NCBI GenBank assembly: GCA_965222625.1
Contig: OZ244962.1
Location: forward strand, 1,459,582 to 1,499,581
Length of the DNA stretch: 40,000 nt
Direction of reading: 5' to 3'
Origin: Gammaproteobacteria bacterium
GTDB taxonomy: Bacteria; Pseudomonadota; Gammaproteobacteria; PS1; Pseudothioglobaceae
Position numbers and translations under genes: made by a program. The notes under the pieces are model-generated. The model was not told where the DNA came from and made no database searches. It was given only the letters and a program-made list of their open reading frames with translations. Numbering within the stretch: position 1 is the first letter of the stretch; the number at the start of each line of letters is the position of its first letter. This document shows, piece by piece, positions 1-40,000 of this stretch.

Positions 1-489
1 GTGCTGCTGACCGGCGGTATAGGCCTGCTGCAACTCGATACCCAATGGTTGGCAATTAAAGAGGCGGCAGTTCCTGGCATTATTGGTATTGCTGTATTGG
101 TTTCGACGCAAACTCAGTATCCTTTGATTAAAACCTTGCTTTACAATCCAAAAATTTTAAATGTTGACAAGATCAGTCAAAGACTCGAAGAATTAGATAA
201 AACCGCAGTATTTGAAAAACGTTTAATGAGCGCAACTTACCTACTGGGAGGAACTTTTTTCTTTTCGTCGGTAATGAATTATGTGCTTGCTCGATGGATT
301 GTGACCAGTCCAGCAGGTAGCGCAGCGTTTAATGAGCAATTGGGCGAAATGACACTACTGAGTTATCCGATGATTGCTATTCCTTCTATGGTTATGATGA
401 TGGTTATTTTTTATTATCTGTGGCGCACCATCCACGGCATTACTGGGCTAAAGTTTGAAGAAATTATGAATGTTGAGAAAAAAGATTAG
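1..489 (+). CDS. Integral membrane protein, C-terminal part (5' end outside window); family not recognised
   Basis: Frame is open from base 1 to TAG at 487-489. Several hydrophobic helices (GIIGIAVLV, GGTFFFSSVMNYVLA, MIAIPSMVMMMVIFYYLW). Confidence 0.55.
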   Translation: MLLTGGIGLLQLDTQWLAIKEAAVPGIIGIAVLVSTQTQYPLIKTLLYNPKILNVDKISQRLEELDKTAVFEKRLMSATYLLGGTFFFSSVMNYVLARWIVTSPAGSAAFNEQLGEMTLLSYPMIAIPSMVMMMVIFYYLWRTIHGITGLKFEEIMNVEKKD

Positions 490-778
490 TTGATTTTTTA
501 ATTGGGCTTATAAATATTTAGGCTGGCTAAAAAAAATAACAGTCATTTTGTATTAGTCTTGTTGGCTGGTTCTGTTTGCTGAGTTTAGCGTAAAATTTAA
601 CTTATATTAATAATTAGAAAACCTTGCAAAATATGAACAATCATCACTCTTTTCAATGCTTTATTGAGAGCGAAAGCGCTATTTTTTATACTTCAAAAGC
701 GTGCACAAAAAACAGCCAAATTAATAAAACCTGCCATCTTACTGATTATTCATGTGAAGATTTCAACCGGTTTTCATT

Positions 779-2152
779 GTGAGCGCAACTGCTTTTTCGT
801 CTTTAGATTTAAAGTCCGATCTTATAGAAAACTTAAGCACCTTGGGTTATGAATCAATGACGCCAATTCAAAGTTTAAGTCTGCCAGTTATTTTGTCAGG
901 CAAAGATGTTATTGGGCAGGGCAAAACAGGCTCTGGAAAAACGGCTGCTTTTGGATTGGGTTTGCTCAATAAGCTGGATGTTAAATCGTACAAAGTGCAA
1001 TCTATTATTTTGTGCCCGACTCGAGAATTGGCTGATCAAGTGGCCAACGAAATTCGTAAATTAGCCAGAGCAGTGCACAATATCAAAGTATTAACTTTGT
1101 GTGGCGGCGCACCTTTTGGGCCGCAAATTGGCTCTTTGGAGCATGGCGCACATATTGTTGTTGGTACGCCTGGGCGCATTGAAGAGCATTTACGCAAAAA
1201 CACATTAAAACTTAATCATGTCGATACCTTGGTGCTTGATGAAGCAGACCGTATGTTGGATATGGGCTTTCAAGATGCGATTGATAACATTGTTGAAAAA
1301 ATTCCAACCAATAGGCAAACTTTGTTGTTTAGTGCAACTTATCCGCAAGAAATGCAAGATATTGCCGCCAGAGTAATGCAAGATCCTATTACTGTGAGCG
1401 CGCCATCGACGCATGAAGCATCAACCATCAAGCAATACTTTTATCAAACCAATACAGATGACGAACGTATGGTGGCGCTGCGCCTGCTTTTAGCTAAGCA
1501 TAAGCCTGATTCTGCCTTGATTTTTTGCAATACCAAGCGCGATACTCAAGACGTCGCAGATGAGCTGGTTTATTACGGTTTTTATGCGCTAGCCATTCAC
1601 GGTGATTTGGATCAGCGCGAGCGTGATCAGGCGTTAATCCGATTTTCTAATAAGAGCGTTTCTGTATTAGTGGCAACCGATGTCGCCGCTAGAGGTTTGG
1701 ATATTGAAGCCTTGGATATGGTGATTAATTTTAACCTTGCGCATGATCCCGAGATTCATACTCACCGCATTGGCCGTACTGGCAGAGCAGGGCGCAGCGG
1801 CATTGCTGCAACGCTTTATAGCGATAAAGAAAGCAGAAAATTAGATGCATTAGAGATTGATATTAGCACCGATGATTTGCCAAGCGAGGTTCATCTGGAT
1901 AAACCTGTTAAAAAGCCAACCATGACCACGCTTAAAATCGATGGCGGCAAAAAACAAAAGCTGCGTCCTGGGGATATTGTTGGCGGTTTAACCGGAAAAG
2001 ATGGCATTCCTGGCGATAAAATCGGAAAAATTACAGTTTCCAGTAATTGGTCTTATGTGGCGATAGAGTCAAGTTTGGTTAAAGTGGCTTTAAAGAAAAT
2101 TCAAAATGACAAACTCAAAGGCAAGACCTTTAGAGTTAGGATTTTGTCTTAG
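779..2152 (+). CDS. dbpA: ATP-dependent DEAD-box RNA helicase DbpA
   Basis: GTG start. Q motif (MTPIQ), Walker A GKTGSGKT, PTRELA, TPGR, VLDEADRMLDMGF, SAT, HRIGRTGRAG. C-terminal DbpA-type RNA-binding domain (TLKIDGGKKQKLRPGDIVGGL...KGKTFRVRIL). Confidence 0.92.
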   Translation: MSATAFSSLDLKSDLIENLSTLGYESMTPIQSLSLPVILSGKDVIGQGKTGSGKTAAFGLGLLNKLDVKSYKVQSIILCPTRELADQVANEIRKLARAVHNIKVLTLCGGAPFGPQIGSLEHGAHIVVGTPGRIEEHLRKNTLKLNHVDTLVLDEADRMLDMGFQDAIDNIVEKIPTNRQTLLFSATYPQEMQDIAARVMQDPITVSAPSTHEASTIKQYFYQTNTDDERMVALRLLLAKHKPDSALIFCNTKRDTQDVADELVYYGFYALAIHGDLDQRERDQALIRFSNKSVSVLVATDVAARGLDIEALDMVINFNLAHDPEIHTHRIGRTGRAGRSGIAATLYSDKESRKLDALEIDISTDDLPSEVHLDKPVKKPTMTTLKIDGGKKQKLRPGDIVGGLTGKDGIPGDKIGKITVSSNWSYVAIESSLVKVALKKIQNDKLKGKTFRVRILS

Positions 2153-2186
2153 AGGGCAGTGTAAAAGCCTTAACGCGATTTTTTCG

Positions 2187-2612
2187 CTAATCTTGTATCA
2201 GCTCAACTTTGAGGATTTTCCAGTTCTCATCAGCGCCATCATCATCATAATCAACGTTGTAACCCACCAGCATTTCTTCTACCTGATCCCTAAACAGCAA
2301 AGGCAATTCCCAAACGCGTGTGCAGCCTGGATAGCCATAAATATCATGATAAGTATTGTCAGAAATAGTGAGGTATTTGCTCAAACCCATTTGTGCAAAG
2401 TCGCCCATAACATCCTCAATAAAAGTAGGCTTTGTTAAGGGATAGAACTCCATCTCTACATATTTTTTAACGACAGCAATCGATTCTAGCAAATTGTTAT
2501 GAACAGCTTGCGCATCAGCAAGATCTTGGACTAATTCAATTACCTTGCCATTCTCTTTATCAATGGTGATCGAGTGAATCATTGGATAAACGCTCATTGT
2601 TTTTATTGCCAT
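2187..2612 (-). CDS. Hypothetical cytoplasmic protein (141 aa, acidic C-terminus)
   Basis: Uninterrupted ATG-initiated ORF convergent with dbpA. No family recognised by eye. Confidence 0.55.
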   Translation of the reverse strand: MAIKTMSVYPMIHSITIDKENGKVIELVQDLADAQAVHNNLLESIAVVKKYVEMEFYPLTKPTFIEDVMGDFAQMGLSKYLTISDNTYHDIYGYPGCTRVWELPLLFRDQVEEMLVGYNVDYDDDGADENWKILKVELIQD

Positions 2613-2752
2613 AATTTGTTTTTTTTGTTAATGTTTGGTTATTTTAATCGATAGCGCTGATTGCTTAGCGTTATAAAACAAATTAGTATTTTTTATAGTT
2701 GTTTCTCGATGTTTAAACTTAATCCATGTCAATAATTGGACGCAGGAATTTG

Positions 2753-3097
2753 TCAGGTATTACGAACGATGATTTGTTTTTTTGCCAGTTTTATATAATA
2801 TTTGTAGTCCAATAAGGCATAAATAACAATAGCAACAAACCCGATTGTCAGCATTGTGTTGCGACCTACGCCATGTCCAATAAACTTTAAATCGTCTATG
2901 ACGTTTAAATTTTCAACATCAACCTCTCTTAATACCATGCTAAAACAAAGCAATGAAAAAAACACAAGCATTAATTTATCCGCTTTTTTTTGGCTAAAAA
3001 CAGGAAAAATAAATAAAGCGCATGATAATATCAAAATTGCCACTTGTGTATTTTCTAGCCAGCCATTTTCTGTATAAATAAAGGTTTGATAAAGCAA
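2753..3097 (-). CDS. Small hydrophobic membrane protein (114 aa), TTG start
   Basis: ORF lies 15 bp downstream of the 419-aa membrane protein on the same strand. 3-4 predicted TM helices. Weak RBS and non-ATG start lower confidence. Confidence 0.4.
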   Translation of the reverse strand: MLYQTFIYTENGWLENTQVAILILSCALFIFPVFSQKKADKLMLVFFSLLCFSMVLREVDVENLNVIDDLKFIGHGVGRNTMLTIGFVAIVIYALLDYKYYIKLAKKQIIVRNT

Positions 3098-3112
3098 CCT
3101 ATTGCCATTTAA

Positions 3113-4372
3113 TTATTCAGCAGGAATGGCAAAAAAGACAATATACGCAAGGATTATTGCGATGCTTAAAAATAATAGACGCTTCCAACGTGTTATTTTT
3201 GAGTCTGGTGAACAATCACGATAACAAAAATTAAGCGCAAGTAGTGTTTGTAAAAAATAATAAAAAGCAAATGCGCGAGATGCAAGCGTGATAATTTCAA
3301 TTAAATCAACCGACCAAACCAGTAGTACGGCGCAAATAGATATGCCAAAATAACTGGCACGTGTTGACAGCTTTTTGCCGCTGTTTTCACTTAATAACCC
3401 GCCGCCACCGCCCGTGTCAGCAACGGCAGCACTAAATTGACTCATTAATGCCGCACCAATCAACATAAAAGGCAAAATTAGCGCAGCTTGCCCCGTTACA
3501 TCAACAATTTTTGCAAGTTGAATATGTTGAAGATCAAGATGTTGAACTACAGGCAAAAAGAGAATGACTGAAACCACGTAAAGTATGCCAGAAATGATTT
3601 GTGCTTTTTTCATGCTGGCAACGCGCACTTGTGGGCTATATTTTTCACCCAAAAAGCGCGAGGTTTCAAAGCCTTGCACGACCAGTAACGCCCCTGCAAG
3701 TATGCGCACTTGCGTGCTAATATCACGTTGCGGATAGTCAAAATTTAAACTAGCACCTGAGGTATAAAATACATAAGAAAAAACGCCCAAACCTAATAAT
3801 AATGACGTCACAATAGAAAGCTGCACTGTCATTGATACAGCTTCTAGTTTTTCTAATCCGCCTAATCCGCGTTTATAGCCTACCAATGCAATAAAAAAAA
3901 TAATGCTCGTTGTTAGCCAGCGTTCAGCATTTATATTGTCGATACCCAGATAGCTCAACAAAAAAGAAGACAGTAGTGACAAATAAAACGCAATCGCGAC
4001 CATATAAGCAAGCACCAGCGCTATATTTCCAAAATATTCTATTTCATGGGTTCTTTTTGACAAAGAGCCTTCTTTTATCCGTGGCTCGACATGGATGATG
4101 TTAAATCGTATAACGCTACCAATGGCGTACGCCAGTAAGACAATAACGGTTACTGCAATGGGCGAAAGCCCGCCAACAACACTCGCCAGCAATGGCGACA
4201 TAATCAAAAAACCACTGCCAATGATTGATGATAATGGCGTTAGCGTTGCTTGCCAGGACTCGCTATTTTGAAGTTTGGGTTTGCGCAGGTAATAAAGCGT
4301 CAAAAATGCCACAAGAATTAATCCTGCATTGAAAATCATGCTTGAAGCACTGAGTAATGAATTAGGATTCAT
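3113..4372 (-). CDS. Multi-pass membrane protein/transporter-like (419 aa, ~11-12 TM), family not recognised
   Basis: Long ATG ORF, hydrophobic throughout, with a glycine-rich loop (ADTGGGGGLLSE). Confidence 0.75.
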   Translation of the reverse strand: MNPNSLLSASSMIFNAGLILVAFLTLYYLRKPKLQNSESWQATLTPLSSIIGSGFLIMSPLLASVVGGLSPIAVTVIVLLAYAIGSVIRFNIIHVEPRIKEGSLSKRTHEIEYFGNIALVLAYMVAIAFYLSLLSSFLLSYLGIDNINAERWLTTSIIFFIALVGYKRGLGGLEKLEAVSMTVQLSIVTSLLLGLGVFSYVFYTSGASLNFDYPQRDISTQVRILAGALLVVQGFETSRFLGEKYSPQVRVASMKKAQIISGILYVVSVILFLPVVQHLDLQHIQLAKIVDVTGQAALILPFMLIGAALMSQFSAAVADTGGGGGLLSENSGKKLSTRASYFGISICAVLLVWSVDLIEIITLASRAFAFYYFLQTLLALNFCYRDCSPDSKITRWKRLLFLSIAIILAYIVFFAIPAE

Positions 4373-4722
4373 GGCTTAATTTTCATGGGCATAAAAGATG
4401 AGTTGTCATAATTTCGATGTAATCATTATTGTCCATTTTTTAATAATTGCCATCAGGGCTTATTTGAAAAATAAACAATGCTTGTGGCGATTAGGTTCAT
4501 TTGTTGTGTTATAGATTACACCTACTGATAAGGCGTGATGAAATATTTTTTTTATTGTTTTGATTTATTTCACTTATTTTTAAAATAAATCAAAATAAAC
4601 AGTTAATGATTGGCAGCTCTTCAGCAAAAAAAAGCAATGCAAGCGCAACACTTATTGCGTAAAAATATGCAGTATAATATTTTTGTAAATACTACATACT
4701 TTTATTAAAAAATAAATCAAAT

Positions 4723-7497
4723 ATGCTCAATATCGCAACTCGCTTAAAGACTTCATACAATAGCAACCTATTGCGCGGACGTATTTTACTGGGCATTTTT
4801 ATTCTTACTTGCGCGCTGATTATTGCCCGGGTTTTATTGTCTCCCGTTATCATTTATAGTGCAAATTCCTGGCTAGAGAAGCAGGCCATAGATTCGTCAA
4901 TTGAATCGATTGAAATTAGCCTATTTAGCGGCGATGTTTCATTGATTGATGTTCAGGGTAGTAAGGGCGGCAAGCCGCTTTTCAACATAGGCCGCGTTGA
5001 TGTTCACTGGCAATGGACGCCGCTGTCAGAAAAAATAGTTGAGATAACCGGCATATCGCTTGATACTTTGAATGTTAGCGTAGAAAAATATACCAACAAG
5101 ATTATTGTTGGCGGCGTTCACGTACCATTAGAACAAGCAATAAGCATAGCAGAAAATAAGCAAACGCCCGAAACAGAAAAAGAAGATTCCCCGTGGGGCG
5201 TTTCATTGGGCAAGATTAAATTGGCTAATTTAGATGTCTGCTATTTGGAACATACAGCTGTTTTTGAGCAATCAAGTGCAGATAATAAATATGTCGATTA
5301 TTGTCTCAAACTTGAAGAATTAAACTGGAATGGGGTGATTGGTTATGCAACGGATGAAGCGCTGCTTGCTGCTGATGATTTACCGCTTACTTCTACAGGT
5401 GACGTTTTGCTTAAAGCGCTAAAACTCACTGACAATAAATTACAAAAGCGGCTATTAGAAATTCAAACTGCTTCGTTAGAGGCGGTGGTTATTGCAGGGC
5501 TTAATAATCTGCACATTGAGAATTTAAACATACAAGCGTTATCGGCGCTTCACCGTGATGACGCACAACATGAAGATACGATTAATTTTAATAATCTGAA
5601 TCTTTCTGACATTAAACTAGACAACCTTAATGCGCTTAAAGTCGATGCAATCTTTGTTGATAGTCCCAATTTATACCTAGTTAAACAAAATGAAAATCAA
5701 TGGGAATATCAGCAGTGGCTGCCTAGCCCAGCCACCGAAGCTAAATCAGACTCAGCGCCTTTTAAGGTAAATATTAATGCAATTAGCGTTACCAAAGCTG
5801 ATTTGTGTTATTTAGAAAACCAGACTTTGCTAAATTATTGCCTTGCTTTGGATGATTTAAACTGGACAGGCGCCATTAACTTTGCATCCGAATTGTCGGC
5901 TAAAGGAGGGCTGGATCTTTCTAAGTTAAACATCTCAAATAATGCCATTGATCGCAGCCTGCTTAGCCTTGAGTCGCTTGCTGTAGATAATTTAGAAGTT
6001 GCAGAGCTTAATAAAATCAGTTTAGATAAATTTACCATACAAAATTTGTCCGCCTTACAGCGTAGCGCCCAACACGATGACGCTACGCTTGCTTTTAAAG
6101 CGTTAATCATCGACGATGTAAAATATTTCAATGAAAGCGCTGTGATTAATAACATCAGCTTATCTGGCCTAGCAAGCACTGTATCAAAAAACAAATCTGG
6201 CGATTGGGAGCATGATAAATGGCAGTCAAAAACTACTACTGACGACGCTACCAATACAGCTGCTAATGAAACTACCAATACAGCTGCTAATGAAACTACC
6301 AATACAGCTGCTAATGAAACTACCAATACAGCTGCTAATGAAACTACCAATACAGCTGCTAATGAAACTACCAATACAGCTGTTAAAGATTCTGATAGCA
6401 AGCCCTCTAAACCTTTCAAAATTTCGCTAAATACACTGACTATCAAAACTGAAAATAAGCTCTCTTTTATTGATAACTCGACCACACCGCCAATAGATCT
6501 TGGCCTCGAACAGCTTTCACTTGAGCTAAAAGATTTGCATTCATCCAAGCCAAAAACAGACAGTCCTTTTAAGCTTTCTGCCAAATCATCACGCCACGCC
6601 ACAATCGATATACACGGCAGTGTTCGACCGTTTGATGAAAAAGTTTCTTTTGTTGCTAATGGCGATTTAAAAGGATTTGATTTGCGCGCGATAACGCCTT
6701 CAACCACAAAAGCCATTGGGCATATTGTCAAAAGTGGGCAGCTTAACGCAAAACTCGCTCTACTAGCCAAAGACGGCGTTTTAGACAGCAATATGGCGCT
6801 TAGTTTGTATCAGTTTCACATAGAGCCAACCAGTAAGGAGGCCGGCGCAGAATTAGATGCTAAAGTTGGTATACCGTTAAATCAAACCTTGGTATTGCTG
6901 CGTGATAAAGATGACAGTATCCATCTAGATATTCCAATTACTGGCGACATTAACAAGCCTGATTTTGATCCAACGCAGGCCATTTTAAAGGCAACAACTA
7001 AAGCGGCAACGGTTGCATTAATTACCTTCTATACGCCGTATGGTCTTATTTATGCAGGCGGCAGTATACTTTTTGATTTGGCCACAGCTTTAAACTTTGA
7101 CCCTTTATTGTCTGAAGCAGGCAATTCCAAGCTAACTGCAGATCACAAAAAACAACTTGAAAATTTAACCAAACTATTAACCGAGAAGCCGCAAGTACGC
7201 TTAACTTTATGTGGCGCGACTAATCAAGCTGATTTTTTGATGCTTTATCCTAAGCCAAAAAACCAAAAACCTGTAAGTAAAGAAGTAAAACCTGCAAATA
7301 AAGAGGAAAAACCTGTGGCAATTAAGCCAAATAAAATGCAGAACGAAGCGCTCAATAAGCTGGCAACAGCGCGCCAGGTAAATAGCAAAAACTATCTTAT
7401 TGAAAAGGCCAAAATTGCGCATGATCGATTGATACTTTGTGAGCCTGATATTTCAGTTGAAGAGCGGGCGCTATCTGGGGTTGAGATAAATATTTAA
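4723..7497 (+). CDS. Large envelope-associated protein, DUF748/AsmA-like (924 aa) with N-terminal membrane anchor
   Basis: ATG ORF with N-terminal TM (ILLGIFILTCALIIARVLL). Repetitive beta-rich leucine/asparagine segments. Lys/Pro-rich tail. Family assignment is by eye only. Confidence 0.7.
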   Translation: MLNIATRLKTSYNSNLLRGRILLGIFILTCALIIARVLLSPVIIYSANSWLEKQAIDSSIESIEISLFSGDVSLIDVQGSKGGKPLFNIGRVDVHWQWTPLSEKIVEITGISLDTLNVSVEKYTNKIIVGGVHVPLEQAISIAENKQTPETEKEDSPWGVSLGKIKLANLDVCYLEHTAVFEQSSADNKYVDYCLKLEELNWNGVIGYATDEALLAADDLPLTSTGDVLLKALKLTDNKLQKRLLEIQTASLEAVVIAGLNNLHIENLNIQALSALHRDDAQHEDTINFNNLNLSDIKLDNLNALKVDAIFVDSPNLYLVKQNENQWEYQQWLPSPATEAKSDSAPFKVNINAISVTKADLCYLENQTLLNYCLALDDLNWTGAINFASELSAKGGLDLSKLNISNNAIDRSLLSLESLAVDNLEVAELNKISLDKFTIQNLSALQRSAQHDDATLAFKALIIDDVKYFNESAVINNISLSGLASTVSKNKSGDWEHDKWQSKTTTDDATNTAANETTNTAANETTNTAANETTNTAANETTNTAANETTNTAVKDSDSKPSKPFKISLNTLTIKTENKLSFIDNSTTPPIDLGLEQLSLELKDLHSSKPKTDSPFKLSAKSSRHATIDIHGSVRPFDEKVSFVANGDLKGFDLRAITPSTTKAIGHIVKSGQLNAKLALLAKDGVLDSNMALSLYQFHIEPTSKEAGAELDAKVGIPLNQTLVLLRDKDDSIHLDIPITGDINKPDFDPTQAILKATTKAATVALITFYTPYGLIYAGGSILFDLATALNFDPLLSEAGNSKLTADHKKQLENLTKLLTEKPQVRLTLCGATNQADFLMLYPKPKNQKPVSKEVKPANKEEKPVAIKPNKMQNEALNKLATARQVNSKNYLIEKAKIAHDRLILCEPDISVEERALSGVEINI
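6247..6382 (+). repeat. Perfect 24-bp in-frame tandem repeat, ~5.7 copies (unit ACTACCAATACAGCTGCTAATGAA, peptide TTNTAANE)
   Basis: Units start at 6247, 6271, 6295, 6319 and 6343, with a partial unit at 6367. They are identical except the first codon (GCT) of unit 1. Confidence 0.95.
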
Positions 7498-7570
7498 TCT
7501 TTGTTATATGCAGAGTAGATTCAGCTCGCCCATTAATTCAAGCCGCTTCATCAACAGTAATTAACACTGA
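7451..7570 (+). repeat. Inverted-duplication arm A (120 bp), containing the last 47 nt and stop codon of the 924-aa gene
   Basis: Reverse complement of 10201-10320 matches at 117/120 positions by manual alignment. Confidence 0.9.
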
Positions 7571-7734
7571 CCCCTTTACATTCAGGGCTTGTGTTACACT
7601 GCCTTTATGATCAGATTAACCAGAGTTGTTTTATCCAAATAAAATAATGTTTTTTGGGTGTGCTTTAATTGAGAGAGAAAATAACTAAGTATTATGTCCC
7701 TCAGAACTCAGAACTCAGAATTTATAGGAATAAG

Positions 7735-8841
7735 ATGAAAAAATTAGCATGGAAAACCTTTAACCGAAACTATCTATTTTTCATACTTGGTGGAGGATTA
7801 TTGTTGGCATTGATTTTGCTTTTTCAATGTTGGGGCGGAAATAAAGAATTTAAATATTCATACTATTCTCCCGGAAAAGGAACGGTTAATATGGAAAAAG
7901 GCAAAGATATAAGAAAACCTATATCTCTTATAGGAAAAGATTTGCCTGATAATTTGCTGGTTATAACTGATATGGGAAGAAGCGTTGTAGTTGTTGGCAA
8001 GGAAGGGAAGGTATTATATGAAAAACTAAATATTAAGGTGGGTCGGTCGTTTGCTATCGATTTTAAAAAAGCTCTAATCCCAGTAAAGAATGTCGCAAAG
8101 ATGTTTAGGTTAGATAGTTTTACGTTTGCTGATGAAGCTGATGAAATAGAATTCAATCACACTAAAAGCATAGGTTTTATTAGTAAGCATGGAGATCAAA
8201 TTGTCGCAGGAGATTATGTAAAAGATGGAACGATTAGGGTTTTTAAGGAAAATAAAAATAAGGAGTTAATAGAAGTATTTAAAGATCCAATCCGTTCTTT
8301 CTACTCTCGCCATGCAATAACTAATGGCAGTGATATTTTATTTGTAGCAGACACATTTGGGCAGCGTGTTTATGGTGTTGATATGAAGTCAAATAAAAAG
8401 ATTTTTGAAATTCCAAGCTACTTCCCTAATCAGATTGATCTAATCGATCAAGACACTATTCTTATTACTGAAGAGCATATGAATCGGGTGGTTTCTTACA
8501 ATTTTAAACTTAATATATTTAAAGTTGTTGCCAGTTGTCCTATTCAATTTTACAAAAACTCTGTAGTGACTGATTTAAAAACAGCCGAAGAGAAGGCCCC
8601 ACAATTTGTAGCAGAAAAACCAATAGATTACCCTAAATCTCTATGTGCTTCATCCGAAGCTGGAATCAAAACACTTTACTCACCTAATGGTGCCAGAGCT
8701 TATGGAAAAGACAAACTCCTAGTCGCTGATACAGATAATCATAGAATTGTGATTTTTGAAAAAGGTGAAGTAGTAACAGTCATAGACGGGTTTAACAATC
8801 CATCAGATGCTGCTTTTTTTGCATCTTTTCCAGGAAATTAA
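7735..8841 (+). CDS. Membrane-anchored NHL-repeat-like beta-propeller protein
   Basis: The track ORF starts at TTG 7669. An in-frame ATG at 7735 preceded by AGGAA gives MKKLAWKTF... plus a TM helix (FFILGGGLLLALILLF). NHL-like motifs present (FVADTFGQRVYGVD, LLVADTDNHRIVIFEKG). Confidence 0.7.
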   Translation: MKKLAWKTFNRNYLFFILGGGLLLALILLFQCWGGNKEFKYSYYSPGKGTVNMEKGKDIRKPISLIGKDLPDNLLVITDMGRSVVVVGKEGKVLYEKLNIKVGRSFAIDFKKALIPVKNVAKMFRLDSFTFADEADEIEFNHTKSIGFISKHGDQIVAGDYVKDGTIRVFKENKNKELIEVFKDPIRSFYSRHAITNGSDILFVADTFGQRVYGVDMKSNKKIFEIPSYFPNQIDLIDQDTILITEEHMNRVVSYNFKLNIFKVVASCPIQFYKNSVVTDLKTAEEKAPQFVAEKPIDYPKSLCASSEAGIKTLYSPNGARAYGKDKLLVADTDNHRIVIFEKGEVVTVIDGFNNPSDAAFFASFPGN

Positions 8842-8899
8842 AAGATTGTTTTTTAAATAAAAGGGGGCGCTATGAACATCCCCCAATAAACTGGACACC

Positions 8900-9750
8900 T
8901 CACTGAGTAGTATAGAATGCTTTTTCAAAATTATCTGGCGATTGATAATCTAAATAAGAATGTCGTCTAATCTTGTTGTAAAAAACCTCAATATATTCAA
9001 AGATTGAACTTTTTGCTTCGTCTAAGTTTTTGTAAGTTTGTTCATTAACAAGCTCTCGCTTTAAGGTGTTAAAAAAGCTTTCAGCCACGGCGTTGTCATG
9101 ACACACACCTTTGTTATTGCCCTGAGCGTAGCGAGGAAATACTCTTGGGGTGCATACTTTGTTCAATATCATTCTTTTTGAATAATGCTAAATAAGCATA
9201 AGCTCTATAGGTTGCACCTTGGTCAGAGTGTAGTAATACTGTTTGATTTTTAGGTTTATTCTTAATAGCCATCTTTAAGGCGCTAATGACTAAGGCAGTA
9301 TCATTATGTTTTGACATTGACCAACCTACAATCTTCCTAGAGAATAAATCCAGTACAGTAGCTAGATACAACCAACCTTGCTTCGTGTAAATAAAAGTCG
9401 TATCACTCACCCATTTTTGATTAGGGTGTTGTGCGTAGAATTCCCTATTTAGAATGTTGGCTGTAAAGCCAACATTATTGCGAGGTATTTTTACCCTCTT
9501 ATGTTTAATGGATAGCTTAGAGTAGATGCCATGTTCATGCATCATTCTAGCCACTTTTGTTCAAGCTGCATGAGATATTGTCTTCCTTTAAATCTTTGTA
9601 GATTCTAGGAGATCCGTAGTTGCACCTAGAGATTTTAAAGAAACGGATAATGTCCAATAAAATGACATTATTACGCTTACTCCGACTACTAATTGGTTTG
9701 GTATTCCAGTAGTAAAAACCACTTCTTGATACTTGCATACACCGACACAA
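8900..9750 (-). pseudogene. IS3-family transposase OrfB (DDE integrase core) split into three frames
   Basis: Fragments 9547-9750, 9114-9554 and 8900-9172 together read as an rve-type core (WVSDTTFI, HSDQGATY, CHDNAVAESFF). Two frame breaks (~9550 and ~9150) come on top of the normal orfA/orfB frameshift. Confidence 0.8.
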
Positions 9751-9797
9751 AATCTTGATTGGATAGTTTATTGCCTGAGTGGCAATAAACTCAAACC

Positions 9798-10151
9798 TTA
9801 GCTGTTTTGATCCTCGAAGTAAGCCTGAGCCTTTTTTAATATCTCAGCCTCCATCTGCGCCAATTTAAGCGCTTTAGAGAGGCGTTTGTTCTCTTTAAGG
9901 AGTTCGCTATGTGTTGCTTTATGATGATCAGTTTGATTATTAGTAGCGGTTCTCTTATTCTTTTTAATCCTCGCTTGACGGGGAAAGGCTTTATCTTGTT
10001 TTAAATTCAACTGCCCCCTCCACTTGTAAATCATATTACGGCGAATATCTAGATCTCTTGCAAGCTGTGCAATACAAGTGCCTGGTTGGCTTGCAAGTCT
10101 AAGGGCTTCTAGTTTAAACTCTTTGGTGAACTTCTTATTACGAATGGTCAT
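9798..10151 (-). CDS. IS3-family transposase OrfA (HTH)
   Basis: FTKEFKLEALRLASQPGTCIAQLARDLDIRRNMIYKWR helix-turn-helix followed by a leucine-zipper-like tail. The ORF ends just past the slippery site. Confidence 0.85.
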   Translation of the reverse strand: MTIRNKKFTKEFKLEALRLASQPGTCIAQLARDLDIRRNMIYKWRGQLNLKQDKAFPRQARIKKNKRTATNNQTDHHKATHSELLKENKRLSKALKLAQMEAEILKKAQAYFEDQNS

Positions 10152-10200
10152 GCTGGACTCCTAAATGGTTATATTTAGTGTCCAGTTTATTGGGGGAGTG

Positions 10201-10320
10201 TCAGCGTTAATTACTGTTGATGAAGCGGCTTGAATTAATGGGCGAGCTGGATCTACTCTGCATATAACAAAGATTAAATATTTATCTCAACCCCAGATAG
10301 CGCCTGCTCTTCAACTGAAA
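10201..10320 (-). repeat. Inverted-duplication arm B (120 bp)
   Basis: Reverse complement equals 7451-7570 apart from 3 substitutions. It abuts the right end of the IS3 element. Confidence 0.9.
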
Positions 10321-10718
10321 AATATAAAGGGGTCAGTGTTAATTAATGAATTCAAAACCCGCAGCACCTCAGCCACTTCTACTTGATTTATCCGCCCAAA
10401 ACATAAGCCGTCAAAAACAAGGCCGCTTGAATATCTGTTGCGCGGAAAACATGACTTCAGATAGCCACTAGCTGAATATTGCGCCCCGAACGCCATCCCT
10501 TTTTAACGAGCATATCATTCAGATATTATGCTAAAATTCGCCTAGTTAACAAGCTTAAAAACACGAATAAAAAGAGGCTTAACAACAAAGGAAAGACTTA
10601 TACAAAATTTTGTTAAAAATGTTTACGAAAAAAGCGGATTAAATTGTTATGGCCAAAACGCATACTCTAGCCTGTAAGGAGACTTGAAATTTTATTTGAT
10701 AGCTACCAATTCATTCTT

Positions 10719-12158
10719 GTGTTTTTGCCAATTACTTTTTGCATATATTTTTATCTAAACCATATAAACCTCACAGCAGGTGGCAAGTATTTTCTAATTT
10801 TAGCATCACTGGTTTTCTATAGTTGGTGGAACATTGCTTACCTACCTATTATATTAGTGTCTATCGCTTTTAACTATATTATTGGCATCCTTGTAGCCAA
10901 AAAAGAAAATGAATCCAAGCCTTATGCGAAATTAATTTTAACCTTTGGGGTGGTCTCAAATTTAGCACTGCTTGGCTATTTCAAATATAGTGATTTTTTT
11001 ATAGAAAGCATAAATCTAATTACCAGTAGCAACATAGAGCTATTAAACTTAGCCTTGCCTTTAGCAATATCCTTTTTTACTTTTCAGCAAATAGCCTATT
11101 TGGTAGATAGCTATAGACAGAAGGCACGAGTCAATAATTTCCCCAGTTATGTTTTATTTGTTACTTTCTTTCCTCAATTAATAGCCGGGCCGATAGTTCA
11201 TCACAAAGAGATGATGCCCCAATTTGCAAGAAAAAAATCGGATGTCATTAATTATCAAAATATTGTAATGGGCTTGTTTTTATTGTCTATCGGATTGTTT
11301 AAAAAAATAGTGATTGCTGACCAGTTCGCCATATGGGCAACAGCTGGGCATGACACTGCAAATACATTAAGTTTAATTGAAGCTTGGTGCACTTCATTAT
11401 CTTTTACTTTTCAATTGTATTTTGATTTCAGCGCTTATTCGGACATGGCGCTGGGGTTAGGGTTGCTGTTTAACATAAAATTACCCATTAATTTTAATAG
11501 CCCACTTAAGGCAACTTCACTCATTGAATTTTGGAGCCGGTGGCATATGACACTTACTCGATTTGCTGAAAAATATGTATTCAAGACAATGGTTAAATCA
11601 TTTAATACCTATAGCTTTTCAAAAGCGATGCTATCTGTATTTATTACCTTAATGGTTATTGCCATATGGCACGACGCAAATTGGTTGTTTTTGATATTTG
11701 GCCTTATACATGGAATTGGCGTGGTAATAAATCATGTTTGGAAGAAAAAAATTAGAATAAAAATTAATCGATATATTGCATGGTTTCTTACATTCAATAC
11801 TCTCAATATTTCTACAATATTCTCCAGGTCTCATGAATTAAAGGATGCCATCAAAGTACTAAGCTCAATGTTCAGCCTAGACAACATCGTATTACCAAAT
11901 ATGCTTTCTAGCTATTTAGGGTTTTTAGATAAATATGGCGTAACGTTTACGGAGTTCTTGGCCAATATAAATGGAGGGCAATCAACTTTGATTTGGCTCT
12001 TGCTTGGCTTTATCATCATTTTACTATTTAAAAATTCAAGTCAAATGGCAGCAGAAATTAAAATAAATCATAAAACTGCTGTGTTTTCAGGGGTTGTTTT
12101 TATTCTCTCATTATTAAGTTTGACCCAAGCATCTGAGTTTATATATTTTGAATTTTAA
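10719..12158 (+). CDS. MBOAT-family membrane O-acyltransferase (AlgI/DltB-like); true start probably upstream at 10689
   Basis: Multi-TM protein with the MBOAT His region (IAIWHDANW...GLIHGIG). The conserved N-terminus xLFDSYQFILVFLPI continues in frame upstream of GTG 10719 (see findings). Confidence 0.85.
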   Translation: MFLPITFCIYFYLNHINLTAGGKYFLILASLVFYSWWNIAYLPIILVSIAFNYIIGILVAKKENESKPYAKLILTFGVVSNLALLGYFKYSDFFIESINLITSSNIELLNLALPLAISFFTFQQIAYLVDSYRQKARVNNFPSYVLFVTFFPQLIAGPIVHHKEMMPQFARKKSDVINYQNIVMGLFLLSIGLFKKIVIADQFAIWATAGHDTANTLSLIEAWCTSLSFTFQLYFDFSAYSDMALGLGLLFNIKLPINFNSPLKATSLIEFWSRWHMTLTRFAEKYVFKTMVKSFNTYSFSKAMLSVFITLMVIAIWHDANWLFLIFGLIHGIGVVINHVWKKKIRIKINRYIAWFLTFNTLNISTIFSRSHELKDAIKVLSSMFSLDNIVLPNMLSSYLGFLDKYGVTFTEFLANINGGQSTLIWLLLGFIIILLFKNSSQMAAEIKINHKTAVFSGVVFILSLLSLTQASEFIYFEF

Positions 12159-12167
12159 GGAGCCCTT

Positions 12168-13262
12168 TTGAATTATCTAAAATGGATTAGCGTTTGGTTT
12201 GTCGCAGCAATAGTAACCCTACTATTAGTAGGCACACTAAATTATATAATCAGCCCTTACAATAGTCCTTATAGGCGGCTTTCAGAAATTAATTATTTTT
12301 CACTGGCTAAGCTTCTGGTAATAAAAACTTTTCAGGTAGATCAACTAGAGTATAAAGGCCTTGTACTTGGCGGTTCGAGAGCAGAATTTGGCTTTAGCCC
12401 AGAACATGATTATTTTATAAAGCCATCTTATAACTACGGCTCTCCTGGGAGCAGCGTATACGACACTAAACTAAAACTAAAACATGCCATTAAGACAAAT
12501 AATATTAAACAGGTAGTGTATGTCGCTGATTATGGAACATTTATCTTAAAAAAACAATCACAAGTCCCGAAAGACCTTTTTGCTGATGGTCAGAAATATT
12601 TTTACCTGTTTAGCACTGACACCTTAATCAATAGTTTTAAAAAAATATTCAAAACAGGGGCCTACCCAGTCTTAAGCAACGGTCAGAGAGAGCATTTTCA
12701 TCGCCAAAAAAATGTAAACGAAGCCGGCAGTCATGCCAAGTACTTCGCCATATATAAAGATTTCTACAAGGGATATTACCCTGCTTATCAATATCAGGAC
12801 ACCAAAAAAAACTCCTTTGATGATTTTGAAGAACTAATTGAAATTTGCTATAAAAACAATATCAAGCTAGACGTTGTTTTTGGACCATCTCATGTTGTAA
12901 TGTGGGAAATTTTAAACGACACCATAAGCTACAGCAAATGGTTAAAGTGGAAAAAAGATGTTGTTTTGTCCATGCAAAAAGTATCTGATCGATTTAACAA
13001 AGACCCGTACAGATTGTTCGATTTCTCTGTTTATCATAAATTGACGACCGAAAATGTGCCCACAGACCTTAAAGCACAGATGAAATATCATTGGGAACCA
13101 AGCCATTACAAGTCTGCATTAGGGGAGATCGTTTTAAACCGCCTAATAGGAGAGAGTAAGTTTAAAGAGTTTGGGGTAGAGCTAAATATTGACAATATTG
13201 AATCTCACTTAAATAACCAAAAAAATAACCGGCTTAAATATATAAGTTCTAAAAATCAATAA
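12168..13262 (+). CDS. Membrane-anchored hypothetical protein, probable extracytoplasmic partner of the MBOAT (SGNH/DltD-like role suspected)
   Basis: TTG start 5 nt after AAGGAG. N-terminal TM. A GGSRAEFG block and a C-terminal WEPSH resemble Ser...His acyl-esterase blocks. It lies 9 bp downstream of the MBOAT gene. Confidence 0.6.
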   Translation: MNYLKWISVWFVAAIVTLLLVGTLNYIISPYNSPYRRLSEINYFSLAKLLVIKTFQVDQLEYKGLVLGGSRAEFGFSPEHDYFIKPSYNYGSPGSSVYDTKLKLKHAIKTNNIKQVVYVADYGTFILKKQSQVPKDLFADGQKYFYLFSTDTLINSFKKIFKTGAYPVLSNGQREHFHRQKNVNEAGSHAKYFAIYKDFYKGYYPAYQYQDTKKNSFDDFEELIEICYKNNIKLDVVFGPSHVVMWEILNDTISYSKWLKWKKDVVLSMQKVSDRFNKDPYRLFDFSVYHKLTTENVPTDLKAQMKYHWEPSHYKSALGEIVLNRLIGESKFKEFGVELNIDNIESHLNNQKNNRLKYISSKNQ

Positions 13263-13606
13263 GATTTTGAGTCTCACCCTATTAAGGTCTGTAACCCAAG
13301 CTGTGTAAGTGCCAAAATCTGAAGTTTAAAACCGGCATTCTCCGCAAACCTCGCTAACGGAAAAAAACTGGCATCCCGTTTAGTAAATTACTGGAAGCGG
13401 CCTAAGTCTCTATTTTTGGGTTGCGCCAAAAATGAAAGGAATACAAATGTCGCTCCATCCCCAATATTGTGGCAAAATAAAAATAGAATTGGGAGTTAAT
13501 CTGCTCTATAATCACATAACATCAGGGCGCCGGGTGATAAATTAATGTTTAATGCCCATTACTTATGGCGCATCTAGCTTAGGCAAACTTATATTAACTT
13601 GAGAAA

Positions 13607-13837
13607 ATGAACAACAAAAACGCAATAGAAAGAACATATTATCAAGAAGACAACATTGACATAAGAAAAGTATTACGATCCCTCAGTGGGTATAAGTGGC
13701 TTATCTTTTGGAGTACAAGTGTCGCGTTGGTTTTGTCCGTTGTTGTTGCACTTTTGTGGCCCACTACCTACAAACATCCGTTTCTTTTTTATCGACAGAC
13801 GAGCCTTCTGTGCTTCTCATTAATCAAGCTAAAATGA
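13607..13837 (+). CDS. Wzz/PCP chain-length determinant, N-terminal fragment (cytoplasmic N-terminus + TM1), separated by a frameshift from the rest
   Basis: IDIRKVLRSLSGYKWLIFWSTSVALVLSVVVALLWPTTYK is a typical Wzz N-terminus plus TM1. The frame becomes nonsensical after ~13775 and stops at 13835-13837. Confidence 0.65.
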   Translation: MNNKNAIERTYYQEDNIDIRKVLRSLSGYKWLIFWSTSVALVLSVVVALLWPTTYKHPFLFYRQTSLLCFSLIKLK

Positions 13838-16023
13838 CAAGTGAGACAAGTCAGAGTCTATTTAAAAAGTTTTTAGATAAATTTAAGTCAAAAGAATTTC
13901 AGAAAAAAGTTTTTAATACCAATGGATACTTTGATAAGCTTAATGTGGAGGATGACGAAACTAAAAATAGTTTCTTTGCCAATTACTTAAACCAATCTGA
14001 TATAGAAAGTAGCCCGGTGGATAAAAATGCTTTTTTCCTTGAATCGATAGATTCATTTCAAGAGAATGTCGTTACCATCGTAAAAAACGAGGTCCAATCA
14101 ATATCAGAGCGGCCAGTTTCTTTTCATTGGGCTGGAAAACATCCTTTGGTTATGGAGAGTTTTTTAACCGACCTTGCTGCAAATGCAAATACCGAGGTTG
14201 TGGAAGAATCAATTGACCTTGTGAAGTATAAAATCGAGGCTCGCTTGAGTGAAATATCGAATCAAAAGTCATTATTACTTACATCAGCTAAAAACAATCG
14301 CCTGGCAAAAATTGAAAGAATAATAGTTGCCGACAAACAAAAAATAAGTGAAATTAATGGTCAAATTGATAGAGTTAGGGTCAAATTTAAAAAAGATCGT
14401 TTCACAGAAATCAAAAGAATTGAAGCCTCAAATGAACAAAAAATAGTCGAAATTAATGAACAAATAGATAGGTTGCGGGTTAAAGCTAAAAAGAATCGTT
14501 TGTTAGAGACCCAAAGAATTGAAGCATCAAACAAACAAAAAATAGTCGAAATTAATGAGCAAATAGATAGACTGCGGGTTAAAGCTAAAAAAAATCGTTT
14601 GTTAGAGACCCAAAGAATTGAAGCGTCCAATGAACAGAAAATAGCCGAAATTAATGAGCAAATAGATAGGCTGCGAGTTAAAGCTAAAAAAAATCGTTTG
14701 CTAGAAATCAAAAGAATTGAAGCATCAAACAAACAAAAAACAGTCGAAATTAATGAACAAGTCGATAGGCTGCGGGTTAAAGCTAAAAAGAATCGTTTTT
14801 TAGAGATCGAAAGAATTGAAGAGTCAAATAAACAAGAAATAAATGAGGCTACTAATTTAATTGATAGACTTCGAGTTAAGGCTAACGCAGTCCGCCTAAA
14901 TGAGATTAAAGAACTGACAGATGATTTGAAAATTTCTCGTAAGCTTAAGATTAAGTCTAATAACTTTAGTAGTTCTACCAAGAAGACTGGTGTCCTGTTG
15001 CTTGGCGCAGAGGACAAAAGATTACCCCGTTGGTATTTGTATGGCGAAGACGCATTGTATGAAGAGATTCAGATTCTTGAGGATAAAAAAAATGACGACT
15101 CATACATTCCGGAAGTTGTAAGCTTACAAAACAAGATTGTAAGGCTTCAATCTGATCAAAAGCTGCAATTTTTAAAGAATAGAGAAAATGACGACCCATA
15201 TATTCCAGAAATCGTAGGCCTGCAAAATCTAATTGTATCCATTGAGTCTGATCAAAAATTAAAAACCTTGGTGTCTAGAGAAAATGACGACCCTTATATC
15301 CCAGAAATTGTGGACCTGCAAAACCTAATTGTATCAACGGAATCTGATCAAAAATTAAAAGCGCTGGTGTCTAGAGAAAATGACGACCCATATCTTCCAG
15401 AAATTGTGGAGCTACAAAATGTAATTGTATCCATTGAATCTGATCAAAAATTAAAAGCCTTGGTATCTAGAAAAAATGACGACCCATATCTTCCGGAAAT
15501 TGTGGAGCTACAAAATGTAATTGTATCCATTGAATCTGATCAAAAATTAAAAGCCTTGGTATCTAGAAAAAATGACGACCCATATCTTCCGGAAATTGTG
15601 GACCTGCAAAATCTAATTGTATCCATTGAATCTGATCAAAAATTAAAAGCCTTGGTATCTAGAAAAAATGACGACCCCTATATCCCAGCAATCAACAACT
15701 TCCAAAATGAACTTCAAAAAATACAACACAATCAAGTGTTAAAAACATTGGAAGGCCAGGTTGATGACAGCCCTTTCATCTCAACCGAGATAAATAAATT
15801 AACCATAGAGGAGATTAAATTAAAGTCCTTTATGCCAAACACAAAAGGGGTTAACGCAATGCGCTTTAACCAGCGCCCCTACGCAAAACCTGATGGGCCT
15901 GACAAGAAGATGATAGTGGCAGGCGGCTTACTATTCGGGTTTATGTTAAGCTTTTTAATAGCCTTAATTGCCAGCCTACTATATAAGGAAACTGACTCGC
16001 CAAGCCTCCTGTCACAAGACTAA
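13696..16023 (+). CDS. Wzz/PCP polysaccharide co-polymerase, major part (periplasmic coiled-coil domain + Pro-rich motif + TM2)
   Basis: Long open frame overlapping 13607-13837 in another frame. The C-terminus RPYAKPDGPDKKMIVAGGLLFGFMLSFLIALIASLL is the PCP proline/glycine motif plus TM2. The first ~30 codons are unlikely to be native. Confidence 0.75.
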   Translation: MAYLLEYKCRVGFVRCCCTFVAHYLQTSVSFLSTDEPSVLLINQAKMTSETSQSLFKKFLDKFKSKEFQKKVFNTNGYFDKLNVEDDETKNSFFANYLNQSDIESSPVDKNAFFLESIDSFQENVVTIVKNEVQSISERPVSFHWAGKHPLVMESFLTDLAANANTEVVEESIDLVKYKIEARLSEISNQKSLLLTSAKNNRLAKIERIIVADKQKISEINGQIDRVRVKFKKDRFTEIKRIEASNEQKIVEINEQIDRLRVKAKKNRLLETQRIEASNKQKIVEINEQIDRLRVKAKKNRLLETQRIEASNEQKIAEINEQIDRLRVKAKKNRLLEIKRIEASNKQKTVEINEQVDRLRVKAKKNRFLEIERIEESNKQEINEATNLIDRLRVKANAVRLNEIKELTDDLKISRKLKIKSNNFSSSTKKTGVLLLGAEDKRLPRWYLYGEDALYEEIQILEDKKNDDSYIPEVVSLQNKIVRLQSDQKLQFLKNRENDDPYIPEIVGLQNLIVSIESDQKLKTLVSRENDDPYIPEIVDLQNLIVSTESDQKLKALVSRENDDPYLPEIVELQNVIVSIESDQKLKALVSRKNDDPYLPEIVELQNVIVSIESDQKLKALVSRKNDDPYLPEIVDLQNLIVSIESDQKLKALVSRKNDDPYIPAINNFQNELQKIQHNQVLKTLEGQVDDSPFISTEINKLTIEEIKLKSFMPNTKGVNAMRFNQRPYAKPDGPDKKMIVAGGLLFGFMLSFLIALIASLLYKETDSPSLLSQD
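14317..14910 (+). repeat. Tandem array A inside the PCP gene: 6 x 99 bp (33-aa unit RIEASNxQKIVEINEQIDRLRVKAKKNRLLExx)
   Basis: Unit starts at 14317, 14416, 14515, 14614, 14713 and 14812, exactly 99 bp apart. The outer units are more diverged. Confidence 0.92.
15091..15762 (+). repeat. Tandem array B inside the PCP gene: 7 x 96 bp (32-aa unit NDDPYxPEIVxLQNxIVSIESDQKLKALVSRx) plus a degenerate 8th unit
   Basis: Unit starts at 15091, 15187, 15283, 15379, 15475, 15571 and 15667. Units 4 and 5 differ at 1 of 96 nt. Confidence 0.92.
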
Positions 16024-16163
16024 ATAAATCTTGGTAAAACAATGAGCCTAAGTGCGCATACTAATGAATATGTTAAGACACAAAGCGCTGTCAAATAAAA
16101 CACTTCACTCGCGGTATCTAGTTATAATAAACTTTCTAGGTGTTGAAAAATGGAAGACTTTAG

Positions 16164-16925
16164 ATGATTAATGAGATATCAGACTTAATTATTTATTCAA
16201 AAGACCGGATAATAAACGCTCTTCAGCAAATAAATAATAATAAAAAAGGGTTTCTTATTGTCTGTGACGAAGAGCTTTTGTTTGACGTAAAGGGCGTCAT
16301 AACTGATGGTGACATTAGAAGAGCCATGATAAGTGGTTTGACTATAAATGACTCTGTCAAATTGGTTCTAAATAATAACTATGAGTGTGTTGCAGCTGAC
16401 GCAAATTTCCATGAGGTATGTGAAAAATTCAAATCGAGCAAAGTTGACTTCTTGCCTATATTAGACAATGAAAACAAGCTGTTTAATGTTTTAACAAAAA
16501 AGCAGTTTCATATTATGCTGCTGGACAATATCTCTTTCGACTTGACCTATGACTTTACAAGACTAGATAATGTCATTCTCGAACATGAGGTGTATAATCG
16601 TCCCTGGGGATTTTATAAGAGTACATTTTTAACGTCCCAAGCCCAAGCAAAAATTATAACCGTCTTCCCAAATAGTGAATTAAGCTTGCAGGAACACAAA
16701 AAAAGAGAAGAACATTGGATTATCATAAAAGGCACAGGGACCCTTGTTCTGGGCGAGTCCTATATTGATGTTTATCCAGGAAAATATGTTTACATCCCTA
16801 AAGGCTGCAAACATCAAATTATAAATAATACAGAGGAAAATATTGTTTTTTCAGAAGTACAGCTAGGCGAGTATTTTGGAGAAGACGATATTATTAGATA
16901 TTCAGACAAATATGGAAGGAAATAA
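16164..16925 (+). CDS. CBS-pair domain fused to a type-II phosphomannose-isomerase-type cupin
   Basis: The N-terminal ~120 aa are CBS-like. The C-terminus (RPWGFYKS...SLQEHKKREEHWIIIKGTG...IPKGCKHQIINN...VQLGEYFGEDDIIRYSDKYGR) matches the ManC/CpsB C-terminal PMI cupin pattern. Confidence 0.75.
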   Translation: MINEISDLIIYSKDRIINALQQINNNKKGFLIVCDEELLFDVKGVITDGDIRRAMISGLTINDSVKLVLNNNYECVAADANFHEVCEKFKSSKVDFLPILDNENKLFNVLTKKQFHIMLLDNISFDLTYDFTRLDNVILEHEVYNRPWGFYKSTFLTSQAQAKIITVFPNSELSLQEHKKREEHWIIIKGTGTLVLGESYIDVYPGKYVYIPKGCKHQIINNTEENIVFSEVQLGEYFGEDDIIRYSDKYGRK

Positions 16926-16926
16926 A

Positions 16927-17808
16927 ATGAGCTTTAATTTTGATTATAAAACCCCGAATGTTATAGCGGAGATAGGCTGTAACCATATGGGCGAGATGGA
17001 CATCGCAAAAGAACTTATCGATTTGGCAAAAGACGCTGGCGCTGGGTATGTAAAATTTCAAAAAAGAAATAACCGGGAGCTATTAACTGAAGAGCAATAT
17101 GCCGCACCTCACCCTATGCCCTCAAATTCTTATGGCGACACTTATGGGGCTCACAGAGAATTCCTAGAATTTAGTGTGGCGCAAAACAAAGAATTAAAAG
17201 AATATTGCGAAAGCATTGGCATTGTTTATAGCACATCAGTCTGGGATGTTACCAGCGCTAAAGAAATGATTAGCTTTGCTCCAGAATTCTTGAAGGTTCC
17301 ATCGGCTTGTAACAATAATTTTGACATGTTAGCTGTGCTTAGGGATGAATTTAAAGGCCAGGTGCAAATTTCTGTTGGCATGACACGTAAAGATGAAGTC
17401 GAAGAAATAGTAAGCTTTTTTGAAGATAAGAATCAAGCAAAGAATCGGCTGCTAATGTATTCTTGCACATCAGGTTACCCCGTTCCAGCAAAAGATGTTG
17501 CCCTGCTCGAGATTAATTGGCTTTATGACAACTTTGGAGAGCGAGTAAATGAGATAGGTTTTTCAGGCCATCATCTAGGTGTTTCTCTCGATATAGCCGC
17601 GTACACATTGGGCGCAAGATGGATCGAAAGGCATTTCACTAAGGATACAACGTGGAAAGGAACAGACCATTCTGCCTCACTTGAACCAGAAGGCTTAAAA
17701 GAACTTGTAAAAGATTTGAATTCTGTCTATGAAGCGCTCAACTATAAAAAAAGTGAGATATTGTCTATAGAGCAAGTGCAAAGAGATAAGTTAAAAAATA
17801 GAAAGTAA
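16927..17808 (+). CDS. Nonulosonic (sialic/KDN) acid 9-phosphate synthase-like enzyme, NeuB family, animal NANS-like, lacking a SAF domain
   Basis: ATG 16927 follows GGAAGGA. IAEIGCNHMG, KFQKR, YGDTYGAHREFLEFS and TWKGTDHSASLEPEGLKELV closely recall the animal N-acylneuraminate-9-phosphate synthase. The track start at 16876 overlaps the upstream gene. Confidence 0.8.
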   Translation: MSFNFDYKTPNVIAEIGCNHMGEMDIAKELIDLAKDAGAGYVKFQKRNNRELLTEEQYAAPHPMPSNSYGDTYGAHREFLEFSVAQNKELKEYCESIGIVYSTSVWDVTSAKEMISFAPEFLKVPSACNNNFDMLAVLRDEFKGQVQISVGMTRKDEVEEIVSFFEDKNQAKNRLLMYSCTSGYPVPAKDVALLEINWLYDNFGERVNEIGFSGHHLGVSLDIAAYTLGARWIERHFTKDTTWKGTDHSASLEPEGLKELVKDLNSVYEALNYKKSEILSIEQVQRDKLKNRK

Positions 17809-17873
17809 CTTAGGATTATTTTGTGCAATGTTATATTTGCTATCACCTCTAGGCTTTGGGTCTATTAAAATTA

Positions 17874-17908
17874 GTCATAGCGCATACTGTTTTCACCTGC
17901 GCTATGAC
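17874..17908 (+). terminator. Intergenic stem-loop (11-bp perfect stem GTCATAGCGCA / TGCGCTATGAC, 13-nt loop)
   Basis: Seen between the synthase and cytidylyltransferase genes. The T-rich run follows only after ~15 nt, so terminator function is uncertain. Confidence 0.25.
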
Positions 17909-17940
17909 TCACCTCTTCTTGTATTTTTTATGGTTAAAAA

Positions 17941-19110
17941 ATGAATATAGCCTTCGTCCCAGTAAGATGTGGAAGCAAATCTATTCCCTTTAAAAATATA
18001 AAAGTTTTTTGCGGCAAACCTTTGGTTTACTGGAACTTAGAAGCCTTACAAAATTCTACCAATATTGACCATATTGTGGTGGCAACAGACTGCAAAGAAA
18101 TAAAAGATAAAGTGAATGGCTTTAATTTCTCTAAAGTAAGGGTTTATGACAGAGAACCCAAAAATGCAAATGATGTAGCAAGCACAGAGTCTGTAATGCT
18201 TGAATTTATAGATAAAAACAGTTTTGATGCCGACGATTTGTTTTTATTAGTTCAGGCCACTTCACCACTTACGCAAACTAAAGATTTTGATCGGGCTCTT
18301 GAAAAACTTCAGAAAGACAAGTCAAACTCTCTACTTACTTGTACACGGACAAAACGGTTTTTTTGGACGGATGACAATACTCCGTTGAATTATGACTTTC
18401 AATCTCGCCCCAGAAGGCAAGATTTTAAGGGGATGTTGGTGGAGAATGGAGCATTCTATATAAACAGCATTAAAAATATAAAAAAATATAAGAATAGGCT
18501 CAGCGGAAAGATCTCTATATATGAAATGGAAGAGTTTACTACTATTGAGATAGATGAAGATGATGATTGGGCAATAGCTGAAAAACTAATGTACAAACAC
18601 GTCTTAGCCAATAAGAAAAAGAGAAAAATAAAACTGTTTTTGTCCGATGTAGATGGGACACTCACTGATGCTGGCATGTACTATGGAGAGAATGGAGAAG
18701 AGCTTAAAAAATTTAACACCCACGATGGAAAAGGCTTCGAACTCTTAAGAATGGCCGGCGTAAAAACAGGCATTATCACCAGTGAAACCACTAAAATAGT
18801 AGAAAATCGAGCCCGGAAAATAAAGGTTGATTATCTATATCAAGGATTAGAGCACAAAGGCAAATTATCTATTGTCAAAGAAATTTGCCTAAAAGAAAAT
18901 ATAAGCCTAGATGAAGTCGCTTATATTGGCGATGACATCAATTGCAAGGAGCTTCTTGAAAGTGTTGGTTTATGCGCATGCCCTAAGGACGCACAAGATC
19001 AAATACAAAACATACCCAGCATAATTAAGCTTTCTAAGAATGGTGGTTATGGAGCTGTGAGAGAGTTTATAAACAAAATACTATTATTTAACAAATTTTA
19101 TTACAAATAA
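17941..19110 (+). CDS. Bifunctional CMP-nonulosonate synthetase (NeuA-type cytidylyltransferase) fused to a HAD-IIIA (KdsC-type) sugar-acid phosphatase
   Basis: N-terminus AFVPVRCGSKSIPFKNIK (CTP_transf_3). C-terminus LSDVDGTLTD...THDGKG...IGDDINC...CPKDA (KdsC / nonulosonate-9-P phosphatase motifs). Confidence 0.85.
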   Translation: MNIAFVPVRCGSKSIPFKNIKVFCGKPLVYWNLEALQNSTNIDHIVVATDCKEIKDKVNGFNFSKVRVYDREPKNANDVASTESVMLEFIDKNSFDADDLFLLVQATSPLTQTKDFDRALEKLQKDKSNSLLTCTRTKRFFWTDDNTPLNYDFQSRPRRQDFKGMLVENGAFYINSIKNIKKYKNRLSGKISIYEMEEFTTIEIDEDDDWAIAEKLMYKHVLANKKKRKIKLFLSDVDGTLTDAGMYYGENGEELKKFNTHDGKGFELLRMAGVKTGIITSETTKIVENRARKIKVDYLYQGLEHKGKLSIVKEICLKENISLDEVAYIGDDINCKELLESVGLCACPKDAQDQIQNIPSIIKLSKNGGYGAVREFINKILLFNKFYYK

Positions 19111-20205
19111 GTGATACATATATTTTTTATTGGATACGTTCTCTCTGTCCTAATTCATCAAGATTTCGATAAATTAGGACTTGTAGTGTATGGCGTAATT
19201 GGGCTATCGTATAGGGTAAGAAACATAAGCACCATCAACACTAGAGCGGATATTCTTCTGCTGTTTTGCTTGTATTTAATATTTTCGTCTATTGCCTTTT
19301 TCACTAATGAAGTGTTATTTGTTTCAATCGCGTTTTTATTGCAGTTTGGAATTTTCTACTACGTATATCTTAAGGTTACAAAGCATGGAGACGAATTAAT
19401 ATTTAGCTGGTTAAAGATGTTAATCATATATCAAGTTGTTTTTGTCGTCATAGGGCTGATAGATTTTACTTTGTATCAAAATGGAATTGTTAGTTTTATA
19501 AAAGACTATGCTAAGGACTGGAAAATTGATTCTTTGTATGGAAACCCTAACCCTTTTGGGATTATGTCTAGCGTCTTATTCTTATCACTTTTATATTTCA
19601 AGAATTTATTATATCAATTTAGAAAGTTGTTATTAGCAATCTTAATAATGGGAGTGTTTTTAAGTGGTTCCGACATGGCTTTGGTTATTGCCATAGCTGG
19701 CTCTTTATTAAAAATAATTAGCCTAAAGTCAGCGTATAAATTTTTGGGTATTTTTATAATATTAGGTGCCGCTTTATTGGTCAACTTAGACGCTGATTTT
19801 TTAGATGGTGTTTTTAATAGAAGACTAAGATTGTGGACATATGCACTGTATCTTTATCAAGGCAATTATTTATTTGGCCTTGGCACTGGTGGCTTTGAAG
19901 ATATAGTATATAGCCAGTTTGGTTTAGGCTATGGACTGCATTCAATGTTTTTTTGGCTGATTACAGAATGCGGGGCGCTTGGAGTCCTTATATATGGGTA
20001 TTTTCTGTATGTTATATTTAGTCTGGAGACATTTGGCGACACATCCATCACTCTATTAAAGAAAATATTTCTTATGACTTTATTGTCTCAATTTACAGAA
20101 TTCTTCATAGACCATGTGGAATTTTTTCAATTATTTTACCATTTTCTAATAGGGGCTATACTTGGCAAATATTATTATCTTAAAAAAGATCGGATGATAA
20201 ATTGA
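19111..20205 (+). CDS. Polytopic membrane protein, Wzy/O-antigen-ligase-like polymerase
   Basis: GTG start directly after the upstream stop. ~10 TM helices with a larger loop. Assignment rests on context within the glycan locus; no diagnostic motif was recognised. Confidence 0.55.
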   Translation: MIHIFFIGYVLSVLIHQDFDKLGLVVYGVIGLSYRVRNISTINTRADILLLFCLYLIFSSIAFFTNEVLFVSIAFLLQFGIFYYVYLKVTKHGDELIFSWLKMLIIYQVVFVVIGLIDFTLYQNGIVSFIKDYAKDWKIDSLYGNPNPFGIMSSVLFLSLLYFKNLLYQFRKLLLAILIMGVFLSGSDMALVIAIAGSLLKIISLKSAYKFLGIFIILGAALLVNLDADFLDGVFNRRLRLWTYALYLYQGNYLFGLGTGGFEDIVYSQFGLGYGLHSMFFWLITECGALGVLIYGYFLYVIFSLETFGDTSITLLKKIFLMTLLSQFTEFFIDHVEFFQLFYHFLIGAILGKYYYLKKDRMIN

Positions 20206-21389
20206 AAAAAATCTTATTCGTAGCTTATGGCGGAGGGCATATAAACACGTTATTGCCGATAGCAAAAAAATTAGACCCCTCAAGTTATGAGGTGTGTTTT
20301 TTTGCTTTAACAACATCTATAGATAAGTTAAAACAAACTGACTTTAAATATTACACTTATAGAGATTTTTTCTATAGTGATGAGGTACAAGGTTACGGCA
20401 AAAAAATAACTGCAGGTCTAGACACGATTAAGCTGAACGATGAAGAAAGCATCTCGTATCTAGGGCAGAATTATTTGGAACTGGTTCAAACGCATGGCGC
20501 CGTAGAAGCAGACAAGCTTTATAGAAAATCTAATCGGCAAATATTTGAACCCATTAAAAGTATGGAATATGTTTTGAAAAAAATAAACCCAGACCTAGTG
20601 GTTTCTACAAGTTCACCTAGAAGTGAAAAATGTATCATTCAAGCCGCAGGCAAACTTGGCATAAAGAGCATAGCTTTAATTGATTTGTTTGCTGTTCGGT
20701 GTACCTCCTGGTTTAAAAAAAATAATTTTGCTAATAAAGTATGCGTTTTTTCGACGGTGGTTAAGTCTTATTTAACTTTAAATGGCAGGAATGAGGCTGA
20801 CATAATGGTTACGGGTAACCCGGTATTTGACCAGCTGGTAAACAATTCCAATGCGGCAAAAAAACAAAATGATGTATATAGGGTACTGTGGGCTTCGCAA
20901 AAGGAACCAGAATATTTTGCCGAGTTTGGCACACATGGCAACTCTAATTTGCCCTTAGAAATAGAAAAAAAATTAATTGAGATATTTAAAGATAAAAAGT
21001 GGACGTTAGTAGTAAGGAATCACCCCAACGAAGAATCCAGAAAGTATCCGGATTTTGTAGAAATCAGTGCTTCATCAACCAAGCTAATTGAGACATTGAA
21101 TAGTGTTGATTTGGTCATAACCTGCACTTCGACTGTTGGCTTAGAGGGCTTAATCTTAGGAAAAGATTTAATAACCATAGATATGTCCGTTATTACCCCG
21201 ACAATTCCTTTCTCAAAATATGGATATTCCGTAGGCATTAATAATTTAGATCAACTGGCCGACTCAATTAAAAAAATGTATGACAACAGAAAGTTAAAAA
21301 AGAAAAGAAAATATAGTATAAAAAATGCTACGGAAAATGTAATAGTTGAAATTGAAAAATTGTTAAAAACAAATAATAAAAGTGATTAA
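20202..21389 (+). CDS. GT-B-fold-like glycosyltransferase (candidate nonulosonate transferase), function unproven
   Basis: TTG start overlapping the upstream stop. N-terminus KKILFVAYGGGHINTLLPIAKKL resembles the MurG/PseG-type glycine loop. Confidence 0.45.
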   Translation: MKKILFVAYGGGHINTLLPIAKKLDPSSYEVCFFALTTSIDKLKQTDFKYYTYRDFFYSDEVQGYGKKITAGLDTIKLNDEESISYLGQNYLELVQTHGAVEADKLYRKSNRQIFEPIKSMEYVLKKINPDLVVSTSSPRSEKCIIQAAGKLGIKSIALIDLFAVRCTSWFKKNNFANKVCVFSTVVKSYLTLNGRNEADIMVTGNPVFDQLVNNSNAAKKQNDVYRVLWASQKEPEYFAEFGTHGNSNLPLEIEKKLIEIFKDKKWTLVVRNHPNEESRKYPDFVEISASSTKLIETLNSVDLVITCTSTVGLEGLILGKDLITIDMSVITPTIPFSKYGYSVGINNLDQLADSIKKMYDNRKLKKKRKYSIKNATENVIVEIEKLLKTNNKSD

Positions 21390-22644
21390 AAGTATACTTA
21401 GGAACGGTTTGATTCTTAGCCTTGGCATATTAATAGGAAGATTAAGCGGCTACATAAGAGAACTGATTATTGCTTATAAATTTGGTGTGAGTACTCAGGC
21501 CGACAATATTATTTTAATGCTGACTATTCCTGATTTATTAAACAATCTTTTAGCCGGCGGAGCCATATCTGGAATCCTTATCCCCTTAATATCTCGAGAG
21601 GAAGATGTAAAAAGACTATTAACAGAATTTACAAAAAAATTATTTTTTATTTTTTTGGCCATGTATATATTCATAGTTTCCATTTTATTTTTTACATATG
21701 ATTTATATATATTTTCACTATTAACCATATCTTTATTGTCAGTATTTCCAAACGTATTTACATTTATTTCTTCATCATACTTGCAATATAAGAAACGATT
21801 CAAGGCTCAGTCGTTAAACACCTTGGTTTTTAATGTTGTAATAATAGTGTTTTTATTATTGGGGTTTCAAAACTATATTTTTGCCGTCGGGGTCATTGTC
21901 GCAAGTTTAGCTAGAATGATTTGGATAAGCTATGATTTAACGTTTACCAATATGCAATTTAGGTCTTTTTTTGTCGCCGACACAAATAAGGCTAATAAAA
22001 TAAAATACCGGCTAATGGTGTTCATGATCCTTGCAAATGGTCTTATCTTTATAAACCCAATGCTAGACAAGCTATTTGCTTCTTTTTTACAAGCAGGATC
22101 TGTGGCTATACTGTCTTATTCAGAAAAAATATACTTATTGCCTGTTTCTGTTTTTTTAACCACTTATGCCGTAGCTATGCTTCCTGAATTATCAAAAATG
22201 ATAGCTAATGGTGATACAAGTAATATTGGCAGAATGCTAAAGAAAACCATCATATTTAACATTGCAATATCCTTATGTATTGCCATTTTCATGTATATTT
22301 TTAGCTACGATATCGTAAAACTTTTCTATGGAGTGGCTAACATTGAAGATGAAAACTCTATGTTGATTTCTACAGTCTTAGATGGCTACTTACTGTCCTT
22401 AGTATTTGTAGGTGCTAACAGCATATTGCTAAATATATTTTTTGCCTATAAATGGTATGGCAAATTAATATACTATTCGCTCTTCATGTTATCGAGTAAA
22501 GTAGTTATCAATGGATTACTGGTTTATTTTAATTATGATGTTTTTCATATCGCAGCAAGCACTTCGCTACTAATGGTTTTATCTGTAATTATATTACTGA
22601 GCACTTATCTAATGTCAACAACAGGAATAAGGACCCTTCAATGA
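21382..22644 (+). CDS. MurJ/MviN-like MOP-superfamily flippase (Wzx role)
   Basis: GRLSGYIRELIIAYKFGVSTQADNIILMLTIPDLLNNLLAGGAISGILIPL matches the MurJ N-terminal pattern. ~12-14 TM helices. Confidence 0.75.
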   Translation: MIKSILRNGLILSLGILIGRLSGYIRELIIAYKFGVSTQADNIILMLTIPDLLNNLLAGGAISGILIPLISREEDVKRLLTEFTKKLFFIFLAMYIFIVSILFFTYDLYIFSLLTISLLSVFPNVFTFISSSYLQYKKRFKAQSLNTLVFNVVIIVFLLLGFQNYIFAVGVIVASLARMIWISYDLTFTNMQFRSFFVADTNKANKIKYRLMVFMILANGLIFINPMLDKLFASFLQAGSVAILSYSEKIYLLPVSVFLTTYAVAMLPELSKMIANGDTSNIGRMLKKTIIFNIAISLCIAIFMYIFSYDIVKLFYGVANIEDENSMLISTVLDGYLLSLVFVGANSILLNIFFAYKWYGKLIYYSLFMLSSKVVINGLLVYFNYDVFHIAASTSLLMVLSVIILLSTYLMSTTGIRTLQ

Positions 22645-23438
22645 AAACAATGATTCTTGACAATAACCTAGAAAACATAAAGATGTACGATGAATCTGGC
22701 GTAGATAGAATATTTGTAGATTTAGAGATCAGAGGCAAGATTGAAAGACAAGGTCATCTCGACACCGTAATCAGCACACATCATTTGGATGACATTAAAC
22801 GTATAAAGCCAATTTTGCAGAATGCGGAATTATTGGTCAGAGCAAACCCTATTTATGATGGTAGTGCGGAAGAAATAAGCACTATAATTAACAACGGCGC
22901 GGATGTCGTTATGTTGCCTATGTTTAAAACGCCTAAAGAAGTTGAGCTATTCATAAGCTATGTGGATGGCAAAGCTAAAACCTGCCTGCTATTAGAAACC
23001 TCTGAGGCTCTATGTAGAGTAAACGACATCTTAGAAATTGATGGAATAGATGAAATACACATTGGCTTGAATGACTTACATTTAGCGATGGGACTTGATT
23101 TTATGTTTGAACTTATGGGCGACGGCCTTATAGAGTATTTGTCTGATAAGTTTAAGGCTAAAAACATTAGTTTTGGTATAGGTGGCGTGGCAAAGATGGA
23201 TGAAGGCATACTTTCAGGTAATATTATTATAAAAGAGCATGTACGCTTGGGATCATCAATGGTAATTCTTTCCAGAACGTTTAAATCAAGTCTGAATAAA
23301 AATGTTTTTAAAAAAGAGATAGCAAAATTACATCAAGAAGTGAAAAAAGCCAAAAATATGACGATGGCAATGTTAAATGAAAATAAAACATTGTTGAAAA
23401 CAAAGATAGCAAATATCGTCGCGCCAGTCAAAGATTAG
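22641..23438 (+). CDS. HpcH/HpaI-type aldolase / PEP-utilising TIM-barrel family protein
   Basis: GADVVMLPMFKTPKEVE...LLLETSEAL...IDEIHIGLNDLHLAMG pattern. ATG overlaps the upstream stop. Confidence 0.6.
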   Translation: MKTMILDNNLENIKMYDESGVDRIFVDLEIRGKIERQGHLDTVISTHHLDDIKRIKPILQNAELLVRANPIYDGSAEEISTIINNGADVVMLPMFKTPKEVELFISYVDGKAKTCLLLETSEALCRVNDILEIDGIDEIHIGLNDLHLAMGLDFMFELMGDGLIEYLSDKFKAKNISFGIGGVAKMDEGILSGNIIIKEHVRLGSSMVILSRTFKSSLNKNVFKKEIAKLHQEVKKAKNMTMAMLNENKTLLKTKIANIVAPVKD

Positions 23439-23445
23439 AAACCTA

Positions 23446-24012
23446 ATGTATCAACATTTCTTCAAAAGATTGATAGATTTTGCCGCTGCTTTGGTGCTAT
23501 TGTCGATTTTAATTCTTCCGGCCATTATTATAGCTATTTTAATAAAGCTTGATTCTGAGGGCAGTGTCTTTTATAGGCAAACAAGAATAGGCAAGCGGAC
23601 GAAAGAGTTTAAAATATTTAAATTTAGAACGATGATTTCAAACTCAGACAAACTGGGAGGCTACAGTACAAATGCGCAAGACAGCCGCATTACAAAAGCA
23701 GGTAGCTTCCTAAGAAAAACCAGCTTAGATGAATTGCCCCAAATATTAAACATATTGTTGGGCGAAATGAGCTTAATTGGGCCGAGGCCAGACGTGCCGC
23801 AACAAAAAAAGAACTATACCGAAGAAGAGTTTATAAAAAGGCACCGCGTCTTACCGGGCATAACAGGATTGGCTCAATGTAGAAATCGACATGGCACAAC
23901 AAACGAATCAAGAAAAAAATATGATATTTTTTACACTAACAAGATTAGCTTTATTTTAGATATGAAAATAGTTTTGTGGACTTTGATAACCTTAAAAAAA
24001 GGGAGTTACTAA
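23446..24012 (+). CDS. Small (PglC/WbaP C-terminal type) undecaprenyl-phosphate sugar-phosphotransferase, initiating enzyme
   Basis: Re-entrant helix (LIDFAAALVLLSILILPAIIIAILIKL), FKFRTM, DELPQILNILLGEMSLIGPRP. Confidence 0.88.
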   Translation: MYQHFFKRLIDFAAALVLLSILILPAIIIAILIKLDSEGSVFYRQTRIGKRTKEFKIFKFRTMISNSDKLGGYSTNAQDSRITKAGSFLRKTSLDELPQILNILLGEMSLIGPRPDVPQQKKNYTEEEFIKRHRVLPGITGLAQCRNRHGTTNESRKKYDIFYTNKISFILDMKIVLWTLITLKKGSY

Positions 24013-25776
24013 ATGTGTGGCGTGGCTGGCTTTATCAATAAAAATAAAAACTTTGATAAAAAGAAATATATTGAAGATACTCTAAACAAACTCAACCATC
24101 GAGGGCCAGATGAACATGGGGTGTTTGATGAAAATGGCATTTGCCTGTTAAACACAAGACTGAGCATTATAGACGTAGCTGGTGGACACCAACCTTTTGT
24201 TAGCGATGACAAAAACATAATCGTAGTGCAAAATGGGGAAATTTATAACTTTGTAGAGATAAAAGAAGCGCTTGAAAAAGACGGCGTTAGATTTGATACT
24301 AACAGCGACACAGAGGTAATTCTTAGGTCCTATGAGAAGTATGGCGTTGAGTGCTTTGCTAAATTTAACGGAATGTTTGCCATTATTATTTTTGATAAAA
24401 ACAATAATAAGCTAATATTGGGCCGAGATAGATTAGGGGTAAAGCCTTTATACATTTATCAGAGAGGCGAAGACATTCATTTTTCATCAGAGATTAAAAG
24501 TTTTTTATCTTATACAAATTTTGATAACTCTATCGATAAGCAATCTATACATAATTACATGAAGTTTAATTATGTGCCAATACCGGATACCATTTATAAA
24601 TATGTTAAGCATGTGGAGCCGGCTTGTTTCTATGAAATAGACATTAATGACTTTAGTTTGCGAAAAACCAGATACTGGAAAATAGAAAATACTAAAGAAA
24701 TGGAAGATGTAAGCGAAGAACACATCTTCACAGAAATAGATAAAACATTAACCAACGCTATAAAAATAAGACTAAGAAGTGATGTGGGTATCGGTGCTTT
24801 TTTAAGTGGCGGATTAGATTCGAGTCTAGTGTGCGCAATGACAAAGGACAACTTTGATGTTTCTTTAGATACGTATTCTATTGGATTTGAAGAAAAAAGA
24901 TTTGATGAGTCTATGTGGGCTAAGCAGGTGGCTGATTATTGTGGGCTTAATAACAATGCACATATATTACAAAGCAATATCATTGATTTATGGGGGGAGA
25001 CAACATGGCATAATGACCAACCTCATGGAGATATATCCTTTATACCTACCTATATTCTTGCGGAATTTGCGGCAAAAGATTACAAACTTGTATTTACCGG
25101 TGATGGAGGAGACGAGGCCTTTGCTGGATACGAAAAATACTTTAGCGTATTTGACAATGACTTAAACACCTACTTTGATTCTATCTCACTGATTAAAGAT
25201 GATAATATATTTAATCATCTTTATACGGACGCATTTAAAAAAGAGATTGATTATTCCGTCCCTCTTAAAATATTTAATTCTATAACCGATGAAGTTAGTG
25301 AAAAAGACGATGTAAATAAAATTTTACATTTTGATACTAGGCAATTATTGCCCGGGAACAATTTAGTTAAGCCTGACAAAATGGCCATGGCGCATTCTCT
25401 TGAGACTAGAAGTCCACTACTTGACTATAGGTTATTTGAGCTAATGCAAAGTGTACATGGCAGCTTTAAATTGAGAGAAAATGAAACCAAGTATATTTTA
25501 AAGAAATTTTCTTTGAAATATTTGCCAAAGGATGTTGTGTATAGAAAAAAACAAATGTTTACCGTTCCTGTTGGCGAATGGTTTAAGACCAAACTTAAAA
25601 GTTATGTCGTGAACATTATCAATAGTGACAGCTTGAAAAGCCGAAAAATTTTCAATCCTGTTTATTTAAATATGATGTTAGATGATCATATAAATAATAA
25701 AAAAGATTACACCAGGGAATTAAGAGCGATTGTTAACCTAGAGATCTGGTTTAGAAAATTTGAAGAAACAAATTAA
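24013..25776 (+). CDS. Glutamine-hydrolysing asparagine synthase family amidotransferase (AsnB/WbpS-like)
   Basis: N-terminal MCGVAGF (Ntn Cys2) and the PP-loop FLSGGLDSS. Last gene of the glycan locus. Confidence 0.88.
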   Translation: MCGVAGFINKNKNFDKKKYIEDTLNKLNHRGPDEHGVFDENGICLLNTRLSIIDVAGGHQPFVSDDKNIIVVQNGEIYNFVEIKEALEKDGVRFDTNSDTEVILRSYEKYGVECFAKFNGMFAIIIFDKNNNKLILGRDRLGVKPLYIYQRGEDIHFSSEIKSFLSYTNFDNSIDKQSIHNYMKFNYVPIPDTIYKYVKHVEPACFYEIDINDFSLRKTRYWKIENTKEMEDVSEEHIFTEIDKTLTNAIKIRLRSDVGIGAFLSGGLDSSLVCAMTKDNFDVSLDTYSIGFEEKRFDESMWAKQVADYCGLNNNAHILQSNIIDLWGETTWHNDQPHGDISFIPTYILAEFAAKDYKLVFTGDGGDEAFAGYEKYFSVFDNDLNTYFDSISLIKDDNIFNHLYTDAFKKEIDYSVPLKIFNSITDEVSEKDDVNKILHFDTRQLLPGNNLVKPDKMAMAHSLETRSPLLDYRLFELMQSVHGSFKLRENETKYILKKFSLKYLPKDVVYRKKQMFTVPVGEWFKTKLKSYVVNIINSDSLKSRKIFNPVYLNMMLDDHINNKKDYTRELRAIVNLEIWFRKFEETN

Positions 25777-25807
25777 ATTATTGGCTGTGCAGCTAATTGT
25801 AATTAGA

Positions 25808-27186
25808 GACCTTGTAAACCAGATTGTGTAAACCCTCATATTTTATAATCCCTAAAAAGGAGAAAAAACATGAGTAACACAACACTAAGACAAAACCAAA
25901 AGAACCAACTGAACAACACAGGCATCAACCAACAAAAACTACGCGCTTTTGCTGATGAACTTGCCAAAGACATCCACACTCAAGATGACTTAGCAGACCT
26001 ATCTGCCTCACTGGTTAAAATGACCATTGAAGCAGCACTCGGCGGCGAGATGGAACATCATCTTGGCTATCCAAAGCATGGACAGAATAACAATACAATT
26101 GATATAAATAGTAACGCTCGCAATGGCTACTACCCGAAGATTGTTAAAAGCAATCATAGCGAAATTAAACTCGCCATTCCAAGGGATCGTAGTGGCGATT
26201 TTGAGCCCTTAATCGTTGAAAAAGGCCAAACACGATTGGGTGCTTTCGATTCTCAAATATTAAGCCTGTATGCTAAAGGCATGTCCACTCGTGACATCGT
26301 ATCAACCTTTAAAGAAATGTACGATGCAGACATATCAGCCACCTTGGTGTCTAATGTAACACAGGCGGTTATTGCTCAAGCAACTGAGTGGCGTAATCGT
26401 CCACTGGATGAGGTCTATCCTATTGTTTATTTAGACGGCATTGTTATTAAAGTCAGGCAAGACAAGCAAATCATTAAAAAGACGATGTATATCGCCCTCG
26501 GCGTTAACCTTGAAGGCAAAAAGGAATGCTTGGGTCTATGGCTGTCTAAAAACGAATCTTCCAAGTTTTGGCTAGGCGTTCTTAATGATATTGCTAATCG
26601 TGGCGTTAAAGACATTCTGATTGCTTCAGTGGATGGCTTAACAGGCTTCCCTGAAGCCATTAATGCCGTATTCCCACAGGCCGATGTTCAGCTATGTATT
26701 GTTCACATGGTGCGTAATTCACTCAAATATGTTGGCTATAAGGATAAAAAACAGGTTGCCAGTAGTCTTAAGCAAATTTATCAATCCATTAGTGAAGATG
26801 AAGCCTTACTTGCACTTGATGAATTTGAGCATCGCTGGGGTAAGCAATTCCCAAGTATTGGCAAATCATGGCGTAGGCATTGGGATAATGTGGCAACAAT
26901 ATTTGCTTATCCTGAGGCTATTAGAAGGGCTATCTATACAACCAATGCGATTGAATCTTTAAACTCAGTGATTCGTAAATCAATCAAGAATCGCAAGATT
27001 TTTAATCATGATAACTCCGCCTTTAAGGTTGTTTTTTTAGCCATTGAAGCAGCGAGTAAAAGATGGACTATGCCAATACGGAATTGGCCACAAGCAATGA
27101 ATCAGTTTATAATCCTACATGAGGATAGATTAAAGGATTATGTCTGATTTTTGACGAGGACTTTACACAATCTGGTTTACAGGGTC
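25808..27186 (+). mobile_element. IS256-family insertion sequence (~1379 bp)
   Basis: IRL GACCTTGTAAACCAGATTGTGTAAA (25808-25832). IRR is the reverse complement of 27162-27186, GACCCTGTAAACCAGATTGTGTAAA (24/25). The ...ATTGTGTAAA ends are typical of IS256-like IRs. It encloses a mutator-type transposase. Confidence 0.9.
25870..27147 (+). CDS. IS256-family (mutator-type) transposase
   Basis: 425 aa with AGGAGA RBS. Motifs EAALGGEMEHHLGY, DRSGDFEP, IVYLDGI, LIASVDGLTGF, VQLCIVHMVRNS, YTTNAIESLN. Confidence 0.93.
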   Translation: MSNTTLRQNQKNQLNNTGINQQKLRAFADELAKDIHTQDDLADLSASLVKMTIEAALGGEMEHHLGYPKHGQNNNTIDINSNARNGYYPKIVKSNHSEIKLAIPRDRSGDFEPLIVEKGQTRLGAFDSQILSLYAKGMSTRDIVSTFKEMYDADISATLVSNVTQAVIAQATEWRNRPLDEVYPIVYLDGIVIKVRQDKQIIKKTMYIALGVNLEGKKECLGLWLSKNESSKFWLGVLNDIANRGVKDILIASVDGLTGFPEAINAVFPQADVQLCIVHMVRNSLKYVGYKDKKQVASSLKQIYQSISEDEALLALDEFEHRWGKQFPSIGKSWRRHWDNVATIFAYPEAIRRAIYTTNAIESLNSVIRKSIKNRKIFNHDNSAFKVVFLAIEAASKRWTMPIRNWPQAMNQFIILHEDRLKDYV

Positions 27187-27663
27187 GGACTTTACACAAT
27201 CTGGTTTACAGGGTCGTTTAGACAACTGTTTACAGTAACTAAAATATTTTACACATTCACTTGAGTTCATATTGCTGGTTCCTGGATAACATAGTGAAAT
27301 ATAAAATACTGTTTTATCTATTAGCAATGCATTTCTTGATACAAATTTCTTTGCCACTTGGTCTGCTCTATGTTTATCAAGCTCTATAACCACCTGAGTT
27401 TCGTTATTGCTGCCAAAAATATCAATTGAATCTCTTTTTTCAGTGCTTGGAGAGTACTCTAGTTGCCACGATGTATTTGTAATATTGTTTGCTAATGAGT
27501 TACAAATTGCTGATTGGAAATTATTGACTATTTTCTTTTGTTCTGATTGTGATTTACCTAAATGACTATTAAAGAACTCCGAGCAATCAAAGTCGGATAT
27601 GCAAGATATTATTATGCCAATATCTCCTTCCTTCGATGTATATTCATGCAACTTTGGTTTCAT
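27163..27663 (-). CDS. Integron cassette ORF (166 aa), hypothetical; 3' end replaced by IS256 terminal sequence
   Basis: ATG lies 10 nt after the attC at 27674-27730. The last ~18 codons (KRPCKPDCVKSDPVNQIV) are encoded by the duplicated IS256 IRR. No attC follows. Confidence 0.55.
   Translation of the reverse strand: MKPKLHEYTSKEGDIGIIISCISDFDCSEFFNSHLGKSQSEQKKIVNNFQSAICNSLANNITNTSWQLEYSPSTEKRDSIDIFGSNNETQVVIELDKHRADQVAKKFVSRNALLIDKTVFYISLCYPGTSNMNSSECVKYFSYCKQLSKRPCKPDCVKSDPVNQIV
27187..27215 (+). repeat. Second, directly repeated copy of the 29-bp IS256 right end
   Basis: GGACTTTACACAATCTGGTTTACAGGGTC occurs twice head-to-tail (27158-27186 and 27187-27215). Confidence 0.9.
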
Positions 27664-27673
27664 TTATTTTTAC

Positions 27674-27730
27674 ACATAACGCTTGAATTCAACCGACGCG
27701 TTAGCGGTCGGCTGGAATGATTTGTTAGGC
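27674..27730 (-). other. attC recombination site (57 bp)
   Basis: On the minus strand: GCCTAAC-AAATCATTCCAGCCGACCGCTAACGCGTCGGTTGAATTCAAGC-GTTATGT. This gives R'' (RYYYAAC), an imperfect inner palindrome, and R' (GTTRRRY-like). Confidence 0.85.
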
Positions 27731-27739
27731 AATTTTACT

Positions 27740-28048
27740 TTAGTCATCAAAGTAATCAAAAATTTGTTTTCCAAAGCATCTCGTTGTTAAACAATTATTT
27801 TTTTCTTGAATATTATTTTCTTTTAAAAAAGCTCTTAACAAGGGTCTTGCTTGAATTTTATCACCATCTTGGTTAAATAATTGTATTTGCCCGCTATCTC
27901 TTAATATGATTGTGTAGATTTGTTTTTCTATCTGTATTTCTTTCTTTTTCTTTATTTCGCCAATATCTTCACCAACTCTATTTTTCCCAGAACTAATATC
28001 AATGGTTTTAATAATGTAGTAGGCAAAGGCTTTTAAAGTATGCCTCAT
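27740..28048 (-). CDS. Hypothetical 102-aa ORF, second ORF of a two-ORF cassette (or detached C-terminal part of the upstream nuclease-like gene)
   Basis: The ORF ends 10 nt before the attC. There is no convincing RBS. No attC lies between it and 28111-28647. Confidence 0.4.
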   Translation of the reverse strand: MRHTLKAFAYYIIKTIDISSGKNRVGEDIGEIKKKKEIQIEKQIYTIILRDSGQIQLFNQDGDKIQARPLLRAFLKENNIQEKNNCLTTRCFGKQIFDYFDD

Positions 28049-28110
28049 GTATTCATTTATAGGAGATATTTTTGCTTCTTGCTCCGATTTTAGAATATTT
28101 TGAATAAGTT

Positions 28111-28647
28111 TTACAATTGTGATTTTTCCGTTTCTTCATTATTCCAATATAACCAAACTTTATTTTTAATATCAAGGTTGTCAAATTCATCTTTTAACCC
28201 TTTGTTTGGTTTTGGTGTTAAGAATATAACGGATAAGTTTTCTTCTTTTAAGTTAAAAGAGTCGTCATTATTTTTATCATTTATAACCGCTTGATAATAT
28301 GAATTTAATTGTTTTGGATTTGCCGCCCCTTGCTTGATTTTATTTTCAATAATAATTCTATGTAATTCATTATACGAACTATCTAAAATTTTGATTTGTA
28401 TATCAATATCGTTTCTTTTATTTTTATATTGATAAGGAACTTCTAAATCAATTTCAAATTTAATGGTTTTGTCATCAATGAAATTTTTATATATTTTATT
28501 GATGTCAGATAATTTTAAAAAATTATTAATGACTTTACGACCCAATCTATGGTCTTGATTTGGGTTTAGCAAATATGCGAACATCGCAGACATGCTTGGT
28601 TCGTGTAAATTTGATTTTCCTGTGCTTAATACACTAAAGATATTCAT
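28111..28647 (-). CDS. PD-(D/E)XK nuclease-fold protein (178 aa), integron cassette
   Basis: N-terminus LHEPSMSAMFAYLLNPNQDHRLG, then RNDIDIQIKILD ... RIIIENKIK, which fits the D...(D/E)xK catalytic pattern. ATG lies 10 nt after the attC core of the 168-bp unit. Confidence 0.6.
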   Translation of the reverse strand: MNIFSVLSTGKSNLHEPSMSAMFAYLLNPNQDHRLGRKVINNFLKLSDINKIYKNFIDDKTIKFEIDLEVPYQYKNKRNDIDIQIKILDSSYNELHRIIIENKIKQGAANPKQLNSYYQAVINDKNNDDSFNLKEENLSVIFLTPKPNKGLKDEFDNLDIKNKVWLYWNNEETEKSQL

Positions 28648-28657
28648 TATATTGCCT

Positions 28658-28825
28658 GCCTAACGGCGTGGCGATAACCTGCCTAGTTAAATTTATTTAG
28701 AGTTTACTCTATTTTTAAATTTCTAGGTCGGGTTGATTGGCTTGTTAGGTCGCCGCAGGCGATCTAACCAGTTAATCTATTAGCGCCACGCCGTTAGAGC
28801 CGATCGCCCTGCGGTCGGCTCTAAC
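28658..28825 (-). repeat. 168-bp conserved ORF-less attC-bearing unit, copy 1
   Basis: GCCTAAC-GGCGTGGCG...CGCCACGCC-GTTAGAG, followed by the hairpin GTTAGAGCCGA-TCGCCCTGCGG-TCGGCTCTAAC. >=95% identical to the five other copies, all exactly 168 bp. Confidence 0.9.
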
Positions 28826-28888
28826 GCCTTGCTCAGTGGCGTTTTATGCGACGGCATATAAAACGTCCACTGGAGCTGATTGTTAGGT
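28819..28888 (-). other. attC site of the enoyl-CoA hydratase cassette (70 bp)
   Basis: Minus strand: ACCTAAC ... inverted repeat CAGCTCCAGTGGACG / CGCCACTGAGCAAG ... GTTAGAG. It starts 5 nt after the stop codon. Confidence 0.8.
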
Positions 28889-28893
28889 GCTTT

Positions 28894-29724
28894 TTATTCT
28901 TGATTTAAACCAAGCTCTGCTGCGGTATCGGTAAACACTCCTTGGAAATCAGTGGCTTCTCTTTCTGTTTGTCCTCCGGACTTTAGAAAAGCCTTGATTA
29001 TAGTCTGTGTTTTAGCCTCATTTGCACGCTCTAGAAAGTACCGTAGTTCTAGATGAGCACCAGCCTCTTCATCCCTGATTGAGACGGACACAATATCTTT
29101 GTACATCATAATGTCTCGCAACTCTAAACCAGCCAATGCTTCGAGAAAGCTGTTCAAATATGTATCTAACTGAGTTTTAGGGATGTATTTAGTAATAATA
29201 TTCAGTGCTTCTGCTTGCTGTGACGAAAAATCCTCACCGGTTAAAAGCGCTTGCAAGCCTTTGCCTTTCCCCATTCGACGAGCAAATTGAACAGCTCCTT
29301 GGCCTCCAGTTGGAATATTTACGCCGATTTCTGGTTGAGCAAATGCGGCATTTTCTGTGCCATATGATAAATCGCAAGCCATTACAAACTCATTCCCACC
29401 ACCTCTTGCGATGCCATCTACGAGAACAATAGATAGTTGATTCATAGCTTTGATATTTTTTATCATTTGACTAAATGCCATAATTCCAGCTTTCCCACTT
29501 TCTGCACCATTGATAGTGTTCAAGTCTAAATGCGCTACAAAAAATAGTTTATGTGCAGATTTGAATACAACGGCTTTAGTTTCGTTGTCATTTTGCAGGG
29601 ATAAGATAAATTCATTAACCTCGTTGATCGTATCTACTGTCCAAATATTAGCTGGTGGGTTGTCAATAACAACTGTAGCTATTTTATTTTCTAAAGCGAT
29701 ATGCAATTTACTCATTTTGATCAT
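28894..29724 (-). CDS. Enoyl-CoA hydratase/isomerase (crotonase) family protein, integron cassette
   Basis: 276 aa. GIARGGGNEFVMACDLSYG oxyanion-hole region and a typical crotonase fold pattern. Confidence 0.85.
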   Translation of the reverse strand: MIKMSKLHIALENKIATVVIDNPPANIWTVDTINEVNEFILSLQNDNETKAVVFKSAHKLFFVAHLDLNTINGAESGKAGIMAFSQMIKNIKAMNQLSIVLVDGIARGGGNEFVMACDLSYGTENAAFAQPEIGVNIPTGGQGAVQFARRMGKGKGLQALLTGEDFSSQQAEALNIITKYIPKTQLDTYLNSFLEALAGLELRDIMMYKDIVSVSIRDEEAGAHLELRYFLERANEAKTQTIIKAFLKSGGQTEREATDFQGVFTDTAAELGLNQE

Positions 29725-29745
29725 ATTCCTATATTCTTGGATTTA

Positions 29746-29771
29746 TATAACGTTTGAATGACCTGTTAGGT
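29746..29771 (-). other. Collapsed attC remnant (R'' and R' cores only 13 nt apart)
   Basis: Minus strand: ACCTAAC-AGGTCATTCAAAC-GTTATAT, between the SDR stop and the crotonase start. There is no room for L''/L' arms. Confidence 0.6.
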
Positions 29772-29782
29772 CTTTTCATTAA

Positions 29783-30391
29783 TTACTCAGGAACTACCGG
29801 TAAACCACCCCATGCCCTTAAGACTTGACCGGTTATATTTTCTTCAACTGCCTCGACATACAACTTGGCAGTTTTTACCGCTGTAACTACGCCCTTACTC
29901 TCTTGACCAGGTTCAACAATTGGGGCCGGGCTGACGACATTAACTCTGATACCTCTAGGTAGGAGTGGTGCAGTATTTTTTACAAATGTATCAAGAGCGG
30001 AGTTTAGTGGCCCCGTAGCGATACTTGCTGGATTTGGATAATGACTTAAAAAGCCACTGGTAAATATAAACGAACCATTGTCACGTATAAAGTTTTGTCC
30101 AATTTTTAATAATCTTATCTGACCTAAGAATTTACGTTCATATCCGAATCTATAATCATCATCTTCCAATGTTTCGAAAGGTTTGAAAGCGCTATCACCT
30201 CCTGCAACTGATATTAAAGAATCAAATTTACCAATTTTCTCGAACATTCCGAGGACTGATTGTGGATTAGTGTAGTCACACTGAACATCACCACTATGTG
30301 CGCCGACTCGAATAATTTCATGATTTCCAGACAAGGCTTTATCTACTTCTTTGCCAAGCTTACCTGATGCCCCGACGATAATTATTTTCAT
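29783..30391 (-). CDS. Short-chain dehydrogenase/reductase-like NAD(P)-binding protein (202 aa), integron cassette
   Basis: MKIIIVGASGKLGKEV Rossmann glycine motif; short atypical-SDR length. Confidence 0.8.
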   Translation of the reverse strand: MKIIIVGASGKLGKEVDKALSGNHEIIRVGAHSGDVQCDYTNPQSVLGMFEKIGKFDSLISVAGGDSAFKPFETLEDDDYRFGYERKFLGQIRLLKIGQNFIRDNGSFIFTSGFLSHYPNPASIATGPLNSALDTFVKNTAPLLPRGIRVNVVSPAPIVEPGQESKGVVTAVKTAKLYVEAVEENITGQVLRAWGGLPVVPE

Positions 30392-30411
30392 ATGTACCTC
30401 ATGTTTTTAGA

Positions 30412-30579
30412 ACCTAACGGCGTGGCGATAACCAGCCTAGTTGAATTTATTTAGAGTTTACTCTATTTTTAAATTTCTAGGTCGGGTTGATTGGCTTGTT
30501 AGGTCGCCGCAGGCGATCTAACCAGTTAATTTATTAGCGCCACGCCGTTAGAGCCGATCGCCCTGCGGTCGGCTCTAAC
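30412..30579 (-). repeat. 168-bp conserved ORF-less attC-bearing unit, copy 2
   Basis: Same architecture as copy 1. Subtype with three linked substitutions (AACCAGCC, GTTGAATT, TTAATTTATT), shared with copy 3. Confidence 0.9.
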
Positions 30580-30629
30580 GCCTGAATTCACCTGACGCGT
30601 AAGCGGTCAGGTGGAATGATTTGTTAGGT
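30573..30629 (-). other. attC site (57 bp, GAATTC...CTGGAATGATT family)
   Basis: Plus strand: CTCTAACGCC-TGAATTCACCTGACGCGTAAGCGGTCAGGTGGAATGATTT-GTTAGGT. Confidence 0.8.
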
Positions 30630-30688
30630 GGTTTTGCTTCGCAAAAAATGTGACGCTTTTTACGGTCAGCTGGAAGCATTTGTTAGGC
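30630..30688 (-). other. Second, degenerate attC-like element in tandem (inner palindrome and R'' present, R' core mutated)
   Basis: Contains TGACGCTTTTTACGGTCAGCTGGAAGCATTTGTTAGGC, but the position of the other core reads CTTCGC instead of CTAACGC. The stop codon of ORF 30683-31285 lies inside GCCTAAC. Confidence 0.55.
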
Positions 30689-31285
30689 TTTTTTCATTAT
30701 TGAACCGGAATCTGAATTCCAGCACCAAACATTTGCAGGCTCTAAATGAACTCCCCCAATCCAGCGATCAAGGTTTGTAATTTCTAGCCAATTTCTTTTG
30801 CCAGACAACACATCCAAACCCGCAGGCGTAATAGTTAGCTCTTGGTCTTTAGCTGTTGGTAAGGTCAGTTTTTTACCCTCTGGTAATTTTAGTAATGCAG
30901 GACTTGAATCGAGAAACTCTTGAAGAATTTCCCAAAAACTTGAATCACCTAAAAATATTCGCTCTTCTAATTCTTGGTTGACACCGAACGCTTTACCTGC
31001 CAATTTTTCATTCTTTGATATAATCTCTAAAGCTTGTTGGGCTGTGCGTGACAAGCCATTATTACAATTAGGATATTCTTCTAACATCCTAATAACTGCA
31101 CCTTCCAAAAATGGTAGTTCAGAAATATTTTCATTTAGTAGCTGACTCCATAATTCAGGTGAGTTTTCTCGAAATGCCGACCAAGCTTTGCTAGAAAGCA
31201 TCAAATGCTTTTCTGTAACTGGTTCTTCATATTTCAATAAGTCTTTAGAATAAAAGGGGACGCTACCCTTTTTTAGGCCTGCCAA
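30683..31285 (-). pseudogene. DUF1835/DUF3658-like protein, 5'-truncated cassette gene
   Basis: The C-terminal pattern (GLSRTAQQALEII...FLGDSSFWEILQEFL...RWIGGVHL...WCWN) is recalled from the DUF1835/DUF3658 family. The ~100-aa N-terminal domain is missing. The first ~12 codons (TTG start) are read out of a REP-like hairpin. Confidence 0.45.
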
Positions 31286-31326
31286 TACCTTTAGAAACTA
31301 AAATAAAAGGGTGGCGTCCCCTTTAT

Positions 31327-31489
31327 ACATCAAGCAATAGGCCAGTATTTTTACTTTGTGCTTGGTGGTATAAATTTGCAATAGCTCAAGATAATAATCT
31401 TTATCTTGGTCGCAGAAAAATACATCTAATTTACGATTACCTCATGTGGTGTGGTATGTTGGAAAATACGTTTCTAGCTTTCTTGGCAT
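31327..31489 (-). pseudogene. Second, more degraded tandem copy of the RAYT 5' fragment
   Basis: Same sequence with a 1-bp and an 8-bp deletion. It reads ...GNRKLDVFFCDQDKDYYLELLQIYTTKHKVKILAYCLM and then breaks at the REP-like hairpin. Confidence 0.6.
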
Positions 31490-31528
31490 TTGGGTATTTT
31501 ACTATGAAACTAAAATAAAAGGGTAGCG

Positions 31529-31681
31529 TATTTTTACTTTGTGCTTGGTGGTATAAATTTGCAATAGCTCAAGATAATAATCTTTATCTTGGTCGCAGAA
31601 AAATACATCTAATTTACGATTACCTCTTTGGGTTATGTGGTGTGGTATGTTGGAAAATACGTTTCTAGCTTGTCTTGGCAT
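31529..31681 (-). pseudogene. RAYT / IS200-like Y1 transposase, 5' fragment (51 codons)
   Basis: Manual translation gives MPRQARNVFSNIPHHITQRGNRKLDVFFCDQDKDYYLELLQIYTTKHKVKI. This matches the MPRxxR...H(V/I)xQRGNxRxxxFFxDxDyxxYLxLL N-terminus of REP-associated tyrosine transposases. Too short for the ORF track. Confidence 0.7.
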
Positions 31682-31839
31682 TTGGGTATTTTACTATGAA
31701 ACTAAAATAAAAGGGTAGCGTCCCCTTTATTTCCTTTATTTCCCCTTTATTTGTTAGCCATTTTTTAAAGCAAGGTGTGAAACTGGAATAAAAGGGGCTG
31801 GAATGATTCCCCTTTATTTCCTTTATTTCCCCTTTATTT

Positions 31840-31872
31840 CGCCCTGCGGTCGGCTGGAATGATTTGTTAGGT
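31840..31872 (-). other. Half attC (R'' and L'' arm only) of the lipoprotein cassette, interrupted by the REP/RAYT remnant
   Basis: CGCCCTGCGGTCGGCTGGAATGATTTGTTAGGT equals the right half of the attC at 27674-27730. The GAATTC-containing left half is absent. Confidence 0.6.
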
Positions 31873-31892
31873 TTTCTTATTTTAAACAAATT

Positions 31893-32183
31893 TTATTTTT
31901 TCATAGAATCAATAAATTTATCAATAGGGTGACTACTTTTTCTAGATATAAGTTTATACCCTTTGGACTCAAAGCATAAATCTCTTAATTTTTTTATTCT
32001 TTCATTTTGGGCTGATTCACTCAATAGACCCTCTTGTGAATGTTTATTAGCTTCAAAAACACAATTTTTATAATCTAATTGTTCTTGCTCTGGTGTTGTT
32101 CCTGCCTTTTGCCAAACTGATGTTGTCTGACCACAAGCACTTATAAATATAACGAAACCAATCAAAATAAAATTTCTTTTCAT
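31893..32183 (-). CDS. Small lipoprotein (96 aa), integron cassette
   Basis: Signal peptide plus lipobox: MKRNFILIGFVIFISAC. Confidence 0.7.
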   Translation of the reverse strand: MKRNFILIGFVIFISACGQTTSVWQKAGTTPEQEQLDYKNCVFEANKHSQEGLLSESAQNERIKKLRDLCFESKGYKLISRKSSHPIDKFIDSMKK

Positions 32184-32233
32184 TTTTTTATCTCCATCTC
32201 TCTAAAAAAGAATAGAAAGATTTGAGAGATGAA

Positions 32234-32291
32234 ACCTAACGCTTAAATCAGCGGCGCGTCTTTTTGCGTCCGCTGGATTTTTTTGTTAGCT
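32234..32291 (-). other. attC site (58 bp, AATCAGCGG...CCGCTGGAT family)
   Basis: Plus strand: ACCTAACGC-TTAAATCAGCGGCGCGTCTTTTTGCGTCCGCTGGATTTTTTT-GTTAGCT. Confidence 0.8.
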
Positions 32292-33448
32292 GATTTTCAA
32301 CTAAAGTATTAAATTTATTATTTAAGTGGCTCGCTGAGTCTTGAGTTACTCTTTGGAATTTGGTTGAAGCAATCATTCCTGTTTGATCGACATAGTTAAA
32401 GTAAAAAATAGAAATTATGTAGGTTGAAAGTATAGTAATGACTGATGATGATATTGCCGATACTTCATAAGAAAAATACTCGTAAATGAAATTAAACAAA
32501 AAAACACCTAGAGTAGAAATAACGACAAATGTATTAGATATACAGAGAAAGATACTTTCCCCATAAAAACGAATATTTTTTTTGAGAAAAATGCATTTAA
32601 ATTAACACTAAAAATAATTGAATATACAGTTATTACTCCAGATGAAAAATTCCCCAAAGAGTATGAATATAAGCCAAAAATTGATGTTAATGCAGAATAT
32701 GACAAACTATCGTTATGTATACCAGCCAGATATAGCCCAAAGATAAGCAGTGGAATTGAAAATTTAGATTGAATATCTTTTCCATAAAAATAAAATAGAT
32801 GACCTACAATAAATGCGATTATTCCTAAGCCTAATTTAGCGGATAAGAGTTTAACCCCTACAAGAAAAATAACAGTAAAAATAAATAATAATTCTATATA
32901 CACTGTAGTTTTCTTATACCTTATTAGACACATAACGAAAACAATAAAAGAACCAATTAGCTCAACCTTCATAGTTCCATAAAACAGGATTGTAAGAACT
33001 TTTACCTACTAAAAAAGATTCTACTGTTCCACTATAAATAGCCCCTAATAATGAATAATCAAGACTCCCGTATCCGTTTATCCAATCAGTAAGAGCTGAT
33101 TTGTCAATAGTAAAATAATTAAAACATAAGAAAGCAAGGATGCACGATACAACAGCAGGAATCATTAATCGAGGGTATCGCTTAAGTGACATTGCAATTA
33201 ATTTATGAACATTACCTTTTAATGCAACATAAGTTAGTATATAGCCACTTAAAACAAAAAATATATAAACAGCTGATGTTCCTGAAACCAAAAGGTGAAT
33301 TATGGATAAATCCTTGAACTGAATTTTCTATACCTGCTTTCCCAGAAAATGCATGAAGATGTGGGAAAAAAGTTAAACTTAAATGAGCAAGAACCACCAT
33401 GAAACATGCTACTCCTCTAATTCCCTCAATTGCCTTTAATTTCATCAT
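32248..33448 (-). pseudogene. Acyltransferase-3 family membrane O-acyltransferase, multiply frameshifted cassette gene
   Basis: Four consecutive ORF pieces with no attC between them: 33212-33448, 32962-33291, 32508-32972, 32248-32499. Family motifs: IEGIRGVACFMVVLAHL, VYIFFVLSGYIL, and a C-terminal FYFNYVDQ. Confidence 0.75.
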
Positions 33449-33470
33449 GCGTGATCTCTATTTTTTGTAC

Positions 33471-33638
33471 AGCTAACGGCGTGGCGATAACCAGCCTAGT
33501 TGAATTTATTTAGAGTTTACTCTATTTTTAAATTTCTAGGTCGGGTTGATTGGCTTGTTAGGTCGCCGCAGGCGATCTAACCAGTTAATTTATTAGCGCC
33601 ACGCCGTTAGAGCCGATCGCTCTGCGGTCGGCTCTAAC
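33471..33638 (-). repeat. 168-bp conserved ORF-less attC-bearing unit, copy 3
   Basis: Same architecture. The hairpin loop carries one private substitution (TCGCTCTGCGG). Confidence 0.9.
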
Positions 33639-33730
33639 GCCTAAATCAGCGCGCGGCTAAAAGTGGCAGGGCTTTTGCGCCAGCAAAAGGCATGACGCTT
33701 TTAGACGTCCGCTGGATTTTTTTGTTATGT
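33632..33730 (-). other. attC site (99 bp, AATCAGCG...CCGCTGGAT family)
   Basis: CTCTAACGCC-TAAATCAGCGCGCGG...GACGTCCGCTGGATTTTTTT-GTTATGT with an internal palindrome GGGCTTTTGCGCCAGCAAAAGGC. Confidence 0.75.
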
Positions 33731-33746
33731 GATAATTTGAAAATAG

Positions 33747-34303
33747 TTAAGCCTTTTTAAAATGGGCGTTGAGATGCTCTTTATATGCTTGTTCAATCCA
33801 ACTGGTATCGCCAGCAATAACATTGCCAGCATGAAATGTTGGAATTTGATCTCGAATGCTGAGATAAGTATTTGTATAAATAAGAGGGCGTAAAAATCAT
33901 CAATATGAGGTGCGTTTTTTAAGACAACCCCTTTACCTAAATCACTACTTTTCAGGTTTGAAGTGGTAACTATCATGAATTTGTCTGCTGGAACCTGACC
34001 ACCCTCGCCATATTCTTCGGTAATAATAAAGGTTTTTTCATAAAGAAGAACTTCATCAAGCCACTTCACCATAGGAGCAGGCATATTGAACCACATAATT
34101 GGTGTGATATAGATAATGGTTTCAGCCCACAAAATTTTGGCTACTTCTCTGTCTACATTCCAAGTATCTTTTGTGACATCTGAAATTTTAACCTTATGCC
34201 CTTTGTCGGTAAGATTTTTTTCAGTTAGATAGGCAAGAAAGCTATTCAATTGCCCTTTGGCATCAAAAATTGAGTATCCAGCAGTAACGAGCAAGACTTT
34301 CAT
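33747..34303 (-). pseudogene. MdaB-like flavodoxin-fold NAD(P)H:quinone oxidoreductase with a frameshift near 33875-33893
   Basis: The N-terminal 140 aa fit the MdaB pattern (GQLN, GHKV, ILWAETIIYITPIMWFNMPAPMVKWLDEV). The track ORF (33725-34303) then turns hydrophobic and non-native. The alternative frame reads LIYTNTYLSIRDQIPTFHAGNVIAGDTSWIEQAYKEHLNAHFKKA* and ends at 33747. Confidence 0.65.
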
Positions 34304-34357
34304 CTGTTCTCCAATTTATTTAGTTTAGTGGCTGATTATAAACACTTTGGCTTTATC

Positions 34358-34525
34358 ACATAACGGCGTGGCGATAACCTGCCTAGTTAAATTTATTTAG
34401 AGTTTACTCTATTTTTAAATTTCTAGGTCGGGTTGATTGGCTTGTTAGGTTGCCGCAGGCGATCTAACCAGTTAATCTATTAGCGCCACGCCGTTAGAGC
34501 CGATCGCCCTGCGGTCGGCTCTAAC
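34358..34525 (-). repeat. 168-bp conserved ORF-less attC-bearing unit, copy 4
   Basis: Same architecture. One private substitution in the inner hairpin (GTTAGGTTGCC). Confidence 0.9.
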
Positions 34526-34575
34526 GCTTGAATTCAGCCGACGCGTTAGCGGTCGACTGGAATGATTTGTTAGGT
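34519..34575 (-). other. attC site (57 bp, GAATTC...CTGGAATGATT family)
   Basis: CTCTAACGC-TTGAATTCAGCCGACGCGTTAGCGGTCGACTGGAATGATTT-GTTAGGT. Confidence 0.85.
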
Positions 34576-34613
34576 GGTTTTAAATAATTAATGTTTGTGC
34601 CCCCCTTATTTTT

Positions 34614-35549
34614 TTAAGGCGACAATTGTTTTTTAACTATCCAGCTTAGCTTCTCATGATTCGCATTTAACCATATTTCAGCAGCCTCATCTTCTGTCTT
34701 GTTTTCACGGTTTATCGCATAATCCAGTTCAGCAACAATTTTATTCGACAGTTTTATACGGTCAAGATGCCCGATTTCGGCCGGGGTAAACAATCGATTT
34801 AAGCTATCTTGTCGAGCGAGAAGAACTGCGCGATCTTTTCCACCGAGTAACTTTTTTGGGTCGGTCAGTTCACGGATTTTGTATCTGTTGTGCAAAAACT
34901 GAGGTTGCCAAAGCGGCACCACAACCCAGCGTTTTTCAGCAACAGCATCTTCAAAAGCGGCAACACATTCTTGCTGTGTTCCTGTTAAAAATTTGTAGCC
35001 TGAATCTGTTAATTTATATTCATCCATCATTTTAATAGAAAATCGTGTAATCCCCGCACCGGCTCCAATACCTTGAATAATCGGCGTCATTCTTTCTTTA
35101 ACAGTAGGTTTTAAAAGATCGGAAATAGTGGAGACCTCAGACTCAGGAATGTAATCTGGCACACCCCATAAGGCATATGGTTGGTAATGTAATCCTAGTT
35201 CACGAGTAGAGGCTACCTCATCAACGCTTTGTTTGTAGACACCGTGGCTGGAGGGAAGCCAGGCAGAAGCAACCATATCAATTTCACCAGAACGCAGGCG
35301 AGCAAAGTTTTCTTTATGGGGATCAAAGCTACGAATTACGGTAAAGCCCATTCTTTCCAGAATAATGGCAACAACTGCTCCTGTGGCACGGTGAAAAGAC
35401 AGATCCGTAACGCCCAGTTTGACGACTTTGTTTTCTGTTATTGGTTTGATCTGTTGTTCAGTATCACCTGCATGAACTGTAGCAATATTCAGACTAGCAG
35501 CTATTATCATAAGGTTTCTTAAATACTTAGTAATGTCCATAATATGCAT
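34614..35549 (-). CDS. Glycine-betaine/compatible-solute ABC transporter substrate-binding protein (OpuAC family), orphan cassette gene
   Basis: Signal peptide (LMIIAASLNIATVHA). OpuAC-type pattern: LGVTDLSFHRATGAVVAIILERMGF, MVASAWLPSSHG, WVVVPLWQPQFL. No permease or ATPase genes are nearby. Confidence 0.8.
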   Translation of the reverse strand: MHIMDITKYLRNLMIIAASLNIATVHAGDTEQQIKPITENKVVKLGVTDLSFHRATGAVVAIILERMGFTVIRSFDPHKENFARLRSGEIDMVASAWLPSSHGVYKQSVDEVASTRELGLHYQPYALWGVPDYIPESEVSTISDLLKPTVKERMTPIIQGIGAGAGITRFSIKMMDEYKLTDSGYKFLTGTQQECVAAFEDAVAEKRWVVVPLWQPQFLHNRYKIRELTDPKKLLGGKDRAVLLARQDSLNRLFTPAEIGHLDRIKLSNKIVAELDYAINRENKTEDEAAEIWLNANHEKLSWIVKKQLSP

Positions 35550-35605
35550 TCCCCTAATTAAGTTTTATTGTCAAATAAAGCATTGTCAGGTGCTGGGCGT
35601 TTAAC

Positions 35606-35773
35606 ACCTAACGGCGTGGCGATAACCTGCCTAGTTAAATTTATTTAGAGTTTACTCTATTTTTAAATTTCTAGGTCGGGTTGATTGGCTTGTTAGGTCG
35701 CCGCAGGCGATCTAACCAGTTAATCTATTAGCGCCACGCCGTTAGCGCCGATCGCCCTGCGGTCGGCGCTAAC
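35606..35773 (-). repeat. 168-bp conserved ORF-less attC-bearing unit, copy 5
   Basis: Same architecture. The hairpin variant GTTAGCGCCGA...TCGGCGCTAAC carries a paired A>C / T>G change, shared with copy 6. Confidence 0.9.
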
Positions 35774-35858
35774 GCCTAGCATCAGCGGAAGACAAAAGAT
35801 GCAGAGCGAGGTACGAGTGGCGCAGCTTTTGGCTGTCCGCTGGATGCTTTTGTTAGGC
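35767..35858 (-). other. attC site (92 bp, ATCAGCGG...CCGCTGGAT family)
   Basis: CGCTAACGCC-TAGCATCAGCGGAAG...GGCTGTCCGCTGGATGCTTTT-GTTAGGC. Confidence 0.75.
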
Positions 35859-35883
35859 TATTTAATGCCACGACTTTCAATAA

Positions 35884-36111
35884 CTATTTCCATGTTGACA
35901 GGTCATAGCATTGATTTATTTTTGCTTTATATCCTTCTAGGGCAATACTGCCCAGAGGAGCGTTTGATAATGACTTAATATCCATCGCTGCTACCAATTT
36001 ATTTAATTTTCCTTCATCGCATCTTTGAGATGCTGTCGACCAGCCATTGAACCACATGTATACGACATAAATTAAAATTAAAACGCCTGCTGCTACGATG
36101 TAATGTTTCAT
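35884..36111 (-). CDS. Small membrane-anchored protein (75 aa), second ORF of the attI-proximal gene cassette
   Basis: N-terminal TM (IVAAGVLILIYVVYMWF). Starts 3 nt after the upstream stop. Two Cys residues in the exported part. Confidence 0.55.
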   Translation of the reverse strand: MKHYIVAAGVLILIYVVYMWFNGWSTASQRCDEGKLNKLVAAMDIKSLSNAPLGSIALEGYKAKINQCYDLSTWK

Positions 36112-36114
36112 TAC

Positions 36115-36381
36115 TTAAACTTCCTTGCCACAATAACGACATACTGCTGCTTCACTTTTGATTATTTCGGCACAATATGGACATTTTTTATTTTCGCCAG
36201 ATGATATTTTCTTTTCTTCTACATTATTTCTGTTTTCTCCAGCTACCAGCGCGGCGATGATGCCAATTAAGGGGCTTAGTATTACGGAAAGAAGGAAGAA
36301 CCCAAAACCGGAGCGACCTTTATTGCTGGCAATTACGCCTGCGATGATGCTCAGAAAGAGCCAGAGGACAAAAATTTCCAT
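36115..36381 (-). CDS. Small membrane protein with C-terminal zinc-ribbon (88 aa), first ORF of the attI-proximal gene cassette
   Basis: Strong RBS (AAGGAGAAGTA-ATG). Two TM helices, then CPYCAEIIKSEAAVCRYCG (CxxC...CxxC). Confidence 0.7.
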   Translation of the reverse strand: MEIFVLWLFLSIIAGVIASNKGRSGFGFFLLSVILSPLIGIIAALVAGENRNNVEEKKISSGENKKCPYCAEIIKSEAAVCRYCGKEV

Positions 36382-36407
36382 TACTTCTCCTTATGTGTTG
36401 TTTTGAA

Positions 36408-36575
36408 GCCTAACGGCGTGGCGATAACCTGCCTAGTTAAATTTATTTAGAGTTTACTCTATTTTTAAATTTCTAGGTCGGGTTGATTGGCTTGTTAGGT
36501 CGCCGCAGGCGATCTAACCAGTTAATCTATTAGCGCCACGCCGTTAGCGCCGATCGCCCTGCGGTCGGCGCTAAC
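36408..36575 (-). repeat. 168-bp conserved ORF-less attC-bearing unit, copy 6, directly joined to attI
   Basis: Same architecture. Its GTTAGCG core (36569-36575, minus strand) is the junction with unique attI-side sequence, with no short attC in between. Confidence 0.9.
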
Positions 36576-36728
36576 TATTAGTATCAGGCACTATCGCCTT
36601 GATACACTGTATTAAAAACAAAATCAGGCATATTTGCATGGTTATTAGTAAAAACCTGTCAATAAGACCTGATATTGAGTATTATAAGAAAAATCTGTTA
36701 ATATTTTTCTCACACACTTTTAATACTG
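36569..36728 (-). other. attI region and divergent intI / cassette promoter region
   Basis: Unique sequence between intI and the first GTTAGCG core. Imperfect inverted repeat GTATCAGG (36581-36588) / CCTTGATAC (36597-36605) next to the core. Candidate intI promoter TTGAGT (36675-36680)-17 nt-TTAATA (36698-36703). No convincing Pc was identified. Confidence 0.6.
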
Positions 36729-37709
36729 ATGGCAATTATAACTCAAAACAAAACCTTATTACAAGAGATGCAAACACTACTGCGCAGGCAGGCTTACGCC
36801 TATGCGACAGAAAAAACCTACTTAGATTGGGCGGGTCGATTTATCAGGTTTCATCAATTAAAAAACAAACAATCTTTACTTGAAAACGCTGAACAAAAGG
36901 TTGAGGCGTATTTGACTTATTTGGCGCTTGAACAGAGCGTTGCTCCTAGCACTCAGAATCAAGCTTTAAACGCTTTGGTATTTTTATATACTAAGGTTTT
37001 ACAAAGGCCTTTGGAAGGTGTTAATGCGGCGCGTTCGCGCAAAGAGCCGCGTATTCCTGTGGTGCTTAGCAAAAAAGAAGTGGCGCAAGTGCTGAGTTTG
37101 ATTGATGGTACAGTTGGGTTGATTGTGAAGCTTTTATATGCCGGAGGTTTGCGAATTTCAGAGGCGGTGCGCCTGCGGGTGCAGGATATTGATTTTGAGT
37201 TTAAACAAATCACGGTGCGTGATGGTAAAGGCAAAAAAGACAGAGTAACGCCGTTGGCAAATAGCCTAATTATTGTGCTGCAAACACACTTAGAAAAAAT
37301 AAAAATCATTCATAATAAAGACTTAAAAGACGGCTTTGGTAGCGTGTATTTGCCTTATGCTTTGGCTAAAAAATATTCGAATGCAGATAAGGCGTTTAAT
37401 TGGCAATATGTATTTCCTAGTAGGGGTATTGCCACCGATCCGCGCACTGATATTAAAAGGCGTCATCATGTGGATCAATCGGTGATTAATAAGGCGATTA
37501 AAAGGGCGGTTAAACAATGCGATATTCACAAAAAAGTATCGGCACATGCGTTTCGCCATTCGTTTGCCACGCATTTGTTGCAAACGGGCACGGATATTCG
37601 CACTATCCAAGCCTTGCTGGGGCATAGCGATTTGCAAACCACGATGATTTACACCCATGTTTTAAAGCAAGGCGGGCAAGGGGTGGTTTCGCCGCTGGAT
37701 AAATTGTGA
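36729..37709 (+). CDS. intI: Integron integrase IntI (tyrosine recombinase with the IntI-specific insertion)
   Basis: 326 aa. Catalytic residues present: R (GGLRISEAVRL), HxxR (HAFRHSFATHLL), Y (TMIYTHV). IntI-specific extra segment: KYSNADKAFNWQYVFPSRGIATDPRTDIKRRHHVDQS. Divergent from the attC array. Confidence 0.93.
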   Translation: MAIITQNKTLLQEMQTLLRRQAYAYATEKTYLDWAGRFIRFHQLKNKQSLLENAEQKVEAYLTYLALEQSVAPSTQNQALNALVFLYTKVLQRPLEGVNAARSRKEPRIPVVLSKKEVAQVLSLIDGTVGLIVKLLYAGGLRISEAVRLRVQDIDFEFKQITVRDGKGKKDRVTPLANSLIIVLQTHLEKIKIIHNKDLKDGFGSVYLPYALAKKYSNADKAFNWQYVFPSRGIATDPRTDIKRRHHVDQSVINKAIKRAVKQCDIHKKVSAHAFRHSFATHLLQTGTDIRTIQALLGHSDLQTTMIYTHVLKQGGQGVVSPLDKL

Positions 37710-38446
37710 CTTTTTCAATGGTTGAGCTGGTTTTAGTTGGCTTGATTTTTATGTGGGCGGGGTTTGTGCGCACGGGGCTTGGGTTTGGCGGCGCAGCGCT
37801 GGGTTTGCCGCTGATGCTTTTGATTGGCGGCAGCCCGGTTTATTGGTTGCCGATTATTGGCTTGCATTTGCTATTTTTTTCATCGATGACTTTGTTTAAA
37901 TCGATTAAAAAAGTCGATTGGCCCTATTTAAAGCATTCACTGTTATGGATTATCCCGCCAACGCTTGTGGGTGTGGCCGGCTTGCTGAGTTTGCCTGATA
38001 CGGTGGTGATTATTTTTATTTATTCGATTACTATTTTTTATGCAATTACCTGGGTTTTTGATCAAAAAATTACCTCACACAAGCCTTGGGTGGACAAGTT
38101 TTTGCTAATTATGGGCGGTTATGTTGCTGGCACTTCGCTCACTGGCGCGCCGCTGATTGTGGCGGTGTATATGCGCCATGTTGACAAAGCCTATTTGCGT
38201 AATACTTTGTTTGTACTTTGGTTTATTTTGGTGAGCATTAAAATGGCAACGTTTGTACTGATAGGCGTGGCGATTGATTGGGTATTTTCGTTGTCTTTAA
38301 TCCCCATTGCAGCCATTGGCCACGTGATTGGCATTCGGACGCATCAGAAAATTATTGAAAACGATCAAGTATTCAAGCGTTGGATTGGCAGCGCTTTGTT
38401 GTTAATTAGTGGCGCAGGCTTGTTAAAAACACTATCGACACTTTAA
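37706..38446 (+). CDS. TSUP (TauE/SafE) family anion-exporter-like membrane protein
   Basis: GLGFGGAALGLPLMLL motif and ~7 TM helices. GTG 37706 overlaps the intI stop; ATG 37718 is an alternative start. Confidence 0.75.
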   Translation: MTFSMVELVLVGLIFMWAGFVRTGLGFGGAALGLPLMLLIGGSPVYWLPIIGLHLLFFSSMTLFKSIKKVDWPYLKHSLLWIIPPTLVGVAGLLSLPDTVVIIFIYSITIFYAITWVFDQKITSHKPWVDKFLLIMGGYVAGTSLTGAPLIVAVYMRHVDKAYLRNTLFVLWFILVSIKMATFVLIGVAIDWVFSLSLIPIAAIGHVIGIRTHQKIIENDQVFKRWIGSALLLISGAGLLKTLSTL

Positions 38447-38450
38447 TATT

Positions 38451-38462
38451 ACATTATAATGT
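38451..38462. promoter_or_regulatory. Perfect 12-bp palindrome ACATTATAATGT containing a TATAAT box; candidate TA promoter/operator
   Basis: Located 25-36 nt upstream of the antitoxin start. A half-site-like TACATAATG follows. The -35 assignment is weak. Confidence 0.35.
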
Positions 38463-38486
38463 TACATAATGATTTAGCAAAAGGAA

Positions 38487-38744
38487 GTGATTATGTTACA
38501 AGCAACAATGGCAGATATGCGAAAATCGATTGATTTTTTCCAAACTAATGAGGTTATTAGTATCATTAATGGCAGAAAAAAACAAGAGCTAGGTTATTTT
38601 GTGCCGACTTATTTTAAGACGGATTTTTTAAATTTTTTAAATGAGCTTGATAAAAAAAAGCGCTTACAAAACGCTATTAAAGCTGCAAATGCACAAAAAT
38701 TAGATCCGATTTCAGATGCCAGTGTTGGGGACGGCATTGAATGA
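38487..38744 (+). CDS. Type II antitoxin (family not assigned)
   Basis: 85-aa ORF preceded by AAGGAAG. 4-nt ATGA overlap with the MazF/PemK-like toxin gene. ATG 38493 is an alternative start. Confidence 0.65.
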   Translation: MIMLQATMADMRKSIDFFQTNEVISIINGRKKQELGYFVPTYFKTDFLNFLNELDKKKRLQNAIKAANAQKLDPISDASVGDGIE

Positions 38745-39073
38745 ATCTTAACCAAGGTGACATCTATTTAGTTAATTTTGACCCTGTTAAAAAAGGCGAG
38801 ATGGGCAAATTAAGACCCGCTATTATTTTAAGTGACAATCAAGATTCAACTTTATTTGCAACGGTTGTTGTCATGCCACTTTCGAGTATTGTCATTAAAG
38901 ATAATATGCCTTATCGATATACTATTAGCAAACGCGCTAAGCTAAAAAAAGACTCGGATGCTTGTATTTATGAAATTCGCTCATTGTCAAAATCAAGAGT
39001 TAAAGAGAAAATTGCAAGCATTGATACCAATGAGTTAAATGACATTCGCCAAGCACTACATAGCCTATTATGA
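38741..39073 (+). CDS. Type II toxin, PemK/MazF family endoribonuclease
   Basis: [27 protein letters not shown]...VVVMPLSS...IRSLSKSRV pattern, 110 aa. Confidence 0.85.
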
Positions 39074-39645
39074 ATGAATATGTTTTAATTTTAGTTAGCA
39101 CCATCTTGGTTAATAACTTTGTATTGGTAAAATTTTTGGGTTTATGTCCTTTTATGGGCGTATCAAAAAAAGTTGAAACCGCTATTGGCATGGGTTTTGC
39201 CACCACATTCGTGCTTACTTTGGCAAGCATTTCTAGCTACTTAATCAATACTTATATTTTGGTGCCATTTGATATGGAATATTTGCGCACCATTGCTTTT
39301 ATTGTCACCATTGCGGGCGTGGTAGGCTTTACCGAGCTGGTGGTTAATAAAACCTCGCCGGTATTGCACCAATCATTAGGCGTATTTTTACCGTTGATTA
39401 CCACCAATTGCGCCGTACTTGGCGTGGCGTTATTAAACGTTAATCAAGATAACGGGTTTTTAGCATCAGCGGTGTACGGCTTTGGCGCAGCAGTTGGGTT
39501 TTCTTTTGTTTTGGTATTGTTTTCAGCCATTCGTGAGCGTATTGATGCAGCTGATGTGCCGGATGCATTTAAAGGCGCGCCCATTGCTTTGATTACTGCG
39601 GGGCTTATGTCTATGGCCTTTATGGGATTTATTGGGCTGGCCTAA
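39070..39645 (+). CDS. rnfA: Rnf/Rsx electron-transport complex subunit A
   Basis: [42 protein letters not shown]...[17 protein letters not shown], 191 aa, full-length pattern. Confidence 0.93.
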
Positions 39646-39723
39646 TTATGGGATTATTAAATATAGAAAATATAATTTACACCCCTCAAGGGAGTGCTAA
39701 AAAAAGTCAACCCATAAAGCAGC

Positions 39724-39814
39724 GTGTTTTTCATATAAAAATTTGCACCCGTCAAGCGAGTATTAAAAAGAATCAAATAATTGGCTATTCTTCTCGTTTT
39801 TATATGAAAAACAC
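39724..39814. repeat. 18-bp perfect inverted repeat (GTGTTTTTCATATAAAAA / TTTTTATATGAAAAACAC) with a 55-nt loop in the rnfA-rnfB spacer
   Basis: Arms at 39724-39741 and 39797-39814, verified base by base. The loop contains one of two ~36-bp direct repeats (39675-39710 and 39741-39776). Confidence 0.85.
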
Positions 39815-39862
39815 ACTAGTTTCTAAACTTACTAAACCACACTTTCTATATTCAACAGCCCC

Positions 39863-40000
39863 ATGATAGAGTCCGTTGTTATTTTTTCTGCTTTAACTTT
39901 ATTGCTTGGATCGATTTTGGGTTACGCAGCGATTCGTTTTAAAGTTAAAGGCAATCCACTGGTTGATCAAATTGACGCAATTTTGCCGCAAACCCAATGC
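39863..40000 (+). CDS. rnfB: Rnf/Rsx electron-transport complex subunit B, N-terminal 46 codons (continues beyond window)
   Basis: Manual translation gives [46 protein letters not shown], the typical RnfB N-terminus with membrane anchor and the first Cys of the cluster motif. Confidence 0.85.

What the first reader, a model, noticed from the sequence alone, without database searches (positions are those of the whole stretch)
14317..15762. Wzz/PCP co-polymerase whose periplasmic domain is built from two long, recently expanded tandem arrays (6 x 33 aa and 7 x 32 aa)
Two arrays have exact periodicity: 99 bp (14317-14910) and 96 bp (15091-15762). Adjacent units are up to 95/96 nt identical. They encode heptad-rich, charged, coiled-coil-like units (RIEASNEQKIVEINEQIDRLRVKAKKNRLLETQ and NDDPYIPEIVxLQNLIVSIESDQKLKALVSRx).

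They sit between TM1 and the Pro/Gly motif plus TM2 of a PCP-type protein, so about 420 of 775 residues are repeats. PCP periplasmic helical bundles are implicated in setting polysaccharide modal length. Repeat gain or loss would lengthen or shorten that domain in 32/33-residue steps. I have not seen such an architecture described for PCPs.
Basis: partly seen in the sequence, partly recalled or inferred. Interest (0 to 1): 0.6.

Follow-up and report, generated by a model that had tools for sequence, protein, structure and literature searches.

The report
Wzz regulator with paired, length-matched repeat arms
This is a sugar-chain length regulator gene (Wzz type), here broken by a one-base frameshift, whose long periplasmic helical hairpin is built from two repeat arrays that sit on the hairpin's two arms; relatives in marine sulfur bacteria gain and lose the two kinds of repeat together, giving a natural series of short to very tall versions that could test the "molecular ruler" idea for chain-length control.

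Summary
ORF 13696-16023 carries a 99-nt array (6 units of 33 aa) and a 96-nt array (7 units of 32 aa), 422 of 775 residues.

The PCP/Wzz reading also holds. Intact orthologues pass Pfam Wzz and GNVR, and the model of one has the WzzE/WzzB/FepE fold.

New findings:
- Array A lies in the long ascending helix. Array B lies in the return helices at the same distance from the tip.
- In 183 complete family members, mostly from metagenomes (the named genome hits are Ca. Thioglobus/SUP05 MAGs), the two arm lengths change together (r = 0.91). The steps are -33/-32, 0/0, +33/+32 and +66/+64 aa. The window is the extreme at +165/+193.
- Two pairs of near-identical alleles differ only by one exact 99-nt and one exact 96-nt indel.
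- One relative built an independent pair of arrays with 22- and 23-aa units (+88/+89 aa).
- Most window units are not recent: dS reaches 0.3-0.67 and pN/pS is about 0.23.

Caveats:
- The window's gene is split by a 1-nt frameshift at 13768-13776.
- Any effect on glycan chain length is inferred.
- This scan had noted single in-frame duplications in Wzz coiled coils of other genomes, but no paired arrays.

The parts
13607..13773 (+). 5' part of the wzz-like gene: start codon, cytoplasmic N-terminus and TM1 (read in the frame of ATG 13607)
   Evidence: The 76-aa ORF 13607-13837 hits Pfam Wzz positions 1-42. A hydrophobic segment spans residues 29-55. It aligns with the N-termini of intact orthologues.
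13768..13776 (+). Frameshift site: 'tacaaacat', where intact relatives imply one more base (reading ...TYK then TS.SFLS...)
   Evidence: Sequence. Orthologue L002 reads ...PTYKATTSFLSP... in one frame. The window needs a -1 shift here to continue. No slippery heptamer or long homopolymer is present.
13774..16023 (+). Rest of the coding sequence (749 codons plus stop): base domain, hairpin with both arrays, Pro-rich segment, TM2
   Evidence: The frame is open. Homologues match at E down to 3.7e-122.
14284..14877 (+). Array A: 6 units of 99 nt / 33 aa, inside the long ascending helix (alpha6 equivalent)
   Evidence: The AF2 helix spans residues 124-318 and 326-390 of the 749-aa reading and contains the array at 171-368.
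14878..15081 (+). Hairpin tip: end of the long helix, low-confidence loop, conserved WYLYG motif and first return helix
   Evidence: Alignment A2 shows invariant NNF and P.WYL.G motifs. The AF2 loop spans residues 391-418.
15082..15756 (+). Array B: 7 units of 96 nt / 32 aa, each predicted as a roughly 24-residue helix plus an NDDPY(I/L)P linker, forming the descending arm
   Evidence: AF2 predicts helices at 510-533, 541-564, 573-596 and so on, at low pLDDT.
15904..15990 (+). TM2 (Gly-rich), preceded by a Pro-rich segment
   Evidence: The hydropathy peak covers residues 711-739 of the 749-aa reading. A weak GNVR hit falls at residues 731-758 of the 775-aa frame. AF2 predicts a helix at 711-735.

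Best explanation
The gene encodes a class-1 polysaccharide co-polymerase (Wzz type) within a Wzx/Wzy-type surface-glycan locus. Its periplasmic part is the usual Wzz hairpin: one long helix going up, a tip loop, and shorter helices coming back down. Array A lengthens the ascending helix by 33 residues per unit, about 50 A. Array B lengthens the descending arm by one 32-residue helix-plus-linker unit. Both arrays sit at the same distance from the tip, so one A unit and one B unit together add one storey to the hairpin, and to the wall of the oligomeric bell. Units are gained and lost in frame by slippage or unequal recombination between the direct repeats at unit borders. Alleles in which the two arms differ by more than about one unit are apparently selected against. 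The family therefore exists as a series with estimated helix heights of about 100, 150, 200 and 250 A. The window's allele is the tallest known, at about 400 A if the helix is straight. I infer, but have not shown, that hairpin height tunes the modal chain length of the glycan made by this locus, or otherwise how far the growing chain is guided. In this genome the gene carries a 1-nt frameshift after TM1. It is therefore either a very recently inactivated copy or carries a sequencing error.
For: SHOWN.
- Wzz identity: Pfam Wzz and GNVR hits on intact orthologues; a profile of the family hits Wzc, WzzB, WzzE and FepE chains; the AF2 model of P0024 (pLDDT 79) matches Wzz structures by Foldseek.
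- Position of the arrays: in P0024, unit A (210-242) ends 22 residues before the end of helix 163-264, and unit B (315-347) starts 18 residues after the return helix begins at 297. The same 22 and 18 offsets hold in the window model.
- Coupling of the arms: among 183 complete family members, the steps (A,B) relative to P0024 are (-1,-1) in 13, (0,0) in 96, (1,1) in 39, (2,2) in 10, (3,3) in 1, and (5,6) in the window. Twenty-two proteins are off by one and 1 is off by two. Pearson r is 0.91. The change in arm A is an exact multiple of 33 in 154 of 183.
- Repeated changes: a tree built on the non-repeat core needs at least 14 changes in A and at least 16 in B. In 7 independent pairs B moved the same way in 6.4 on average and never the opposite way.
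- Near-isogenic alleles: P0020 and P0044 differ by 12 mismatches in about 1400 nt plus exact 99-nt and 96-nt indels flanked by direct repeats of 14 and at least 25 nt. P0003 and P0018 differ in the same way.
- The exact repeats in these contigs (54 nt or less) are shorter than the assembler's k of 141, so assembly collapse is unlikely.
- Independent origin: P0048 has paired 22-aa and 23-aa arrays adding +88/+89 aa.
- Purifying selection on the window's units: pooled pN/pS is 0.25 for A and 0.22 for B.
- Locus context: MBOAT, NeuB, CMP-sugar synthetase, MurJ/MOP-type flippase, Bac_transf initiating transferase, and a polytopic membrane ORF that could be Wzy.
FROM THE LITERATURE. In E. coli WzzB the bell is about 100 A high, and alpha7/alpha8 pack on the long alpha6 of the neighbouring protomer (PMC7809406).
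INFERRED. The heights assume 1.5 A per helical residue. The link to chain length is also inferred.
Against: - No experiment links Wzz height to modal length. Published mutagenesis points to many surface regions and to the L4 loop rather than to height (PMC7809406).
- The window model is only moderately confident (pLDDT 65, and about 40 in the middle B units) and shows a break at residues 318-326, so the hairpin may be kinked rather than straight.
- I had no model coordinates, so contact between A and B units is deduced from equal distance to the tip, not observed.
- A 400 A rod would exceed the usual width of a periplasm (about 200-300 A in E. coli, from my own knowledge).
- The window's gene is frameshifted, and the genome has a second, intact short Wzz, so this copy may be dispensable or dead.
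- No close relative of the 6/7 allele was found, so copy-number variation of this particular allele is unknown.
Confidence: 0.6

Rival explanations
1. The arms must match only so that the hairpin folds, and hairpin length has no effect on the glycan. On this view the repeats are near-neutral slippage products tolerated by a robust scaffold, and the length series is drift.
For: Matched arms are explained by folding alone. Off-by-one alleles exist (22 of 183). The literature does not tie Wzz height to modal length.
Against: Purifying selection acts on unit sequences (pN/pS about 0.23). Discrete length classes persist across many 50%-identity clusters. Paired arrays arose independently (P0048). 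Near-isogenic alleles of different height turn up in different assemblies with nearby accession numbers, which looks more like maintained polymorphism than decay.
Confidence: 0.25
2. The extended hairpin is an envelope-spanning scaffold rather than a ruler. It would reach through the peptidoglycan towards an outer-membrane partner or export channel, as Wzc reaches Wza or KpsE reaches KpsD, and its length would track envelope geometry or the partner.
For: The estimated heights of 250-400 A equal or exceed periplasm width. Foldseek also matches Wzc and KpsE. Two relatives carry a lectin-like Laminin_G_3 domain at the hairpin tip, which suggests the tip contacts glycan or wall.
Against: No OPX/Wza gene was seen in the window. 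There is no kinase domain. Very different heights occur among near-identical alleles, which is hard to reconcile with one fixed envelope width.
Confidence: 0.12
3. In this genome the locus is simply a dead gene, and the extreme array size is runaway expansion after loss of function.
For: There is a frameshift after TM1. The glycan island is flanked by IS elements and has lower G+C (35% against 39.5% for the genome). A second Wzz is present. The window is by far the longest allele.
Against: 749 codons remain open in 35% G+C DNA. Most unit duplications are old (dS 0.3-0.67) yet show pN/pS of about 0.23, so the expansion predates any inactivation and evolved under selection. The arms remain matched within one unit.
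Confidence: 0.1
4. The copy numbers are assembly artefacts.
For: The three youngest B units share a 107-nt stretch that repeats exactly one 96-nt unit downstream (about 203 nt of ambiguous sequence), so short reads could misjudge B by one unit. Most relatives come from short-read metagenome assemblies.
Against: The genome is one closed 1.5-Mb contig. A units share at most 32 nt exactly. In the relatives used for the key comparisons, exact repeats are 54 nt or less, against k = 141, and units are only 36-64% identical. Artefacts would not remove one A unit and one B unit together.
Confidence: 0.03

Closest known systems
PCP-1 co-polymerases WzzB, WzzE and FepE of Enterobacteria (PDB 6rbg, 8bhw/8p3p, 3b8m)
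   Same: Both have TM1, an alpha/beta base, a long alpha6 helix with return helices, a Pro-rich segment, a Gly-rich TM2 and no kinase domain. The fold match has Foldseek probability 1.0. The shortest family class (about 360 aa, -33/-32) has the canonical size, with an estimated helix height of about 100 A, like WzzB.
   Different: The hairpin here is 1.5 to 4 times longer and is built from tandem units on both arms. Unit number is polymorphic and coupled between the arms. Sequence identity to solved structures is only 10-16%.
WbdD coiled-coil ruler of E. coli O9a (ABC-transporter pathway; PMC3482155, PMC5082667)
   Same: Works alike, if my inference is right: the length of a helical rod sets O-antigen chain length.
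   Different: WbdD is an unrelated cytoplasmic kinase/methyltransferase terminator. It has no tandem arrays and no hairpin with two arms. It is not a family member.
Intragenic tandem repeats of tolA in E. coli (PMC3477136)
   Same: Both show in-frame tandem-repeat copy-number variation between strains in a long helical periplasmic domain.
   Different: TolA has a single array, is a different protein, and has no second array that must keep pace.
Length rulers built from repeats: injectisome YscP and phage tape-measure proteins (my own knowledge, not checked here)
   Same: Protein length translates into the length of a product, and duplications change it in steps.
   Different: These are different folds and pathways, and they are extended chains rather than a hairpin wall.

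Membership tests
PCP-1 (Wzz) polysaccharide co-polymerase | N-terminal Wzz domain (PF02706) with TM1 | tested here: met
   The window's N-terminal ORF scores 21.1 bits, under the 25.5 cut-off, because the frameshift leaves only profile positions 1-42. TM1 lies at residues 29-55. Orthologues at 45-49% identity score 43.9-45.1 bits.
PCP-1 (Wzz) polysaccharide co-polymerase | Pro-rich segment and Gly-rich TM2 at the C-terminus (GNVR, PF13807) | tested here: inconclusive
   The window protein scores only 13.4 bits against a 27.7 cut-off. A TM2 with AGG..G.. is present at residues 711-739, preceded by P..KP.GP.KK. The orthologue L002 passes at 29.4 bits.
PCP-1 (Wzz) polysaccharide co-polymerase | Periplasmic fold: alpha/beta base plus long alpha6 and return helices | tested here: met
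   This holds for the AF2 model of orthologue P0024 (pLDDT 79), whose top Foldseek hits are WzzE 8p3p (E 5.9e-11), WzzB 6rbg and FepE 3b8m. The window model has the same order of elements.
PCP-1 (Wzz) polysaccharide co-polymerase | No cytoplasmic tyrosine-kinase domain (separates PCP-1 from PCP-2a) | tested here: met
   The protein ends about 10-25 residues after TM2. NCBIfam Wzc models match only the first 60 residues or so.
PCP-1 (Wzz) polysaccharide co-polymerase | Sits in a Wzx/Wzy-dependent glycan locus | tested here: inconclusive
   A MurJ/MOP-type flippase and a Bac_transf initiating transferase are present. A 364-aa polytopic membrane ORF at 19111-20202 could be Wzy but matches no family.
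PCP-1 (Wzz) polysaccharide co-polymerase | Forms an oligomeric bell and imposes a modal chain length | not testable with these tools
   This needs expression, LPS gels and cryo-EM.

The most novel reading that the evidence does not exclude
A clade of Wzz proteins has turned the periplasmic hairpin into a telescopic, two-armed repeat module. Natural populations, of SUP05-type sulfur oxidisers where the source genome is named, hold alleles from about 100 to about 400 A tall. These arise by coupled gain and loss of one 33-aa unit and one 32-aa unit. The height would act as a tunable ruler for surface-glycan chain length, giving fast, reversible variation of the cell surface, for example under phage pressure.
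Probability: 0.35. Interest if true: 0.85.

Novelty: new variant of a known kind. Interest (0 to 1): 0.68.

Why it matters
How Wzz proteins set a preferred polysaccharide length has been debated for about thirty years, with ruler, timer/chaperone and hybrid models on offer. Laboratory mutants have not separated these models, because they rarely change the height of the bell cleanly.

This family offers a ready-made series of natural alleles. Some are near-isogenic and differ only by whole storeys of the hairpin. Off-by-one alleles also exist. Expressing the series in a wzz-null laboratory strain would test directly whether height sets chain length.

The family is also a clear case of two separate tandem arrays in one gene being held in step by a structural constraint. 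That is of interest for repeat-protein evolution and for designing helical hairpins of set length.

Tried and rejected
I could therefore check neither the frameshift nor the copy numbers in reads.
- A crude genome-wide count of overlapping same-strand frames, meant to gauge indel error rate, was uninformative: it gave 153 pairs, mostly normal gene starts.
- A Fourier analysis of hydrophobic periodicity in the arrays returned only harmonics of the unit length, with no clear 3.5 or 3.67 signal. I make no heptad or hendecad claim beyond noting that changes in arm A are mostly multiples of 11.
- hmmalign anchoring failed for the most repeated proteins. I replaced it with global pairwise alignment.
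- Searches for close relatives of the window's allele found nothing closer than 36% (metagenome contigs) or nothing at all (fragment-sized query).
- NCBIfam gave nothing useful for the window ORF.
- I considered programmed frameshifting or phase variation at 13768-13776 and rejected both. There is no slippery heptamer, and the A run has only 3 bases.
- The 218-aa minus-strand ORF at 14361-15017 is a shadow of the repeats, not a gene.
- Unit-HMM counting is unreliable for relatives below about 40% identity. I did not use it for the family-wide table.
Full report
**1. Observation.**
ORF 13696-16023 (+, 775 aa) contains two perfect-period tandem arrays.
- Tandem Repeats Finder gives a 99-nt period (score 673) and a 96-nt period (score 802), both with 0% indels.
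- The repeat finder gives exact spacings of 99 and 96 nt.
- Unit HMMs recognise 6 A units (33 aa; nt 14284-14877) and 7 B units (32 aa; nt 15082-15756). That is 422 of 775 residues.

**2. The gene is split.**
- The true start (ATG 13607), the cytoplasmic N-terminus and TM1 lie in a 76-aa ORF in another frame.
- The intact orthologue L002:2-1297 reads ...PTYKATTSFLSP... without interruption.
- The window reads ...TTYK in one frame and TSVSFLST... in the other. One base is therefore missing in 'tacaaacat' at 13768-13776.
- There is no slippery site or long homopolymer, so programmed frameshifting or phase variation is unlikely.
- The 749 downstream codons remain open in 35% G+C DNA. If the frameshift is a real inactivation, it is very recent.

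**3. What the protein is.**
- The window's two pieces score below Pfam cut-offs: Wzz 21.1 bits on the truncated N-terminal piece and GNVR 13.4 bits.
- Intact orthologues at 45-49% identity pass both models: 43.9 and 29.4 bits, with further examples.
- All 52 homologues found (E down to 3.7e-122) carry a precomputed Wzz hit.
- A family profile hits Wzc, WzzB, WzzE and FepE chains.
- The AF2 model of the single-copy orthologue P0024 (pLDDT 79) shows these elements in order:
  - TM1 at 29-49;
  - an alpha/beta base;
  - one long helix at 163-264;
  - a low-confidence tip loop at 265-296;
  - return helices at 297-370;
  - TM2 at 398-422.
- Its best Foldseek matches are WzzE 8p3p, WzzB 6rbg, Wzc and FepE, all at probability 1.0.
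- There is no kinase domain.
- The surrounding genes are:
  - MBOAT;
  - CBS-cupin phosphomannose isomerase;
  - NeuB, a CMP-sugar synthetase fused to HAD, a MurJ/MOP-type flippase, a Bac_transf initiating transferase and AsnB;
  - a 364-aa polytopic membrane ORF without family hits that could be Wzy.

This is a class-1 polysaccharide co-polymerase in a surface-glycan locus. Genome relatives whose records carry a species name are Ca. Thioglobus (SUP05) MAGs. The window's genome is a closed 1.50-Mb contig. It also has a second, ordinary 287-aa Wzz elsewhere.

**4. Where the arrays sit.**
- In P0024, the single A unit (210-242) ends 22 residues before the end of the long helix.
- The single B unit (315-347) starts 18 residues after the return helix begins.
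- In the window model (pLDDT 65), the helix runs 124-318 and 326-390, 267 residues in all. Array A (171-368) again ends 22 residues before the tip. Array B (437-661) again starts 18 residues after the return begins at 419.
- Residues equally far from the turn of an antiparallel hairpin lie side by side, so A and B units are partners. This is an inference, because I had no coordinates.
- In solved WzzB, alpha7/alpha8 pack on the long alpha6 of the neighbouring protomer, and the bell is about 100 A high (PMC7809406).
- At 1.5 A per residue, each unit pair adds about 50 A.
- B units are predicted as helices of about 24 residues joined by NDDPY(I/L)P linkers.

**5. The two arrays change together across the family.**
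A profile search of 1.84 billion representatives finds 449 family members at E <= 1e-30. Their lengths cluster near 360, 430, 495 and 560-590 aa.

I measured arm lengths in 183 complete proteins by global alignment to P0024, using four anchor residues.

| Step relative to P0024 (A, B) | Number of proteins |
|---|---|
| (-1,-1) | 13 |
| (0,0) | 96 |
| (1,1) | 39 |
| (2,2) | 10 |
| (3,3) | 1 |
| (5,6), the window | 1 |
| off by one | 22 |
| off by two | 1 |

- Pearson r is 0.91.
- The change in arm A is an exact multiple of 33 residues in 154 of 183 proteins. Most other values are multiples of 11.
- The window (+165/+193 aa) is by far the longest. The next longest is P0048 (+88/+89 aa).
- P0048 reached that length with a different pair of units: 22 aa on arm A and 23 aa on arm B. 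That is an independent origin of the same design.

**6. The changes are frequent and are separate events.**
- On a tree built from the non-repeat core (58 rows), the A count needs at least 14 changes and the B count at least 16.
- In 7 phylogenetically independent pairs that differ in A, B moved the same way in 6.4 on average and never the opposite way (sign test median p = 0.03).
- P0020 (2/2) and P0044 (1/1) differ by 4 residues in 429, plus one 33-aa and one 32-aa gap.
- At DNA level these two differ by 12 mismatches in about 1400 nt, plus exact 99-nt and 96-nt indels. The indels are bordered by direct repeats of 14 nt and at least 25 nt.
- P0003 (3/3) and P0018 (2/2) behave the same way.
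- P0008 (3/2) and P0001 (3/4) are one-step neighbours.
- The region between the arrays is nearly identical in these pairs. A single recombination that swapped the whole hairpin therefore cannot explain them: two indels are needed each time.
- Assembly collapse is unlikely. Units in 2/2 alleles are only 36-64% identical, and exact repeats are 54 nt or less, against k = 141.

**7. Age and selection in the window.**
- Inner units differ mainly at synonymous sites. dS is 0.23-0.67, pooled pN/pS is 0.25 for A and 0.22 for B, and only three B units are young (dS 0.05-0.10).
- The expanded protein was therefore functional for a long time. 'Recently expanded' applies only to part of array B.

**8. Mechanism, with confidence marked.**
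- Shown: Wzz identity, the location of the arrays on the two arms, quantised and coupled length changes, unit gain and loss at direct repeats, and purifying selection.
- Inferred: A and B units contact each other, so selection removes alleles with unmatched arms.
- Also inferred, at about 35-40%: hairpin height tunes the modal chain length of the glycan.
- Against the last point, published work ties modal length to many surface patches and to the L4 loop, not to height. A straight 400 A hairpin would also exceed a typical periplasm (my own knowledge).
- Rivals considered: a folding constraint only, with no effect on the glycan; an envelope-spanning scaffold; a dead gene with runaway expansion; and assembly artefact.

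**9. Novelty.**
- Full-text searches for Wzz or co-polymerases with tandem repeats, copy number or extended hairpins found no description of this architecture. The held library is incomplete.
- Functional analogues are the WbdD coiled-coil ruler (PMC3482155, PMC5082667) and tolA intragenic repeats (PMC3477136).
- Earlier notes of this scan record single in-frame duplications in Wzz coiled coils of other genomes, but no paired arrays.
- I class this as a new variant of a known kind.

Noticed in passing
G000:C1:901990-902853 (L033:491-1354): The genome has a second, intact and much shorter Wzz (287 aa; Pfam Wzz 64.2 bits, GNVR 31.2 bits). Similar proteins of about 330 aa occur in several genomes of the same genus, so this is probably the core chain-length regulator.
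   Followed up: partly
P0048 (603 aa, JGI metagenome protein): This relative has a different pair of arrays: about five 22-aa units on the ascending helix and about four 23-aa units on the return arm (+88/+89 aa). It is an independent origin of matched arm expansion.
   Followed up: partly
P0081 (632 aa) and L029:2829-4620 (597-aa frame): These Wzz relatives have the shortest hairpin (-33/-32 aa) but carry a 230-260-aa concanavalin/Laminin_G_3 lectin-like domain inserted at the hairpin tip (Pfam 65.7 bits). The tip of the bell may bind glycan.
   Followed up: partly
window 13831-13845 and homologues (alignment A2 columns 85-95; L002): A 9-nt 'SET' microsatellite (TSETSETSE...) near residue 75-85 of the base domain varies in copy number between homologues, from 1 to 6 copies, even between near-identical alleles.
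   Followed up: no
L031, L034, L036 (metagenome contigs): Homologues share a conserved neighbourhood: a divergent XRE/HTH_3 gene, an 82-aa ORF overlapping the wzz start, and a NusG-family (RfaH-like?) gene directly downstream. The window lacks this arrangement.
   Followed up: no
window 19111-20202 (+): A 364-aa ORF with at least 8 hydrophobic segments has no Pfam or NCBIfam hit at any threshold. It is a candidate O-antigen polymerase (Wzy), judged only from position and topology.
   Followed up: partly
window 14361-15017 (-): A 218-aa open frame lies on the opposite strand of array A. It is itself repetitive and is most likely a shadow of the repeats rather than a gene.
   Followed up: no
window about 14000-14060 (alignment A2 columns 157-176): The window protein has a 20-residue insertion in the base domain, just before the conserved YEKP strand, that none of the 30 aligned homologues has. 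AF2 confidence there is below 50.
   Followed up: no
window 25870-27147 and window-wide G+C: An IS256/Mutator-family transposase (Pfam 366 bits) ends the glycan locus. The locus is 32-36% G+C against 39.5% for the genome, consistent with an acquired island.
   Followed up: partly

Follow-up and report, generated by a model that had tools for sequence, protein, structure and literature searches.

A reiterated, gene-less attC-like mini-cassette in the chromosomal integron of Candidatus Thioglobus

The integron array and its repeated unit

We analyzed a window of 40,000 nucleotides that contains a chromosomal integron of Candidatus Thioglobus, in which a series of short repeats lies downstream of intI. 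The identical IntI protein was found on four other contigs with variant arrays, and attI ends homologous to that of the window were present at loci L008, L012, L013, L024, L030 and L032. The features of the array are listed below from intI towards its distal end; the canonical attC sites were characterized by bottom-strand folding, and an arrow in a sequence marks the crossover point.

36729–37709, plus strand: intI, integron integrase of 326 aa (TIGR02249, 421 bits against a cut-off of 265)
36575–36728, minus strand: attI region, crossover between G36575 and T36574, with the inverted repeat AAGGCGATAGTGCCT directly ahead of TAATAG↓TT
36414–36574, minus strand: mini-cassette copy 6, 161 bp, GCG/CGC variant, first array position, joined directly to attI (covariance model, 208 bits)
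35767–35858, minus strand: canonical attC, 92 nt, of the 88/75-aa cassette, folding with an internal loop and bulges
35612–35772, minus strand: mini-cassette copy 5, GCG/CGC variant
34519–34575, minus strand: canonical attC, 57 nt, of the OpuAC cassette
34364–34524, minus strand: mini-cassette copy 4, GAG/CTC variant with A at position 75
33632–33730, minus strand: canonical attC, 99 nt, of the flavodoxin-like cassette
33477–33637, minus strand: mini-cassette copy 3, variant with 49A, 137C and 146T
32234–32291, minus strand: canonical attC, 58 nt, of the acyltransferase cassette, with no unit after it
30573–30629, minus strand: canonical attC, 57 nt, upstream of copy 2
30418–30578, minus strand: mini-cassette copy 2, variant with 49A, 137C and 146T, precisely missing from strain variant L003
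28819–28888, minus strand: canonical attC, 70 nt, preceding copy 1 and belonging to the enoyl-CoA hydratase cassette
28664–28824, minus strand: mini-cassette copy 1, reference variant
27674–27730, minus strand: canonical attC, 57 nt, of the PDDEXK cassette, near the distal array end

An earlier note on this DNA had described six near-identical repeats of 168 bp at 28658–28825, 30412–30579, 33471–33638, 34358–34525, 35606–35773 and 36408–36575, and both the coordinates and the length of these repeats were confirmed. The reported identity of at least 95% also stood (minimum 95.2%), with pairs of copies differing at 1–8 positions. A 49-nt core pattern matched the window six times, compared with 0 matches expected by chance. 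The repeats are real, but the mobile unit is 161 bp rather than 168 bp long (for example, 30418–30578); the longer figure also counts a G upstream and the TTAGGY with which the next cassette begins. Each unit is composed of a 142-nt attC-like site and a 19-nt mini-hairpin. All six copies lie on the minus strand, in cassette direction, interleaved with gene cassettes. Their upstream contexts all differ (attI and five distinct attCs), and a gene cassette directly follows each of them. REP-associated tyrosine-transposase-like gene fragments and REP-like hairpins are also present in the same array (31250–31890).

The absence of an ORF, claimed previously, was borne out (the longest stop-free stretch is 26 codons). 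The only ATG is that of the junction GTTATGT in copy 4, which is part of the following cassette; no ATG is internal to the unit. In agreement with the earlier impression of no strong promoter, a consensus scan detected no sigma70-like site inside the unit on either strand at 9 or more of 12 matches, and the best candidates found by hand (8/12) have not been kept from one type of unit to the other (window and L012/L013). Consensus scans thus lend no support to a promoter role, which is weighed further below. The suggestion of a terminator or insulator is likewise without support, because no T-run follows the stem. An Rfam search of all units at E values up to 1 returned no match (Rfam itself contains no attC family), and on the plus strand no promoter or terminator was found flanking the unit, except for a weak terminator-like site in two copies.

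Fold, strand and recombination cores of the unit

The anatomy proposed for the repeats, namely GTTAG(A/C)G, a mini-hairpin, C(T/G)CTAAC, the stem GGCGTGGCG...CGCCACGCC around two hairpins, and a terminal GTTA, was recovered as described. Folding placed the following elements in copy 1:

28793–28825, minus strand: hairpin 1, in which the 19-nt mini-hairpin CCGAcCGCaggGCGaTCGG is set between the upstream R' (GTTAGAG) and the R'' (CTCTAAC) of the unit itself
28665–28792, minus strand: attC body, with the stem GGCGTGGCG/CGCCACGCC enclosing a three-way junction
about 28735–28777, minus strand: hairpin 2, inside the three-way junction
about 28676–28734, minus strand: AT-rich hairpin, inside the three-way junction

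Single-strand folding of the unit was far stronger than that of shuffled sequences (z –8.9 and –6.7). The long stem runs on from the core for 14 bp in place and for 16 bp in the circular form, and it is uninterrupted; the bulges of the neighboring attCs, and the internal loop of 3–4 nt seen in bottom-strand folds of the array's seven other attCs, are absent. Specifically, in the bottom-strand fold of the unit the R and L boxes are not separated by an unpaired central spacer, the core being followed by 14 unbroken pairs, and the two or three extrahelical bases that a canonical attC has on its R''–L'' arm are absent, the two arms being equal in length. Stem mismatches are limited to C.T at position 17 in the window type and A.C at position 13 in L008, and none occurs within 19 bp in L024. 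Against the consensus RYYYAAC/GTTRRRY, the unit cores CTCTAAC and GTTAGAG each agree at 6 of 7 positions and contain the invariant AAC/GTT triplets, whereas in the L012/L013-type cores (TGTGAAC and GTTCACA) only AAC and GTT fit.

The six-helix fold has been kept across lineages through compensatory changes, which affect 30 of the 60 base pairs; 96.7% of cells were paired, compared with 27–37% when the partners were slid. In hairpin 1, all 14 of 14 pairs are kept across the family, 5 of them with compensatory changes. Both inner hairpins described earlier are present in the window units, although the second is poorly conserved in relatives. Among the non-Watson–Crick cells, the top strand shows eight A.C (equivalent to G.T on the bottom strand) and one G.T, and because of this asymmetry a sense transcript does not appear to be the selected fold. 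Bottom-strand circles were predicted to be 5–7 kcal/mol more stable, with 79–84% of their bases paired (z –13.8), and the bottom strand of the unit contains more G than C. Both the mismatch types and the predicted folding energies point to the bottom DNA strand, which is the one recombined by integrases, as the favored folded strand.

Movement among strains and occurrence in other lineages

The unit is bounded by two G↓TT crossover points, and each copy has its own R'/R'' pair. The G and the first 7 nt complement the unit's own inverse core at 8 of 8 positions in six of six units, as they do in every ordinary cassette of the array. Three observations of the earlier note were reproduced: copy 6 abuts attI in the sequence with no short attC between them, the last bases of the R' core vary among copies, and the paired change between GAG/CTC and GCG/CGC holds, unit positions 6 and 28 covarying in 22 of 22 copies (the window and strain variants L003–L006). 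The paired change is an ordinary cassette-boundary signature: a cassette starts with six bases of its own R', acquired from the circular form.

We compared the window with strain variants of the array as population evidence; the contigs are metagenome assemblies, in which repeats are open to mis-assembly and SNPs may be mixed between strains. In the co-occurring strain L003, the same short attC is joined directly to the same SDR cassette (...GAATTCAGCCG↓TTAGGTTCTAAAA), and exactly 161 bp, corresponding to copy 2, is missing. An 802-bp block consisting of one unit and one cassette is absent from both L003 and L006; it corresponds to copy 5 or 6 plus the intervening 641-bp cassette, the flanking units being identical. 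Moreover, the same array position holds different unit variants across strains: the position of copy 4 is occupied by the GCG variant in L003 and L006, and the attI-proximal copy of L005 is the third-position variant. A unit at attI without a short attC was observed in five array types (the window, L008, L024, L012 and L013). These population comparisons show, at the level of assembled sequence, that units are present or absent, and unit variants swapped, independently of their neighbors among co-occurring strains. The previous suggestion that the unit recombines independently of the neighboring attC is accordingly supported by its absence from L003, its placement at attI, the 8/8 complementarity and the variant swaps. 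Copies scattered outside attC contexts, which would have spoken for a generic repeat, were not encountered: in about 370 kb, comprising the window and 32 related loci, no unit lay outside the arrays, and every copy was situated at a G↓TT junction. The upstream flank was not constant, being ATAG at attI and GGCG or AGCG at attCs.

Relatives with about 90% identity occur in two other lineages, with two copies in L008, one of them at attI, and one copy in L023/L024, at an attI-like end. Covariance models built from unit sequences alone further detected a diverged homologue in mussel-symbiont-type Thioglobus; the diverged homologue in L012 and L013 is again located at attI, in the arrangement unit–gene–unit. 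Between lineages, the unit is 89.6–90.7% identical, compared with 77% for intI DNA and 79% for the attI region. Among the loci examined, one copy adjoins attI in every lineage that carries the family, and the cassette after the first-position unit is different in every case. The units form a small conserved family, a member of which nearly always occupies the first array slot.

Possible origins and roles of the unit

We somewhat favor the view that the units are gene-less, attC-only cassettes spread by the integrase, probably selfish, which re-colonize attI; among the functions listed in the earlier note, the best fit is a selfish attC-only parasite. Vibrio is already known to have reiterated, conserved non-coding cassettes, and the Thioglobus unit is a variant of this theme. 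Boucher et al. (2006, PMC1382264) described paralogous non-coding cassettes, the commonest of which has 6 copies in Vibrio sp. DAT722, and reported 45 and 34 copies of a repeated non-coding cassette in two strains of V. vulnificus; such cassettes are more than 80% conserved between species and restricted to one bacterial group, and both selfish and regulatory hypotheses were raised for them. The present unit is similarly gene-less, repeated within one array, conserved across lineages and group-restricted. As judged from their description, the Vibrio cassettes differ from it in several respects: the host here is Ca. Thioglobus, the unit is nearly all attC (only 19 nt are anything else), in sequence and structure this attC is of another class than the remaining attCs of the array, its fold is conserved by compensatory changes, and one copy is always at attI. 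With canonical attCs such as VCR and attCereA2, the unit shares the AAC/GTT core ends, the G↓TT crossover, the bottom-strand palindrome and the excess of G over C on that strand; some chromosomal attCs also have a variable terminal structure that is branched (PMC5027507). However, the unit's R box, spacer and L region form one unbroken helix of 14–19 bp, its attC, at 142 nt, reaches or slightly exceeds the upper end of the quoted 57–141, and its whole terminal structure is conserved rather than variable.

The proposed mechanism is extrapolated from established integron recombination. IntI would fold and cleave the bottom strand, and the unit would be excised as a 161-nt single-stranded circle, for which in silico folding predicts a dumbbell with nearly all bases paired and the R box at its center. 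Because integron recombination is resolved by replication, the donor copy would be kept on one daughter chromosome, and re-insertion at attI would add a copy. A highly efficient mini-cassette may re-colonize attI after every new acquisition, which would generate the unit–gene–unit–gene pattern near attI, while tandem unit–unit pairs would collapse and distal copies would be lost with time. As the unit carries no gene, nothing would select for orientation-enforcing features, which may explain the missing unpaired spacer and extrahelical bases. As a side effect, the 161-bp homology blocks and identical attC sites might mobilize or delete ordinary cassette blocks. A bolder version, which we put forward tentatively, is that the unit is the integron's counterpart of a MITE: a parasite whose dumbbell circle may be the most efficient IntI substrate despite having no extrahelical bases or spacer, and which would permanently hold the attI-proximal slot and thereby shape cassette capture, expression and shuffling.

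Several observations count against the selfish reading. Working attC sites are defined by an unpaired central spacer and by extrahelical bases, and the folded unit has neither. In this regard, deletion of the extrahelical bases lowered recombination of VCR2 50-fold, whereas it did not reduce bottom-strand recombination of attCaadA7 and attCoxa2, which counts in favor of that reading (PMC5027507). The single orientation of all copies is not obviously expected from a site lacking strand-discriminating features. Furthermore, the block deletion and variant swaps could result from homologous recombination or gene conversion between 161-bp repeats without IntI, and the deletion of a single unit could result from slippage across a hairpin flanked by CGTTAG repeats. 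Finally, the conservation of the unit, which is above that of intI and extends to the whole branched structure, exceeds known attC needs and could indicate a host-level function.

Such a function might be that of a promoter cassette, kept for starting or modulating transcription of cassettes, or of intI from the first position, and spread through hosts that express distal cassettes thanks to the unit. We regard this as unlikely, although all six units have a gene cassette immediately after them, an AT-rich segment is present and conservation is higher than that of intI, most gene-less Vibrio cassettes tested had sense promoter activity that was unpredictable in silico (PMC11014356), and ORF-less Treponema cassettes carry promoters, the first-position antisense ones having been proposed to raise intI expression (PMC8876359). 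The known promoter cassettes (Blanco et al. 2024, PMC11014356; Tansirichaiya et al. 2019, PMC6557892) are also ORF-less with an attC of their own and, by analogy, the unit lies between gene cassettes where it might influence its neighbors. However, those cassettes are 491–666 bp long, with 335–515 bp of non-attC sequence and canonical attCs of 101–127 bp, compared with 161 bp and 19 nt of non-attC sequence, with no recognizable promoter, in the unit. In addition to the sigma70 scan and the unshared 8/12 candidates, base pairing rather than hexamers has been conserved, the A.C versus G.T asymmetry argues against a selected sense transcript, and L003 has kept the SDR cassette without its unit. 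A structured non-coding RNA on the plus strand of the window, either an antisense small RNA or a cis-acting element for which the cassette is only a vehicle, would accommodate the strong covariation in six helices and the wobble/mismatch asymmetry favoring the plus-strand sequence, and ORF-less cassettes encoding small RNAs have been reported in Xanthomonas (PMC8876359). We nevertheless consider it very unlikely, given the negative Rfam search and the lack of plus-strand signals beyond the weak terminator-like site in two copies; moreover, bottom-strand folding of attCs predicts the same strand bias (PMC5027507), and the recombination cores are themselves part of the helices.

The unit might instead be a portable recombination module that benefits the integron, identical attCs or 161-bp homologies flanking cassettes so that blocks between units, including cassettes with a damaged attC of their own, are excised and re-inserted, with the attI-proximal copy as a landing site. 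The 802-bp polymorphism is exactly one unit and one cassette between two identical units, unit-flanked blocks hold truncated or interrupted attCs (SDR+ECH and the 96-aa/REP/200-aa block), and the first-position copy stays while its downstream neighbor changes. This possibility appears quite improbable, since it leaves the gain and loss of single units unexplained, a benefit at the level of the group selects weakly when set against self-propagation, and identical products are expected as by-products of the selfish model. Least probable, to a degree that we scarcely credit it, is a dispersed repeat (REP, REPIN, MITE or an IS200/IS605-type palindrome) that happens to target sequence resembling attC and relies for its movement on a transposase, not on IntI. 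The unit is small, palindromic and multicopy, and the array does contain the transposase-like fragments and REP-like hairpins mentioned above; in lifestyle, by analogy only, it resembles MITEs and REPINs in being short, structured, gene-less and dependent on a recombinase encoded elsewhere. However, the implied enzyme is the integron integrase, insertion occurs only at G↓TT points of attI and attCs with no constant upstream target, the REP-like hairpins are unrelated to the unit in sequence, and the unit ends are integron core sites with cassette-type complementarity, without terminal inverted repeats accompanied by target-site duplication.

Integron cassettes are usually seen as gene vehicles, and three unpaired features are usually taken to define attC sites. 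The present family would represent a cassette reduced to a recombination site, without two of these three features, and population evidence suggests that the mini-cassette is the most mobile item of the array. If the integrase recombines the unit, it would provide a natural minimal substrate for testing what attC sites need and how the strand is chosen, as well as a concrete case of a cassette selected for its own spread rather than that of its host, and the identical copies would be sites at which blocks of ordinary cassettes may be deleted, duplicated or moved. If it is instead a promoter or another regulator, it would be by far the smallest known in any cassette. Should the integrase recombine the unit, such changes to cassette blocks would affect the rate of array turnover in Thioglobus, which includes abundant ocean bacteria and mussel symbionts.

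The integron and the extent of the repeated unit

The window contains a chromosomal integron, with an integrase gene (intI) scoring 421 bits against TIGR02249 (cut-off 265) and a cassette array that extends leftward on the minus strand up to an IS256 copy. The features of the locus referred to below are as follows.

25870-27147: IS256-family transposase gene, boundary of the array
29745-29775: end of the SDR cassette, a very short aberrant attC-like sequence (GACCTAACAGGTCATTCAAACGTTATAT)
30418-30578, minus strand: copy 2 of the unit
30630-30690: one half of a long attC (the 5' part, GCCTAACAAATGCTTCCAGCTGACCG...) joined to an intact 57-nt attC
31250-31890: REP-like hairpins (AAAGGGGACGCYACCCTTTTATTTTAGTTTC), together with the N-terminal part of a REP-associated tyrosine transposase-like gene in two 106-bp copies that are 97% identical
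32248-33448: acyltransferase cassette
~36690-36712: TTAACA-N9-TATAAT in the intI-attI spacer
36729-37709, plus strand: integron integrase gene
38487-39073: MazF/PemK toxin gene with a small upstream ORF, between a TauE-like gene and the rnf operon

The six near-identical 168-bp repeats described in the earlier note were recovered with 1-8 pairwise differences, and a 49-nt internal pattern gave six matches in the window, compared with zero expected by chance. No ORF was found in the six repeats, the longest stop-free stretch being 26 codons, and their single ATG spans the junction of copy 4. Single-strand folds were more stable than those of shuffled sequences on the plus strand (-49.8 kcal/mol, z -8.9) and on the minus strand (-45.2 kcal/mol, z -6.7). 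In the cassette direction, each repeat consists of G↓TTAG(A/C)G, a 19-nt mini-hairpin (CCGAcCGCaggGCGaTCGG), C(T/G)CTAAC, GGCGTGGCG, 110 nt that form a three-way junction, CGCCACGCC and G↓TTAGGY, where arrows mark crossover points.

We placed the crossover points across the entire array and tested whether the G plus the first 7 nt of each cassette were complementary to an 8-mer near its own 3' end. Such complementarity is the trace of a circular cassette whose core site splits upon insertion. All single ordinary cassettes matched at 8/8 positions and two compound blocks at 7/8, and all six units matched at 8/8 with their own inverse core, 137 nt from the unit end. Therefore, the unit has boundaries of its own, as the earlier note had proposed, and the mobile element is 161 bp rather than 168 bp long; the remaining bases of the 168-bp repeat come from the preceding site (one) and the next cassette (six). 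The paired GAG...CTC versus GCG...CGC change noted earlier was kept in 22 of 22 copies from the window and its strain variants and is a signature of the cassette boundary.

Turnover among strains and occurrence in relatives

The exact IntI protein of the window was also encoded by four further contigs, L003-L006, assembled from two metagenome samples; these are strain variants of the window locus. L004 carried the same six units as the window. L003 was 100% identical to the window across 3.2 kb up to the SDR cassette, where the same 57-nt attC was joined straight to that cassette and exactly the 161 bp of copy 2 were absent; L003 and L006 also lacked 802 bp, equal to one unit plus the 641-bp cassette that lies between copies 6 and 5. 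Orthologous positions carried different unit variants: the attI-proximal copy of L005 was of the 75A type, as at the third position, and the unit between the OpuAC and flavodoxin-like cassettes was GAG/75A in the window and GCG in L003 and L006. Thus, the unit is separable from the short attCs and turns over within the population, in support of the earlier interpretation that it recombines apart from its neighbouring attC. Ordinary cassettes were also gained or lost, for example a ~840-bp cassette (242 aa, weak NucS_C match; 5462-6303 in L003) that was present in L003, L004 and L005 and missing from the window, where the corresponding junction is at ~32237-32241. These variants are metagenome assemblies, in which repeats are liable to mis-assembly. 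The 802-bp polymorphism and the exchanged variants could certainly owe something to homologous recombination and gene conversion among the copies, but these processes cannot account for insertion into six different junctions.

Several other differences were observed at this locus. The acyltransferase cassette contains three ORFs in the window and a single 402-aa gene in L004, in an otherwise near-identical array; the window gene is frameshifted. REP-like hairpins and transposase-like fragments interrupt the attC at ~31870, which has CCGACCGCAGGGCGA in common with the unit mini-hairpin; this region is strain-variable, 31273-31807 being absent from L003 and 31530-31807 from L004. Because the attC-like end of the SDR cassette is aberrant, the SDR and enoyl-CoA hydratase cassettes form one block between units 2 and 1, and the half attC at 30630-30690 resembles what is left of a cassette that was lost or fused. 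Two inverted IS256 copies lie inside the array of L005 (1439-2716 and 5278-6555), and one in L006 (689-1966) has shortened a unit to 150-162 bp. The MazF/PemK gene, on the side of intI facing away from the array, is missing from the syntenic locus L017.

The housekeeping proteins flanking the integron bear RefSeq names of Candidatus Thioglobus sp., and IntI homologues at 67-83% identity occurred in Thioglobus, mussel symbionts and related Thiotrichales. When the unit was compared by BLAST with the loci around these homologues, as the earlier note had suggested for related genomes, two identical copies emerged in L008 (IntI 83% identical, different chromosomal site), one of them adjoining attI. 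A metagenome scan with a 20-mer common to the window and L008 yielded two real loci and two chance matches; the former, the marine contigs L023 and L024, carry the unit joined to an attI-like end, with no intI within 1.7 kb of it. In L024 (1152-1757), the attI-like end is followed by the unit and then by ordinary cassettes, and tblastn found no integrase gene within 1.7 kb upstream; this contig may represent an integron that lost intI. The three close unit types (window, L008 and L023/L024) were 89.6-90.7% identical to one another, compared with 77% for the intI genes (DNA) and 79% for the attI region.

A covariance model built from these three types detected a much more diverged, full-length homologue (48 bits, E ~6e-9) in L012 and L013, two loci of Bathymodiolus-symbiont-type Thioglobus with an 82% identical IntI. 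This element measures 168 bp between crossover points, has the core pair GTTCACAC/GTGTGAAC, is perfectly paired in both its first hairpin (13 bp) and its stem (12 bp, GGTGGAGTTGAC/GTCAACTCCACC), and adjoins attI at both loci, with a unit-gene-unit arrangement in L013. No additional members emerged from a second model into which this type had been incorporated. No member was present at L007, L009-L011, L014-L017, L025-L029, L031 or L032, which include IntI relatives at 74% identity and other lineages at 79-85%, and the plasmid, phage and viral-contig collections contained no match. The scan of the genome collection, which required both stem arms exactly, returned only two GC-rich chance matches (Planctomycetia and Acidimicrobiales, 25 nt in common with the unit); this pattern was too strict to show absence elsewhere, because relatives found later have GGCGTAGCA or GGCGTGGCA. 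A first metagenome scan with CTAACGGCGTGGCGCTAATA, likewise too strict given that relatives differ in the stem arms, gave no match.

Two candidates were rejected. The repeats of L009 at 17-19 kb have no relation to the unit, being a scaffold gap and duplicated coding sequence. L030 (IntI 79% identical) has an ORF-less first cassette of 147 bp after attI (9-155), which starts with a similarly built hairpin (GTTCAAAACGGC...GCCGTTTTGAAC) and has a second TTTTGAAC inside; only the hairpin-1-like motif matched the model (16.9 bits), and the fold was modest (z ~-3.7). This element could represent a third and more distantly related kind of mini-cassette.

A unit copy stood first after attI in each lineage that has the family, and the cassette that followed it differed, as listed here.

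Cassette following the first-position unit
Window, L004, L005: 88/75-aa zinc-ribbon cassette
L003, L006: OpuAC
L008: 157-aa ORF
L023/L024: 133-aa ORF
L013: acetyltransferase
L012: type I restriction-modification genes

In the window, units and genes alternated strictly over the four positions nearest attI, and gene cassettes adjoined one another further out. The intI-attI spacers of several relatives contained perfect TTGACA and TATAAT hexamers 9 nt apart (L013, ~1505-1530; L012, ~9225-9245; also L008 and L032), and the window has TTAACA in the corresponding motif. The motif is conserved, but its 9-nt spacing is wrong for a sigma70 promoter.

Folding of the unit and of ordinary attC sites

Covariation was scored on a model-guided alignment of 11 distinct sequences. 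Standard pairs made up 96.7% of cells, and compensatory double changes occurred in 30 of 60 pairs, across all six helices. When partners were slid by 1-3 columns, 27-37% of cells paired and at most six pairs showed compensatory changes, and no column shuffle attained the observed values; the margin over these controls is large despite an alignment fitted to the model, which favours structure. Three compensatory pairs were already seen in an earlier alignment of the three close types without model fitting, in which the distal part of the second hairpin was not maintained. Non-Watson-Crick cells on the top strand comprised eight A.C, equivalent to G.T wobbles on the bottom strand, compared with one G.T. 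As a closed 161-nt circle, the bottom strand folded 5-7 kcal/mol better than the top strand, with 79-84% of bases paired (z -13.8), and G exceeded C on the bottom strand in all four unit types. The bottom strand is the recombined strand of attC sites, for which the same bias has been reported (PMC5027507). From these sequence patterns it can be inferred that the selected fold is that of the bottom strand, as for attC sites. In the in silico fold of the circle, the core pair lies amid a continuous ~20-bp helix, capped by the mini-hairpin at one end and by the branched structure at the other.

Folded as bottom strands, the array's seven ordinary attCs (57-99 nt; -7.5 to -27 kcal/mol) showed the expected features: pairing at the core, an internal loop of 3-4 nt and, along one arm, bulges of a single base. 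The 142-nt site of the unit had 14 uninterrupted pairs from the core, with neither internal loop nor bulge (-40 kcal/mol); stem mismatches were limited to one C.T at position 17 in the window type and one A.C at position 13 in L008, with none in the 19 bp of L024. Therefore, of the three unpaired features by which attC sites are defined, the unit lacks two. Published mutational work on the weight of these features is mixed: removing all extrahelical bases from VCR2 reduced recombination 50-fold, whereas their removal from attCaadA7 and attCoxa2 had no notable effect on the bottom strand and relaxed strand choice (PMC5027507).

Origin of the unit and its relation to known gene-less cassettes

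The best-supported account, and on balance a probable one, is that the unit is a cassette consisting of an attC alone, spread by the integron integrase. By the established integron mechanism, supported in part by PMC5027507, it would be excised as a single-stranded circle of 161 nt (predicted junction, ...CGCCACGCCG↓TTAGAGCC...) and would insert preferentially at attI, and replication would resolve the recombination such that the donor copy persists and copy number rises. If re-insertion were more frequent than the arrival of genes, the unit would always adjoin attI, alternate with recent arrivals and thin out distally. The alternation would arise because tandem unit copies collapse, and selection for orientation-enforcing features would be relaxed because the unit carries no gene.

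The main rival is a promoter or other regulatory cassette, which we consider unlikely. A consensus scan found no promoter inside the unit, in agreement with the inspection by eye in the earlier note. Most of the gene-less Vibrio cassettes assayed had promoter activity that software failed to predict; however, it is the pairing of the unit that is conserved and not hexamers, the selected fold is not that of the sense strand, and the SDR cassette is retained in L003 without its unit. The suggestion of an insulator or terminator was dropped, since the long stem is not followed by a T-run; a plus-strand terminator-like call was obtained for copies 2 and 3 only, with a weak T-run. More doubtful still is a recombination module serving the array, which accounts for the block polymorphism but leaves the gain and loss of single units unexplained. 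An antisense RNA is improbable, as neither transcription signals nor an Rfam match support it, and a transposase-driven dispersed repeat, whether an IS200/IS605-type or a REP element, is very improbable, being contradicted by the restriction of copies to arrays in the window and the 32 loci compared and by their variable upstream flanks.

Non-coding cassettes that are reiterated, conserved and confined to particular lineages have been known from Vibrio arrays since 2006, when the same two hypotheses, selfish and regulatory, were put forward (PMC1382264). Promoter cassettes without genes are established as well (PMC11014356; PMC6557892); this kind of element is therefore already known. Among open-access papers, we found none that dealt with integrons in Thioglobus or that reported a reiterated cassette of the attC-only type. 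The studied Vibrio cassettes contain 335-515 bp of non-attC sequence, whereas the propagated cassette proposed here is new in being reduced to an attC plus 19 nt. Also new are an attC of another class than the rest of the array, with neither the spacer nor extrahelical bases, a fold whose conservation across lineages is shown by covariation, and a constant hold on the attI-proximal slot, in a new host group.
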